From: an uncultured Phycisphaerales bacterium
GTDB lineage: Bacteria; Planctomycetota; Phycisphaerae; Tepidisphaerales; Tepidisphaeraceae
Assembly (NCBI GenBank): GCA_963758525.1
Contig: CAVWVQ010000003.1
Span: 3,936,001 to 4,000,000, forward strand
DNA: 64,000 bases
Direction of reading: 5' to 3'
Every line of letters starts with the position of its first letter. Positions within the stretch are counted from its first letter, which is position 1. A program made the translations under genes and the position numbers. Below the pieces are notes generated by a model, which was given only the letters and a program-made list of their open reading frames with translations, had not been told where the DNA came from and ran no database searches. Shown one piece after another: positions 1 through 64,000 of this stretch.

Positions 1-330
1 GCGCTGGCGTACTTCCTGTACACGTCGCGCGGCCAATACCGTCTCTCCGGCCAGACCCTCCACGTGCCCGGCCACGATCCCATTCCCGTCGATGCGATCA
101 CGCTGATCGACAAATCCAAATGGGAGCGGAAGGGCGTTGCGAGGATCGAGTACGAACCGGTGCCAAGCGTGCCGAGCGGCTCGGGCGAGCCCGCGCGGAC
201 AGAGGGAAAGCCGCGGCAGTTCCAGCTTGACAATTTCGTCTATCAGGAAGAGCCGACGCGGCTGATCCTCAAGCGGCTGGAGGACGCGCTGTTTCCGGAG
301 GAGCAGGGGCCGCAGGAAGGGTCGACGTAG
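1..330 (+). CDS. Hypothetical protein, C-terminal part (5' end outside window)
   Basis: Frame is open from base 1 (ALAYFLYTSRGQYRLSGQTLHVPGHDPIPV...) to TAG at 328-330, with host-like GC-rich codons. Confidence 0.7.
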   Translation, partial: ALAYFLYTSRGQYRLSGQTLHVPGHDPIPVDAITLIDKSKWERKGVARIEYEPVPSVPSGSGEPARTEGKPRQFQLDNFVYQEEPTRLILKRLEDALFPEEQGPQEGST

Positions 331-416
331 AGCGAGTCTGGAGGGGCGGTTCAGAACCCGTATAGTGCTCGCGCACAATTAACTTGATCAATCGAAGCCA
401 CCGGTGACGGAATTAC

Positions 417-469
417 GTAGCACAGCCGTCTCGGCTGTGGCCGAATCACAGCCGACACCGCTGTGCTAC
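417..469. repeat. GTAG-type REP doublet (REPIN-like)
   Basis: GTAGCACAGCCGTCTCGGCTGTG followed by the inverted copy CACAGCCGACACCGCTGTGCTAC, between convergent genes. Confidence 0.65.
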
Positions 470-568
470 AGGGGAATCGCCCTCCGCTGCCATCGAAGGC
501 AGTGAGAATCCACTCTCGGGACTTGCTGCGTTTACCTTTACGGACGCGAGCGCGGGAATTTGAAGTGC

Positions 569-598
569 AAAAAAAGCCCGGCCATTTTGGCCGGGCTT
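569..598 (-). terminator. Intrinsic terminator of the DUF2617 gene
   Basis: AAGCCCGGCCA-TTT-TGGCCGGGCTT hairpin with a T7 tail on the minus strand. Confidence 0.8.
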
Positions 599-624
599 CT
601 TCTGTGAGAGATTTTCGACGCTGC

Positions 625-1209
625 TCAGACGCCTTTGAGGACTTCGATAATCGCCTGGGTCTTCATGACCAGCAGGCTCTCGTCGAAGAGGTGGAAGCTC
701 TGAACGAGCAGCTCATGGCTGCGGCGTTCGATATCAAGAACGCTGAGGTATCCGCCGCCATCAGCGGTCGGAGCGCTTTCGGCTGACATCAGCTCGCGAC
801 GATCAGCATAAGTGCTGATCTCCTGGCGGGTTGCGTCATAAAGCGTCTGAGTGAGCTGTTCTTCCTGGGTGCTGATCATGTAGCGAATGTTGTCGCCGAC
901 GTTCATCTCGTGATACTTCTCGCCGCGACAGGGGATCGACTGGAGGAAGTTGCGCTCGATGAGCGGATCATGATTGGTGGCAATGACTTCCGTCAATGCG
1001 GTCTTGCCAGCTACGAAGCTGATCACATGGCCGCCCTCGACGAGCCAGATATCCGCGTTATACGCGCGGCGGCTCACCTGATCGGTAGCGAGGATCTTGA
1101 ACAGCTCCGGATGGAGCGTTCGCTGGTACAACAGGAGGGTCAAGCCCCCGGCACGACGTTGTTTGGTTCGATTCGGCATGGCATCCATGCTCTTTCTAGG
1201 AGAACTCAT
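625..1209 (-). CDS. DUF2617-family protein
   Basis: LYQRTLHPELF...GHVISF...SFH pattern typical of this planctomycete/actinobacterial family. Confidence 0.65.
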   Translation of the reverse strand: MSSPRKSMDAMPNRTKQRRAGGLTLLLYQRTLHPELFKILATDQVSRRAYNADIWLVEGGHVISFVAGKTALTEVIATNHDPLIERNFLQSIPCRGEKYHEMNVGDNIRYMISTQEEQLTQTLYDATRQEISTYADRRELMSAESAPTADGGGYLSVLDIERRSHELLVQSFHLFDESLLVMKTQAIIEVLKGV

Positions 1210-1441
1210 GTGTTCCCTGGTTAAAAGGAATTATAGGGCGTCGCCGCCCCCGGAAGATGATGCGCCACTGCGGGTATTTCGAGTCAACAAAAAAGGGAAG
1301 CAAGCCGAGTCATCCATAACTGGGCCTACTACCCGCCGGATCATCTTGATCTCCGCCCAATGCGGATTTCGATCGAAGAAGTATAGAAATATCAGTCACG
1401 AAAGACTAGATAAATTTTCCTGCACATCTTTGCCACGTCAA

Positions 1442-2191
1442 TCAGAGCAACGTGATAAACAGGTCGTAAAAGCAGTGAGAACCTGCGGTTATGCCGAATC
1501 CACGCATCAAAAATACCACCCCAAAATAGGCGCCTGCAATTGTTCGGAAGATGAACGTCTGGAGCTGAAAGTGTTCGTTTGGGCTCAAGTAATGGTAGGC
1601 AGAGAAGGATATGGCCGAGGTTGCCACCACTAATAGATGGGTCGCGGTACGCCCTGCTTTGAGCAGATCGCGCAGCAAGAGGCTCAGAAGTGCGAAAAGG
1701 GCGAGCCGGAAAAAGAACTCCTCGTAGACGCCTGCCCCTAGCGCCAGGATCAGCCTGTCGGCGCGGGGCCCTGCCACCGCCGCCAAGGGAAAGTACCGCG
1801 GCAGGGCGATGCCCAGCAAAATCAGTGGGATGGTCAACAGCCCGCTCTCCACTGCCATTCCCAGAAGCACCCGAATGTCGATCTCCCAGGAATCCTTGCG
1901 TGCGATATGCCAGGCCAGCAGGACACCGGCAACCGACATCGCTGGCAGGTGGCGTCCGTCGGCCCCCACGAACGCAAAGAACCGCTGCATCAGGTTGAAC
2001 GCAATGATCTGCTCATCCCGCCCATGTCGCGCGGCCGTGGTAAAATAGCGAGTTCCAACTTCGTAGAGAACAATCAATGGCAACAAGAAAACGAGGCTGA
2101 TCAGCGGCATTTCGGAACGGCCGAGATAATTGAACGCAGCCTCCTGCACGGGAGCCGCCGTCGTTGCCGGCGCGCTGATGGCCCGGGTCAT
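1442..2191 (-). CDS. CPBP (Abi/CAAX protease) family intramembrane glutamic endopeptidase
   Basis: Multiple TM helices; motifs GVYEEFFFR, FSAYH, HCFYD; ATGA overlap with the fliM stop. Confidence 0.85.
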   Translation of the reverse strand: MTRAISAPATTAAPVQEAAFNYLGRSEMPLISLVFLLPLIVLYEVGTRYFTTAARHGRDEQIIAFNLMQRFFAFVGADGRHLPAMSVAGVLLAWHIARKDSWEIDIRVLLGMAVESGLLTIPLILLGIALPRYFPLAAVAGPRADRLILALGAGVYEEFFFRLALFALLSLLLRDLLKAGRTATHLLVVATSAISFSAYHYLSPNEHFQLQTFIFRTIAGAYFGVVFLMRGFGITAGSHCFYDLFITLL

Positions 2192-3222
2192 GTGGCCTCC
2201 CCGTTTTTCTCGGCTTTGGTCGCCTCGGGAGTCTGGCAGGCCCGCGTGATCTTCACCGAGCGGTTGCCGCGAAACTGCCCAATCTGCCCCAAAAACTTGT
2301 TTCGTCCCTCGACTTGGATCAATACGTCCCGCCGGCAGTCTTTTTCGGTGGTGATCAGATCACCGACCTGCAGCGACAGCAGGTCTTCCAGCCGCATCGT
2401 CGTCTGAGCGAGGAAGGCACGCGCTTCGACCGGGGCGTTTTGCACCGAGCGGGTGAGCTTTCGCGACTGATCGTCCTGCCCGGTCTTCCGCTGATACGTG
2501 AACCAGTTCTGCGCGTTGAGCACGCCCATGATCGGCTCGATGACGTTGTAGGGAATGCACAGGCTCATTGTTCCGGCGCGGTTGCCCATCTTCAATTCAA
2601 AGCCAACCACCACCACCGTTTCGTTTGGCGGAACGATCTGCACGAGCTGCGGGTTGCTCTCAAAATCCTGTACGGAAAACGTGACCGGCGTGAGGTTGCT
2701 CCATGCTTCAGAGAGATGGTGCGTGGCCCGATCCGTGATGCGTTGCACGAGCCGTTGCTCGATCTGGGTGAGCGGACGCTGCGGGATGAACAGGTCGGCG
2801 TTGCTGCCGCCGAGCAGACGATCGATGATCGGATAAATGATCAGCGGGCTGATTTCCAGGCAAAGCTGCCCGTCGAGTTGCTCGGCCTTGAGCAGATTGA
2901 AGCAGGTGGGGTTGGGCAGCGAATGGATAAATTCGCTGTAGGTCAGTTGCTCGATGTGAGCGACGGATACTTCGATAATGGTGCGCAGATACCCGGAGAT
3001 GGCTGCGCCGAAGTTTCGTCCGAAGCCTTCATGGAGCCCTTCGAGGGCTCGCATCTGATCTTTGCTGACGCGCTCGGGGCGCTTGAAGTCGTAGATCTGT
3101 ACGCTGACCTGGCTGGTTCCATTGCTGCCGAAAATATTGGGCGCGGGTTCCTGCGCCACCTGCCCGCTATCGACCGCGGCAAGCAGTGCGTCCACCTCGG
3201 ACTGATCTAAGACATCCGCCAA
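2188..3222 (-). CDS. fliM: Flagellar motor switch protein FliM
   Basis: N-terminal LDQSEVDALL CheY-binding motif, YDFKRPERVSKDQ, LLGG, C-terminal SpoA domain. Confidence 0.95.
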   Translation of the reverse strand: MADVLDQSEVDALLAAVDSGQVAQEPAPNIFGSNGTSQVSVQIYDFKRPERVSKDQMRALEGLHEGFGRNFGAAISGYLRTIIEVSVAHIEQLTYSEFIHSLPNPTCFNLLKAEQLDGQLCLEISPLIIYPIIDRLLGGSNADLFIPQRPLTQIEQRLVQRITDRATHHLSEAWSNLTPVTFSVQDFESNPQLVQIVPPNETVVVVGFELKMGNRAGTMSLCIPYNVIEPIMGVLNAQNWFTYQRKTGQDDQSRKLTRSVQNAPVEARAFLAQTTMRLEDLLSLQVGDLITTEKDCRRDVLIQVEGRNKFLGQIGQFRGNRSVKITRACQTPEATKAEKNGEAT

Positions 3223-3738
3223 CGGTTAGGCCTCCGTGCCTCTATTCGTTCATTATCGGACGTTTGGGTCAATTTAATAAAGAATCGTGCGCGAATACGA
3301 TCGTGCAAAAGGTGATGCTGCCCCGCGGTAAGGCGGCTAAGAGATTCTCAACAGCGCACTGTCGCGCGTCGTGGCAAAGATAGCAGCAAAACGATCTGAA
3401 CGAAATGCACTGGGGCGCAGGCGCTGGCATTTGGCGTTACGCCAGGCCATCCCAGCGTTCCGGCGCCTCGCGGATCGCATCGAGCCGGGCGCGCGCGTCT
3501 CGCTCCCCCTGGGGCGATTTCGCGGGCAAAGCGGCCTGCAAGGCCGTCCGTTGCATTGAAGCCGGGGAAATCGGCGCAGCCGGGCCGACGGGTCGAGGCG
3601 AAGGATTGAAACGGTCTGAGTTGCCCATAGTCGATTTCTCGTTGCGACAACATGCAATCGGATCGACTTGGGAGCAAATTAAGCTCGATTTGGAAACAGG
3701 GAGGGGGGCGGGGCTGGGAAGGACGGAGATGGCTCGAT

Positions 3739-3952
3739 AAACCCGAATGACGAAACCCGAAACCAGAATCAAGCCCGAATGACGAAACCCGAAACCAGAA
3801 TCGAAATCGCCATGGAGCGGACTGGTTGCAAGCTCAATTTCCGGCAGTTGAAACGCGGCAAAGAAGCGAACCGCGTCGGGCTTTAGCGATCGTATCATTC
3901 GGACTTCGTCACTCGGGCTTGATTCTGGTTTCGGGTTTCGTCATTCGGATTT
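3739..3952. repeat. Inverted pair of short tandem repeats
   Basis: CCCGAATGACGAAACCCGAAACCAGAATC twice at 3739-3802; reverse-complement block at 3905-3948. Confidence 0.8.
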
Positions 3953-5220
3953 TATCGCACGTGCCCCTCGCCGGTAACGATCCACTTGGAGCTGGTCAGA
4001 TCCGCCGCGCCCATCGGACCGCGGGAATGCAGCTTATCGGTGCTGATGCCGATTTCCGCGCCCAGCCCGTACTCCCCGCCGTCGGCGAACCGCGTGCTGG
4101 CGTTCACGATGACGCTGGCGCTGTCCACCCGCCGGGTAAACTCAGCGGCGCTGGTGATCGATGGGGTCAGAATCGCGTCGGTGTGCCGGCTTCCGTATTC
4201 ATTGATGTGCTCCACGGCTTCGTTGAGCGAATCGACGACCTTGATCGCGACAATTAATGCCAGATACTCCAGCGGCCAGTCACCGTCGGTCGCGGGCTCT
4301 GCCGCGGGATACAGTTTGCGCGTTGGCTCGTCGCCGCGGATTTCCACCCCCTTGGCAGCCAGGTCGGCGCAGACTTTCGGAAGCAATCGCTCCGCGACGT
4401 CTTTGTGAAATAGTATTTTCTCGACCGCGTTGCATACCGCGCCGCCGGGATAACTGGTCTTCGCATTCACGCAGATCTCGCGCACCTGCTTTTCCATCGT
4501 CTGGGCGCCGGCATCGACGTAGATATGACAATTGCCGGTGAAGTGTTTGAGCACCGGGATCGTCGATTCCTTTACGACCGCGCGAATCAGGCTCTCGCCG
4601 CCGCGGGGAATCACCAGATCGATGTAGCGATCGAGCTTGAGCAGCACCGGCACCAGCGCGCGATCGGTCGATTCGACCAGTTGCACCGCCGCCGGATCGA
4701 TGTGCGCGTTGGCCAGCGCCTCGGCAATGATCAGCGCAATGGCGCGGTTGGAATGAAACGCTTCTTTCCCGCCGCGCAGGATGATCGCATTGCCGCTCTT
4801 GATGCAGAGCGCCGCCGCGTCGCTGGTGACGTTGGGCCGGCTCTCGTAGAAGAACAATACGACCCCGAGCGGGACGCGCACCTTCTGGATGCGCAGTCCG
4901 TTGGGCCGAACGTAGCCCTCGATGATTTGTCCCACCGGATCGGTCTGGGCCGCGATTTGCTCGACGCCGCTGGCCATCGCGGCAACTCGCTTCTCATCAA
5001 GCTTGAGCCGCGCGACCAGCGCCGGCGCGAGCCCCGCCTCCTGGGCCGCTCGAATGTCGTGCGCGTTGGCCGCGATCAACTTCGCGCTCTGCTCACGGAT
5101 GGATCTGGCAATCTCCCGCAGCGCATCGCTGCGTGTTTCGCCGCTGAGAGAAACGAGTTGTGCCGCGGCCCGACGCGCCGCGATTCCAAGGGTTTGAGCG
5201 TAAGCGACGTGATCTTCCAT
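3952..5220 (-). CDS. proA: Gamma-glutamyl phosphate reductase
   Basis: VPLGV..YESRPNVT, LRGGKEA, IPRGG, CNAVE, NASTRFADG, GAEIGISTDKLHSRGPMG. Confidence 0.95.
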   Translation of the reverse strand: MEDHVAYAQTLGIAARRAAAQLVSLSGETRSDALREIARSIREQSAKLIAANAHDIRAAQEAGLAPALVARLKLDEKRVAAMASGVEQIAAQTDPVGQIIEGYVRPNGLRIQKVRVPLGVVLFFYESRPNVTSDAAALCIKSGNAIILRGGKEAFHSNRAIALIIAEALANAHIDPAAVQLVESTDRALVPVLLKLDRYIDLVIPRGGESLIRAVVKESTIPVLKHFTGNCHIYVDAGAQTMEKQVREICVNAKTSYPGGAVCNAVEKILFHKDVAERLLPKVCADLAAKGVEIRGDEPTRKLYPAAEPATDGDWPLEYLALIVAIKVVDSLNEAVEHINEYGSRHTDAILTPSITSAAEFTRRVDSASVIVNASTRFADGGEYGLGAEIGISTDKLHSRGPMGAADLTSSKWIVTGEGHVR

Positions 5221-5258
5221 GTCAGGGTGATTGTAGCAGCGGAGCCGCACGCGGAAAG

Positions 5259-6398
5259 CTATTCAGCCGCGCGGCGTTCGACGAGCTTGTAGGTGATGGT
5301 GCGTTGGGCAAAATCGGGGCTGACATGCACATCCGGCGGCAGATCAAAATGCAGGCGCGCCGTCTGATCCACTCCAACCATCGACAGGTTGGGATTCACC
5401 TCGAATGTTGCCTTGGGCGTCAGTGGATAGGTCTTTGTCTGCAGCGCGTTGATCTGATCTTCCGGCCCGCTGACGACGACGTTGGTCAGTGACGGCGGGT
5501 CATAGACGGCCTTATATTTGTCGTCAACCACGGGGGGCACGATCGCCCAGATTGGAATCGCCTCCAACACCAGAGTGGCGTCCGATTTCTTGATTTCGAC
5601 ATGCGCGGAAACCGTGGTGGGTGAAATAGTCAGAAGGCTGTCTGTGAACGGAACGGTCAGAGGCACGCGCGGCAAATCGTGAGCCCCGGGAGTGAGCGGT
5701 TCGCTTGCCTCGTTGATTTGAGCGTATGCCACCAGTTTGTTCGATGCTTTCGCATTGGCGATCACCGAGCGAGGGGCGCGGATATGGACTTTGCGGGGCG
5801 TGAAGCTGGGAGCGGCGGAAAAGTTCTTCCCGTCGGGCGCCGCCTGCACCTCGACCTCAACGTCATCCAGCGCATCGACATTGACAGTCAGGTCCGGCGG
5901 AATCACGTTGCTCACGGTGATTCCGTTGTTCCGAAAAACATCCAGGTCGTTGATCAAGGCCCCTGACATCTGATGGTTGCCGGTGCTGGAGAGGCTCGAT
6001 TGCGGAACGTCGATCTGGAGGGTGGGAGCCAGCGCAAGCTGCTCGCGAATGTGCTGCATGTTGGCATTTGCGCCGGCGAGGTCGACCGTGATCTTCCCGT
6101 TGGCCGGGTCGACAAGCCGCACGACGCGCGTCGGATCGGAGCTGCGCAGCGAGATGCTGATCGTGAACGGCTGCGGCAGCGCGATATCTTCCTGCTCGGC
6201 ATACACCCAGATGACGACCGAAAGGGGCGCCACCCAAAGCAGCGATTTGAGCCCGCTCAGCACCGACGCCAGCGAGAACGTCTGCCGCGCCCATGCACGC
6301 AGGCCCAGCAGCACGTCGCGCGTAAACGAACTGTGCGGATTGCGCGAAGCAGCGCGGTCCTTCGAAGTCTTCGCTTTGTCCGATGGCGTGGGGCTCAT
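5259..6398 (-). CDS. CdaR/YbbR-like membrane-anchored protein
   Basis: One N-terminal TM helix then repeated beta-rich P..V.V.GP-type modules; directly downstream of the diadenylate cyclase. Confidence 0.65.
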   Translation of the reverse strand: MSPTPSDKAKTSKDRAASRNPHSSFTRDVLLGLRAWARQTFSLASVLSGLKSLLWVAPLSVVIWVYAEQEDIALPQPFTISISLRSSDPTRVVRLVDPANGKITVDLAGANANMQHIREQLALAPTLQIDVPQSSLSSTGNHQMSGALINDLDVFRNNGITVSNVIPPDLTVNVDALDDVEVEVQAAPDGKNFSAAPSFTPRKVHIRAPRSVIANAKASNKLVAYAQINEASEPLTPGAHDLPRVPLTVPFTDSLLTISPTTVSAHVEIKKSDATLVLEAIPIWAIVPPVVDDKYKAVYDPPSLTNVVVSGPEDQINALQTKTYPLTPKATFEVNPNLSMVGVDQTARLHFDLPPDVHVSPDFAQRTITYKLVERRAAE

Positions 6399-6424
6399 AG
6401 GTTTGCCGACCTTGCTTTGCTCAC

Positions 6425-7249
6425 TCAGGCGGCCTCCCGAAACGAATCTCCGTGGCCGCGGTTGAGCAGTTCGCTCAACAGGCCACGAAGTCCTTCCGGC
6501 GTCAGTTTGCGAATCAATTGCCCTCGCTCCGCGATGCTGATGTCTCCGGTCTCTTCCGAGACAATCATAATCACCGCGTCCGTCTCCTGGCTCATCCCGA
6601 CCGCGGCCCGATGCCGGGATCCCAGCTCCTTCTCAAGTTCGCCGCTCTCGGCAAGGGGAAATTGCACTCCCGCGTACGCGACCCGTCCGTTGCTGATGAC
6701 TACTCCCAAATCGTGGAGCGGGGAGTTCGGCCAGAAGATTGTATTCAGCAGATCGGCGGAAAGATCGGCGTTGAGCCGCGTGCCGCTCTCGGCGATACCG
6801 CCGAGCCCAACTTCCCGCTCGATCGCCACCAGCGCGCCAATTTTTCGTCGGGAGCAAAATGTGGCCGATTCGACCAGCGCTTCGATCTCCTCGTCGATTT
6901 CCTGATAGCGTCTGAAGATGCTCGCCTCACCAAGCCGCATCAGCGCACGGCGCAGCTCAGGCTGGAAAACCACGACCACCATCAATGACACCGCGAAGAG
7001 AAGCTTGTTATAGAGAAATTCAACGCGCCTCAGGTCGAATCCAGCCCCCAGCAGATGAACGATCAGAAACAGCGCGACGAGAATAAATCCGATGCCGCGC
7101 AACATTCGCGCGCCGCGCGTTCCCCGCAGGAAGCGGACGACCCAGAAAACGACCAGCCCGATGAGGATCAGCTCGATCGCAATGCGCCACCACGGGATGT
7201 CATGGATCTGGCGGAGAAACTGCGAAATGTCGAGAAAATTTGATGGCAT
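6425..7249 (-). CDS. cdaA: Membrane diadenylate cyclase CdaA (DisA_N domain)
   Basis: Three TM helices, VFQPELRRAL, GALVAIER, SPLHD, GSRHRAA, VSEETG. Confidence 0.9.
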   Translation of the reverse strand: MPSNFLDISQFLRQIHDIPWWRIAIELILIGLVVFWVVRFLRGTRGARMLRGIGFILVALFLIVHLLGAGFDLRRVEFLYNKLLFAVSLMVVVVFQPELRRALMRLGEASIFRRYQEIDEEIEALVESATFCSRRKIGALVAIEREVGLGGIAESGTRLNADLSADLLNTIFWPNSPLHDLGVVISNGRVAYAGVQFPLAESGELEKELGSRHRAAVGMSQETDAVIMIVSEETGDISIAERGQLIRKLTPEGLRGLLSELLNRGHGDSFREAA

Positions 7250-7371
7250 TGGCGCTTAGGGTCGACAAGACGCCGACGATCGGTCGGGCCGCGGCAGCAT
7301 GCACACCATGCCGAGGCAATCATGGAGCAACGTATTCTCGGACTATATTACGGCCGGTTTGCAGTAGCTAG

Positions 7372-8235
7372 CTACCGGTGCCCCGGCAAAAATTGCGCGC
7401 TTCCCGTTTGTATCGCCCGGATCATATATGCCACTTGAGACATCGGGCCAACGTCATGGACACGCACGATCGCCGCGCCGTTTGCCAACGCCCACGCCAC
7501 CGACGCGGCGGTGCCGAACAATCGTTCCGCAGTCGAATCGGACGTGACTTTCGCAATGAAACCCTTGCGGCTGGTCCCGGCGACGATCGGCAGGTCCAGC
7601 GCCGCCAGATCCTTCAGTTGCCGGAGCAGTTCCAAATTGTGCTCGACGGTCTTTCCAAACCCAAAGCCCGGGTCAACGAGAACCAAGGATTTCGCAATGC
7701 CGGCTTCGACAGCGGCGGCAACGCGTTGCGCAAGGAACTCGCGAACCTCCATGACAACATTGCGATACTCCGGCGCGACCTGCATCGTAGCCGGCTCACC
7801 CTGCATGTGCATCAAAATGACCGGGACTCGCCGGTCGGCAACGAGGGGAAACATCGCCGAATCATCGCGCCCCGCGGAAATGTCATTGACGACGTTCGCG
7901 CCGCAATCCAGCGCGGCCGCCGCGACCGGCCCCAGCGTCGTATCGATTGAGATGACAACCGGAACCTGCGCGCGAATCGCCCGCAGCACGGGAACGACGC
8001 GCGCGATTTGCTGGTCGGCAGAGACGCGCACCGAGCCCGGCCGCGCTGATTCGCCGCCGACATCGAGCCAGTCCGCGCCGGCGTCGACCATCTGCCGCGC
8101 GCGTGCGACCGCGGCGGCGGGCTCGAGAAATCGTCCGCCGTCGCTGAAACTGTCGGGGGTGATGTTCAGGATCCCCATGACCAGCGGCCGACGCCGTTGA
8201 TCGCCGAGCCACGCTGAAAGATCGCTGGGAATCAA
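7372..8235 (-). CDS. folP: Dihydropteroate synthase
   Basis: MGILNITPDSFSDGG, DVGGES, SIDT, NDISAG, DPGFGFGK, GTSRK, VRVHDV; TTG start at 8235 is inferred. Confidence 0.95.
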   Translation of the reverse strand: MIPSDLSAWLGDQRRRPLVMGILNITPDSFSDGGRFLEPAAAVARARQMVDAGADWLDVGGESARPGSVRVSADQQIARVVPVLRAIRAQVPVVISIDTTLGPVAAAALDCGANVVNDISAGRDDSAMFPLVADRRVPVILMHMQGEPATMQVAPEYRNVVMEVREFLAQRVAAAVEAGIAKSLVLVDPGFGFGKTVEHNLELLRQLKDLAALDLPIVAGTSRKGFIAKVTSDSTAERLFGTAASVAWALANGAAIVRVHDVGPMSQVAYMIRAIQTGSAQFLPGHR

Positions 8236-8243
8236 GGAGTGTA

Positions 8244-8693
8244 TTACTCGATGAGATTTTTCTCGAAGACGATGAGATTGTCTGCGTGCGTCGAATCCCA
8301 TCGAATCCCGACGAGATCGAACCCGAGCGAAACCGCGAAGTGTACAAATTCCCGCTGATGATTCATGCACTCGCAGCGGACGTATTCGTAACCGTGATCC
8401 TTCGCCCAGGCCTGCTGCGCTTCCTGCAGCTGCCGGCCGACTCCGTGGCGGCGCAAATCAGAGACGACCGCCCCGAGCCAGTGATAAAACATTCCGGGCT
8501 TGAGCTCAAAGCCAATCCAGAATCCCACCGGCTTGTCGTCCATCCGGGCAAGAAGAGTCAGCGCGTTATAGCGGCCCATGAATCGGCGTTTGAAAAAATC
8601 CACCTCGCGACGCGGACGAAAGACCGAGTTGTACAACTCGACCGCCTGAGGCAGCAGTCGTTCGTCGGCGATAATGATCTCAGCCTGAGCCAC
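8244..8693 (-). CDS. GNAT family N-acetyltransferase
   Basis: Acetyl-CoA motif A (V..DLRRHGVGRQL) and C-terminal SLGF. Confidence 0.85.
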   Translation of the reverse strand: MAQAEIIIADERLLPQAVELYNSVFRPRREVDFFKRRFMGRYNALTLLARMDDKPVGFWIGFELKPGMFYHWLGAVVSDLRRHGVGRQLQEAQQAWAKDHGYEYVRCECMNHQREFVHFAVSLGFDLVGIRWDSTHADNLIVFEKNLIE

Positions 8694-8949
8694 TTTTCAA
8701 AGTCTCCAAATGAGCGCAGCCGGCAGTATAGCGGGAATCGGGGGGGATTCCATTTTGTGAGGAGCAAGGGGATTGGGAACGGATCGGCGAGCAAGAAATG
8801 AAGGGGACAATTCGGATGAAACTCCCACTTTTAGCTTTTTCATTTTTCACTTTCCATTTTTCATTGAGCGGGGAGGCTGGAGGCGCGCAAATAAAAAAAT
8901 GAAAAATGAAAAGTGAAAAAGTTTAACTGGCGGTCCCGCTGACCCCTCC

Positions 8950-10998
8950 CTATCCCGGCGCCGGCAGCGGCCCGCCGCCGAGGCCGGGGCGGACGTCGGG
9001 GTCGCGATCGGTTGCCCCAGGCGCGATAACGGTGCCGCGGCGGGGCTGCTCCTTTTCCAGCAGATCCGCGACGGTCGGCTTCGTCAGGATTTCGCCGCGC
9101 ATGACGCGATCGACGTCATTGGCGTCAATAATCTCGTAGTTCATCAGCGCCTTGGCGAGCGCGTCGACGCGGTCTCGATTGGTAATCAGCAGTTGACGAG
9201 TCTCTTCGTACAGGGAGTCGATCAGCTTTTTCACTTCCTCGTCGATGATCCTGGCGGTCTCTTCGGAGTATTCCCGGCCGCCGGGGCCCATCTCAAACAT
9301 GCCGGGGCGGTTGTCCTCGTCGCCGTAATAGATGAAGCCCATGCGCTCGTTCATGCCCCAGTCGCGCACCATCTTCCGGGCCAGCCCGCTGGCCTGACGG
9401 ATGTCGGCAGACGCCCCGGTGTTCACGTCGTTGCAGAACATCTCCTCGGCGATGCGTCCGCCGAAGTACGTTTTCATGGTGGCGATGCACCAGTTGCGCG
9501 AGAGGTTGTTGCGGTCCTTCTCGGGAAGGGCCATCGTCGCTCCGCCGTAATTTCCGCGGGGAATGATCGTCACCTTGTGAATCGGGTCGGCATATTTCGT
9601 GAGGTATTGCACGACGGCATGGCCCGCCTCGTGATAGGCGGTCGCAAGCTTGTCCTTCTCATCGATCACCCGGCTCCTGCGCGCCCGGCCCCAGCGGACC
9701 TTGTCGCGCGCCTCTTCCAGGTCGTCCATCTCGATGTATTCCTTGTTCGCGAGCGTCGCGCCCAAGGCTGATTCGTTGATGATCGCGGCCAGATCCGCGC
9801 CGCTAAAGCCGGGAGTGGCGCGGGCAAGGCGCATCAGATCGACATTGGGCCCGAGCTTTACCTTGCGGCTGTGGACGCGCAGGATTTCCATGCGGCCCTT
9901 GATGTCTGGGAGTGGAACATAGATCTGGCGGTCGAAGCGGCCGGGCCGGGTGAGGGCGGGGTCGAGCACGTCGACGCGGTTGGTGGCGGCGCAGACGATA
10001 ACCTGGTCGTTGGTGTCAAAGCCATCCATCTCCACGAGAATGGCATTCAGTGTCTGCTCGCGCTCATCGTGTCCGCCGGAGGAGAACCCGCTGCCGCGGC
10101 GGCGTCCGACGGCGTCAATTTCGTCGAGGAAGATGATGCAGGGGCTGTTGTCCTTGGCCTGCTTGAACAGGTCGCGGACGCGCAACGCGCCGACGCCGAC
10201 GAACATTTCGACAAAGTCCGAACCCGAAATGCTGAAGAACGGCACGTCCGCCTCGCCGGCGATGGCCTTGGCCAGAAGGGTTTTGCCGGTGCCCGGCTCT
10301 CCGACCAGCAGCACGCCGCGCGGAATACGGCCGCCGAGGCGCTGGAACTTCTTGGGGTTTTTCAGGAACTCAACGATCTCCATCACCTCTTCCTTGGCCT
10401 CTTCAATGCCGGCCACATCGTCGAAGGTGACGTTGGTGTGCTCCTTGCTGGTGATCTTGGCTTTGCTCTTGCCAAACGTACCGAGCATTCCGCCCGCGCC
10501 GGCGCTATTGCGCAGTTGCCGGAAGACAAAGAACCAGACGAATCCAAAAATCAGCAGCCATGGAATCAGCGGGGCAATCACCTGGAGCAGGAAGTTGTTC
10601 TGGTTGTCGACGTTGACCGAAGCGGTGCCGCGATGGAGGTAGACGTACTCGGTGAAGTTTTGCCAGCCGGCGGACCCGGAGGGGATCGGCGTCCGGAAGA
10701 ATGTTACGTCCTGTCCCTTGTTGGGGATTTTTTCCGGGCCGCGAAATTTGCCGGAGAGGTCGTCGGTGTCGATCGTAAGCGTTTCGACTTTGTCGTGTTC
10801 CAGGCGGGTCAGGAATTCATCGAGCGAAACCTGCACGTAGTTGCTGCGATTCCTGTTCAGCAGGATGATGAGCATGATCGCCAGCGCGACGAACAGAACC
10901 CATCCCATCAGGCCGCGCCCAAAAGGAAGTCCGCCTTTGGTAATGCCCGGGCGGCGCGGTTTCGACGGGATGGGGCGATCTGGTTTTTGCTCACTCAT
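8950..10998 (-). CDS. ftsH: ATP-dependent zinc metalloprotease FtsH
   Basis: Two TM helices, [28 protein letters not shown] motif, HEAGH zinc site. Confidence 0.97.
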
Positions 10999-11231
10999 CG
11001 TTAATAATCCTTAGCCCCGATGCCTGCAACGGCCTGTAGGGGCGGCCACTGTTCATCAGCCGAATGATACCTGAGCTTCTGGGGCGGCGCTTGCGAACGC
11101 CCGAGAATAGCACAGTCAGCCACATCATAAGCGCGCGAGCCACCCAATTTCTAGCCGAATGACCCCTACGATCCTCACGATCGCAACAATTTTTTGGCCG
11201 CGAACGCCCCGTTGCCTGTCCGAATCCCAGC

Positions 11232-11813
11232 TCAGTGATACGTCAGCGGCGGCGGCGCGTGATCGTGGGTGTTGCCCCAATCGGCCTGCATCTCTTCGAC
11301 GATCGCCGTCGCCAGACGCTCGACGTTCAATTGCTCCGCCACGAAACGCCCTTCGCCAAGCGTCGGATAGAATGGGGCCGTTTGCGCGAAGCGCTGGCGG
11401 GTCACCAGAATTTTCCCGGTGCGCTGATCGGTCCAGGTGAAGTTGACGCTCACGTCATACACCTGCTCCTGCGGCTCGCTCGTCTGCGGGTTGTTGCTGA
11501 GAGTCTGCACGTGAACCTGCTCGATCTCCCCCTCGAGAATGGTGTCGGCCGACGCCCGCTCGACCACTTTGTATGGCGTCTGGCTCTCCACCGCGTTGAC
11601 TACCGCTTTGGAGAGCGCGAACTCGACGCCGCGCCAATACGTGCGATTGCCAAACACAGGGATCGCGATGGTCTTGACGTCGTCGCGGTAGAGCGTCTGC
11701 CAGGTGTAGCCATTGGAATTGTCCATGCTTCCGTTGTGCTGATACCCGCAACCGGACGCCGCGATGATCAGCGCTGCGAAGCATGCTAAATGAACGTGCG
11801 CAATTGCGCGCAC
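11232..11813 (-). CDS. lptE: LPS-assembly lipoprotein LptE-like
   Basis: Lipobox AASGC-GY, KTIAIPVFGNRT, ADTILEGEI; follows bamD; start uncertain (11813 or 11912). Confidence 0.75.
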   Translation of the reverse strand: MRAIAHVHLACFAALIIAASGCGYQHNGSMDNSNGYTWQTLYRDDVKTIAIPVFGNRTYWRGVEFALSKAVVNAVESQTPYKVVERASADTILEGEIEQVHVQTLSNNPQTSEPQEQVYDVSVNFTWTDQRTGKILVTRQRFAQTAPFYPTLGEGRFVAEQLNVERLATAIVEEMQADWGNTHDHAPPPLTYH

Positions 11814-11908
11814 GTGCGAGCAGTATGCTGCCCTTAGGGCAGCCGCTAAACGGTTTTTGGAAGCGCGTAATCGCGCACCTTCATTTAGGAGAGAACGCGG
11901 GAAAACAC

Positions 11909-12952
11909 TCACGGCGTGTTCTCCGGCAAGGGATTCGTCGCGGGGAAGTAATTATCAGAATTCACCGGTGGCGGGGGGGTCGCCAGGGCGTCGGCGGGCA
12001 GCCGCGCCAGAGCCGTGCGAACGCTGCCGGCAACGGGGGCGCCGGGATACTTCTGCAGCATGTAGCGATAGACGTACGCCGCCGCTATTGGCTTGTGCGT
12101 GCGCGTATAGAAGTCGCCCGTGATGTAAAGCTTGTCTGCCAGCGTATTGTCGATCCGCTCGACGCGCTCTTTCACGTTCTCCTGAGCCGCCAGATCGGGG
12201 AACTTTTCGATCACTTCCAGAAACTGGGATCGCGCGTCGAGAAGGGGGGTTGAGTCGTAGCGCACGCCGCGGAACTGGGCGAGGGAGGAAAATGCCTCCC
12301 GCAGCTTGACGTACGAGACATCGGGGCTGCGAGGGTAGGCGCGGGCAAACGCGCCGTATGCATCCTCGGCCAGATCGAATTGTGAACTGCGGAAATAATA
12401 GTCGGCCGTGCGAAGCAGGGCGCGTTCCGCCAGCGCCGAGCCGGGCGAGCGCTCCTGAACGCGATAGAGCATCTCGATTCCCTCGTCCTCGGCCGGGAGA
12501 ATATGAAAGCCCAGAAACTTGCGGTTGTACCCGCTGAGGAAGGCATCGCCGATGTCGTATTGTTTTTGCAGCGCGGCTGCGAAGAACTGGCTTGCCGGGT
12601 ATTTGTCCATCAACTCATCGAAGTGATAGAACGCGGTGATGCGATCGTCCTGCTCGTAATAAATCTCGCCGAGCAGAAACAGCCCCCGATCGCGGTCCGC
12701 CGCCTGCGGATTTTGCTTGAGCCAAGGAGACAGCAGGTCGTGCGCCTCGGAAACCCGATGCGCGTCGAGCAATCGCTCGACCTGATCGAGCGTGGGATTT
12801 GCAATAAATTGCGGCGTCGGAGCAGTCGATATTTCGTGCCACCGCCCGTGCCCGCCGTATTCCGAAACCTGCGATGCCGGCGGCTCCGCGCCGGCGATCG
12901 CTGTCGCGCCCAGAATGAGAATGCTTGCGCGAGAGAGGCTGCTCCATGCCAT
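11909..12952 (-). CDS. bamD: Outer-membrane assembly factor BamD-like TPR protein
   Basis: Signal peptide, TPR repeats ending YPAS/YPRS/KFPD, C-terminal GDFY...AAAYVYRY...YP; recO-bamD-lptE context. Confidence 0.75.
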   Translation of the reverse strand: MAWSSLSRASILILGATAIAGAEPPASQVSEYGGHGRWHEISTAPTPQFIANPTLDQVERLLDAHRVSEAHDLLSPWLKQNPQAADRDRGLFLLGEIYYEQDDRITAFYHFDELMDKYPASQFFAAALQKQYDIGDAFLSGYNRKFLGFHILPAEDEGIEMLYRVQERSPGSALAERALLRTADYYFRSSQFDLAEDAYGAFARAYPRSPDVSYVKLREAFSSLAQFRGVRYDSTPLLDARSQFLEVIEKFPDLAAQENVKERVERIDNTLADKLYITGDFYTRTHKPIAAAYVYRYMLQKYPGAPVAGSVRTALARLPADALATPPPPVNSDNYFPATNPLPENTP

Positions 12953-13230
12953 GCCGCCGATTCTAATGGCGCCCCACAAGCGGGGCAAATCCGCGGAAGG
13001 CACGAAGGGGAGAGGAAGGCACGAAGGCACGAAGGCACGAAGGCGCGGAGGCACGAAGGGAAGAGGGGTGGAAAGGGAAGGTTTGAGAAGGGTTGGCACC
13101 TGGAGAGGGGGTAGTAGCGTGCAGAGACGCTCGTGCATCCGGTCCGGTTCGAACTCGCCGACGGTATCGCCGTGGCTTGCCCTTCGCGGAGCGCAAGACA
13201 TCCGCCCACGCAATCCTCCCCGATTTCAGT

Positions 13231-13975
13231 TCACTCCCCCAAAATATACCCCCGCATCCGCAGCGGACGCCCCAGGGTCTGCTCAATGTGATCGGCAAGC
13301 AGACGATTCAGCGGGTCGGTCTGATGGCGTGTCACCTGCGGGAGCCTTGCGACGCGGAGCAGCGTCTGGAGGAGTCGGAGCAATCGGATGTCGAGCTTGA
13401 GACGATCGGGAAGACGCGCTTCGCAGTTTCTGCAGACAATCCCGCCGCGCGAGGCGGAGAACCAGACGGCTGTCCAGTCGTCGGCCGGCGCACCGCACGA
13501 GACGCACGCCAGAAGTTCGGGCAGATACCCGGATTCCCGGAGCAGATCGAGCGCGAACGCCAGAAAAACCTCCTCGCGCCGCGGCGTTCCCACCTGCGGC
13601 AACAGCGTCGCCAGCTTATCGAACAGTTGTGGATGCGAATCGTGCTCTTCGATGAGCCGGCCGACGAGTTCGGCGGCGTACAGCCCCAGGCGGATTCCGC
13701 GCAACGTCTTGCGCAATTCGAGATGCCCTTCGTCGAGATGCCATTCCGTGAGGGTCGAAAGCTCGCGCGGGGTCATGTGTAAAGACGGCGCTGCCCAGAT
13801 CCAGGAAGTCAACGCCGCCGTCAAATCGGCTTGCCCCCGCCTTGGTACGGCGGTGGGCGCCCTTGGCGATCGCGCGGATGATCCCGTGCTCACGGGAAAA
13901 AAGCGTGAGGATCTGCGAGGTTTCGCTGTATTCGGTCTTGAACAGGCAGATACAGCGGTCTTGGACTAGCGGCAT
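13231..13975 (-). CDS. recO: DNA repair protein RecO (one frameshift near 13770-13800, probable sequencing indel)
   Basis: YSETSQILTLFSREHGIIRAIAKGA in one frame; GYLPELLACVSCG...GGIVCRNC zinc finger in another. Confidence 0.9.
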
Positions 13976-14044
13976 GACCCGTCATTTTAGCACGGGTTGC
14001 AGTCGCGGCGGCAGTTCTTTACTCTGCTGGGAACAGAGCAGTCC

Positions 14045-14117
<73 letters not shown>

Positions 14118-14140
14118 ATCAGAATTTTGATTCAGAACTG

Positions 14141-14398
14141 TTACCGGGAAATCAACCGCGCCCCGTGCGAGGCGTTGATCGGCTGACTGCCCAAGCCCGA
14201 CATGTCGCGGTGAATAGACACCTCCGCGATGCACATCGCCACCAGAAGCGCAACCATCCCGAGGCCGAAAATAGATCCGATGCACCACAGCAATAACGAC
14301 TCCCGAGAGCTCGGCGAGGTCGTCCGTGGCACATTCGCGAGCCGCTCAACCCCGCCCGCTTCGAGGTCGCATTCATCCAACGAAACAATGCTCTCCAT
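14141..14398 (-). CDS. Small single-TM hypothetical protein
   Basis: Purine-rich RBS before the ATG; one hydrophobic helix (LLLWCIGSIFGLGMVALLVAMCIA). Confidence 0.4.
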   Translation of the reverse strand: MESIVSLDECDLEAGGVERLANVPRTTSPSSRESLLLWCIGSIFGLGMVALLVAMCIAEVSIHRDMSGLGSQPINASHGARLISR

Positions 14399-14656
14399 CT
14401 TCGCTCTCTCCACTCCACCCGCTGCACATCGACCCTTTTCAACCTACAATCCACGTTACGATCAGGCAAACGCAAAGGTTCTTTCGATTCCAGAATTTTT
14501 GCGGCGGCGTATTAAGGTTATAACTGGCGCTGGATTAAGGAACAACGTGTCCCACGGCATCAAGAGCCCTCTGGGTAATCAAACGCCTCGAACGTCCGTT
14601 TTAGACGTGGTTTAAGGACCATCCCCCTCTCCCGGTATTCCTTCAGGAGTTCAAAA

Positions 14657-15549
14657 ATGCCGCTGACCATCAATGGACAGGCCGTCGAAGATGGGGTTGT
14701 CGAGGCGGAGTTTGCCCAAATCAAGACCTATTTCGAGCGTTTGGGCAATGTCTCCTGCTGCGAACGGGACGATGAATTTCGCGGCTACGCCCGGGAAAAC
14801 ATTATCGCGCGGGTGCTGCTCCTGCAGGAATCGGGCCGCCGGATCGGCGCGCTGCCGGCCGACGAAATCGACGCCGCAATGCACGCGCTCGAGCAGTCGC
14901 ACGGAGGGCGGGAGCAACTGCTGGCTGCGCTGGGCGCCTCGCCCGAGCAGCTCGATCTGGTGCGCAACGACGTCGCGGCGGATGTGCGGGTGAGAAAAAT
15001 GGTCGACGCGCTGTGCGATCTGGAAGGGCAGCCGGATGAGCAGTCCCTTCGCCAATATTACGCGGATCACCAGGACGCATTCATGAGTGCCGAGGAGGTG
15101 CGGGCGTCGCACATCCTCAAAACGGCTCGTCGTGCGGAGGACCGCCAGAAAGCGTTCGACGAATTGCGGAGCGTGCGTCAGCAGCTTGTCGGCGGCGCGG
15201 ACTTCGACACGCTCGCCCGCGAGCATTCAGACAAAGCCGCCGAGCACATCGATTTTGGCTACTTCAAGCGTGGAGAGCTCCCCGAAGAAGTGGAAGTAGT
15301 CGCCTTCTCAATCGCGGCGGGGGAGATCAGTCCCATTTTTCTCTCGGCCTACGGGTATCACCTGATCAAGGTCACCGGCCGCAAGCCGCCGGCGCCCGGC
15401 CGTTTGAAGAGATTCAAACCGAAGTTCTCGACCGTCTGATGACAGACCGACGCGCGGAAGTGACCCGCAAGCTCGTTGAAGAACTGAAGACATCCGCCAC
15501 GATTGAAGATCAAACTCCGCTTGCCGAAGCGCCAGTCCACGTCCATTAA
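14657..15549 (+). CDS. PpiC/parvulin-type peptidylprolyl isomerase with N-terminal chaperone helices (frameshift near 15395)
   Basis: AGGAG RBS; VRASHIL, DFDTLAREHSD, FGYFKRGEL, GYHLIKV; the alternative frame continues PFEEIQTEV...PVHVH to TAA at 15549. Confidence 0.85.
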
Positions 15550-15696
15550 TCGGCATGCAGCCGCTTTACAATCCAGGACAACGCGAGCGGCCGCCGGACG
15601 GTCGATGCTCACTTTTCGCTCGCAATCGGCCGTTCGCTTTACCAAAGTTTACAGAATTTTACGCTTTCGACTGTTGTGTAAATATCAAAAAACTGC

Positions 15697-16128
15697 TTGC
15701 AATTAAATAATAATGAGACATTTGCCCCCGCTGATTCGGTGCTGGAAATCAGTCTCGAACTGCTTCGCCGCATGGGCGTTCTCGCGCCCATCGGTTCGGG
15801 AGAAACTGACCCGGACGTTCACGAGGGGGACGTCAATCTCGCCCGCGGCAGACAGGAAGCAGAGCAGCGGCTGGCAAAGTCCGTCAACGACGCCCAACGG
15901 TGGCTCGATGAAATACCGCCGGACTTCCTCGCTGAAGAGATCACCCGCCGGGCGGCGAAGCGCGTCAACAGCGCAAAGCTCGAACCAACACCGCGCCGTC
16001 CCCTCGAGCGGCTGCAAACGCGAAGTAGCGTCCGAGCTGTCACTCGTCGCGTTTGGTGCACAACTGAAGGCACGAAGGCACCAAGGCACGGAGGGGAAGG
16101 CACGGAGGCACGGAGGCACGGAGGGTAG
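15697..16128 (+). CDS. Hypothetical protein
   Basis: Plausible helical ORF after an AT-rich promoter-like region; 3' end runs into GGCACGGA repeats. Confidence 0.35.
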   Translation: MQLNNNETFAPADSVLEISLELLRRMGVLAPIGSGETDPDVHEGDVNLARGRQEAEQRLAKSVNDAQRWLDEIPPDFLAEEITRRAAKRVNSAKLEPTPRRPLERLQTRSSVRAVTRRVWCTTEGTKAPRHGGEGTEARRHGG

Positions 16129-16444
16129 GACGCTGGCGCAACGGAGGTTTGTGGGGCGATCTACTGTCGCGGGCCGCGGTTTCACTATCCTGCAAAACAC
16201 AGAAGCTCGCGGCCTCAGCCGCGTCATTCCCTTCGTGCCTACGTGCCTACGTGCCTTCCCCTTCCTTCCCCTTCGTGCCCTCCTTAAACTCCTGCCCACC
16301 TTTTTCCTTTGGGTTCGGGCCTTTGTTGGCCATTGGGCCTTGGGGCATTCAGCTTTCCTCTGACGCCAGCCGCATTTTTCGTCAGCGACGAAATTCTCTT
16401 CGGAATTCCGGAAAAAGTTCCGGGTCTCGTGCATCTATATTTGC

Positions 16445-16857
16445 ATGACGAAGCTTAAAAGGGGGTTTTCCCCCCAATCAATCTGTCGGGTCGGTCTAAA
16501 GAGGTGCTCACGCTTCTCCGTTCTGGATTAGCGGAAAAAGAGATAGCTCGAACGTTGGGGCTTTCTCTGAATACTGTCCACGCCTACGTTAAAAGAATCT
16601 ATCTGGAATACGACGTCCCGAGCCGCGCTGATCTTTTGGCGCTCTGGGCGTCAGAAGAGGTATGGGAAATGCGAGACGATCTGCCACGGGACGGCTCGCA
16701 ATCAGTCGCCGATGAGCTTGAACGCGCTACCCACCACCTCACCAGGGCGCAGATGGCAGCCCAGAACGACGACATAGCGGCGAGCTTCCAAGACGAGATA
16801 AACGCTCTCAAAACTCTGCTGCAAACGCTGGTCGAGCGCACAAGGGAGCAATCCTAA
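16445..16857 (+). CDS. LuxR-type HTH regulator (N-terminal HTH; probable indel in the A4G5T4C6 run near the start)
   Basis: LSGRSKEVLTLLRSGLAEKEIARTLGLSLNTVHAYVKRIY...SRADL. Confidence 0.75.
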
Positions 16858-17037
16858 AGATGCCTGGCCAGCAGCGATCCAATACAACACTTGTGCCGCG
16901 GACTGGGAGCGATCTGTCAACCCCAGAGCTGCGGCTGCCATATCACCTGAATAGGTGGACCTGTATAGGGGAGCGTCTCGGCACTTTGAAAAAGGCAACA
17001 AGACACGCAGAGTCTCTGCTCATAAGGAGCAACTGCG

Positions 17038-17799
17038 ATGTCCGAAACCGCACAGAAACCGACAGCGACGCTGATAGTTCATCGTTATCCGATGCTACGG
17101 CTGGGAGTCCGTTATACCCTGGAACAGGGTCAACTCTTCCGAGTCGTCGGGGAAACCGCCGACCCGGACGAAGGATTCGCCCTGATCGAATCCTCGGCGC
17201 CGGAGCTGGTGATCCTCGGGATGCAGTTTCCCAGCCGCACCGGTTTTGACGTCCTACGGGATATTAAAAAGCACTGGCCGAGCCTGCACGCGGTGGTCTA
17301 TTGCGACGTTCCGATGCCCGATTACCCGGAGCGATGCCTGCGAGCCGGGGCAAACGGGTACGTGGCGATGACCGAGCCAATTGGAAATTTTGTCCAGGCA
17401 ATCTCCAAGGTTCAGCGCGGGCAACTCTACCTGAGCGACGAGAATCCGACGGCCGTACTGTCTCGCCTGGCACGAACTGAAGGGCGTATGCCGCGATCAG
17501 CGATCGAAAGGCTCAGCGAAAGTGAATTGGGGGTACTGACGTTCATCTCCAAGGGAATGTCCAATCGAGAGATCGCGCAAGCGTTGCATCGGAGCGTGAA
17601 GACGGTCGAAACCTACCGATCCCGCATCAAACGCAAAGTCGGCGTCGGCAATGCAACGGCCCTGGCGCAATTCGCAATGATGCATTTTGATGCGAGCGGT
17701 TTGACGCGAGTGCTGGCCGGCGCGGAAGGGCGGCGGGGAAGCGACAGGGACGGCTCATCAACCAATCTTTCGCAACATTCCCTGGCTGCGAGCAGGTAA
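17038..17799 (+). CDS. NarL/LuxR-family response regulator with atypical receiver domain
   Basis: AAGGAG RBS; REC-like N-terminus plus LSESELGVL...GMSNREIAQALHRSVKTVETYRSRIKRK HTH. Confidence 0.9.
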   Translation: MSETAQKPTATLIVHRYPMLRLGVRYTLEQGQLFRVVGETADPDEGFALIESSAPELVILGMQFPSRTGFDVLRDIKKHWPSLHAVVYCDVPMPDYPERCLRAGANGYVAMTEPIGNFVQAISKVQRGQLYLSDENPTAVLSRLARTEGRMPRSAIERLSESELGVLTFISKGMSNREIAQALHRSVKTVETYRSRIKRKVGVGNATALAQFAMMHFDASGLTRVLAGAEGRRGSDRDGSSTNLSQHSLAASR

Positions 17800-17914
17800 A
17801 AGTCCGGAGCTGCCAGCGTCAATATCCAGAAGAACGGGAACGACTAAGCAGTTTAGGCCCGCGGGCCATTTTCCGGCCGCCACAGAGATGAGCAAAAGGG
17901 GTCATCAGAATCGC

Positions 17915-18203
17915 TCATGCCGCGTCTGGTTTATTGGCGCCACGACGCATGCCGGCGAGCAACTTGTCTATGAACGCTTCACCATCAGCCAGCTCGCCGC
18001 GCCGCCTGCGCCGCGGCGTTCTTCAGCTTTTTCTTCAGCGCGGCATGGGCGGCTTCCCGGTTGCGCTCCTGCAACTCCAACAGCCGCAATCCTTCGCGCA
18101 CCACCTCGCTGGCCGTCTGGTATCGCCCGGTGGCAACCCGGCTCTCGACAAATTCCTCCAACTCTACGGTGAGCGAAACATTCAATGTATGGCGCGTCGA
18201 CAT
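17915..18203 (-). CDS. ParD-like (CC2985 family) RHH antitoxin, orphan (indel near 18000)
   Basis: LNVSLTVELEEFVESRVATGRYQTASEVVREGLRLL; alternative frame ends GELADGEAFIDKLL...PDAA*. Confidence 0.85.
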
Positions 18204-18364
18204 ATCCGAATTATAGAACCAAAATTGGGTGTGGCAACATGTGACAACGCCTTGCCCGGCGCCCGGCGGCGGACTCGCGACGCGATATTCGCGGGTGCGA
18301 AGCGGAAGAAGGCACGCAGGCACCAAGGCGCCCGCCGCGGCGGGTGCCTTCTCTGACCGAAGAA

Positions 18365-19313
18365 TCACTTCGACAGTGGCACAAAGCACTCTTCCGCCGG
18401 CACCGGTTTGTCGATCGCTTTCAGATCGACCAATTGCTGCACGAGCGTCTTCCACCGATCGAGGGTCATCTCTCCGACGGCGGTGCCTGCGGTTTGAATC
18501 AGAGGCTGCTGCGCGGCGGCGGCGTCGTGAAAAGTGGCGTCGTCCATGGCGGGATTTAAGGTGTGCATGAAAACGTTGGTGGCCGTGGGATCCTGCAGAT
18601 AGGCGAGCCAGCCATCGCGGCAGGCTTCGGTCATCGCGCGCACCAGATCGGGATGTGCTTTGGCATAGGCGTCGCTCGTTGCCAGCACGGTTGTGTACGG
18701 GTTGTAGCCGGCATCGGAGATGAGGAACGTCTGCGGATCACCTTTCGATTTTGCCGCGACCAGGGGCTCGGAAGTGATGAAGCATTGCTGGGAGAAGGTT
18801 GGATCCTTGAGGAAGACGGTGACGTCGCCGCCGGGGGAAGGGACGATGCGAACTTTGTCGAAGCCTAACTTGCTCTTGAGAAAATCGGAGTAGGGGAGTC
18901 CGCTCTCGATGGCCAGCGTTCCCGGGTTGGTGAAGACATCCGCCAGCGTTTTGAAGCCGCGGGCGGCATGCACCATGATTCCCTGCGGGCAGGTTTGATA
19001 GACCGCGAAGAGGGCGACGATCGGATTGCCGCGTGCTCGCGAGATGATCAACTCGTCGGCACTGACGATTCCAAAATCCGCCGTGCCCGCGCCAATCATC
19101 TGCACCGTCGGGGTGCCGACGTTCCCGGCGGTGACATTGACATCGAGGCCGTGCTTCTTGAAATCACCCTCCTGCTGCGCCGCGTAGAACCCTCCGAACT
19201 CCGGCTCGGGCTGCCAATCGAGCTGCAGGATGGTCTGTTTTTGCTTGCAACCGATCGTGGCCAGCAGCAGAGCTACGAAGATCCACGGCGCTCGCCCGCT
19301 ACGCCTGGCCGCA
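18365..19313 (-). CDS. ABC transporter substrate-binding lipoprotein, NMT1/THI5-like (start uncertain)
   Basis: Lipobox LLATIGC, LQLDWQPEPEFGGFYAA, GLDV, ADFGI, YNPY. Confidence 0.8.
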
Positions 19314-19614
19314 ATCCAGAAAAAGCCGCCCGATGACCACCAGTGCAGCCTCGCGCTCCCCGGATGCAAAAAAGAGAAGAGCCGCGAAGGCGCGAAGGCG
19401 CGAAGACAGCCGCGAAGAAGAACGACGATTTGGAAGCTTCTTCCTCCGCCGCTTTCTCCCTCTTCCTTCGCTTCTGTCTTCGCGTCTTCGCGTCTTCGCG
19501 GCTCTTGATTTGAATGCGGTTGCGCTCGGGGTCCTCGCGTCCTTCCGGCTCCTTTGTCTTGATCTGGGGATTGATCAACAAATGCCCGCGTGGTTGGGAC
19601 GTTTGCGCGTTGAT

Positions 19615-20540
19615 TCACGATTTGGTTGCTCCCAGCAGCACGGCCAGCAGTCCCTTTTGGAAATGCAGACGGTTGGCCGCCTGCGGGAAGACGAGCGAAC
19701 GCGGGCCTTCCATGACCTCGGCGCTGATCTCCAGCCCGCGATACGCTGGCAGGCAATGCAGAACGACGGCGTGAGACGGCGCGGCGGCGAGCAGCGTCTC
19801 ATCGAGCTGGAACCCGGCGAAGTCATGCAGCCGCCGGGCCTTTTCCGCTTCCTGGCCCATGCTCACCCACGTGTCGGTGTAGATCGCGTCGGCGCCGCGC
19901 ACCGCATCGGCAGGATCGCTGGAAAACTCGAAATCCAACTCCGGGACGTTTTGCATGATCTGCGTGATCTCCTCGGACGGCAGCTTGTATGCGCCGGGGG
20001 ATGCGATGACGAATCTGATCCCGAATTTTCCGCACGCCACCGCCAGCGATCGGGCGACATTGTTGCCGTCGCCGATGAACGCGAGGGTGCGTCCGTGGAG
20101 CGAGCCGAAATGCTCGCGCAGCGTCATGAGGTCGGCCATCGCCTGGCAGGGATGATTGAAATCGGTCAGTCCGTTGATCACCGGCACGCTCGACCACCGC
20201 GCCAGGCCCGTGACGCTTTCGTGTTGAAACGTGCGGGCCATGATTCCGTCGCACATGCCCGAGAGAACGCGTGCGACGTCCTCGATCGGCTCGCGCGTTC
20301 CCAGTCCCACTTCCTCCTGCCGCAGCACCAGCCCCGCGCCGCCAAGCTGCGTCATCGCGACCGCAAAGCTCACGCGCGTCCGCAGGCTCGGCTTCTCGAA
20401 AATCATTGCCAGCGTCTTGCCCCACAGGATCGGCTCGTTGCGCCCTTGCGCTGCAGCTCGTCTTTCAGGCGCGCGGCCTCGTCCAGCAGATGCGTCAGCT
20501 CCGCCGGTGAGTGGTCGGCAATGGCGATGAAGTGGGTCAT
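19615..20540 (-). CDS. argF: Ornithine carbamoyltransferase (indel near 20450)
   Basis: FEKPSLRTRVSF, HPCQAMAD, GDGNNV, DTWVSMGQE, HCLPA; N-terminus MTHFIAIADHS in the adjacent frame. Confidence 0.95.
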
Positions 20541-20895
20541 GGGAAGGGGAAGGCACGAAGGCACCCACCGCGGCGGGTAAACTGCGGCACCAAGGCACGA
20601 ACGGGAAGAGGGACGGAGGGAGGGAGGGGCCGGGGAATTGCAAATTGCAAATTGGGGATTGCAAATTGCAAATTTTGGGAAGACGTACGGACGTGTGGTA
20701 GTGCTGCCACGACTTCGAAAGGTCCTCCCTCCCTTTGTCCCTTTGTCCCTTTATCCCTTTGTCCCTTTCCCCCCAATTTGCAATCCTCAATAGTTCTGAT
20801 GGTTAACGTTCGGAACGTCACAAAACGGCGCCGGACAGCAGCCATCTTCGGATCCAACTTCTGGCTCCTGACTTCTGGCTCCTGGCTCCTGTGTC

Positions 20896-21777
20896 TCACA
20901 ACACTATCTCCGTTCCAATGCCCGCTTCCGTGTAAATTTCCAGCAGCAGTGCATGCGGAATTCGGCCGTCGATGATGTGCGTCTTGTTGACTCCGCCTTT
21001 GAGGGCCAGGATGCAGGCTTCGACTTTGGGAAGCATGCCGCTGGAGATGGCGCCGGACTTGGTCAGCTCCTCGATCTGACCGATGGTCAGATGGCTCACC
21101 AGGCTGCTCGGGTCGTCGGGGCGGGTGCGAATGCCGTGCGTGTCGGAAACGAGCACCAGCTTGTCGGCCTTCATCTTGGCGGCGACCGCGCCGGCGGCCG
21201 TGTCGGCGTTGACGTTGAGCCGCCCGCCCGCCTCGTCGCGGGCGATGGGCGCGATGCAGGGAATCGAGTCGGCCTGCACCAGCAGTTGCAGCAGCCGGGC
21301 GTTCACGTCCTTGATCTCCCCCACCAGGCCCAGATCCACCCGCCGCCCATCGGCGCCGGCGAGATATGCCTTCTCGGCAAACAGCACATTGCTGGAGAGC
21401 GAATGCAATCCCATCGCCTCGCATCCCTGCGTCTGAATGAAGTTCACGATGAACTTATTAATCTGTGAGCAGAGCACGTGCTCGGCAATCGCCAGCGTGC
21501 GATCGTCCGTGTAGCGCCGGCCCATGACCATCTGCGGCTTCAGGCCCGCCGTTTCCATCGCCTGGTTGATCGCTTTCCCGCCGCCATGCACGAGCACCGG
21601 CTGCATGCCCACGTAATTCATGAAGACGATGTCGATCAGAAGGGTGGTGAGCGTTGCCTCGTCGTCCATGATCGAGCCGCCGACTTTGACGACGACGACT
21701 TTGTTGTGAAATCGCTGGATGTAGGAGAGGGCCTCGACCAGTCCCGCAGCCTTGCTGATTGCCTTGTCCATGACCAT
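20896..21777 (-). CDS. argB: Acetylglutamate kinase
   Basis: VVKVGGS, VHGGG, GRRYTD, NVNADTAA, GMLPKV, HIIDGRIPHALLLE. Confidence 0.95.
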   Translation of the reverse strand: MVMDKAISKAAGLVEALSYIQRFHNKVVVVKVGGSIMDDEATLTTLLIDIVFMNYVGMQPVLVHGGGKAINQAMETAGLKPQMVMGRRYTDDRTLAIAEHVLCSQINKFIVNFIQTQGCEAMGLHSLSSNVLFAEKAYLAGADGRRVDLGLVGEIKDVNARLLQLLVQADSIPCIAPIARDEAGGRLNVNADTAAGAVAAKMKADKLVLVSDTHGIRTRPDDPSSLVSHLTIGQIEELTKSGAISSGMLPKVEACILALKGGVNKTHIIDGRIPHALLLEIYTEAGIGTEIVL

Positions 21778-22099
21778 GTGCGGGCCCGCTCCGAAAAAGA
21801 AAGTCGAAGTGTAGAAAGGGAAGTGGGAGCCGTCAAAAGGTGGGAGGGTGGGAGGCGCGGGGACAGCCGCGAAGGGCAAGCCACGGCGGTGTCGCTGGCG
21901 AGTTCGGAACGTTCCCGAATTCGGTGGGGTTTACCAAATGTGCAATTGAAATTTTGGAAATCGCAGAGGGTGCCACGGTCGAACGCTGCCACGTCGAACT
22001 CGCGAACCGTGCCGCCGCGGCTTGCCCCTTCGCGGAGGCGCTTTCACGTTTGGGTGATCGCGCTTTTGATAATGCTCATCGATCATCCGTACACTTCCC

Positions 22100-23076
22100 A
22101 TGCGCTATCGGCACTCCTGGCTCGCGTCGTCGCTTCTCTCGATCACAGGTTGCGGCGGCGGCGGACATCTTGCGTTGCACGACGCGCCAGCGACGCCGCC
22201 GGTGAGGGAAGTGACGCCGGCCGATGGCGGTTCCCAAATCATTCGCAGCGGCGCGAGCGTCATCCGCGTGAGCGTCGCTGCTGATCAATTCTCGGCGACA
22301 CGCGCCGAGCTGCTCGATTGGGTCGCGACTGGCGCAAGGGCCGTCAGCAATGTGTACGGAAAGTTCCCGGTGGATCAGGTTCGGATTGAAATCACCGCCG
22401 AGGACGACGGCGATGAAATCCATGGCACCGAGTATGAAGGAAGCCTGATTCGCATGCGGATTGGGAGGCGCACTCCTCCCTCGGCCCTGACCGATGACTG
22501 GACGATGACGCACGAGATGCTGCATCTGGCGTTTCCCAACATGGGCGAAGAGCATCTGTGGATGAACGAAGGATTGTCGGTCTATCTCGAACCGGTCGCG
22601 CGGCGCGCGTCGGGATTGTGTCGGAGAAGCGCTATTGGCGCGAGCTGGTGGAAGGGCTCCAAAACGGCCAGCCGGGACCGGGCGATGGCGGATTGGATCA
22701 GACCCATACGTGGGGCCGCACGTATTGGGGCGGCACCATTTTCTGGTTCCTTGTCGATGCCGAGATTCGCGAGCAGACGCAGGGCCGTAAGTCGATTGAC
22801 GACGTGGTGAAGACCATCCTCGCCGCCGGCGGTGATGGATCGCGCGAATGGCCGATGCAGCGCGTGCTGGAGATGGGAGATCAAGCGACCGGCACCCACG
22901 TCATGCAAGATGTGCACGACCTGCTGGCTCCGAAATCGACCCGCGTCGATTTCGATCCCTGGTGGCAACGGCTCGGCGTGCGATACGCGCAAGGGGATGT
23001 GACATTCGACAACGCCGCTCCGCTCGCGTGGATGCGCAAGGCGATCACCGCGCCCGACGGGCGGGGCGGACCGTAA
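22100..23076 (+). CDS. Lipoprotein gluzincin-type metallopeptidase (M61/M1-like; indel near 22600)
   Basis: Lipobox LSITGC, THEMLH followed by WMNEGL, then RTYWGG in the second frame. Confidence 0.7.
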
Positions 23077-23226
23077 GCCGGACGCTTTGATCGCCGGGGG
23101 CGCAGTCGGTCACAACGTGCCTCTGGCAGCATGCGGTTGCGAAGCAACTTCAAGAACCCGAACGCGCCTACCACGCCGAGTCGGGGTACTCCGCAGGCTC
23201 AGATCGAGTGCCGAATATCTGCCGCG

Positions 23227-25353
23227 TCACGCTTTGGCGGGCGGCGTTCTCCAGAGCTTCGACGTGCTGGCGATAAACGCTTCGGCGCAGAGGAGCATCA
23301 ACAACGCCGCGGCCAGGGGCGACCATCGCGGCTGAGGCTCGTTGTGCGCGCCGGCGTGCGTTTGCAGTTCCTTCACCGAGCGGACGGAGACGACGTTGCT
23401 GGCGGGCTCCATCACCGCTTCGGGGGGCGCGAAGGTGAGATCGGATTCGGTGGCGGGAAGTTGCACGTTGGCGAGGCTGACCGGCGCGTCGCTGGCGGGC
23501 TTGTGCCAGCGATAGACGCCGGGGAGATCGGTGCTGGGAAAAGCGAACCCGGCGCGTCCGTCCGCGAGCTTTGAAATGGGAACGGCATTCTCCGCGCCTT
23601 GCGGATCTGTGATGCGTAACTCGGTGATGCCGTCGAGCGCCTTGGCGGAAAGCGTGATCGGCTGGCCGAGTTCGACGTTGGCGGCGTCGGATCTGCCCGG
23701 CGCCGCAAGTGCCATGCGGACAAGCAACGGCAGGAACAGCGGATGGGTCGGCAGATTGGTGTATTGCGGGTCGGGGAGAGTCGCGAACGTGTAGACGGTT
23801 CCTGCGCCGCTGGTGCGACGGAAGAGCAGGCCGTGGGAGTGCGTGCCGGGCGTGGGATTGGTGGGATAGGCGGTCAGGAGACGAGCAGCCGGACCCTGCG
23901 TTGCCCCGAAAGGGACGATCCGCAGGACGGAAATCGATTCGAGGCCAAAGCTTTTATCGGTAAGCCCGCTGAGCAGCGGCTCCTGCAGATTGGCGATGCC
24001 CAGCGTATGGGGCTCGGCATCGGAAGTTTCCGCGGCGAGGGGCTCTGAAGGAAGCAACTCGCCGAGTTGCGCGCGAAGGGCGACGGGGAGGCCGGGCCAG
24101 GATTGCTCGATGCCGGGGCGGAGAAACCAGACGAGCGTTCCGCCGTTGCGAACGAAGCGCCGCAGCGTATCGACGCGCGCGGCATCGGGCCAGGCGTCGA
24201 GAATCATCACGGCAACGTTGGCGTCCGGCGCGATGTCGGCGCCTTCGCGGCTGATCAGCGGCCATGCCTGTGACTTGCCGGACAAAGGGTCCAGCGCGAG
24301 GCTGACAAATCGGGTGGCGGTTGGCTCCTGCGGATTGGTAATGACGCTGACAATCTGCCTTGGAGGCATCTCGACGAGGCGCTGGCGGGCGTTGTCCCAG
24401 GTCATATCGTCGTCGTCGGAAAATGCGGCGCGCACGAGAAACCAGCGCTGCGTGGGAAGCCGCACGGAAAACCGCAATCGCGCGTGCCCGGCGGCGTCGA
24501 GCGCGGCCATCTGCGTCGGTGTTTCGAGCAGCTTGTTTCCGTCGAATCCGTTCACGGAAACGGAGACGGGCCGGGGCCGATGCGGAGTGCCGTTCACATC
24601 CACAACGACGTCAGCGCCGATGCCCGCGGTGGGCTGTGGCGGATCGAGGGCAACGCGCGTGATGCCGGCCGAGTCGGGAGACGGGGCGTGAAGATCCAGC
24701 AGAATGACGTGCGCTTCGGGGAAAGCGGCGATTTGCCGGGGAAATTCCTTCTTCTGGAAGTCGGAGATGATCACCAGCCACTTGTCGTCGGCGGGCTGCT
24801 TCCTGAGCAGTTCGATCGCGGAACTGACGCGATCGGCCAGCGGCTGAGGATTTGGCTGCGGGCGCAGCGGAGCCCACTGACTCAGCAGATCGGCCGCCGG
24901 CAGCAGTCGCTCCGTCGCGCCGGCGGAAGGCTGGCTGGTCAAAATCGCAACCTTCGCGGACTTTAACTGGCCGCGCAGCAGCTCCTGGGCCATGCCGTCG
25001 GCGCGGGCGAGAAGGGTGATCTGCTGCTCTTTGAGCAGCATCGAATAGCTGGTGTCGATCACGATCGCGGCGTCCAGCGACCTGCCGCCGTCAGTCCACC
25101 CCGAGGCGAGCATTTTTGCCGGCTGCGCCGCAATGAGAATCAACAGCAGCAACGCCAGCGCCCTGCAGGCGAGAAGAGCCCATCGCTGCACGCGCTTCCG
25201 CGCCGCGGTGCGCTGCATGCTTGCCTTGATGAACCGGACGGTGCTGAACAGGATGACCGGCGATTTGCGTCGAAACAACAGGTGCAGAAGCACAGGCAAG
25301 CCGACCAGCGGCAGAAACCAGAGTGCGGAGGCGAAAAGGAAATTGATGGACAT
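23227..25353 (-). CDS. BatA N-terminal/vWA domain protein
   Basis: N-terminal LPVLLHL...FST double TM, vWA MIDAS IDTSYSM, ISDFQ, C-terminal TM. Confidence 0.85.
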   Translation of the reverse strand: MSINFLFASALWFLPLVGLPVLLHLLFRRKSPVILFSTVRFIKASMQRTAARKRVQRWALLACRALALLLLILIAAQPAKMLASGWTDGGRSLDAAIVIDTSYSMLLKEQQITLLARADGMAQELLRGQLKSAKVAILTSQPSAGATERLLPAADLLSQWAPLRPQPNPQPLADRVSSAIELLRKQPADDKWLVIISDFQKKEFPRQIAAFPEAHVILLDLHAPSPDSAGITRVALDPPQPTAGIGADVVVDVNGTPHRPRPVSVSVNGFDGNKLLETPTQMAALDAAGHARLRFSVRLPTQRWFLVRAAFSDDDDMTWDNARQRLVEMPPRQIVSVITNPQEPTATRFVSLALDPLSGKSQAWPLISREGADIAPDANVAVMILDAWPDAARVDTLRRFVRNGGTLVWFLRPGIEQSWPGLPVALRAQLGELLPSEPLAAETSDAEPHTLGIANLQEPLLSGLTDKSFGLESISVLRIVPFGATQGPAARLLTAYPTNPTPGTHSHGLLFRRTSGAGTVYTFATLPDPQYTNLPTHPLFLPLLVRMALAAPGRSDAANVELGQPITLSAKALDGITELRITDPQGAENAVPISKLADGRAGFAFPSTDLPGVYRWHKPASDAPVSLANVQLPATESDLTFAPPEAVMEPASNVVSVRSVKELQTHAGAHNEPQPRWSPLAAALLMLLCAEAFIASTSKLWRTPPAKA

Positions 25354-25573
25354 GGCGTGAGAAGTCGGGAGTCAGGAGTCAGGAGTCGGGCGTCACGGAG
25401 TCGGGCGTCGGGAGTCGGGAGCAAGGAGTCAGAAAAGGCGAGCCGATGCGGAGGGTCGCACCCTCTTGCTCCTGGTCGCCGCGAGTAAACCGTCATTCTT
25501 AAATCTCTGATCTCAAATTTGAAAACATCTCGCTTCCATATCCTTTGCTTCTGACTTCTTGCTCCTGACTCCT

Positions 25574-26449
25574 CTAGCTCCGCCGGCTCAGCAGCCGGAC
25601 CAGCGCCTTGTCGTACGGCTCATCGACATACATATCGTAATACTCCACATCGCTGTCGTTGCACGCCTTGCGAACGGCCGCGAGAGAGGCTTGCACCTGC
25701 TCGCGGTAGGCGTCGCGCATCTCAGAGGGATCGGCCTGGAGCTTTTCGCCGGTTTCCAGATCCTCAAAGGTCAGCTTCCGATCGTACGGCAGATCGATCT
25801 CATTGCGATCGAGCAGGTGCAGGACAATTCCCTGATGCTTGCGGTAACGCAGGTGCTGCAACGCGCGCGCGAGTTCCTCGGGCTCGAGCCAGAGGTCGCT
25901 CAGCAGGATCACCAGACTTCTGCGCGGCAGACGTTCGCTGAGCGAATGCAGTTGACGCGGAAGATCGGTCCGCAGGCCGGCCTGCAGCGATTCGAGATGG
26001 CGGAAGAAAACGTCGAGATGTGCCGGCGACGATCCGGGCGGCAGTTCGACGCGGACCTGGTCGTCAATGGCCACGAGCCCGGCGAGATCCTGCTGGTGCG
26101 CGAGCACATACGCGAGGCACGCGGCAAGATGGCGGGCGTAGTCGAACTTGTTTCCGAAGGTCATGGACGCGCTGGTGTCCAGCACCAGCGTTGCGCGGAG
26201 ATTGGTCTCCTGCTCGTAGAGTTTGATGTAGTAGCGATCGCTGCGGGCGCAGGCTTTCCAATCGAGATGGCGCAGCTCGTCGCCGGGCACATAGTCGCGA
26301 TGCTCGGAAAACTCGACGCTGAAGCCGCGATGCGGGCTTTTGTGCAAGCCGGTCAGCACGCCTTCCACCACCTGACGGGCGGTGACCTGCAATTTGGCGA
26401 CTTTGGCGCCGTCGGCGGGAGAGAAGAATCGATATCGCGGAATCGGCAT
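25574..26449 (-). CDS. DUF58 domain protein (MoxR-associated vWA-like)
   Basis: GLHKSPHRGFSVEFSEHRDYVPGDELRHLDWK, LDTSASM. Confidence 0.92.
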   Translation of the reverse strand: MPIPRYRFFSPADGAKVAKLQVTARQVVEGVLTGLHKSPHRGFSVEFSEHRDYVPGDELRHLDWKACARSDRYYIKLYEQETNLRATLVLDTSASMTFGNKFDYARHLAACLAYVLAHQQDLAGLVAIDDQVRVELPPGSSPAHLDVFFRHLESLQAGLRTDLPRQLHSLSERLPRRSLVILLSDLWLEPEELARALQHLRYRKHQGIVLHLLDRNEIDLPYDRKLTFEDLETGEKLQADPSEMRDAYREQVQASLAAVRKACNDSDVEYYDMYVDEPYDKALVRLLSRRS

Positions 26450-26617
26450 CGGCGCAGAACATATCCAAGCGCGGGTGAAGCTGAAAGGAGGACGTGCGCA
26501 GAGACGTCATGCACCCGCACGCCCTCCGCCGGTAGCCACCGAGCGCGAAGCGACGTACATTTGCGCCCGGAGACGAGTGGTTTTGCTTACACGGCCGAAG
26601 GGCTGGAGGATCATCTC

Positions 26618-27907
26618 TTGAAGATCACCAAAACGTTCGCGGGAATTGTTCTGTCCTTGCTGACGACCAACATGTCCGTCGCTGCTGATTCGCAGACAGC
26701 GCCGGCGAGCCAGAAGCTTACCGACGGCGCCTACGTCGCGATCGTCGGAGACTCCATCACCGAGCAAAAGCAGTATTCGGTGTTCATGGAGGATTATCTG
26801 CTGATGTGCCAGCCGGCCCGAAATCTGCATGCGACGCAATTTGGATGGAGCGGCGAGGTGAGCTGGGGATTCGAGCACCGCATGGAGAACGACATGCTGC
26901 GATTTCATTGCACCGCCGCCACCACCTGCTTCGGAATGAATGACGGCGGCTATGCCCCGGAGACGCCCGAGAAAGAAAAGCAATATCACGATGCACAGAC
27001 ATCCGTCGTCGAGCAGATGAAAAAGGGGGGCGTGCAATTCATCGTCGTCGGCTCCCCCGGCTGCGTCGACACCGACTCGTTCCGCCATGATCCCGCGCTG
27101 GCGGTGATGTACAACAAAACGCTGTCGGTCGAACGCGACATCGCCAAAAAGGTCGCCGAGGAACAAGGCGTGGCGTTCGCCGACGTCTTCGATCCGATGG
27201 TGGATGTGATGGAGAAGGCCAAGGCAAAATACGGCCACGGCTACGATCTGGCGGGTCCGGACGGCGTGCATCCGCAAGCCAACGGCCATCTCGTGATGGC
27301 GTATGCGTTCCTCAAGGGGCTGGGGTGCACCGGCGACATCGGGACGATCACCGTCGATCTGTCTGCCAGCAAAGCCACAGCGACCGACGGCCACACGATC
27401 AAGTCATTCAAAGACGGCGCCGTCGAAGTCGAAAGCAGCCGGTATCCATTCTGCTTTTACGGCGATGCTCCCACGAGCCCGACCTCCACGCGCGGCGTGC
27501 TGGAGTTCTTCCCCTTCAACGCTGATTTAAATCGCTTCATGCTGGTGGTCACCAATGTCCCCGCCGGCAAGCAGTTGAAGGTGACGTGGGGCAAAGACAG
27601 CAAGACCTACTCGGCTGACGAGCTTTCCAAGGGAATCAACCTCGCGGCGGAATTCCTCGACAATCCGTTCAGCGAGCCCTTTCGCGCCGTCGATCAGGCG
27701 GTGCGCCGCCAGCAAGTATTCGAGACGCCGCTGGTGAAGCAATTAATTCACGACCTGCCGGCATACAAGGAATTTGTCCCGGAGGAGAACGCCGCGCTCG
27801 ATCGGATCGCCGTCGCGCTGCTCAAGAAAGACCAGTCGCTCATCGAGGCGTCCAGCGCCGCGGTCAAGCCGGTAATCCATTCGATCAAGATCGAAGCGGT
27901 GCCGTGA
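26618..27907 (+). CDS. Secreted SGNH/GDSL hydrolase
   Basis: GGAGG RBS with TTG start, signal peptide, GDSIT, GWSG, FGMND, DGVHP. Confidence 0.88.
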   Translation: MKITKTFAGIVLSLLTTNMSVAADSQTAPASQKLTDGAYVAIVGDSITEQKQYSVFMEDYLLMCQPARNLHATQFGWSGEVSWGFEHRMENDMLRFHCTAATTCFGMNDGGYAPETPEKEKQYHDAQTSVVEQMKKGGVQFIVVGSPGCVDTDSFRHDPALAVMYNKTLSVERDIAKKVAEEQGVAFADVFDPMVDVMEKAKAKYGHGYDLAGPDGVHPQANGHLVMAYAFLKGLGCTGDIGTITVDLSASKATATDGHTIKSFKDGAVEVESSRYPFCFYGDAPTSPTSTRGVLEFFPFNADLNRFMLVVTNVPAGKQLKVTWGKDSKTYSADELSKGINLAAEFLDNPFSEPFRAVDQAVRRQQVFETPLVKQLIHDLPAYKEFVPEENAALDRIAVALLKKDQSLIEASSAAVKPVIHSIKIEAVP

Positions 27908-27977
27908 TTGACTTCTGAGTTGGGGGAATTCATCCGGACGCTTTTTTTTGGCCGCTCCGAAACTCGCGCACGCCGAC

Positions 27978-28008
27978 TCAAATCGCGGCGGGATGAATCC
28001 CGCCCTAC
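27978..28008 (-). repeat. GTAG-type REP copy (same family as 57747-57815)
   Basis: Reverse complement reads GTAGGGCGGGATTCATCCCGCCGCGATTTGA. Confidence 0.7.
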
Positions 28009-28025
28009 GACAGTTCGGGTCGCCG

Positions 28026-30610
28026 TTACGGCTTGAAGTCAGCATGCGCCGCGTTGCCCGCGGACTCGAGATAGGCGATCAGGTCCAGAATCTCATCCTG
28101 CTTAAAGTTATTCATCAGGCCCTCCGGCATCGGCGAGGTTTTGCTCAGCTTGCGCACGCTGACATCGGCCTTCTTCACGGTCACCAGATCCGGCTTCAGC
28201 GGGTTGGGCCGCAGGACAATCTCCGTATCCGATTCCTGAATGACGCGACCCGAGACGACGTCGCCGTTCTTCAGGCGGACGATGGTGTCCGCATATTGCT
28301 CGGAGATCACCTTCGAAGGGAGGATGATCGATTCCAGAATGTCGCGTCGGGCGAAGCGGCTCGAAACCGCCGTCAGATCGGGACCGATCGCGCCGCCGTC
28401 GTTCCCGAAGCGGTGGCACGCGCTGCACTGGGCTTCTTCGAAGATCTTCTTGCCTCGCTCGAAATTGCGGCCATGGCCCACTTCAGCCAGAACCGGCTCC
28501 AGATCTTCCACCTTCCATTCCTGGACAAATTTTCGCGGTCTGGCCTTGTGCGCCTTGGGCGTCGCCGGCTTGAAGGCGTCGAGCAACCCCGCCACCGACG
28601 TCTTCTCCGCCGGCGACAACGTTTTCACCGCGTCTTCGTGAATGTGAGTGATGAAGTTGTCGTAGCTCGCGCCGTTGGAGTACGGACGTCCGGCGTCAGC
28701 AAACCACTTCAACACCTCGTCGGGGTGGCGGCCCATCGCGGGTTTATTGATGAACCAGCTGAAATACTGCTGTCGCAGTTGCGGCGTCCATCCCACGGTG
28801 GCCGTGCGGAGGTAGAGGGCGTAACCAACCTGCTGTTCCTGGTATGTCGCCTCGGTGAGCAGTTTTACCGTCTTGGCGACCGCGTCGGGGGCGCGCAGGG
28901 CAAGCAGCACCTGGCACAATTCGCAGTTCAGTTCATCGGAGTGCGCGGGATACAGCGGGTCGAGTTCCGCAATGAGCCGGGTTGCTTCCTCCGTCGCGGG
29001 GATTCCATGACGGCTGATGGAAACTTCCAGAACGCGCAGCTTGTCGAGTTGTTGCCCCTCGTCGAGAGACGAGAGGGAGAAGCGGTCGATCGCGGTCAAC
29101 AGTTTCGGCTGATCGTCGTCGGTCCCAAGCCGCGCCACGGAGAGCATCGCCGTCAGGGCCGCCTGGCTGTTGGTCTCCGCCAATGCGTGGGACTTCCATT
29201 GCTCAATCGGCTGACTTTCAATCGCGATCCGCGCCGCGTAGCGGATGAACCGGTCATCGCTTCCCAGTTGCGGCCAGGCAGTTTCGACCGCCTTGGGGTC
29301 CGCGTGGCCGTGAAACGTTTCCAACTGATGGCGCAGCGCCGCGCCTCAGCGCCATCGGCATCGTGCAGGTCGGCCGGCGCGGTGGAGTCGGTGCCGCTGT
29401 AGGTGACGCGAAAGAGTTGCGCCTGGGTGCTACGTCCGCCGGTGGTGAAATAGAGCGCACCGTCGTCGCCGATCACCACGTCGGTGACGTTGTTGGGCTG
29501 CTTCGGGCCGTCGCCGTGCAGGCCCTTGGGCGCGATGAAGTTCTCGAAGGTTGCCTCGTAGGTGGCGCCCTTGGGCTTCAGATGGGCCGCGATAATTCGC
29601 CCATACACCCAGTCCAGAGCAAAGAACGCCTTCTGGTACTTCGCGGGAAACTTCGCGCCGGTTCCAAAGATCACTCCCGTCGGGGACCCGATCCCGATGT
29701 TCACGACGGCCGGGAGACTGTCAGCGTAATATTGCGGCCATTTGGCGCTTCCTTCACGAAAGCCCTGATCCGCGCCGCTGGGAGCGTGGAAGATGCGGAT
29801 GGGCCGATACCAGGGAGTTCCCCAGTCATATTCCATGTCGCTGTCGAAGCCGAACAACTCGCCGTCGGGGTTGAACGCCAGGTCGTAGGTGTTGCGTTCG
29901 CCGGCCGCGTAGAGCTCGGCGTTTTTGCCGTCGGGGTCCATCCGCGTGATGAACCCGCCCGGTGGTTTTTTCCCCGCGCCAAATCCGTTCCCGTCCTCGG
30001 TGCGGGGAAGGCATCGGTCATCCTGATAATTGGCAACGGGCGAAGTAGCCGCGCGGTCCTCCGGAATCTGGGCGAAGTTGCCGCAGATCGTGTAAATTTT
30101 GTTGTCGGGCCCCGCGACGATCCCATGCGCGCCATGCTCCCCGCTGCCGCCCGGCCACGATCGGATCATTTCGACACTATCGAACTGATCGTCCCCCTTC
30201 GTATCCCGGCAGCGAAACAAGCCAAACTTCCCGTCTTTGCTGCCATCGATATACAAGCTGTCAAACGCGTAAACCATCCCCATCGCCTCGCTGACCGGCA
30301 GCTTGAGCGTCTCCTGCTGAACGACCGTTCCGTCCCGCAGCGTCAGGCGGAGGATCGACTGATTTCGCTGTCCTCCAAGCAACAGGCGTCCCTTGTTGTC
30401 CTTGGCCAGCGAGATGAACGAAATCTTCGCCGCGCGATCGGGAGCCAGCACCAGATCGACCTTGAAGCCCGGCAGAGTCGCCAGCCCGGCCGCCCCATCC
30501 GGCGCCGCGGAAGCTGAGCGTAAACCGATCGGCATAAAAACCATCGCGAGACAGATGCAAGCGATACCCGAATGTGACGCACGGCGTTTCAACGACGGTT
30601 CTCGATGCAC
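28026..30610 (-). CDS. PVC-type membrane-bound dehydrogenase-like beta-propeller/HEAT/c-type heme protein (indel near 29340)
   Basis: CAGGAG RBS, PGFKVDL, EHGAHG, FDSDMEYD propeller motifs; C-terminal CSACH...GPDLT...SPMPEGL. Confidence 0.85.
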
Positions 30611-31143
30611 GCAGCAACTCCTGAAAGAAACCGATGGGGCAAGGCAGGAACTTTAAGACACTCCACAGCGATATACCACCGGCGCGTACTGCGGTTGACC
30701 GTGCGGGCGTGCCCGTTTTTCCGGGAGCATATCGCTTTGGGTGCTGCGATTAATTCCCTCTCCCCTGGCACTCCAGGCGAGGGCTGGGTGGGATTTTGCG
30801 GATTTCTGCTGCGTCCCCGAAGTGACGGGAGCTGCTTTCCTGCCTCTTCCTCGTACCCGGGCGAGCAGCAAAGCGCGGCAACGGGAGTCCGAGAGCGCGC
30901 GGCGGACGTTGAGCTCGCCGAACGCGTGCTTCCGATCCAGGTTATCGGTCGCGCAAACCCACCTGCGCGTCCGCCCCGCTTTGCAATGGATTGATCTAAA
31001 GCCTAACCGAGCGCTGGAATAAACCCGCCTTACCGCACCGCCCGCCTAAACCGCACAACCCTCCCGGCCGATCACACCAATAGGTGGATACCCCCAAGAC
31101 CGGCGGCGTCCGGTTCGTTGCTTCCTCGAAGGAGACGTGCAAA

Positions 31144-34100
31144 TTGAAACGAACGAGCGATCATCACATAGCCGTAATCATCGAAGCACTTGAGTGCCGC
31201 GCGCTGCTCAGCGCCGCTTTTGCATCGACCAGCCTGGATACGACCGCGAAGGCGAGCGCCCAGCATCTCGTGGCCAGCGTAAATGCCTCGGCCGCTCATT
31301 CGCATGTCAAGATCGGGCAGGTTGCCACGCCGATTTCCCAGGCGGCCCCAGGGCTGACCGGAACCTACTATCAGGGAAAAAATTTCCAAACCCAGGTCGC
31401 CCTGCGGACTGACAGCAACGTCGACTTTAATTGGCGAAAAGCATTGCCCCTGTCGCTGAACGGGCCGTTTTCCGCCCACTGGACGGGGCAAATCGTCCCG
31501 CTGTATTCCCAGAAATACAGTTTCACCATTCGTGCCTACTACGGTGTTCGTTTGTGGATCGGCGACCAACTGATCATCAACGACTGGGGCCACATCGGCC
31601 CACGCGTCCGGACGGGTAAGGTGATGCTGCAGGCCGGGCAGAGCTACGACGTCAAACTCGAGTACGACGACACCTCGCGCCGCCATGCGTTCGTGAGATG
31701 GATCTGGTCCAGCGCAAGTCAGAAGAGGCAGATCGTTCCCGCAAATGTGTTGGAGACTTCAGTGCCGGGAGTCGGTTCCAGCCCGGGCGGCGACTCGGGA
31801 GGTTCCACGGGAACCGGGCCGACTGTCGGCTCCGGCAACGGCGATGGCTCAGGAGGTTCCACGGGAACCGGCCCGACCGTTGGCTCCGGCAACGGCGGTG
31901 GCTCGGGAGGTTCCACTGGAACCGGCCAAACCGGCGGCACTGGTCCATCCGCGCCGACGGCGACTTTCGGCGTCAGCGATAGCAGCCCCACTCTCGCCTG
32001 GTTCGACGTCGTCTACCAGGACAGCGTCCCGCTCCAGGCAAGCACCATCAACTCCTCGGACGTGACGGTCACCGGGCCCAATGGACAGATACTGCCCGTC
32101 AGTACCGCCGATGCTCCCACTGACGACGGCACGTCATTCCAGGTCGTCTATTCGGTCACGCCGCCTGCCGGCACGTGGGCTCCGACCGACAATGGCACGT
32201 ACACGGTAGCGCTCAACGCCGCCGTCACCGATGAAAATAACAACACGGCCCAGCCTCAAACGGCTCTGGGCACGTTCGACATCAGCGTTCCCGGTCTGGC
32301 AGCCACTTTCGGTTCCCCCGTGTTCACTCCGAACTCAATCGAATTGCCGGTCACCTATACCGACACCGTTCCGATCGCGGCAAGCAGCATCAATGCATCG
32401 AATGTGACGATCACCGGTCCCGAGGGCCAGGTGATTCCGGCCGCCACCGTAAACGGGGCGCCTTCGCAGGACGGAACATCTGTCGCTGTCACGTATGTGA
32501 TCGACGCGCCGCACGGCACGTTGAGCAGCAACGATAATGGAACGTACATCGTTGCCATCAATCCGACGGTGACCGACGAAGACAACATCCCTATCGCGGC
32601 ACAGCAGAATCTCGGCTCCTTCACTGTCGACATCCCCGGCGTAAAGGCGGTGTTCGGCCAGACTCTTTCAACTTCATCGCACGCCTTGTTTGATGTCGAT
32701 TACACCGACAGCGCGGCGATCAACGCCGATACCATCAGCCCGTCGGATCTCACGGTCATCGGGCCAAATGGTCAATTGCTCCCCGCGTCCGTCGTTAACA
32801 TGCCGGCGCAGAACGGCACCTCGTACAGCATTATCTATTCCGTCGACGCGCCCAACGGCGCATGGTCGGCTGCCGACGACGGCGCGTACACCGTCGACCT
32901 CACCTCCGCGGTCACCGACGCCAACGGCGACACTTCCGCCGCGACATCCGCCTTCGGCAGCTTTGCCATCACCGCCAGTCCGACCGTGCAGTTCGGCGCG
33001 CCAAGCGAGACGGTTGACGAATCAGCCGGCACTTTCAGCATCAGCGTCACGCAAAGCGCAATCTCAGCGACTGACACGACCATTCCGTTCACTCTGGGCG
33101 GGACCGCCGTGTCGGGCACCGACTACAGCGGCGTCACCAGCTCGCCATTGGTGATCCCAGCCGGTCAAGCGTCGGGCACCATTACCGGCTCGTTGCTCAG
33201 CGATCCGGGAAATTCCGGGACGCTGACGCTTTCCCTCGGCACGCCCACAAACGCGACGCTGGGAGCGACGAGCGCAACTACGTTGAGCATCAGCCAGCCA
33301 CCGGCAGCAAAGTCAGCGACGACCACGACGCTCACCAAGAGCACGACTACCGTGGCGGGTTTCGGGCAAAGCATCACATTTACCGCAACGGTCGCACCCG
33401 CAGCCGGGGCCGGGGCCGGCCCCACCGGCACGGTGATATTCGAAGAAAACGGTGCTGTGCTCGGCACCGGCGCCCTCAGCGGCGGTGTCGCGACATTCAC
33501 CACCGATTCGCTCCCCGCCAACATCTATTCAATTAAGGCATTCTACGGCGGAGACACGCACTTCAATGCCAGCACATCCCATTCATTGAGACAGACGGTC
33601 AACCTCGTCACTGGGACCAAGAGTACGACCACGATCGCCCCGTACGGGCAAACCATCACTTTCACCGCGACGATATTGGCAAGCCAAGGCACTCCCACCG
33701 GCACCATTACTTTCATGGACAGCGGTGCCGTACTGGGCACGGGCACTCTCAGCGGAGGGGTCGCCACGTTCAGCACCAATTCCCTGGGCGTCGGCGTGCA
33801 TTGGATTCAAGCCTCCTACGGCGGCGACGCGCACTTCAACACCGGCACGTCAGTTTCCTTGAGGCAGACGATACGACAAGCGCAGACAACAACCGCGCTG
33901 ACCAAGAGCACGACCGGCACCGCCGCTTTCGGGCAGAGCGTCACCTTTACCGCCACGGTAGCCACTGTCGCCACAGGCGCCCTCGCACCCAGCGGCACGG
34001 TTACTTTCATGGACAACGGCAGCGTGTTGGGGACAGGCAGTCTTGCCGGAGGAATCGCCACATTCAGCAGCAGTTCGCTGCCCGTCGGCGTCAACTCGAT

Positions 34101-34191
34101 CAAGGCCGTCTACGGCGGTGACGCCACCTTCAACACCAGCACGTCCCATCCTTTGCGACAGACGGTCAAATCGCCGCCACACTCGGTTTGA
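31144..34191 (+). CDS. Large extracellular protein: LExRxLLS motif, PA14 domain, three ~110-aa repeats, Calx-beta-like and three Ig-like (Big_3) domains
   Basis: EALECRALLS; GLTGTYY...FSAHWTGQI...GVRLWI; repeated TVTGPNGQ..DNGTY; repeated GQSITFTATV...YGGD.HF. Confidence 0.85.
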   Translation: MKRTSDHHIAVIIEALECRALLSAAFASTSLDTTAKASAQHLVASVNASAAHSHVKIGQVATPISQAAPGLTGTYYQGKNFQTQVALRTDSNVDFNWRKALPLSLNGPFSAHWTGQIVPLYSQKYSFTIRAYYGVRLWIGDQLIINDWGHIGPRVRTGKVMLQAGQSYDVKLEYDDTSRRHAFVRWIWSSASQKRQIVPANVLETSVPGVGSSPGGDSGGSTGTGPTVGSGNGDGSGGSTGTGPTVGSGNGGGSGGSTGTGQTGGTGPSAPTATFGVSDSSPTLAWFDVVYQDSVPLQASTINSSDVTVTGPNGQILPVSTADAPTDDGTSFQVVYSVTPPAGTWAPTDNGTYTVALNAAVTDENNNTAQPQTALGTFDISVPGLAATFGSPVFTPNSIELPVTYTDTVPIAASSINASNVTITGPEGQVIPAATVNGAPSQDGTSVAVTYVIDAPHGTLSSNDNGTYIVAINPTVTDEDNIPIAAQQNLGSFTVDIPGVKAVFGQTLSTSSHALFDVDYTDSAAINADTISPSDLTVIGPNGQLLPASVVNMPAQNGTSYSIIYSVDAPNGAWSAADDGAYTVDLTSAVTDANGDTSAATSAFGSFAITASPTVQFGAPSETVDESAGTFSISVTQSAISATDTTIPFTLGGTAVSGTDYSGVTSSPLVIPAGQASGTITGSLLSDPGNSGTLTLSLGTPTNATLGATSATTLSISQPPAAKSATTTTLTKSTTTVAGFGQSITFTATVAPAAGAGAGPTGTVIFEENGAVLGTGALSGGVATFTTDSLPANIYSIKAFYGGDTHFNASTSHSLRQTVNLVTGTKSTTTIAPYGQTITFTATILASQGTPTGTITFMDSGAVLGTGTLSGGVATFSTNSLGVGVHWIQASYGGDAHFNTGTSVSLRQTIRQAQTTTALTKSTTGTAAFGQSVTFTATVATVATGALAPSGTVTFMDNGSVLGTGSLAGGIATFSSSSLPVGVNSIKAVYGGDATFNTSTSHPLRQTVKSPPHSV

Positions 34192-34431
34192 TCGAGAGCG
34201 AAACCGCGTGCGGGTTCGGGCGCAATGCCGAAGCGCCGCGCGATCCCGGCCGGCTACAGTGCCGAGAAACGCAGAACACGAATCGACACGAATTTCGCGC
34301 GAATCTTCACGAAGCAGATCCCTGGGGTCTATTCGCGAGGTTCGTGCGCCATTCGTGCAGGTTCGTGTTCGCTTTCTTAGATTCGCGCGGCACCCTGGAG
34401 ATTGACAGCGCGGCGCTGCGGTTGACCCGTC

Positions 34432-34682
34432 GCGCCGCCCAGACTCCTCGAACGCCGAGGGTGCTTGCACCCCCACTGGTCGCCGTCGATCGCGACAACG
34501 GGCGCCGCCCAGACTCCTCGAACGCCGAGGGTGCTTGCACCCCCACTGGTCGCCGTCGATCGCGACAACGGGCGCCGCCCAGACTCCTCGAACGCCGAGG
34601 GTGCTTGCACCCCCACTGGTCGCCGTCGATCGCGACAACGGGCGCCGCCCAGACTCCTCGAACGCCGAGGGTGCTTGCACCC
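34432..34682. repeat. 70-bp perfect tandem repeat, about 3.6 copies
   Basis: GCGCCGCCCAGACTCCTCGAACGCCGAGGGTGCTTGCACCCCCACTGGTCGCCGTCGATCGCGACAACGG repeated with period 70. Confidence 0.95.
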
Positions 34683-34771
34683 TCGGTCCGCGAAGACGCG
34701 AAGCGAGCGCCACGCGCCGCGGCGGAAAACCAGCGTTTTTAGGATGGCGGAAAGCCGGGAAACCCCAACCC

Positions 34772-35930
34772 TCAAGTCAGGGACTTTGCCCACCTGATCA
34801 GCACGTCGGCAACCTCCGGCCGGCTGAACTCGGCGGGGGGCGCTGACCGGCGCCAGCAGGTCGCGGACTTTGGTGCCGCTGAGCATCACCCGGTCTTCGT
34901 TGGCAGAGTTGGTCGTCTTTGGACTGGCCATCGCCTGGGTCTTCTTGCAGTAGAACGTGTGCTCGAATTTGAGCGGGATGACGCCGATCTCTTCGGGCTT
35001 GAACTCGTCGAAAATTTTCTGGGCGTCGTAGGTGCCGTAGTAATTTCCGACGCCGGCGTGGTCGCGCCCGACGATGAAGTGGGAGACGCCGTAATTCTTG
35101 CGGATCAGCGCGTGCAGGATGGCCTCGCGCGGGCCGGCGTAGCGCATCGCCAGGGGCATCACCGTCAGCAGCGTGCGCTCCTTGTTGTAATAGTTGTCGA
35201 TCAGCACCTGGTAGCATTCCATGCGAACGTCGGCGGGAATGTCATCAGCCTTGGTTTCGCCGACGACAGGGTGAATGAGCAGGCCGTCCGTCATCTCCAG
35301 CGCGACTTTGGTGAGATACTCGTGGGCGCGATGAATCGGGTTGCGGGTCTGGAACGCGGCAATGGTCTGCCAGCCGCGCGATGCGAACGCTTCGCGCGTG
35401 CGGGCGGGCGACAAGCGATGGTCGGGAAACTCAGGGGCGTAGTTGGGATTGATGACGTCCACTTCGCCGCCCAGGCAGGTGTTTCCCTGCTTCTGCACGA
35501 TCGCAACGCCGGGATGGGCCGGGTCCTCGGTGCGATAGACATTGGGGATTTCGAGCTTTTTGTCGTGAGCGTACTTCTGACGCACCGTCATCGTCGCCAG
35601 AAGATTGCCGCGATCGTCCTTCAGGGCCAGTTTGTCCCCTTCCTTGATCGTCGCGGTGACCTCGTCGCCAGGGCAGAGCGTTACGGGGATCGGCCAGACC
35701 GTTCCGTTGGCAAGCCGCATGCTTTTGCAGACGGACTCAAAATCTTCCCGGCCCATGAAGCCCGTGAGCGGGGAGAATGCGCCGACGCCGATCATCTCCA
35801 GGTCGCACTGCTCGCGGGGGGAGAGCGTGATGGATTTGAAGCCGGATGCTGCCGTTGTGGCGGCAGTCCCCTTCACCATATCGAGAATGCGATTGACCAG
35901 TTTGCCGCCGTGCGCGGGGATCAGGGACAT
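34772..35930 (-). CDS. sat: Sulfate adenylyltransferase (indel near 34845)
   Basis: PAHGGKL, GAFSPLTGFM, FQTRNPIHRAHE, MRYAGPREA, VGRDHAG; C-terminus EFSRPEVADVL in another frame. Confidence 0.95.
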
Positions 35931-36126
35931 AGTACTCCTGTTGGTTGCTAAAAACGGGCGATAGATTAGCGTGTTTTCCGATAGGAACAAGGAGCCGCGC
36001 TAAACGAGCCTGCGCAAGTACCGCGAACGCGCGGAAAACATGCTGCCACGCGAGCAACGGCTCAAAACGGCGGGCCGAAACGCGTGGGTCGCCAAGAACA
36101 CCTGGAAACGAAGAAGTTGTGATCTT

Positions 36127-37512
36127 ATGAGTCCGCGCACGAAAAAGACAGCGACATTCATTCTGCGGTGGGGCATCGCGGTGGCCGGGGTGTGGTACGT
36201 CTTGGCCAAGACGTCCTTCAAGGATCGCGTGCTGGTGGTGGATCCTCAGACGGATCAGCCGCGCGCCGTGACTGTGCTGAATGACGCGAAGGACTCTGAC
36301 AGTCAGTTTGAAATCGTCGACCCCAATGCGAATCCGCACACCCGCTGGGTTCCGCGCAGCGAGATTTGGATCAAGCCCGACGGCTCGACATTTCTCATCC
36401 CCGATGCCGACGGCACCTTGAAAAAAGCAAAGCTCCTGGCAGTTTTGCCGAGCAATCAACCGGGGACGAAATTTCCGGCGGAAGTCATCTTGAGCCGCGA
36501 TGGAAAGCCCGAGCGGATCGACCCCGCGACGGTGCCGGGAGCCGAGTATAGCGTGTCGGTTCCCTATCCGCGGGTGGATATCGGCCTGAACCGTCTGGTG
36601 CGCGGAGCCAACCCGTGGTTTTTGCTCCTGTCGCTGTCGGTCATCCCCACTGCGATCATCATCACCAGCCGTCGCTGGCACATGCTGCTGGAGGTGCTGG
36701 ACATTCATATGGGGCAGTGGCGCACCTTCGTGATTTGCATGGTCTCCACGTTCTACAGCACGTTCATGCCCGGATCGACCGGCGGAGATCTCGTCAAGGC
36801 TTATTATGCCGCGAAGCACACGACGCACCGCACCCGCGCGGTCATGTCGGTCCTCATCGATCGAATTCTGGGATTGCTGGCCCTGATCATTCTCGGCGGA
36901 TTCATGGCATCCCTGCAATTCCAGGTGCCCGAGTGCCGGCGCGTCGCCATCGGCTGCTGGGCGCTGCTCGCGGCCACGATCATCGGATCGCTTGTCTTCT
37001 ACCATCCCGCTCTTCACAAGGCATTTCGCGTCGATTGGATTCTCGCCCGGCTGCCCTTGCAGCGGCAGGTCTCCAACGGCATCGAGGCGCTGCATCTGTA
37101 TGGACAGCGTCCCTGGATTCCGATCTGGGCGATCATCATGACCTTCCCGGTGCATATCGCGACGATCATCGCAGCCTATTTCGCGGGCCGCGCGTTCGGA
37201 ATCGAGATGCATTTTTTCTATTACTGGGTGGCCGTGCCCGTGATCGTGCTCGTCGGGGCGATTCCCATCAGCCCGCAGGGAGCCGGCGTGATGGAGTTTT
37301 TCGCGATCGAGCTGACGCGCCGCCAGGGCGTTCCCACCAGCCAGGCCATCGCGCTGGCCATGTCCATCCGATTCGTCGCGATCTTCTGGAACCTCGTCGC
37401 CGGCATTTTCGTTCTCCGCGGCGGATATCATGCGCCAACCCAAACCGAGGCCCATGAACTCGAAGACGATGCACCGCCGGGCGTCGGGGTAGCGCCGGTG
37501 GTTTCAGTTTGA
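36127..37512 (+). CDS. Lysylphosphatidylglycerol synthase-TM (flippase-like) protein with a soluble insert
   Basis: RWHMLL, FMPGSTGGDLVKAY, DRILGL, IPISPQGAGVME. Confidence 0.85.
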   Translation: MSPRTKKTATFILRWGIAVAGVWYVLAKTSFKDRVLVVDPQTDQPRAVTVLNDAKDSDSQFEIVDPNANPHTRWVPRSEIWIKPDGSTFLIPDADGTLKKAKLLAVLPSNQPGTKFPAEVILSRDGKPERIDPATVPGAEYSVSVPYPRVDIGLNRLVRGANPWFLLLSLSVIPTAIIITSRRWHMLLEVLDIHMGQWRTFVICMVSTFYSTFMPGSTGGDLVKAYYAAKHTTHRTRAVMSVLIDRILGLLALIILGGFMASLQFQVPECRRVAIGCWALLAATIIGSLVFYHPALHKAFRVDWILARLPLQRQVSNGIEALHLYGQRPWIPIWAIIMTFPVHIATIIAAYFAGRAFGIEMHFFYYWVAVPVIVLVGAIPISPQGAGVMEFFAIELTRRQGVPTSQAIALAMSIRFVAIFWNLVAGIFVLRGGYHAPTQTEAHELEDDAPPGVGVAPVVSV

Positions 37513-37740
37513 TGGAGAATGCGAAGGCATGCACACCGATCCGCGTTTCTCATTTTTCATTTTTCATTTTTCATTTTATCTTTCGCTTTTGCCCTTGCCT
37601 CGTTCTTTACTTGATCAGTTTCTTCACTTGATCAGCCCACGGAACGTCCAAGGAAAGATGAAAAATAGAAAATGAAAAATGAAAAGCTGGCAATTCTGAA
37701 CCCTGAACCCTGAACCCTGAACCCTGACTTGGCTCCTGCG

Positions 37741-38562
37741 ATGCTCCGCCGAGTTGATCGCGTCATCCTGAGAGTGGCCAGCGTGGCCGGGGCCGTGTCG
37801 TACTATCGCGACGTGCTGGGGCTGACGCTGGTGCGCGACGACGGGCGCGTGGCAAGCTTCAAGCTGGCCGAAGGGGAGGCGGAACTGGTCGTCCATGCCG
37901 ATCCGGACTTGCCGGCGGAGGCGATTTATTTCCTGGTCGACGACGTCCGCGATCTGTATCAGCGGCGAGCTGCGCTGAAGCTCCGATTCTCCGGCCCGCC
38001 GATCCAGGCGACTCACGGCTATCGCGCGGAAGTAAAGGATCCCAACGGCAATGTGCTTCGCCTGCTGGACCGCAGCACGGACCGCGAAACGGGCGCGAAA
38101 GCCAAGACAACGATTGAGGACGGCCGCACCGCAGGATCTCTCTTCGCAGGCATCGAGCCGGCCGTCCCCGCAAAGCGCGCGGCCTTGATTTCCGTTTACG
38201 AGCAGATCGGTCGCACCGCCGACGACCTGCCGTATACGCCGCACTTCGAAACCCTCTGGACCAACTACTGCGCCCACTACGCCGATCAGAAGCCTTCCCG
38301 TCAGGAAACCTGGAGGCATCTGCTGAATCTCCGCAAAGCCGGCAAACTCCCGCGCCTCGGCGAAGCCCGCTCTCCCGCACCGGAAATTGCCGACGAGGAA
38401 AAAGCGCACCTGCGCACACTCCTCGGCGCCGAACTCGGCAAACGCGATCGATTGCCTTACAGCCCGCGATTTGAGGAATTGGTGAATACCTTCAACGCGC
38501 GTCGGCCGCGCCCCCTCTCCCCACACCTCGTTTGGCGTCTGGTCGCGACGCTCGCGAAATGA
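37741..38562 (+). CDS. VOC/glyoxalase domain fused to two copies of an unknown helical module
   Basis: YYRDVLGL, YFLVDDV, DPNGNVL; C-terminal DDLPYTPHFE and DRLPYSPRFE repeats. Confidence 0.8.
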   Translation: MLRRVDRVILRVASVAGAVSYYRDVLGLTLVRDDGRVASFKLAEGEAELVVHADPDLPAEAIYFLVDDVRDLYQRRAALKLRFSGPPIQATHGYRAEVKDPNGNVLRLLDRSTDRETGAKAKTTIEDGRTAGSLFAGIEPAVPAKRAALISVYEQIGRTADDLPYTPHFETLWTNYCAHYADQKPSRQETWRHLLNLRKAGKLPRLGEARSPAPEIADEEKAHLRTLLGAELGKRDRLPYSPRFEELVNTFNARRPRPLSPHLVWRLVATLAK

Positions 38563-38627
38563 CCGCGCCGCATCATCCAATGTCTCATCGACTACAGCGA
38601 TAGCACCGATCGGCCTGGCTGATTCAT

Positions 38628-38879
38628 TCAACCCACCTTTCGATCCGCTGTAACGTATTCACCCGAGATGATGTCGTGAGCAATGTCGCGCGCTGGGCGA
38701 TGATACACCAGCGCGCCGACTCTTTCGATCTCGTTGCGGTATCGAACGATAGCACGCAGCGGCTGGTCGCCCTGCAGTTGATGCTCCAAGCGCAGGGCTT
38801 CTTCCACGTCGCCCCAGAATTGATGTATCTGTGCCACCGGAAGAGAATGAGGCTGACGATCCTGCATCGGGGCTCCCAT
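38628..38879 (-). CDS. Small hypothetical protein
   Basis: GAGGTG RBS, ~80-aa helical ORF. Confidence 0.45.
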   Translation of the reverse strand: MGAPMQDRQPHSLPVAQIHQFWGDVEEALRLEHQLQGDQPLRAIVRYRNEIERVGALVYHRPARDIAHDIISGEYVTADRKVG

Positions 38880-38937
38880 CACCTCGCGGCCCAACCGTCG
38901 CGTTTCCCGCTGCGCACGAATGGCGGCACTCCTGCCG

Positions 38938-39388
38938 TTAATAGATCGGCCGCGCCCACTGGTTCTTTCGCACTCACGCCACGAATTGCCGTAGCATCGC
39001 GGTTTCTCCCTCCGTCGCGGCTAGATCAATGAAGCGCCGGAGCAGCGCGGGTTCGAGAAAGGGGAAGGCAATGCTGGTAACACTCATCCGGCTCCAACCC
39101 TTTGGCTTTCTCCCGGCGGCGGAAGGTCGTGCTGCCCAGCGACGCCACCGGCATATCCAACTCGACCGTCAACGCCTCGATCATTCGCCCGAGCAGTTTT
39201 TTCGGCTTTTCGTGTTCCGGCAACGGCGACCGGATTTCCATCCTCCCCTGGTCGTAGGTGACGCGGATTGGCCGCTGGCCGATATCGCGAAGGAGTTTTT
39301 CGTACAACTCCCAACTCGCATCTTCCATGACGAAGTGCTGAATCTCATCGAGATGCATGACAGGCGGATGGGAGAGCGTACGGCTCAT
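38938..39388 (-). pseudogene. Uma2-family endonuclease pseudogene (internal deletion plus nonsense)
   Basis: SWELYE...RVTYDQGRMEIRSP..EH...GSTTF...GLEPDECY joins directly to the C-terminal SIAFPFL...AMLRQFVA*VR. Confidence 0.85.
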
Positions 39389-39527
39389 CCCAAAATAATA
39401 TCAACGACCGCCGCTGGCTGATAGCGGTTTCGCGCTGACGGGATGCGTCTTCCCTCCGGGACCTGCGGCCCGCTGCCGCAGAGGCTGTGATCCGCGCAGG
39501 CGTTCTTCGGGCGGTACAATAGATCTT

Positions 39528-39689
39528 ATGAAACACCTTACGGCTATCATTCACCGAGGCGAGCCGGATGAGGGGGGATTTTGGGCGACGTGTCTGGAGG
39601 TGCCCGGCGCGAACGGCCAGGGCCAAACGCGGGAAGAATGCTTGAGCAATCTGAAAGAAGCCGTTCAATTGCTGTTGGAAACCGATTAG
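39528..39689 (+). CDS. hicB: HicB-family antitoxin (53 aa, below the ORF-track cut-off)
   Basis: MKHLTAIIHRGEPDEGGFWATCLEVPGANGQGQTREECLSNLKEAVQLLLETD*; TACAAT -10 box 7 nt upstream. Confidence 0.85.
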   Translation: MKHLTAIIHRGEPDEGGFWATCLEVPGANGQGQTREECLSNLKEAVQLLLETD

Positions 39690-39750
39690 AAAGCACTTGG
39701 CGCGTTCCATCTGCCGCAACATGTCTGTCCCGCCTCCATCCGGCAATTGA
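39685..39750 (+). pseudogene. HicA toxin C-terminal remnant
   Basis: IRKHLARSICRNMSVPPPSGN* resembles the HicA C-terminal helix; no start codon or catalytic His. Confidence 0.55.
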
Positions 39751-39980
39751 AAGCGGGAAGTTCGACCTCCCGGCGGACCCGCCGTGGGCGTTCGGATTAC
39801 CCGGCGGATGCCGGCCGCCTTGGTTCTGCGGGTCTGCACGCCCGGTCGTCCGGAGAACTCACGGGCTGCTACTAAGGGTTTTCAGACAGAGAGTGGCATC
39901 TGGGTCGATTCCGTGCCGTCGTGAGGCCATTGGGTTTTCAGACAGAGCCTGATGCCCTGCTCCAACGAATTGACATTGCA

Positions 39981-40057
39981 GAGTGAAGGTAAGCGGCAGC
40001 AAAACGGGGGTGGAGAGCTGACATGGCTGATGACCTGATCACCGCTTTTGCTCACCG
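39981..40057 (+). repeat. Dispersed ~75-bp element, copy A
   Basis: AAGGTAAGCGGCAGCAAAACGGGGGTGGAGAGCTGACA..GCTGATGACC..CTTTTGCTCACCG; homologous to copies B and C. Confidence 0.8.
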
Positions 40058-40140
40058 TGCTCCGACTGAGAAGAATCGAACGTATAAAATTGATTTGCTG
40101 CGCACTCCTGTCAGAATAGCCAGGAGTACGTGAGGGGCCA

Positions 40141-40888
40141 TATGGACAGCAATCCGGTCGATGCGTTCCCGCCCGAAGTCATCGAGAAACTCGGCTTCTA
40201 CGTCTACCGCCTCATCGACCCGCGCAATGGGGAGACTTTCTACGTTGGGAAGGGAAAGGCCAACCGCGTCTTTCAGCACGCGCGGGCCGCCGTGAAACTT
40301 CTCGAAGAAGGCGACGAGACGACAAACAAGATCAAACAAATCCGCGAAATTCAGCAAGCCGGGCTTCAAGTGGGGCACGTCATCCATCGTCACGGTATGG
40401 ACGAGGCCACCGCCTTCCAGGTCGAAGCCGCTCTGATGGACGCCTACCCCGGCATCCATAATGATGCCAGTGGGATCGGTAGCGGGGACTACGGCTGCAT
40501 GCATGCTATCGAGGTCATCACCAAATATCGCGCCGACCCCGCCGAATTCCGCCACAAGGTGATACTAATTACCGTTAATCGAAGTCTTGAGGTCAAATCC
40601 CTTTACGACGCGACCCGCTTCGCCTGGAAGATCAGCCAGTCGAAGGCGAAGCAAGCCGAGGTGATTCTGCCCGTGGTGAAAGGGATCATTAAGGGCGCCT
40701 TCGTTGCAACAGAATGGTTGCCCGCGACGACCGAGAATTTTCCCGGCTGGCCGAACCATCCGGATCGCGTTGCCTTCAACGGACACGAAGCGCCTGAACC
40801 GATCGTAAGCCTTTACCTAAACAAACGCGTGCCGGAGAAATATCGTCAACAAGGCGCAGCGAATCCGATTCGCTATGCATTTCCATAA
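40141..40888 (+). CDS. LEM-3-like GIY-YIG domain nuclease
   Basis: FYVYRLIDPRNGETFYVGKGKANRVFQH, AFQVEAAL, C-terminal NPIRY; GAGGGG RBS. Confidence 0.85.
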
Positions 40889-41284
40889 CCCGTGCCGCCC
40901 AGGGACACGATAATGGGACGGACGGGGGACGAGAGACGAGAGACGAGACAGCTTTCAATTGGACGCGTCCCGGACTCGTCCCGTTATTATTTTTCTGAGG
41001 CAAACCAGCGTGCAGTCATCACTTTTCACGCCAATCATACTCAGGAAGTACCTGGCGAATGGCGCGGGACGTGGGCCGTTGTCGACACGAAGACGGTGAT
41101 GGTGAAGACAAACAGACCCGGTGACTCGATCTTTACTTTCTCCCGTTCCAGGAGGGCCGTAATGGAAGAGAGTCACGACGGCAATAGCGTTTGGCGTCTG
41201 AAGGAGAATTGAATTGCGCCAGAACTCCCTGATCTGCCAACTTCCTACGTCTCAAGGCGCTCACCGGAATGGATGAAGGACACT

Positions 41285-41365
41285 AACGGGACGTCCCGTT
41301 AAAGGTAGGCGGTAGCAAAAAGGGGTGGAGGGCTGACATTCGCTGATGACCCCTTTTGCTCACCG
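41285..41365 (+). repeat. Dispersed element, copy B
   Basis: AACGGGACGTCCCGTT hairpin, then AAGGTAGGCGGTAGCAAAAAGGGGT...ACCCCTTTTGCTCACCG. Confidence 0.8.
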
Positions 41366-41451
41366 GTGCCTTCTCAAGGATTCCACTCGTCGGAAGCCGC
41401 ACTCAATTTTACGCGAAACCCCCACTGGATGCGATAGAGCGCAATGACGAC

Positions 41452-43158
41452 TGTTAAGCCGCAGTAGAAATGTCCGGTTTTTAACCGCAATAGAACTGTC
41501 ACGTTCGGCTGGCCCTGCCGAAGGCCGGCGGGCGCTGCTTCGCCGTAGGCCTGGTCACCTTGTTATTCACGATCGGCTTCTTCACGCGCACCGGTTTCGG
41601 CTGCTCGGGCAGCTCGCGGTAGGCCAGTCGTGTTCGAACGTCCTGTAGTTGAATCGTGCCGTCCCAGGTGCCGCACCGTCACGCGCCGTCCCGCCAGTTG
41701 CAGGCGTTCGTGGGCCCGGTCGATCTGGAACCAGCGGCTCTCGTAACGCACGCACCAGTCCTGGCCCACCACCCGTTCCTCTGCAAAACACAGCACCTCC
41801 CTCAACTTCACGCCCCGCGCCAGTCGTCGGTGCGCGTCGGCCCTGCGCCGCGCCGCTACGACCTGCCTCGCGTTCATCTTCGGCAGGAAGTCCTCTTTCA
41901 GGAACGTGTTCCCCGCCTCCATCGTGCTGATGCCCGCGAGCCGCATTTCTTTGACCAGCCGATCCTGCATCGTGCGGTTTTGTCGCTCGACGCGCCCTTT
42001 GGCCTGCGGCGAGTGCGCCTTGATCAGCGTCACCCCCAGTTCCTTCATCGCCCGCCCGAACTGCGTGAGGGGCACTTCGCCCGCCAGTTCCTCCGCCGTC
42101 GTCACCGGGCGGTCCGACCGGTAGATGCTGTCGCGGTCGACGTACACGCTCCGCGGCACACCGTACAACTCGATCCATTCCCCGAACGACTCGAAGGCCG
42201 CCACGGTCGTCTCCTCCTTGAAGAACTTCGCGTGGGTCCGGCTGGTGGCGTCGTCCACCAAGTCCATCAGTACGCACTTGGGACCCCGGCCCTCGAACCA
42301 GTCGTGCGGCGACCCGTCCATCTGCACCATTTCGCCGAAGCACGCCCGACGTTCGCGGCGGCTGCGGTGCTTGCGCCCCGGCGCAGGCGCGTCCACACGC
42401 CCGCCTCCTTCAGAAGCCGCGTCAGCGTGTCCGCGCTAACCGCCAGGCCGTCCTCGGCCAGCTTCTCGCTGGCATGCGTCGGCCCGAAATCCGCGTAACG
42501 CGCCTGGTGGCGATTGACGATCTGCTGGCGTTTGGCCTCATCGATTCGGCGGTTCGACGCCCGGCCACGCGACCGATGTACCAGGCCCGCGTCCTTTTCC
42601 GCCAGGAACCGCTTGTGGATCCGCCGCGCCTGTCGCTCGGACAAGTTCAGCCATTGCGCCGCCCGAACCAGCGTGATCTCCCCTCGCTTCACCCGACCAA
42701 AAACCTCCAGCCGCAGCCGCTCGTTGCGGCTCATGCTCAATGCTTTCATCCGAGCCGTTTACAGCCAAACCGAGCGCGTCGCCTCAACCCGGCCTGCACG
42801 CGACCCAGCAAGGCCGCCGTCAGCTTGACCTTGAGCCGCCCGGGGAACGAGGATGTCTCTGCCGCCTGGAGGATAGGGCTCCGCAGGAGTGCGACCCGAG
42901 CGCCAGTCGGTTGCCATACGGCAATGGATCGGGCGGACCTGCTCCGCCCGATCCCGCCGCATCCAACCTGCCGGCGGCACCAAAGCGCAAAACTCCGGGG
43001 TTTGGGGCAGAGCCCCAAGAAGCGTTTCAGTCTTCTTCCTTACCTCTTCCATCCACGTGACAAAGCAAGCAACCGACAAAATAGCGCATCCACTGCGAAC
43101 CGGGAAACCGGACATTTCTATTGCGGCTAAGGGGTGACATTTCTATTGCGGCACAACA
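41452..43158 (-). mobile_element. Complete IS1202-family (former ISNCY) insertion sequence, 1707 bp, with a 16-bp target-site duplication
   Basis: TGT...ACA ends, each with two CCGCARTAGAAMTGTC subterminal repeats; AGAGCGCAATGACGAC duplicated at 41436-41451 and 43159-43174. Confidence 0.92.
41499..42749 (-). CDS. IS1202/ISNCY-family DDE transposase (two indels, near 42390 and 41665)
   Basis: HTH (LNLSERQARR), YADFGPT, QMDGSPHDWFEGR, VYVDRDSIY, SPQAKGRVER. Confidence 0.9.
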
Positions 43159-43318
43159 AGAGCGCAATGACGACAGTGTCATCGCAGAATTGATTGAATG
43201 TGACGCGAACTTCCCAGGGACCACGCAATTGCTCGACAGCGGGGCTCGGCGGGGTCCGTGACGGTTTCGGCGCGGCATTTGCGTCATGCCACGATCTTAG
43301 TCACGCAGGGAGGACACG

Positions 43319-43412
43319 AACGGGGCGCGTCCCGTTATCTCCGTCCGGAGTAAAGGTAAGCGGCAGCAAAGCGGGGATGGAGGGCCGTCATTTAGCTGAT
43401 GGCTTTTTTTAC
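43319..43412 (+). repeat. Dispersed element, copy C (degenerate)
   Basis: AACGGGGCGCGTCCCGTT...GAGTAAAGGTAAGCGGCAGCAAAGCGGGGATGGAGGGC...GCTGATGG. Confidence 0.7.
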
Positions 43413-43545
43413 TGACTACTTTCATGGCCGCTTGACTCGCTCGGGGCCGAGGTGGCTCGCTATACCTTCCTCGCATGAAACTTTGATTCACTGCACCTCG
43501 CCGGCGTCGCCGCGTACGACGGCCCGCTTTCCTCGCCCGAAGCTT

Positions 43546-44724
43546 TTACGAGCCGACCTTCGCCATCGTAGATACAGGTTCAATGGTGGCGCGCATGCCG
43601 TCCGCTCCCGCGAAGACACCGTCGGCAATTCGCCGCAAGTCGTAGGTGCCAACTTCGCATGTCACCGTGAGCAGCGTGTCATTTAGCGTGCATACGAAGT
43701 TTCCCTCGGCATAGCTCCCATAATCGCCTTCACGTTGAAGAATAAGGTATGAAGTACAGAGACCGCTGGGGAAGCCGGAGAGGGCGATTATGAAACCATC
43801 TTTGCGCTCGTACCGAGTCGCTAAACAATCCAAAAAACCGTTCGTATAGTTGGCGATAACACTTGCAAAATAGGCCAGAGTATCCACGGCGTCCGCCGCA
43901 AACGGTTGTTCTTGGGCTGATGTTACGATAACCACGCCCGCTCGCTCGACTGTGCAGGGGCGCTTAATGTGCGAGAAGACAAACTTTTCGGGAGGGCTAT
44001 CGCACGGCCTCTCCTGTTCTGACGGCTTGAGAAGTTGCCGGCAATTGTCGACGCTCTGCTCGAAGCATGACTTCGAGGCAAAACAATAAGCGGCAAGTTC
44101 GTTGACGTCAGTTGTTCCGATTCTCTTAGGGAGTCCTTCCGTGATTCCTGACGCGTAATTGAGCTGAAGAGTCCCGCTCTTGCAGCCGAATTCGTTTAGC
44201 CTGCGAAACCCATTGAGGAACCACACCTGAATCGAGAACTGGCCCGACTCAACGCCCAAAATCAGCTGAATGCTCTCCTGAAGCTTAGCGATGATCGGTT
44301 TCAGTCCGTCCGCAAAGAGGGTTTCCATATCCACATCGGCGAGCGCGCGCACATTATCGCACTTGCGTGCGTTCAGAATATCGAACAACGACCGGACCAA
44401 GCGATATGACTCCGATCGGCGGCGAATCTCGCGATTACAGGCATTGAGGCGATCCGTCATTTCGACCGCCTCGGCGAGGGCAAGTGCGGGGGACGCGACC
44501 TGTTGCGCCACTAGGTAAAGCGCGAGGAACAAATGGACGGTCCCGAGAACGATCAGACACCAACCAGCTCCGGCGCTCGGCGGGGTGGCGGTCCACTTGT
44601 TGACCAGAACTGCTTCAAGGATTGGGAACAGCGCGGTACTCAGCACCAGCAGCACGACGTTCAAGGCTTTAGAGACAACGAGCTGTTGTTTCAGATGGTC
44701 CCAATAGATTGTCTGTTTACGCAT
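43546..44724 (-). CDS. Hypothetical protein: two N-terminal TM helices, coiled coil, possibly GAF-like soluble domain
   Basis: 392-aa ORF with non-host codon usage; hydrophobic helices near residues 22-41 and 55-73; GVVIVTS..PF..D...L..FASVI pattern. Confidence 0.65.
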   Translation of the reverse strand: MRKQTIYWDHLKQQLVVSKALNVVLLVLSTALFPILEAVLVNKWTATPPSAGAGWCLIVLGTVHLFLALYLVAQQVASPALALAEAVEMTDRLNACNREIRRRSESYRLVRSLFDILNARKCDNVRALADVDMETLFADGLKPIIAKLQESIQLILGVESGQFSIQVWFLNGFRRLNEFGCKSGTLQLNYASGITEGLPKRIGTTDVNELAAYCFASKSCFEQSVDNCRQLLKPSEQERPCDSPPEKFVFSHIKRPCTVERAGVVIVTSAQEQPFAADAVDTLAYFASVIANYTNGFLDCLATRYERKDGFIIALSGFPSGLCTSYLILQREGDYGSYAEGNFVCTLNDTLLTVTCEVGTYDLRRIADGVFAGADGMRATIEPVSTMAKVGS

Positions 44725-44849
44725 TAGGTGACCACATTATGTTACGCGGGACTCCAGCGATTGGTGGCGGCACCACAACGATCAACAGTCGCGTACGGCA
44801 ACTGGCGTACCTCTGCGCCAGTCAGACATTGGACCATGGACGCGGCCGA

Positions 44850-45040
44850 TACATTGCGTCTGCCCGTGATAGTGAAGGACTCGGACAAGCTCTTCACGTT
44901 CTGCGCGTGAATCGCGTGGAACCGACCAACGACCACTCCGAACGTTCGCTGCGTTTCCTGGCGATCATGCGCAAGATCCGCAGCGGCATCTTTAGTCGCA
45001 AAGCCAGCGGATCCCACAGTGTGCCCGCGTCGCTACTGCC
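44850..45040 (+). mobile_element. IS66-family transposase C-terminal remnant
   Basis: KLFTF (frameshift) LRVNRVEPTNDHSERSLRFLAIMRK resembles the IS66 TnpC EPTNNxAERxLR...RK motif. Confidence 0.7.
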
Positions 45041-45058
45041 GCATCAATGGCTTGAACT

Positions 45059-46405
45059 TTACGGGGTGGGAATAGCCGAAAGTTCCTTTCGAATTTGTTC
45101 GCCCGCTGCCTGAATTCCATTCGTGATGTCGATGTAGATGATTCCCTTCAGGTCTGACGGAATTTCGGTTTTCCCCTTGTGAAGAAGAATCACCCGACCA
45201 GAACGCCGACCAAGCATCCCATAAAAATAACCGAGTTCGAAGATAACGTTCTGGCGCGTGCGCTCGATTCGCGCCTTGTCACTCGTGCCGCCAACGTCGT
45301 CCGGCGTCACCAGCACGAAGGCCACGTCGATGTCTGAGGCGTATTCCTCGAATTTTTCGATAATGGTGCGCCCTGCGCTCGCCTGCTGATCAAGAATGAT
45401 CGGCTCCGGCATCTTCAAGACGTTCTGGAGATAATCCTTCAACCCGAGTTTTGCTGCTGGGTCGTGACCATGAACGATAAACGAACGGATTTTCTGAACC
45501 ATCAGAATTTTCCCTTTCTTTCGATATTGTAATGGCAGGATGGCCGGGGGATCAACATGCGCCAAACATGCTTGCCACCGCAGATCCGTTCTCAGCGCCA
45601 ACAGTACTGATGTCGCGGCTGTCTCCACGATTTCGAGGATGCCCGCTGCACGACACCTTTCGCGAATGACCTTGTACGAGAGGTCGTCACCGGCCGAAGG
45701 CACTGGGTGCGGCGATTCCAAGTACACCAAATCTGTCACGACCCCTGCGTCCAGTTCGTTAACAAAACTGGCAAAATATGACTCATTAATTACGGAATGC
45801 ATCCGGTTGCGCAGAACCGGATTCCGAGAACGAGGGACAAGCAATGGTAAGACATACGGGACGATGAACGCCTTGTCATTCAATCGTTCCGGGACCGCCG
45901 CCCACCGTTTTTCAAGGTCTTTCGGGATCGCGATCTTAACGCCGTCGAGTAGGCTGGCAACTCCCCGCCCCTTCTCAAGTCTTGCAATCCAATCTTTCTT
46001 GATGTCGTTAGTTGCGCTCGCTCGCCGTGTACGAAATGGCGGTATGTGCCCTCCCCGAAAACCTTTGTACGCGCGCGATTGATTCGACCCGCTGCGGTAT
46101 TGACTCAGTTTCTCATAACGAAATTCCTCCAGGCTACTACCGCTCCCCACGAGCCGGATCAAGCCCATCTCGTACACCGCCTGAAGTTCGTCCAGTATCA
46201 TTCGGCAATCTGCCGATTCGAGATAGGATGCGGCGGGCACAAGAACTTCCTCCGCAGCGAGAACAGCGAAGCGCGTGGCGAGTCTACACTCTCGAACGAG
46301 CGCCCCGCCGATCTGATCTGCCGACTTCATCTCTAAGAAATGGAGATCGAAGAAGTGAAGAAACAGTCGCGGAATCAGCCGCATTGGGGCGTTTCCGAGC
46401 GTCAT
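45059..46405 (-). CDS. Unknown ~300-aa domain fused to a Cap12/PycTIR-type TIR domain
   Basis: C-terminal FIVHGHD, GRTIIEKFE, VLVTPDD, RQNVIFELGYF (catalytic Glu), PSDLKGI. Confidence 0.88.
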   Translation of the reverse strand: MTLGNAPMRLIPRLFLHFFDLHFLEMKSADQIGGALVRECRLATRFAVLAAEEVLVPAASYLESADCRMILDELQAVYEMGLIRLVGSGSSLEEFRYEKLSQYRSGSNQSRAYKGFRGGHIPPFRTRRASATNDIKKDWIARLEKGRGVASLLDGVKIAIPKDLEKRWAAVPERLNDKAFIVPYVLPLLVPRSRNPVLRNRMHSVINESYFASFVNELDAGVVTDLVYLESPHPVPSAGDDLSYKVIRERCRAAGILEIVETAATSVLLALRTDLRWQACLAHVDPPAILPLQYRKKGKILMVQKIRSFIVHGHDPAAKLGLKDYLQNVLKMPEPIILDQQASAGRTIIEKFEEYASDIDVAFVLVTPDDVGGTSDKARIERTRQNVIFELGYFYGMLGRRSGRVILLHKGKTEIPSDLKGIIYIDITNGIQAAGEQIRKELSAIPTP

Positions 46406-46408
46406 GAT

Positions 46409-46918
46409 CTAACTAAAAAGAAGCAGTTGCGCGTCCTCGTGCTTACAAAACGCTCGAAAATCTCCGACCAACTTAGAGAACTCTTGGCAAAGCGGAATTG
46501 CTGCCCACGCCTGAAGTTCGTCCTCAAACGCTTCAGGCATGTCCTGGTAGAGATAAATACGCTTTGACTGAGCGAATGCGACAGCGATCTCCGCAAAGGT
46601 ATTGGGACCAACGTAATTCCTGATATCGTATTTGTCGCAATTAATGGCGACAACAGCAAATGTGGACGGGTGTCGAATTTTGCGCAAGTATTGATAGGAG
46701 ACTTTCCGCTTGAACAGCCGAAACTCTTCCGGCGTCAGAGAATGCTTGATGTGATCTTCCGCAACCGGGACGACTGTTGGGATACCTGAACGCTGGAGGA
46801 TTTTCTGAATGCGCAGCATTTCGCCGTATGCGCTCATGCTGCCGCAGAGCACAACACGCCACTGCATCCGCTGGCGGCCGATCCTGTTCTGCGGTTTAGT
46901 CGTTTTTGAATCGCCCAT
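46409..46918 (-). CDS. Nucleoside 2-deoxyribosyltransferase-like protein 2 (start 46918 or 46867)
   Basis: VVLCGSM...KI...AVVAIN.DK....YVGPNTFAEIAVAFAQSKRIYL, i.e. the G-x-x-T-x-x-E-x-x-x-A...K pattern. Confidence 0.7.
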   Translation of the reverse strand: MGDSKTTKPQNRIGRQRMQWRVVLCGSMSAYGEMLRIQKILQRSGIPTVVPVAEDHIKHSLTPEEFRLFKRKVSYQYLRKIRHPSTFAVVAINCDKYDIRNYVGPNTFAEIAVAFAQSKRIYLYQDMPEAFEDELQAWAAIPLCQEFSKLVGDFRAFCKHEDAQLLLFS

Positions 46919-47396
46919 GCAGCAAATCTTCCTCGGCCATTGAGTATTCGTCCGATCTTGCCTCAAAAATTCGCGTCAGTTTAACGGTGCCATCTGTAAT
47001 CTGACGCGCCAGGGCTTCAGCAGATACGATGCACGAATCAGGTACGGCGACCGGTAGGTCTGCTGGCTGATTCTCGAAAAAAATTGGCCGACCACACTGA
47101 ATGATGCGACCAACCTCGTAACACGTCGTTCGACCGATGTAACGTTCCGGCGAGACGACATACACCAAGTCGGAGCGGAGAATTCGGTGCAACGCAATCG
47201 TCTGGACCATCGGGTCATCTGCATGCGGAGGGTCAGACCGAAATCGAACGAAATCGATTCCCGGCTCGATAATTTCATCGCCCTGCGGCGAAGTGATCTC
47301 CATTGCGGCGTCGCGAAACACCTCTCGTGCGCGGCTGACTTGCGCGAGGTGTTGCTTAAAGCTCCCGATAATTGCAATTGTCTTGGGCCTTGGCAT
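46896..47396 (-). CDS. Nucleoside 2-deoxyribosyltransferase-like protein 1
   Basis: IAIIGSF...RILRSDLVYVVSP..YIGRTTCYEVG....RPIFF; GGAAG RBS. Confidence 0.7.
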   Translation of the reverse strand: MPRPKTIAIIGSFKQHLAQVSRAREVFRDAAMEITSPQGDEIIEPGIDFVRFRSDPPHADDPMVQTIALHRILRSDLVYVVSPERYIGRTTCYEVGRIIQCGRPIFFENQPADLPVAVPDSCIVSAEALARQITDGTVKLTRIFEARSDEYSMAEEDLLHGRFKND

Positions 47397-48634
47397 ATCA
47401 CTTCCATCCAAACGGAGCCAGATTTTACTGTGGCTCGGGCCACAGGGCCAAATTGGGGCGTACATGTACTGTACACTGCGGGTCCGCCCGTCAAATGATC
47501 CGTCTGCCGCCACGTCACTGAAATTGAGACATGGTCGGACCGGCGTCCTGCGGCATGATCGCACCCAATCGTCCAGTGGGGTTCGCATCTACGTCATACA
47601 ATCGCTGGCGTTCCTCCATTTCCTCCGCGACGTCGGTCTTTCGATCTTCAAAAGCCGGAAAAGCGACATCACTTGGACATCACTGATTTCTCGGTGTCGC
47701 CCTTTGCCCGCTTCCTGGTCCGCGCGGTGTGAACTTCAAGCCTGGGCAGCCCGTGGCTAAAGTCGCGTTCAGAGACCGACGACCGGTTCGACAACCTCAC
47801 CGCGGGCCTGTTCGACAAACTCACTGCAGGAATTCGCTCGGCTCCGTGCTGACGCGATGTTGATATTCCCCGGCGATCCCCTTTCAGTTCGCGCAGCTCG
47901 ACACGACCTCATTCACGGACCGTTGAGCGTCGCCAATCGCTCGAAGCCATCCGCGGAGGTCTTTGCGAGTTGTCCATTGCAGCCCGTGGTAAAAGTTCCC
48001 GGCATGCCGGGAATGCTTACAGCTTCGGGCCGGGCTCTACGTTGTCGGGACTTGCCCGTCCCGGCATGACTGCTGCGCCTCGACGCCTTGATCCCGGCCC
48101 GAATCCGCGGCGCACCGGCGCGCGGGACATTTACCAAGGGCTGCTGGGCCCCTCGTCAATTCCCCAGAGAAACAGGCAGTCCCAGCGTGCATTGAGCCGC
48201 TCGATGGCGGCCATCAGGACCACGCCGCCGTAGCCGAGGAAGAAAATGTGGTCGGCGATCGCTGCGAGATCCAGATGCCGTGAAGAAGCAATCCGAAGAG
48301 ACGGTTGCCACAGATGAAGATGATGAACAGATAAATCCGGGGAAACGCGCGATCGCGTTCACTTCATACTTCTCAAACCGACTCTGAATTTATCTGTGTC
48401 CATCTGACTTTGCATCTGTGGCAACATTCTTTGATTTGAGCATTCCTTGTCTGCAGTCGCTCGCTTCGTTCTGCATCATGATCGACTTTTCACTCAGGTC
48501 CACGCCCCGCAAGCGAGGCGGCTAAAGGAGACGGACTGCTCCGCAGCCAACGAGGCATAATCAGCGTCCGACCTGCCTGCGGCACTGGATTTTTTCGATC
48601 GATTGCAAGACCATCGGTGACACGGAGGTTCACA

Positions 48635-49189
48635 ATGCCCTTCTACAACTTTTACGGGGAATTTGGCGACGGAGATGATGACGGCAACAGCGAGTCAACA
48701 TCGCCCGGCTCATTTGAATATAAGGGTGCAACTGCCCAATTCAACGCTGACGATCTGAAGGGCGTCCCCGCCGTTGCCCTGGGAATGGTCTTGGCCGCTG
48801 GCATCGCAGAGATGCGGGTTCTCTACGACGGCGGAAGCGATGAGGGGTTCGCCCATGCCGACGACATGTGGATCAATGGTGACCGAAAAGTCGTCGATGA
48901 GATATGTGAGATGCTGGCTTCGCCGGCGAACGTTGATGCGATACGAGCCGCCGCAACCGAACCAGACGGTTCCCAATGGGGCGACGCGATCGCGCATTAC
49001 CGCAAGAAGGAACCTCGCAAGGTCGTCGCCGACGCCCTCGATGAGCTGGCCCACGAGATCGCATCGCAACTGCTCGGCTCCGGTTATGGCACGGGCGAGT
49101 ACGAGTTGTACGGCGCCGTGATGGTTGTCTTCGAAACCGGCGAGATGATCGACGACGCCAACGCGGAACGGCCCCTCGATCGGATGTGA
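48635..49189 (+). CDS. Acidic protein, DUF6878-like
   Basis: GGAGG RBS; GIAEMRVLYDGGSDEG motif; 4 nt upstream of the DUF6915-like gene. Confidence 0.6.
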   Translation: MPFYNFYGEFGDGDDDGNSESTSPGSFEYKGATAQFNADDLKGVPAVALGMVLAAGIAEMRVLYDGGSDEGFAHADDMWINGDRKVVDEICEMLASPANVDAIRAAATEPDGSQWGDAIAHYRKKEPRKVVADALDELAHEIASQLLGSGYGTGEYELYGAVMVVFETGEMIDDANAERPLDRM

Positions 49190-49193
49190 CTAC

Positions 49194-49631
49194 ATGGCGC
49201 ATCCGTGGCATCATGCCGTTCGCTCCGCCAAGCTCTTTGGGGGCTCTCCCGAAGATTATCTTGCGGTCCACAACTGGTTCGACGAATCGAAGGCGTTTGT
49301 GCCCGACATTCGGCATCGCGCACTACGGCATCATTCCGAGGGGATTTTCCTGTGCGAACGATTGCTGGGCATCACTCTGAAAAATTCCGCCGGTCGTGAG
49401 GTTCCGGTACGCCAGATCGGTGAACAACACGTCAAGGACGATCTCGGCTGGGTCCCAACCGCAAAAGATTGGCTCGTGCATCTGCGCGTTGAGCCCTGGA
49501 TGAGCCGAACACCGTTCAGGCCGTCGAGCGAAGAGGAGGATCAGGCTGCAAAGGATGCGGCAGCCATTCACGACGTGCGTTCGCAGCCAGGCGGCGTTGT
49601 CGTCCCGACTGAGGAAACTTCACGGAAATGA
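49194..49631 (+). CDS. DUF6915-like His-rich protein
   Basis: HPWHH..SAK.FGG..EDY..VH.WFD.SK....RHRALRHH..GIF..E...VPVR.IGEQHV..D.G..P...DWL. Confidence 0.8.
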   Translation: MAHPWHHAVRSAKLFGGSPEDYLAVHNWFDESKAFVPDIRHRALRHHSEGIFLCERLLGITLKNSAGREVPVRQIGEQHVKDDLGWVPTAKDWLVHLRVEPWMSRTPFRPSSEEEDQAAKDAAAIHDVRSQPGGVVVPTEETSRK

Positions 49632-49657
49632 CGTCGCGTGCCTGCGCGACGAATTCC

Positions 49658-49842
49658 GGAGACTATTGCCACAAAAGACACAAAGAGTGCAAAAGGGAAA
49701 AGCGGGAAAGTCTCGCTTTCTTCTTTTTTTGTGTTTTTTGAGTTGCTTCGTGGCAATTTCTCCTCGCGTGGCTGCTACCAAACAGAAAGAATGCAACCGC
49801 AGATGAACGCAAATGAACGCAGATCGAATGAAATCACTGAGA
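49658..49842 (+). repeat. 185-bp direct repeat, copy 1
   Basis: Near-identical to 50759-50943; contains a TTGCCAC...GTGGCAA hairpin and GATGAACGCA repeats. Confidence 0.92.
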
Positions 49843-50248
49843 CGACAATTTGATATACCGCACCCCTGGAAATCGGTGACGTTTCGCGTGGCAAGCGTCG
49901 CTCCGACGGAACGTGCAATCGCGGCGATCTGGGCATCCATCTGGCTGATCGGTCGGCCCGCGTGACGGCGGTCAGTGGCGATGGTGGCAAATAGGCGATG
50001 GCCGCCGCGCTGTCGAAGTCTAGAATCCGCCCGGCAAAGTCCTGTGCGAGCATGCTGTCCAATGCGACCTTAAACTGCTGACGCCTTTGACCGAGTGGAA
50101 GAATTTCGATGCCGTATCGCAGTTCCGCTTCCGTGATGGCGCTGAGGAAGCAATCCGCCGGGGACCGCGCTGCGAGCCACGCTTCCACTTTCGCCTCGGG
50201 GGCAGGCTTCATGAGTTCTGAGATGACATTGGTGTCGAGCAGGATCAT
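49843..50248 (-). pseudogene. vapC: VapC PIN-domain toxin, frameshifted and 3'-truncated
   Basis: MILLDTNVISE, ITEAEL; the second frame has DAQIAAIA...ATRNVTDF; ends at the repeat without the usual NPW. Confidence 0.8.
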
Positions 50249-50505
50249 TGACCAATGTCCAGCGGCTGGGGCATCGGGTCCCTGATCGGTTCGGCCAATT
50301 CAATGCCGCCCAGCGCACCAAAGCGGCTTCGAATGGATGCCGCAAGAGTCATGTTTGCGTTTCCGCGTGGCGGGGCGCTTTCCAAGCCCAAACCCGCCTT
50401 CATCGCTTCGACTGCAACTTGATCGACAGGGCGGTGTTGCTCGTCGGCTTTTCTCCGAAGCGCGGCGTCAAGGTCGGGCGGGATATCCCGAAGCGTCAAT
50501 GTCAT
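50245..50505 (-). CDS. FitA/VapB-like ribbon-helix-helix antitoxin
   Basis: MTLTLRDIPPDLDAALRRKA...LAASIRSRFGALGGIEL; ATGA overlap with vapC. Confidence 0.8.
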   Translation of the reverse strand: MTLTLRDIPPDLDAALRRKADEQHRPVDQVAVEAMKAGLGLESAPPRGNANMTLAASIRSRFGALGGIELAEPIRDPMPQPLDIGQ

Positions 50506-50758
50506 GGCGACATTTTATCCATCCCCGTGCGGGCCGGCAACGACAAGCAGAAGTGGCAACTCCAAGCATTCATGGCGTCATTGGGCTCTCGAGTGCACTC
50601 AAGACAGTTGTGTTGATATGAGTTGCCGCACGATTGGTGCCGCACCCGGCAGATTGACAGCGCGTACTGGCGCAACGTCATTTAGTGTAGCCGGCGAGCA
50701 TGCTCGCCGTGGTCCTTGTAGGGCGCGGGATGCGAAGCACACGTTGCAGCCACTTGGG

Positions 50759-50943
50759 GGAGACTATTGCCACAAAAGACACAAAAAGCGCAAAAGGGAA
50801 AAGCGGGAAAGTCTCGCTTTCTTCTTTTTTTGTGTTTTTTGAGTTGCTTCGTGGCAATTTCTCCTCGCGTGGCTGCTACCAAACAGAAGGAAGGCAACCG
50901 CAGATGAACGCAAATGAACGCAGATCGAATGAAATCACTGAGA
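50759..50943 (+). repeat. 185-bp direct repeat, copy 2
   Basis: Near-identical to 49658-49842. Confidence 0.92.
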
Positions 50944-50981
50944 AGATCATGGATGTTAAACGCATCGTACGAAGTCTTTGA
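50904..50981 (+). pseudogene. Collapsed GxxExxY-family gene (only the first and last codons remain)
   Basis: MNANERRSNEITEKIM|DVKRIVRSL*, flanked by inverted ATGAACGC-type repeats. Confidence 0.55.
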
Positions 50982-51041
50982 TCAATCCGCGTTCATCGGC
51001 GTTTATCCGCGGTTCAATCTCTCTTCTGCTTTGATCCGCGG

Positions 51042-51326
51042 TCAAATTCTTCTCTTTGGATTGCGGGCGCAGCCAGCGCCGCGAAATCCGCGGTTCATGG
51101 CCTCAAACAGCTTCTGCAGCTCTTCCAGATCGTCATAGCTGGACTTTGAGTAATCCCGCAGTCGGGTGCCGGGGACGAATGGAGTGGCGTCGAGGAGTTG
51201 GTCGAGCCGGATGGCTTGCTCGGGGGTGAGCCGGCGCGGGTCGAAACGCTCCTTCGGCGGGACGCCGCGGACCTGGGCGGCAAGAGTTCTCTCGGCTTTG
51301 TGCAGACGATGTTGCGATGAGGGCAT
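51042..51326 (-). CDS. Small hypothetical protein
   Basis: AAAGGAG RBS; co-oriented downstream of the HTH gene. Confidence 0.55.
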   Translation of the reverse strand: MPSSQHRLHKAERTLAAQVRGVPPKERFDPRRLTPEQAIRLDQLLDATPFVPGTRLRDYSKSSYDDLEELQKLFEAMNRGFRGAGCARNPKRRI

Positions 51327-51356
51327 GACCAAAATCTCCTTTGAGGGTGTGCGGGT

Positions 51357-51791
51357 TCACGCGGAAGCGTTTGCGTCCTTCAACTGTTTGGCGATGGCGG
51401 CCTGGCCGGCCTCGATGGCTTCGAAGCGGCCGGTGACTTCGGTGAGCTCGAACCCGCGGAGGCTGAATTGCAGGATCTTGCCGATGGCGCACAGCCGGAC
51501 CGAAGGCGGCAGCTCTGCATTGTTGGCGATGTTCCAGCTGATCTGGACGGCGCTGGGCGAGACGGCATTGGCAAACCGCACGGCCCGTTCCAGCACCTCC
51601 CGGCGGGCATGGCGATGGGCGAGCTGGAATGCCGGATCGTGGTGGATCCAGCGGTGGGCGGTGCGTGCCGAAATTCCGCACGCTTGGGCGGCCTTTGCGG
51701 TGGTCGGCTGAACCATCAGGGCCGCGATCAACTGTTCCTTCTTGCCTGCGCGGCTGCCCTGCGGTTTGGATGTATTGCCGGTGTCGCTCAC
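51357..51791 (-). CDS. Phage/satellite-type HTH protein (terminase-small-subunit-like architecture)
   Basis: CAGGAGG RBS with GTG start; IAALM..PTTAKAAQACGISARTAHRW...PAF, VRLCAIGKIL, C-terminal coiled coil. Confidence 0.65.
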   Translation of the reverse strand: MSDTGNTSKPQGSRAGKKEQLIAALMVQPTTAKAAQACGISARTAHRWIHHDPAFQLAHRHARREVLERAVRFANAVSPSAVQISWNIANNAELPPSVRLCAIGKILQFSLRGFELTEVTGRFEAIEAGQAAIAKQLKDANASA

Positions 51792-52046
51792 GGTAACCTC
51801 CTGTGTTGCGGCGGACGATATGAAACATGGGACGGCCCGCTCAACGTTTACTTTTGTTCGGCAGCCGAAAAGCGGAATCGACGAGGAAGCTCGCACGAGC
51901 CCGCCAGTTACATAAAGATATGTATATTCATCTATTTTACTTGATTGGAAAAGTGTGCCATTTCGTGACATTTCGTGACATTTCGTGCCATTTCGGGGCG
52001 AGGGCTTCCTCCGAGCGGGCGTCATCCCTGCGTGAGCGGCGTTCTG

Positions 52047-52160
52047 AATCCTTTAGCCGCCTCGCTCGCGAGGCGTGTCCAGCGGCGCGGATGCTCGCTT
52101 GGCGCGGTTCGTGAAAATGCGCCACTGGACACGCCTCGCGAGCGAGGCGGCTAAAGGATT
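52047..52160. repeat. Large REP-like inverted repeat
   Basis: AATCCTTTAGCCGCCTCGCTCGCGAGGCGTGTCCAG...CTGGACACGCCTCGCGAGCGAGGCGGCTAAAGGATT; related half copies near 48500 and 57930. Confidence 0.85.
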
Positions 52161-52333
52161 TGGAGTGCTGCGCACGCAGGACTGAAGTGGGGCGTCGGAG
52201 AATCAAACTTTACCGCGCGGGGAGGAGCCGTAAGCTGCGACCGGCGCGGGGTGGCAAGGGTTGCGATGGACTTGCGCGGCTTCATGATGTGCGAGGCGCG
52301 TCGCCGCGGACGCCGGTTTGAAGAGGAAGCGCG

Positions 52334-55300
52334 TTGATTGACACGAAGCTGGAAGAGGTTCGCCGACGACTGCTGGACTTGAGCCGGAACAACCGGCTGC
52401 TGAACCATCGCGCGACGGGGCAGCGGACGTTGCAGATCGTCGATGAGCTGCCGGGGGAAATCTATCGCCGGCTGGTGGAGGAGGGGCGGACGCTGCAGTT
52501 TCTGTCGATGGAAGAGGCGCCGCCGGAAGCGAAGGGCGTTCTTGCGGAGAGCGCCCACGCGGCCGCCGACGCGCGCTCTTTCCCCTCCCCTGGTACGCCG
52601 GGGGAGGGTCAGGGTGGGGGCCGGATGGGAGGAGGTCAATCGGATATCAATGCTCCATTGGGAGCGGCGCCGCCCCCACCCCAGCCCTCCCCCGGCGTAC
52701 CAGGGGAGGGGGAAAATCGGCGGATGGAGGAAGGTGTATCGGATAACGATCCGCCTTTGGGAGCGACGCCGCCCCCACCCCAGCCCTCCCCCGGGGTACC
52801 AGGGGAGGGGGAAAATCGGCGGATGGAGGAAGGTGTATCGGATAACGATCCGCCTTTGGGAGCGGCGCCGCCCCCACCCCGGCCCTCCCTTGGGGTACCA
52901 GGGGAGGGGGAAGAGCCTGAGCTGGCGGCGCTGCCGCTGGCGCCTGTGGCGGATGCGGCGCCGGCGGAGAGGCATCGGGACAACAAGCTGCAGACTGCGC
53001 TCGAAGGGGAGAAGCTGCAGGCGCGGCTGGTCAATCTCGCGCGGGAAGCCAACAGCGCGATTCAGGAGCAAGGATGCAACATCCTGTATCTGACGTTTGG
53101 CGTGGTCGAATGGCGCGATGCCGAGTCGGCAAACGAAACGTCGCGCGCGCCGGTGATTTTTGTTCCTGTCGAGTTGAAGCGGAAGAGCGTCAACGCCCGC
53201 TACACGCTGCAGGCGTTTGATGACGACGTGGTGGGCAATCCGTCGCTGGTGGAACTGTGCCAGAATCAGTTCAACTTTGCGCTGCCGGCGTTTGACGCGG
53301 AGAAGGACGAAGCCGAGACGTATCTCAAAAACGTTGAGGAGGCCGTGGCGCACATGCCGGGGTGGAAGTTCACCTCGGAGATACACCTGGGTCTGTTCAG
53401 CTTTTCCAAGCTGCTGATGTATCGCGATCTGGACCCGCGCAATTGGCCGGCCGCGAATCATCTGGCGGACCACGCGCTGATTCAGAGCCTGACGCTCGGC
53501 ACCGCGCCGGAAGCGGGGGACGGCAACGGAATTCCCGATCCGCATCAGCTCGATGAGATGGTTGACCCCGCCGACTGCTTTCAGATCGTTGACGCGGATT
53601 CGAGCCAGCAGTCGGCAATTCTCGGAGCCAAACGCGGGCTGAGCATGGTGATCGACGGGCCGCCGGGAACCGGCAAGTCGCAGACGATCACCAACATCAT
53701 CGCCGAGTCGCTGGCGGCGGGGCAGACGGTTTTGTTCGTCTCGGAGAAGTCGGCGGCGCTGGAGGTGGTGAAACGACGGCTCACCGAAGCGGGGCTTGGC
53801 GATTTCGTGCTGGAGCTGCACAGCCGCCAGGCGAGCAAGCGCGCGGTTCTGGAGGAAATCAACCGCGTTCTGGAACGCGACGCGACGGCTCGACAAGTCA
53901 CGCTCGCGCCGGCGCAGGAGCTTCGAGCGACCCGCGACCGGCTCAACGCATATCACCGCGACCTGCACACGCCGCTGGGGGCGCTGGCGATTTCGCCGTT
54001 TCAAGCGATGTCGGCCGCGATCGCGCTGGTGAACGAGCCTGAGGCTCATTGCGATATTCCCGATGTGATGGGGTGGTCGGCTCAGCAGCTGACCGAGGCG
54101 GATCAAAAGCTGGCTGGTCTGGATCGATGCCTGGCGCGCGTGGGTGACGAGTCGGCGCATCCCTGGCGCGGCGTCTGGCTGCCATCCGCGGGATTGCGGG
54201 AAAAGCAGCGCATTGGGACAGCGTGCGAAGCGCTGGTGCGCGCGATCAAGGGAACACTCGAAGCGGGAAGCGCCGTGGCCTCGATGCTCGCGGTCAGCGC
54301 CCCTCGCACGCGCCTGGAATGCGAGCAGCAATGCGCCGCTGCCGGGGTGCTCGTCGCCGCGCCAGCGTCCGTCGCGGACGTTGTTATGCCGGGCGTCATT
54401 CCCGTCTCCGCGGCCGCCAGCACTACAGGCGTGGTCCCCAATCCCACGGCGTGGGACGCTCCCAACCCCGCCCTGACGGAATGGCTGCGAATCGGGGCGC
54501 GTCGTCAGCAACTGAAAAATCTCTGGCAGACTTTCTTCCTTCCCTCGGCCGAGGATCAGGAGTGGAGCGATCTGCTCAATCGCAGGCAAAAGCAGCAAGG
54601 GTCTCTTCTGAGGTTCTTCAGTTGGTCTTGGTACGCCGACGGGAAGCGGCTGAAGGCGTTCCGATTGTCAGCCGCGCCGCCCCCACCCCGACCCTCCCCC
54701 GGAGTACCAGGGGAGGGGGAAAGAGAGACATCGTCGGCCCCACCCCGGCCTTCCACTGGGGTGCCAGGGGAGAGGGAAAGAGCGGCACCCACGATGAGCG
54801 AGCTGGAGCTGTTGTCGGCGGTAATTGAAAGTCGAAGGCTGCGGAAAGAGCTTGAGAAGTGGGCCGGTGGATTCGCCCCGATGTTCGGCACGGAATGGCA
54901 TGGAATTGACAGTGATTGGCCATCATTGGAGCGATTTGCAGCTAGCGCGCTGGCCGTCCGAAACTTGCTTCTCACCCAGCGCGTTGATCCTGCCGCCGCG
55001 CGGCGATGGCTCGACGCTCCCGACCGCGGTCCGCTTGCCGCGTCGGGCAACTCCGCGCAGTCGGCGTTGGATCATCTGGCCGACTGCTGGCGCGAATGGC
55101 TCGCATCCATCGGCAGCGATGAGCAGCGCTGGCTCAAGACGGAATTCGCCTCAGCCGAGCTGGCGCCGATCGCGCATCGCCTGGCGGAACTTCCCGCGCA
55201 GATCGAGCGGCTCGACGAGTGGATCGACCTGCGGCGCTGCGTCACCGAATGCTCCAACACTTCGCTGCGCTCATATATCGAGTGGGCGCTGTTCGGCGAC

Positions 55301-57732
55301 GCGAGCGTCGCACGGGGAAAATTGCCGGCGGTCTTCCGGCGGCCTTTTTACCGGCTGTGGGTCGAGGAGGCTTTTGCGCAGCGCGAGAGCCTGCGCGGCT
55401 TTCGCGGGCAGGATCACGAATCGGTCATCGCGAAATTCCGCGAACTCGATCGGCAGTGGATTCAACTGACGCGCGAGCGGCTGTCGGAGAAACTCGCGGC
55501 GCGGCGGCAGGGGGTGCAGCAGCCGGCGCATCGCCTCTCGAAGCTGGGGATGCTGCAGGCGGAAATCCGCAAGAAGTCTCGTCACATGCCGTTGCGAAAG
55601 CTGCTGGAAGCGGCGGGCGAAGTGGTGCAGTCGATCAAGCCGTGCTTCATGATGAGTCCATTGTCCGTGGCCCAGTATCTGGCGCCGGGCGGGCTCGCGT
55701 TTGATCTGGTGGTTTTTGACGAGGCCAGCCAGGTGGAGCCGGCCGACGCCTACGGCGCAATCGCGCGGGGGCGGCAGTTGCTGCTGGTGGGAGATGAGCG
55801 GCAGCTTCCGCCGACCAACTTCTTTGGCGCAGCGATCCGGAGCAGCAGGCGACGGAGGATGCGGACGTTCATTCGACGGATTTGGAAAGCATCCTGTCGC
55901 TGGGGATCGTGCGGCTGCCGCATCGCTGCGGGTTGCGCTGGCACTATCGAAGCCGGCACAGCAGCCTGATCGAATTTTCCAATCACGAGTTTTACGACGA
56001 TCGTTTGCGGGTGTTTCCCAGCCCGCACACCGATTGCTCGGAACTGGGCTTGGCGTTTCGCTACGTTGAGAATTCGGTTTATCTCCGCGGCGCGGGCCGA
56101 TTTAATCCCGTGGAGGCGAAAACCGTGGCTGAAGCGGTCATGCGTCACGCGCTGGAAACTCCCGAGCAGTCGCTGGGCGTCGGCACGCTCAATCAGCCGC
56201 AGCAGCGGGCGATCGAAGATGAGATCGAGCGGCTGCGACGAACGCATCCCGATGAACGTGTCGAGCAGTTCTTCGCCCGGCATGCGGCGGGCGATCCGTT
56301 CTTTGTCAAGAATCTGGAGAACATCCAGGGGGACGAGCGCGACGTCATCTTCCTCAGCATCGGCTTCGGTAAAGACGCCAACGGCCGGCTCCACGTTTCG
56401 TTCGGCGCACTCAACAGCGAAGGCGGTTGGCCGCGGCTCAATGTATTGGTGACGCGGGCGCGGCGGCGATGCGTTGTCTTCAGCTCAGTGCGCGCCGATG
56501 ACATCGACCTGGGCGCAACACAGGCGCGCGGCGTGGTCGCGTTGAAGGAATATCTCTATGCCGCCGAGCAGGGACGGCTCAAGGAGGCGTTGGTTCCCGG
56601 CGGAGACCACGACTCGCAGTTTGAGGCATCGGTCTGCGGGGCGCTGCGCGAGAAGGGGTGGGAAGTGCATGCCCAGGTGGGGTGCGCCGGATTCGCCATC
56701 GATCTTGCTGTGGTCGATCCGCGATCGCCGGGGCGATATCTGCTGGGGATCGAATGCGATGGGGCGACCTATCACAGCTCGCCGACCGCGCGCGATCGCG
56801 ATCGTCTCCGCCAGGCGGTGCTGGAGAGCCTGGGATGGACGATTCAACGCGTCTGGTCGACGGATTGGTTTCACCGGCCGCAGATGACGCTGCAGGCGGT
56901 GCTCGCGCATCTGGACGAGTTGAAGAAGGCGCCGCTCGAAACGAAGAAGCCCGCTCCGCCGGATGAACGGGAGGTTTCGCAGTCATCGGGTCTTTCCGGA
57001 GACGGTGGTCCTGTCCCCTTTGTGGTGCAGGCTTCCAGCCTGCCGCTTAAAAGCAGTCTGGAAGCCTGCACCACAACAGAAGGCCTCACCCCAACCGTCT
57101 CCCGGCGTACGACTCGACCAGGCTCGCCGCAGTCCGGGAGAGGGGGCAAGAGTGCCGACGCCCAGTTGCCATCTGGGGTGGTGCAATACCTTCACGCTCG
57201 CGACGACAAGGCGCGCGGCTCGTCCGCGTCGCTGCTGGCGATGAAGCCCGATCAAGTGGCGACGATACTGAGCGAGATCGTGAAGACGGAGGGGCCGATC
57301 CACGTTGAAGAGGCGCTGCACGCCTGCACCGAGATGTTCGGCGCCAAGGCCTCGGCCCGGCCGCGCGAGGCGTTTGAGCGAGGTTTGGCCGCCGCGGTGA
57401 ATGCCGGCGGGATCATTCGTCGGGAGGATTTTCTCTGGAGCGCGGGGCAGGGCGATGCGGTGGTGCGTCACCGCGGCGGCGATTGTCCGGTGACCGATGC
57501 CGAGCGAATCTGCCCGGAGGAGTTCGATGCGGCGGTGCGATTGGTGTTGCAGCAGCAGTTCGGATTGCCGTTCGATGCTTTGATTGAAGCCACGGCGCGA
57601 CTGATGGGCTTCTCGCGGACCGGAACAAAACTCAAATCAGCAATTGAACAGTCGCTTGTTCGGCTGAGCATGAAGAAAGCGATTGAACTCGATCATGCGC
57701 GATTTGTGACGCTCGCGCGCGACGCATCGTAA
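52334..57732 (+). CDS. DUF4011-SF1 helicase-Vsr-like nuclease-DUF3320 protein (HheA-like; indel near 55830-55880)
   Basis: LLDLSRNNRLLN, DADSSQ, GPPGTGKSQTI, FVSEKSAAL, FDEASQ, GDERQLPP, HYRSR, NIQGDERD, IECDGATYH, RDRLRQ, WSTDW. Confidence 0.9.
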
Positions 57733-57746
57733 CTCGGATGAAGTGG

Positions 57747-57815
57747 GTAGGGCGGGATTCATCCCGCCGCGGTTTGAGGAGTTGCGAAAGAGCGGCGGGA
57801 TGAATCCCGCCCTAC
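57747..57815. repeat. GTAG-type REP doublet (REPIN-like)
   Basis: GTAGGGCGGGATTCATCCCGCCGC...GCGGCGGGATGAATCCCGCCCTAC. Confidence 0.85.
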
Positions 57816-58029
57816 ACGCCTGCTGGGCGTAACGTTGATTTCGATACCTGCTTAACCGCGATGCGCAGGGGAGCGCGTCCTACGGGTTTTCAAGCTCGGA
57901 AAACATTCGTCCGTCCGCACGCACCGGACACGCTTCGCTTCGCGGCGCGGCTAAGCAGCGGGGGCGGAACGGTCAACTCTACAGGGGTTTTGTCAATCGA
58001 GATGTGGGAAGATAACCCGCGCCTAAATC

Positions 58030-59214
58030 CTAAACCCGCATCGTGTTGAACAGCGCCTGATTGGTCTTGTGTTTTGAGAGGACTTCCTGAAGCGTTTTCA
58101 TCGCCTGGGCGGGGGCCATGGTCATGAGATGCCGGCGGATGCTGCGGCTGGCGCTGAGGGCGCGTTCGTCCATCAGCTTCTCTTCCTTGCGGGTCCCCGA
58201 ATCGGGGATGCTCAGGGCGGGGTAGATGCGCTGGTTGGCCAGATTGCGGTCCAGCGTCAATTCCATGTTGCCGGTGCCTTTGAACTCCTCGAAAATCACC
58301 TGGTCCATGCGGCTGCCGGTATCGATCAGGCAGGTGGCGAGGATGGTGAGGCTGCCGCCGTTTTCGATCTTGCGGGCGGCGCCGAAGAGGCGCTTGGGAA
58401 TTTCCAGGGCGCGGTTGTCGAGCCCGCCGGACATGGTTCGTCCGCCGCTGGGCCCGCCGGCGTTGAACGCCCGGCCGACGCGGGTGAGGGAATCCATCAA
58501 TACGACGACGTCGGCGCCGAACTCGACCTGGCGTTTGCAGCGTTCGATGACGAGTTGGGCGAGGTCGAGATGCTTTTCGATGTCGTTGTCGTTGGAAGAG
58601 GCGTAGACCATGCCGGGGACGTTTCGCCGCATGTCGGTGACTTCTTCGGGGCGTTCGTCGATGAGGAGCAGAACCAGATGAGCATCGGGATAGTTGGCGG
58701 CGACGCCGCGGGCGATGTTCTGCAGGAGGATGGTTTTGCCGGTTCGCGGGGGCGCGACGATCAAGCCGCGCTGGCCGAAGCCGACGGGGGCGAGGATGTC
58801 GATGATGCGGGTGGTCAGTTCGGCGGGGTTGTGCTCGAGGCGCAACGCCGGCGCGGGATCGAGCGCGGTCGCGTCGTAGAGGTTGACGTTGTTGGTGTAA
58901 TCCGAGGGCGCACGGCCCTCGATGGTGTCGATGCGTCCAAGCACCCGTCCGCGCGGCTGGCCGGTCAGCAGCAGACCGGGGCGCAGGCGCATGTCGCGGA
59001 TGAGTTGGCGCGGAACGATCAGGTTGCCGCGCGCTGGGCGCAGCAGATGGGCCGGGTCACGAAGTTGGCCATCCTGGCGCTCGTCGGCAACGTGAAGGAT
59101 TCCCTCCACGTGTCCGTTGTTCATCTGCGGTCCAAGCTGAGTGGGAGCTGGCCGTTGGTTATTGAAACGCCTGCGGTGAGGGTGTTCGACCCTCGGATTT
59201 CTCTGAAGATGCAT
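58030..59214 (-). CDS. rho: Transcription termination factor Rho, short divergent form (start 59214 or 59124)
   Basis: APPRTGKT, LLIDERPEEVTD, DSLTR, FGAARKIE, FEEFKGTGNME, SGTRKEE. Confidence 0.92.
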   Translation of the reverse strand: MHLQRNPRVEHPHRRRFNNQRPAPTQLGPQMNNGHVEGILHVADERQDGQLRDPAHLLRPARGNLIVPRQLIRDMRLRPGLLLTGQPRGRVLGRIDTIEGRAPSDYTNNVNLYDATALDPAPALRLEHNPAELTTRIIDILAPVGFGQRGLIVAPPRTGKTILLQNIARGVAANYPDAHLVLLLIDERPEEVTDMRRNVPGMVYASSNDNDIEKHLDLAQLVIERCKRQVEFGADVVVLMDSLTRVGRAFNAGGPSGGRTMSGGLDNRALEIPKRLFGAARKIENGGSLTILATCLIDTGSRMDQVIFEEFKGTGNMELTLDRNLANQRIYPALSIPDSGTRKEEKLMDERALSASRSIRRHLMTMAPAQAMKTLQEVLSKHKTNQALFNTMRV

Positions 59215-59358
59215 GATTGGAGAGGGACCCTGTAACGGGGGCGCGACGTGCCAGACGCTTCGATCAGTTCCCAAGCTAAAATGTGGCCGTCGAAGGTGCG
59301 GTAAGGATGCGCCCTCAGTAGAATGGTTAGCATACCCAAATGCTTTGTGGAGTCAAAG

Positions 59359-59793
59359 ATGGAACTTTTGCAGAAATTACAGAATGACATGAAGGCCGCC
59401 CTGAAAGCCGGAGAGAAGCAGAGACTGGGCGTTATCCGGATGCTGCTGAGCGATGTCAAAAACATCGATCTGGCACCCAAGCCGATCACGGCCGAGGAGG
59501 TCGTGGCGTCCTACGCCAAGAAGCTACGCAAGAGCCGGGAGGAGTATGAGAAGCTGGGGAAGGCGCAGGAAGTCGCGACTCTGGATCAAGAGATCGGCAT
59601 TGTGGACGGATATCTGCCACAAAAAGCCTCGACGGAGGGTACGCGGGAGCTTGTGGAGGCCTTTCTGGCGAGCAACAGCTTCACCGAGAAGCAGACGGGA
59701 CAGGCAATGGGCCTGTTCATGAAACAGCACGGCGCGGCTGTCGACCCGGGCATCGCGAATAAGCTGCTCCGAGAAAGACTCGCTGGGAAATAG
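59359..59793 (+). CDS. GatB/YqeY domain protein
   Basis: LQNDMKAALKAGEKQRLGVIRML...EI...YLP...GQAMG. Confidence 0.9.
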   Translation: MELLQKLQNDMKAALKAGEKQRLGVIRMLLSDVKNIDLAPKPITAEEVVASYAKKLRKSREEYEKLGKAQEVATLDQEIGIVDGYLPQKASTEGTRELVEAFLASNSFTEKQTGQAMGLFMKQHGAAVDPGIANKLLRERLAGK

Positions 59794-59818
59794 AGTGAAT
59801 TCATCAGAAAGGACATTC

Positions 59819-60310
59819 GTGGCTGCTGCTGCTGCTGCTCCCAAATTACCTTCCGTCGGCGAAAAGCCGCCCATCTTTGCGCTGCCTTCGAGCGACGGAA
59901 AGATCGTCGATCTTGCGTCGCTGCTCGGCAAGCAGCCGATCGTGCTCTACTTCTACCCCAAGGCCGACACCCCCGGCTGCACCACGCAGGCATGCGGCTT
60001 CCGCGACGCGAAAAACGACTACCAAAAAGCGGGGGCTATCGTCCTTGGGATCAGCCCTGATCCGATCGACCGCGTCACCAAATTTGCAGCGAAATTCGAT
60101 CTGAACTTTCTCTTGCTGGCTGATGCAGATCATGCAGTATCAGATCGTTATGGCGTTTGGCAGGAAAAAAGCATGTACGGCAAGAAGTATATGGGTGTGG
60201 CACGAACGACGTTTTTGATAGGGAAAAACGGCAAAGTCACGCACGTGTTCGAGAAGGTCAAACCCGCGGGACACGAGGCCGAAGTTTTAGCGCAACTCAA
60301 AGCCGAATAA
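59819..60310 (+). CDS. bcp: Thioredoxin-dependent thiol peroxidase (Bcp/PrxQ)
   Basis: YFYPKADTPGCTTQACGFRD, GISPD, RTTFLI. Confidence 0.92.
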   Translation: MAAAAAAPKLPSVGEKPPIFALPSSDGKIVDLASLLGKQPIVLYFYPKADTPGCTTQACGFRDAKNDYQKAGAIVLGISPDPIDRVTKFAAKFDLNFLLLADADHAVSDRYGVWQEKSMYGKKYMGVARTTFLIGKNGKVTHVFEKVKPAGHEAEVLAQLKAE

Positions 60311-60436
60311 ATTGGCCGAATCTGTTGCGAGCGACCGATAATTTTGCTACATGCAAGTTGCGGCAAGATGGGAAAGGATTCCTCATCTATGCCGGGAACC
60401 GATCGATGGTGATCCAAATACGTAAGGAGAACAACA

Positions 60437-60682
60437 ATGGCTGCACGCAAACCTTCCAAGTCTGTCCCCGCGAAGTCCGCTCCCGCCAAAGTGGCCCCCG
60501 TCGTGAGTACGCCGGTGCGCAATTCGGCAATTCCGCCCAAGATGCCCGCCGCGGCGCCGGTGCGCAAGATCGTCACTCACGAGGCGATTGCCATCCGAGC
60601 CTACGAGATCTCCCGCTCGGGAATGGGTGGTTCTGAAGACCAGAACTGGCTCCAGGCCGAGCGCGAACTGAACGGGCTCTAG
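60437..60682 (+). CDS. DUF2934 domain protein with Lys/Ala/Pro-rich N-terminus
   Basis: AAGGAG RBS; IAIRAYEI...DQNWLQAEREL. Confidence 0.85.
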   Translation: MAARKPSKSVPAKSAPAKVAPVVSTPVRNSAIPPKMPAAAPVRKIVTHEAIAIRAYEISRSGMGGSEDQNWLQAERELNGL

Positions 60683-60699
60683 GCGCTGATCGAGTTATT

Positions 60700-60744
60700 C
60701 CATCGGGCGGCTGGGGCACAGGTCCCAGCCGCCCGATGGTTTCT
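60700..60744 (+). terminator. Probable intrinsic terminator
   Basis: 16-bp stem CCATCGGGCGGCTGGG/CCCAGCCGCCCGATGG followed by TTTCT. Confidence 0.7.
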
Positions 60745-60803
60745 CCCCCAATTTTTCGCAGGCAATTGACGTTTCGAGCCGGCTCGAAGCCTACGATTGA
60801 GGC

Positions 60804-61481
60804 ATGGCAAGCGCCTCCGAGGAGAGCTTCGACCTCTCGGCCGTTCCGCTGTTTCCGCTGCCAAACGTGGTGCTGTTCCCGGGCGCCGTGCTTCCCCTGC
60901 ACATTTTTGAAGAGCGGTACAAGGAGATGACGGCCGACACGCTTCGCGGCAACGCTCAGGTCGCAATGGCGCTGCTGCGCAAGGGCTGGGAGAAGTGCTA
61001 CTACCAGCGCCCCGCGATCGAGCCGGTCGTTTGCGTTGGGCGTATTCTGTCCCATGAGCGCCTGCCTGACGGGACGTACAATTTCCTGCTGCAGGGAATG
61101 GTGCGTGCTCGCATCGTTCGCGAGTTTGATGGCACGGCCTATCGGGTTGCCCAGCTTGAATGTCTGCGCGAGACCAGGGTCATGGAAGTCGATCTCGACG
61201 ATCAACGTCGACGATTCGCTTCATTGTTCAACGAGAGTCGGCTGGGCTCTGCCGGGATCGGTGCCCAGTTCCGCACCATGCTTCGCGGACCGCTGCCCAC
61301 CGCCAACATCGCGGATCTGGCCGCATTTAACTTTTTAGAGGATATCGGTTTACGGCAAGCGCTGCTTGCGGAGACTGATGTAAAGCGTCGGGTTACGCGG
61401 ACGATCGACGCGCTCTGGGCTCTTACCGAGATAACCTCTTCACTGTTCCTCAGTGGGGCGCCGCAACCGGGCTTGAACTGA
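60804..61481 (+). CDS. LON peptidase substrate-binding domain protein
   Basis: VPLFPLPNVVLFPGAVLPLHIFEERY, DGTYN.LLQG..R. Confidence 0.9.
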   Translation: MASASEESFDLSAVPLFPLPNVVLFPGAVLPLHIFEERYKEMTADTLRGNAQVAMALLRKGWEKCYYQRPAIEPVVCVGRILSHERLPDGTYNFLLQGMVRARIVREFDGTAYRVAQLECLRETRVMEVDLDDQRRRFASLFNESRLGSAGIGAQFRTMLRGPLPTANIADLAAFNFLEDIGLRQALLAETDVKRRVTRTIDALWALTEITSSLFLSGAPQPGLN

Positions 61482-61585
61482 ATAGGGAAGCACTCCGTTT
61501 CTGCCGATTCCGCTCGGGCCGTTCCCCATCTGCCTGCGCCGCGATATAACTCCAGTACCAGCCTCGCGCAACTTGGTCGGCAACA

Positions 61586-62455
61586 ATGAATGAGATCGTT
61601 ATCTCCACGTGGAAATTCTCGCTGTCGGCGGCAGAGACAGCCTCGCGAATGCTTTTTGACGGAAAATCTGCTCTGGACGCCGTTGAGGCAGGAATCGCAG
61701 TTTGCGAAGACGATCCAGAGATCGACAGCGTCGGCTTGGGAGGATTGCCGGATGCCTCGGGGAACGTGACGCTCGATGCGTCGATTATGGATCACGCAGG
61801 CCGATGCGGCGCGGTCGCGTGCCTGAGCAGGACGCGGAATCCGATTCGTGTCGCCCGCCGCGTGATGGAACGGACGCCGCATGTGCTGCTGGTTGGCCCG
61901 GGGGCGGATCAGTTCGCGCGATCGCAGGGGTTTGCCGACACCGAGTTGCTGACGCCTCAATCCGCGAGGAAATACGCGGAATGGAAGCGAGAGAAGTGCC
62001 CGGCGGCGCGAAGTCACGACACCATCGGGCTGCTGGCTCTCGACGCGGCTGGGTCGCTTGCGGGGGGCTGCAGCACCAGCGGCATGGCGTTCAAGCTGCC
62101 CGGCCGGGTGGGCGATTCGCCGATCATTGGAGCGGGGCTCTATGTTGACGGGAAGGTCGGGGCCGCCACCGCGACAGGCGTTGGCGAAGAGGCCATTCGC
62201 ATCTGCGCCTCGGCGGCCATCGTCGATCAGTTGTGGCGCGGCGATGATCCGATCCAGGCGCTTACCCACGTGATGCGAAAGATCGTCCCGCACATTCGCA
62301 AAGATCGCCGCACCGATATGAGCTTCATCACCCTCCGCGCCGACGGCGTGACCGCGGCGCTCTCGTTCCGGGTGGCGACGCGATTTCAATTCATTGTCGC
62401 CAGTCGTGCGGGCGTGCGCATCGTGGAAAGTGGCGCATTGTTATCGACCGATTGA
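61586..62455 (+). CDS. Ntn-hydrolase asparaginase (glycosylasparaginase/isoaspartyl peptidase family)
   Basis: SVGLGGLPD, LDASIMD, autocleavage site HD|TIG, STSG..FKLPGRVGDSPIIGAG, TGVGE. Confidence 0.9.
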   Translation: MNEIVISTWKFSLSAAETASRMLFDGKSALDAVEAGIAVCEDDPEIDSVGLGGLPDASGNVTLDASIMDHAGRCGAVACLSRTRNPIRVARRVMERTPHVLLVGPGADQFARSQGFADTELLTPQSARKYAEWKREKCPAARSHDTIGLLALDAAGSLAGGCSTSGMAFKLPGRVGDSPIIGAGLYVDGKVGAATATGVGEEAIRICASAAIVDQLWRGDDPIQALTHVMRKIVPHIRKDRRTDMSFITLRADGVTAALSFRVATRFQFIVASRAGVRIVESGALLSTD

Positions 62456-62632
62456 GCGGCTGCCGTGTGCAGTGCGGCCGTATATTCCGCTGATTTCGCG
62501 GTTTACGACGCGAAACACGGCCATTTCTTGACACGTTTTTTCAGGAGAGATAGCGTGCTCTGGCGCACCGAAAAATCCCTGCGGTCTGGGGACCATGCCG
62601 GGTGATGGCAGCGCGGCCTGTCAAGAATTCTC

Positions 62633-64000
62633 ATGCCGACTCCCGCACTACTGCTGTTGATCGCAACCCTGCTGCCGCTGGTCGGCTTTGGCGTGTTGAT
62701 CTTTGCTGGAAAACGGATCGGCAATCCCCTCGCCGGCTGGTTGGCGACGTTTCTCATTAGCCTCAGTTTCATCTGCACGATTGCGGCCATGGTAAGTTGG
62801 TTTCAGGCCGACGTGGGTCACTATCAGGGCAGCGAATGGGGTGAGGGGGCCGGGCCGATCAATATCCCGCTCAGATGGATTCCCATCGGTCTGTCGACAC
62901 ATCGGAGCGGTATCACGCAGGACCACCCGGGCTATCTGGATCTGGGTCTGTATGTCGACAGCCTGACGCTCGCCATGTTCGCGATGATCACGCTCGTTGC
63001 GGTGCTCGTCCATGTGTTCGGCATCGGCTGCATGCGCGAGGATGTACGCTTCGAGCGATTCTTCGCCTATCTGTCTCTGCTCTGCTTTTCGATGCTCGCG
63101 TTGGTGCTGGGCGGGACGCTTCTGCATATCCTGCTCTGCTGGGAACTGGTCGGATTGTGCTCCTTCCTGCTGGTCGGATTCTGGCACGAATCGCGTGCCG
63201 CGTGCGCCGCGGCTGTAAAGACCGCGGTCTTCAATCGGTTTGGGCACTGCGGTTTCCTGATCGGATTCGGCATACTCTTTTTTCACATGGGAAATGCGTC
63301 ACTGCCCGTTCTCTGGACCTATCTGGGCAGCGCGGGCGAGGGTCATTCGATCATCCTTCCCGGCGGGTTCGAATTCGGCGCCAGAGCCCTGACTCTCGCG
63401 GGCGTCGGCCTGTTCGTGGGCGCTGATTGCCGCGAGCGCGCAGTTCCCGCTGCAAGCGTGGCTGGCGGAGGCCGCCGAAGCCCCCACGCCGGCAAGTGCG
63501 TTGCTCCAGTCTGCCACGACGGTGGCTGCCGGCGTGTATTTCGTCGGACGGATTTTTCCCATTCTCACCCCCGATGCCAAGCTCTTTATCGCAATCATCG
63601 GGCTGATCACGCTGACGATGTCGGCGCTGATCGCGGCCGTGCAGAGCAACCTCAAACGGCTCCTGGCGTATTCCGCCATCTCGCAGGTGGGATACATGAT
63701 GTTCGCCCTGGGCATCGGGAGTTGGGTGGGGGGGCTGTTCCACCTGATCACGCATGCTTTTTTCATGGCATTATTGGTTCTCGCCGCCGGCAGCGTGATT
63801 CACGCGGCCGGCAATGAGCAGGACCTGACGCGGTTCGGCGGGCTGTGGCGCAAAATGCCGATGACCGCGCTGATGTTTGGCATTGGCGTGCTTGCGATCG
63901 CCGGAACTCCCTACCTGTCAGGCTGGGTCAGCAAGTGGATCATTCTGACGGATGCTGCTGCGTTTGCCTCGGTTGCCGGTCAACGCAACTTCAACTACGC
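62633..64000 (+). CDS. NuoL/MrpA-like antiporter-type subunit, divergent, partial (indel near 63420; runs off the window)
   Basis: WELVGLCSFLLVGFW, SAQFPLQAWL...PTPASAL, KRLLAYS..SQVGYM, HLITHAFF, GSVIH. Confidence 0.88.

Follow-up and report, generated by a model that had tools for sequence, protein, structure and literature searches.

The window analysed here, a stretch of 64,000 nucleotides, carries a compact group of three co-oriented open reading frames, which we term gene 1, gene 2 and gene 3 (Table 1). With the first ATG of gene 2 as its start, its frame overlaps that of gene 1 by 23 nt, and exactly 3 nt separate the stop codon of gene 2 from the ATG of gene 3. A preliminary description made from the letters of the window had called the genes tightly packed, AT-richer than the host and non-host in codon usage, and the measured values bear this out: the GC contents of genes 1, 2 and 3 were 0.533, 0.506 and 0.537 against 0.607 for the genome, their GC3 was 0.56–0.60 against 0.72, and their codon-adaptation percentiles among 2466 long host ORFs were 0.5, 5.9 and 1.3, respectively. 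Each gene is present in one copy in the genome. The short motifs previously noted were all located: IIGSF and YIGRTTCYEVG in gene 1, LCGSM and YVGPNTFAEIAVA in gene 2, and RQNVIFELG in gene 3.

Table 1 Features of the operon and its island, in window positions.
Feature	Position	Strand	Remarks
Gene 1	47396-46896	minus	ORF, 166 aa
Gene 2	46918-46409	minus	ORF, 169 aa; alternative start at 46867 gives 152 aa
Gene 3	46405-45059	minus	ORF, 448 aa
Gene 3, residues ~9-290	45536..46381	minus	unnamed constant domain of alpha/beta type; putative sensor and switch for activation
Gene 3, residues ~303-448	45059..45499	minus	Cap12/PycTIR-clade TIR with Glu390; predicted NADase effector
GIY-YIG protein, PD-T4-3 homologue	40130-40888	plus	PADLOC E 1e-103 over whole length
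Transposase-like element	41563-42749	minus	two frames (HTH part 42267-42749); between PD-T4-3 homologue and operon
392-aa ORF	43546-44724	minus	co-oriented, downstream of gene 3; two hydrophobic N-terminal stretches
190-aa unknown ORF and DUF6915 pair, then VapC-type PIN with small upstream partner	48617-50505	plus (pair), minus (PIN and partner)	
DUF4011 - AAA helicase - REase_MTES_1575 gene	52334-57732	plus	overlapping frames 52334-55969 and 55882-57732

The island around the operon is regarded as defensive because it holds the PD-T4-3 homologue; Uma2 and HTH/transposase-like ORFs are also present. The 392-aa ORF downstream of gene 3 gave no significant match in Pfam, PADLOC or NCBIfam and no homologue in the related loci described below, and is possibly a separate membrane-linked island gene. 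The DUF4011 gene contains low-complexity proline/glycine repeats, and its split is a candidate frameshift or assembly error. When 56 ORFs selected from all over the window were scanned with Pfam, no CD-NTase, nucleotide cyclase, SIR2, SLOG, reverse transcriptase (RT) or Argonaute was detected, in line with the preliminary description. The one signalling-type match in the window, a DAC domain, lies 38 kb away beside genes for a pterin-binding enzyme and FtsH-like proteins.

Domains and putative active-site residues

Residues 309–428 of gene 3 matched PF10137 (CAP12-PCTIR_TIR) with an E-value of 9e-33, and Glu390 of RQNVIFELG is intact, so that the earlier assignment to the Cap12/PycTIR clade of CBASS and Pycsar, with a preserved catalytic Glu, was supported. 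The best PADLOC match of gene 3 was PDC-S35 (E 3.6e-47), over residues 303–445 only, and the matches to the CBASS-effector TIR, PycTIR and PDC-S35 were confined to the TIR part. The TIR domain is what the locus shares with PDC-S35, whereas the constant domain, gene 1 and gene 2 had zero PADLOC matches. Fold comparison of the constant domain gave no recognisable ligand-binding fold. Weak look-alikes include PIN RNases; all fold scores were at background, level with those of unrelated CDPS and tRNA-synthetase folds. Among the candidate PIN acidic residues, D225 was only 68% conserved, and D134 and D225 were missing in a distant homologue (L036). No STING, SAVED or cNMP-binding domain was recognised at the sensor position, and cNMP-binding Pfam families were absent from 81 gene 3 homologues.

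Genes 1 and 2 had both been proposed to encode proteins like nucleoside 2'-deoxyribosyltransferase (NDT). This held for gene 2, whose product has the flavodoxin-like NDT fold; gene 1 showed a weak NDT signal only. Gene 1 matched PF05014 with an E-value of 0.006 (17.1 bits, below the gathering cut-off of 28.8), the signal was weak in 29 of the 95 gene 1 homologues, and gene 2 gave no match to this family. The likeness to NDT, DNPH1 and MilB (PF05014) comprises the five-stranded flavodoxin-like fold, a Glu at the nucleophile position and a G-S loop after strand 1. As had been suggested, a Glu occupies the catalytic position in both proteins: G11, S12 and E94 of gene 1 were invariant in 95/95 homologues, and the Glu of gene 2 (E93 of the 152-aa form) in 92/92. 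Many positions beyond the Glu motif were likewise invariant in both.

The two families differ from NDT, DNPH1 and MilB around this Glu. Two Asp residues have roles in the canonical NDT active site. Glu94 of gene 1 lined up with the NDT Glu of 6evs (alignment E 0.21), and in this sequence-level alignment a Gly and an Ala of gene 1 occupy the two Asp positions; Gly was found at Glu-6 in 91 of 92 gene 2 sequences. The core G-x-x-T-x-x-E had been read as an NDT motif, a reading that we abandoned, since NDT has Asp at Glu-6 and both proteins have Gly. At the strand-1 position, which we take to be the one indicated by motif spacing, Ala was present in 84/95 gene 1 sequences and Val in 78/79 gene 2 sequences, and Tyr in neither protein. 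In excerpts of PMC11204291, this Tyr is tied to deoxy-specific NDT and DNPH1, and Phe or Ala there to TIR NADases; base exchange is also demonstrated there for a Thoeris TIR. Canonical NDT membership was rejected, at sequence level, on the missing Asp pair and strand-1 Tyr, and canonical deoxyribosyl transfer is not indicated because Gly replaces Asp at Glu-6 in both proteins and gene 1 lacks the second Asp. Gene 1 is an NDT/TIR-like protein and gene 2 an NDT-fold protein with a G-S loop; we predict them to be two N-glycosidic-bond-cleaving enzymes, A and B. TIR, DrHyd and SLOG domains have been classed together as N-glycosidic-bond enzymes and signal generators (PMC9503650, in part).

Homologues of the small genes also occur outside the operon. 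In actinobacteria, an NrtR-type Nudix-wHTH is fused to a solo gene 1 homologue in L025 (5953-7155) and adjoins one in L028 (5872-7152) and L033 (5989-7133). NrtR is an ADP-ribose sensor, and the solo contexts of gene 1 point to NAD/ADP-ribose. In a Streptomyces locus (L023, 4595-6489), a solo gene 1 homologue is immediately preceded by a fusion of a Cap12-type TIR with NDT domain(s); this is a different, TIR/NDT-only arrangement. A solo gene 2 homologue of 38% identity was found on phage contigs L084 and L085 (158 and 196 kb), within a dUTPase - HAD - gene 2 - ThyX - thymidine kinase cluster (3081-7311). It is possibly an enzyme of nucleotide metabolism or a counter-defence mimic, and its neighbourhood is suggestive of deoxypyrimidine nucleotides and not of NAD+, which counts against an NAD+-type substrate. 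This phage evidence comes from a single lineage, with 0 matches in 50,697 annotated phages.

Conservation of the module and exchange of effectors

Searching GTDB genomes with an alignment of gene 1 yielded 36 loci (all three genes in 26, genes 1 and 2 in 2, gene 1 only in 8), and a second, independent search, in metagenomes and with the N-terminal domain of gene 3, yielded 47 (all three genes in 39, genes 2 and 3 in 5, gene 3 alone in 3); because near-duplicates are included and both scans demand an exact peptide motif, these counts describe one clade rather than independent loci. The eight incomplete metagenome loci all have at most 697 bases upstream, and on every contig of sufficient length the constant domain was accompanied by gene 2. 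Among the genome loci, L006, with genes 1 and 2, stops at a contig edge. In L003 (5995-9336), genes 1 and 2 are followed by a Nudix gene and then by a distant constant domain with a PNP fusion. The distant domain was recognised with E 1.7e-4 by a profile built without L003; the Nudix could be an eraser or trimmer of a signal. Two gene 1-only loci (L007 and L013) lie at contig edges, and the other six are true solos, in whose genomes the constant domain had no match.

The order 1-2-3 was found in 60 loci. In 4 actinobacterial loci gene 2 is inverted and convergent, and 1 locus has the order 3-1-2, gene 2 being retained in all five. The latter, a divergent member (L036, 2356-6880), stands directly behind a ThsB-TIR and ThsA-Macro pair. 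Clustering of flanking ORFs gave no fourth conserved gene. The synteny anticipated in the preliminary description was thus recovered, and its conservation across phyla argues that the arrangement is not due to chance; the operon is a conserved, self-contained three-gene module. Between a TIR-bearing member (L001) and a nuclease-like one (L037), identities were 67% for gene 1, 68% for gene 2 and 53% for the constant domain, and distance correlations between the partners were modest (Spearman 0.25-0.58). Named hosts are Acidobacteriota, Pseudomonadota, Actinomycetota, Thermodesulfobacteriota, Armatimonadota, Bacillota and one archaeal bin. Gene 1 was found in 0/40 relatives, gene 2 in 0/400 genomes of the phylum, and the constant domain profile had matches in 0/1,140 further genomes. 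The distribution is sporadic and the system rare.

PADLOC was run on 112 ORFs flanking 38 selected loci (up to four per locus, E<=1e-10). A match lay near the operon at 21 of the 38, a raw count that includes several near-duplicate loci, and 17 were left after generic helicase, ABC and partial matches (L021, L029, L042, L065) were removed. The matches include RM, CBASS effectors, pAgo, DRT, PD-Lambda-5, SspH and AbiEi. Together with the PD-T4-3 homologue in the window, they speak for a defence-island context. In L014 (3142-12167), the module is found inside a BREX cluster, with pglZ on one side and brxD/brxHI on the other.

The attachment of different effectors to one domain had been predicted, and was seen among 253 constant-domain sequences, with the classes cross-checked with Pfam: PNP-type in 103, ExKNY nuclease-like in 37, Cap12/PycTIR in 36, a small helical domain in 19, SEFIR/TIR in 8 and PRTase-CE in 4, besides HNH, EAD7, EAD1, caspase, DUF4365, TIR_2 and alpha/beta-hydrolase-like domains in one to three each. 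Catalytic-type motifs are kept. Effectors sit at either end of the constant domain, with an EAD adaptor as an alternative. NAD+ depletion by a TIR, the output first suggested, remains the prediction for the present locus, but it does not extend to the family as a general output, in which PNP-type nucleosidases are commonest. The small helical domain, seen in L058 (3571-4866) and 18 similar sequences, is C-terminal, has ~120 aa and no Pfam match, and follows a Gly/Gln/Asn-rich stretch that we presume to be reminiscent of amyloid signalling motifs.

Proposed mechanism and alternatives

A defence role of some form, allowing for readings beyond those named here, is very probable. Our main reading, to which we give a probability of roughly 0.5, is abortive anti-phage signalling that runs from the enzyme pair through a nucleotide-derived signal and the constant domain to the effector. 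Upon infection, the NDT-fold pair would be switched on and would cleave a nucleotide between base and sugar, releasing a small-molecule alarm. The constant ~280-aa domain would bind the alarm and then cluster, and clustering would turn on the attached toxic module, by which the cell is killed or arrested; here the effector would be the TIR, predicted to destroy NAD+. The reaction may be a transglycosylation or a base exchange, TIR-like in depending on the Glu only, with a ribo-substrate akin to NAD+ or ADP-ribose. Both small proteins would be needed, as a heterodimer or as a maker plus a modifier. We infer the defence function, catalysis, diffusible signal, ligand binding and oligomerisation-driven activation in this scheme. 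More tentatively, the module may represent a new class of immunity built on nucleotide second messengers, beside CBASS, Pycsar, Thoeris and Kongming, in which the NDT-fold pair makes a base-exchanged or ADP-ribosyl-nucleoside signal and a new sensor fold fires at least ten effector types.

Synteny and effector swap are equally compatible with a physical guard complex or an inhibitory signal. In a guard complex, the products of genes 1 and 2 would bind the constant domain and restrain the effector or sense a phage protein, with no diffusible signal. Such a complex would suit the fact that both small genes are strictly inherited together with the constant domain, as well as the overlapping or abutting frames and the many invariant positions outside the Glu motif, and the NDT-fold protein of retron Ec86 works inside a large complex (10.1101/2023.08.16.553469, in part). 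However, the Glu and the G-S loop, invariant in both proteins, speak for catalysis or nucleotide binding having been preserved, the constant domain tolerates effectors at either end, and the partner correlations are only modest, and we consider this explanation rather doubtful. An inhibitory, Panoptes-like decoy, in which a constantly made product holds the domain-effector protein off until phage sponges or hydrolases remove it and death follows, seems decidedly unlikely: such guard systems exist (PMC12657218, in part), and obligatory gene 2 would be expected if gene 3 were toxic alone, but the same co-occurrence follows from activating signalling.

It is also unlikely that the enzymes act on a (deoxy)nucleotide that stems from the phage or is perturbed by it, for example a modified pyrimidine monophosphate, and that the product or the leftover activates the domain. 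This would resemble the logic of Kongming and Metis; the Tyr tied to deoxy-specificity is absent by motif spacing, the phage evidence is restricted to one lineage, and the solo contexts of gene 1 point elsewhere. The look-alikes of the constant domain raise a further explanation, a multi-effector cassette in which it is a divergent PIN-type RNase and genes 1 and 2 are nucleotide-depleting effectors, with no sensor-signal logic. With fold scores at background, incompletely kept acidic residues and an obligatory fusion to a second, variable toxin that suits a sensor, we regard this as highly improbable. Salvage enzymes often have NDT or PNP folds, and the most frequent fusion partner is PNP, as would be expected of a nucleotide salvage or stress operon sitting in islands by chance; yet TIR, SEFIR, nuclease-like, caspase, HNH and EAD domains can all stand in for PNP, the distribution is sporadic and the neighbours are defence genes, so that a non-defence role is barely conceivable.

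Relation to known systems

As the preliminary description had supposed, no described system of this composition was found in PADLOC 2.0 or in the titles and abstract openings of the literature; an earlier listing is possible because PADLOC dates from 2023 and the literature was compared mainly at that level. The comparison also took in parts of 10.64898/2026.05.01.722283 and 10.64898/2026.10.19.760177. NDT, PNP and nucleosidase are not mentioned in the compared parts of 10.64898/2025.12.03.692087, and passages and one supplement of PMC13069673 hold no match. The three genes co-travelling in distant bacteria are likely an undescribed anti-phage system, apparently a three-gene defence candidate that joins an unnamed sensor-like domain to a two-enzyme NDT-fold module. 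With every new bacterial signalling defence, a further molecule and a further sensor domain have come to light, and several of these systems foreshadowed the immune chemistry of plants or animals. In the present module, neither of the candidate parts, the two-enzyme NDT-fold generator and the 280-aa domain without a clear structural relative, has a name. We see the system as a variant of signal-and-effector immunity, and confirmation of the signal would make its chemistry categorically new. It is easy to test because the natural effector swaps include a TIR version with a direct NADase readout.

In its working, the module would be most like Thoeris. It shares with types I-XI (10.64898/2025.12.03.692087, in part) small TIR/NDT-superfold Glu enzymes with a sensor-effector protein, effector diversity and location in defence islands; a ThsB-type TIR as signal generator is lacking, and it was not assigned to Thoeris. 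With CBASS (Cap12 TIR-STING, Cap17-type PNP) and Pycsar (PycTIR) it shares the PF10137 TIR clade and the same kind of effector set, namely nucleases, proteases and a PNP-type ATP nucleosidase (10.1101/2023.01.24.525353, in part). It differs from both in the sensor position described above and in lacking a CD-NTase or cyclase, both among the window ORFs scanned and as a conserved neighbour at the related loci, and neither membership was accepted. NDT-fold, Glu-dependent enzymes also occur in retron Ec86/Eco1 and in type VIII Thoeris, where the NDT-fold protein is the toxic output: the Ec86 protein is an effector and not a signal maker, and so is the CMP-hydrolase of type VIII, according to parts of the two papers already cited for these systems. 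In the present module, by contrast, two stand-alone NDT-fold proteins are constant and the output varies, and no RT was found in the window scan or conserved beside related loci, by which a retron with an NDT effector was rejected. In the literature compared, by titles, abstract openings and excerpts, the NDT fold is known in defence only as effectors, which counts against reading the pair as signal makers.

The EAD-coupled conflict systems (Kaur et al. 2020, PMC7159879, in part) similarly contain a constant component fused to an effector or linked to it through EAD1/EAD7, with an overlapping effector repertoire; EAD forms are rare here (3/253 sequences), and an EAD-coupled NTPase ternary system was rejected, there being no MoxR, vWA, STAND or GTPase core among the conserved neighbours. 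In the same excerpts, EADs are proposed to be homotypic couplers joining effectors to core components. In L011 (6965-8939), a constant domain-EAD7 fusion faces a second gene, PNP-EAD7, which lies on the other strand, a pairing that, given this coupler role, fits activation by proximity.
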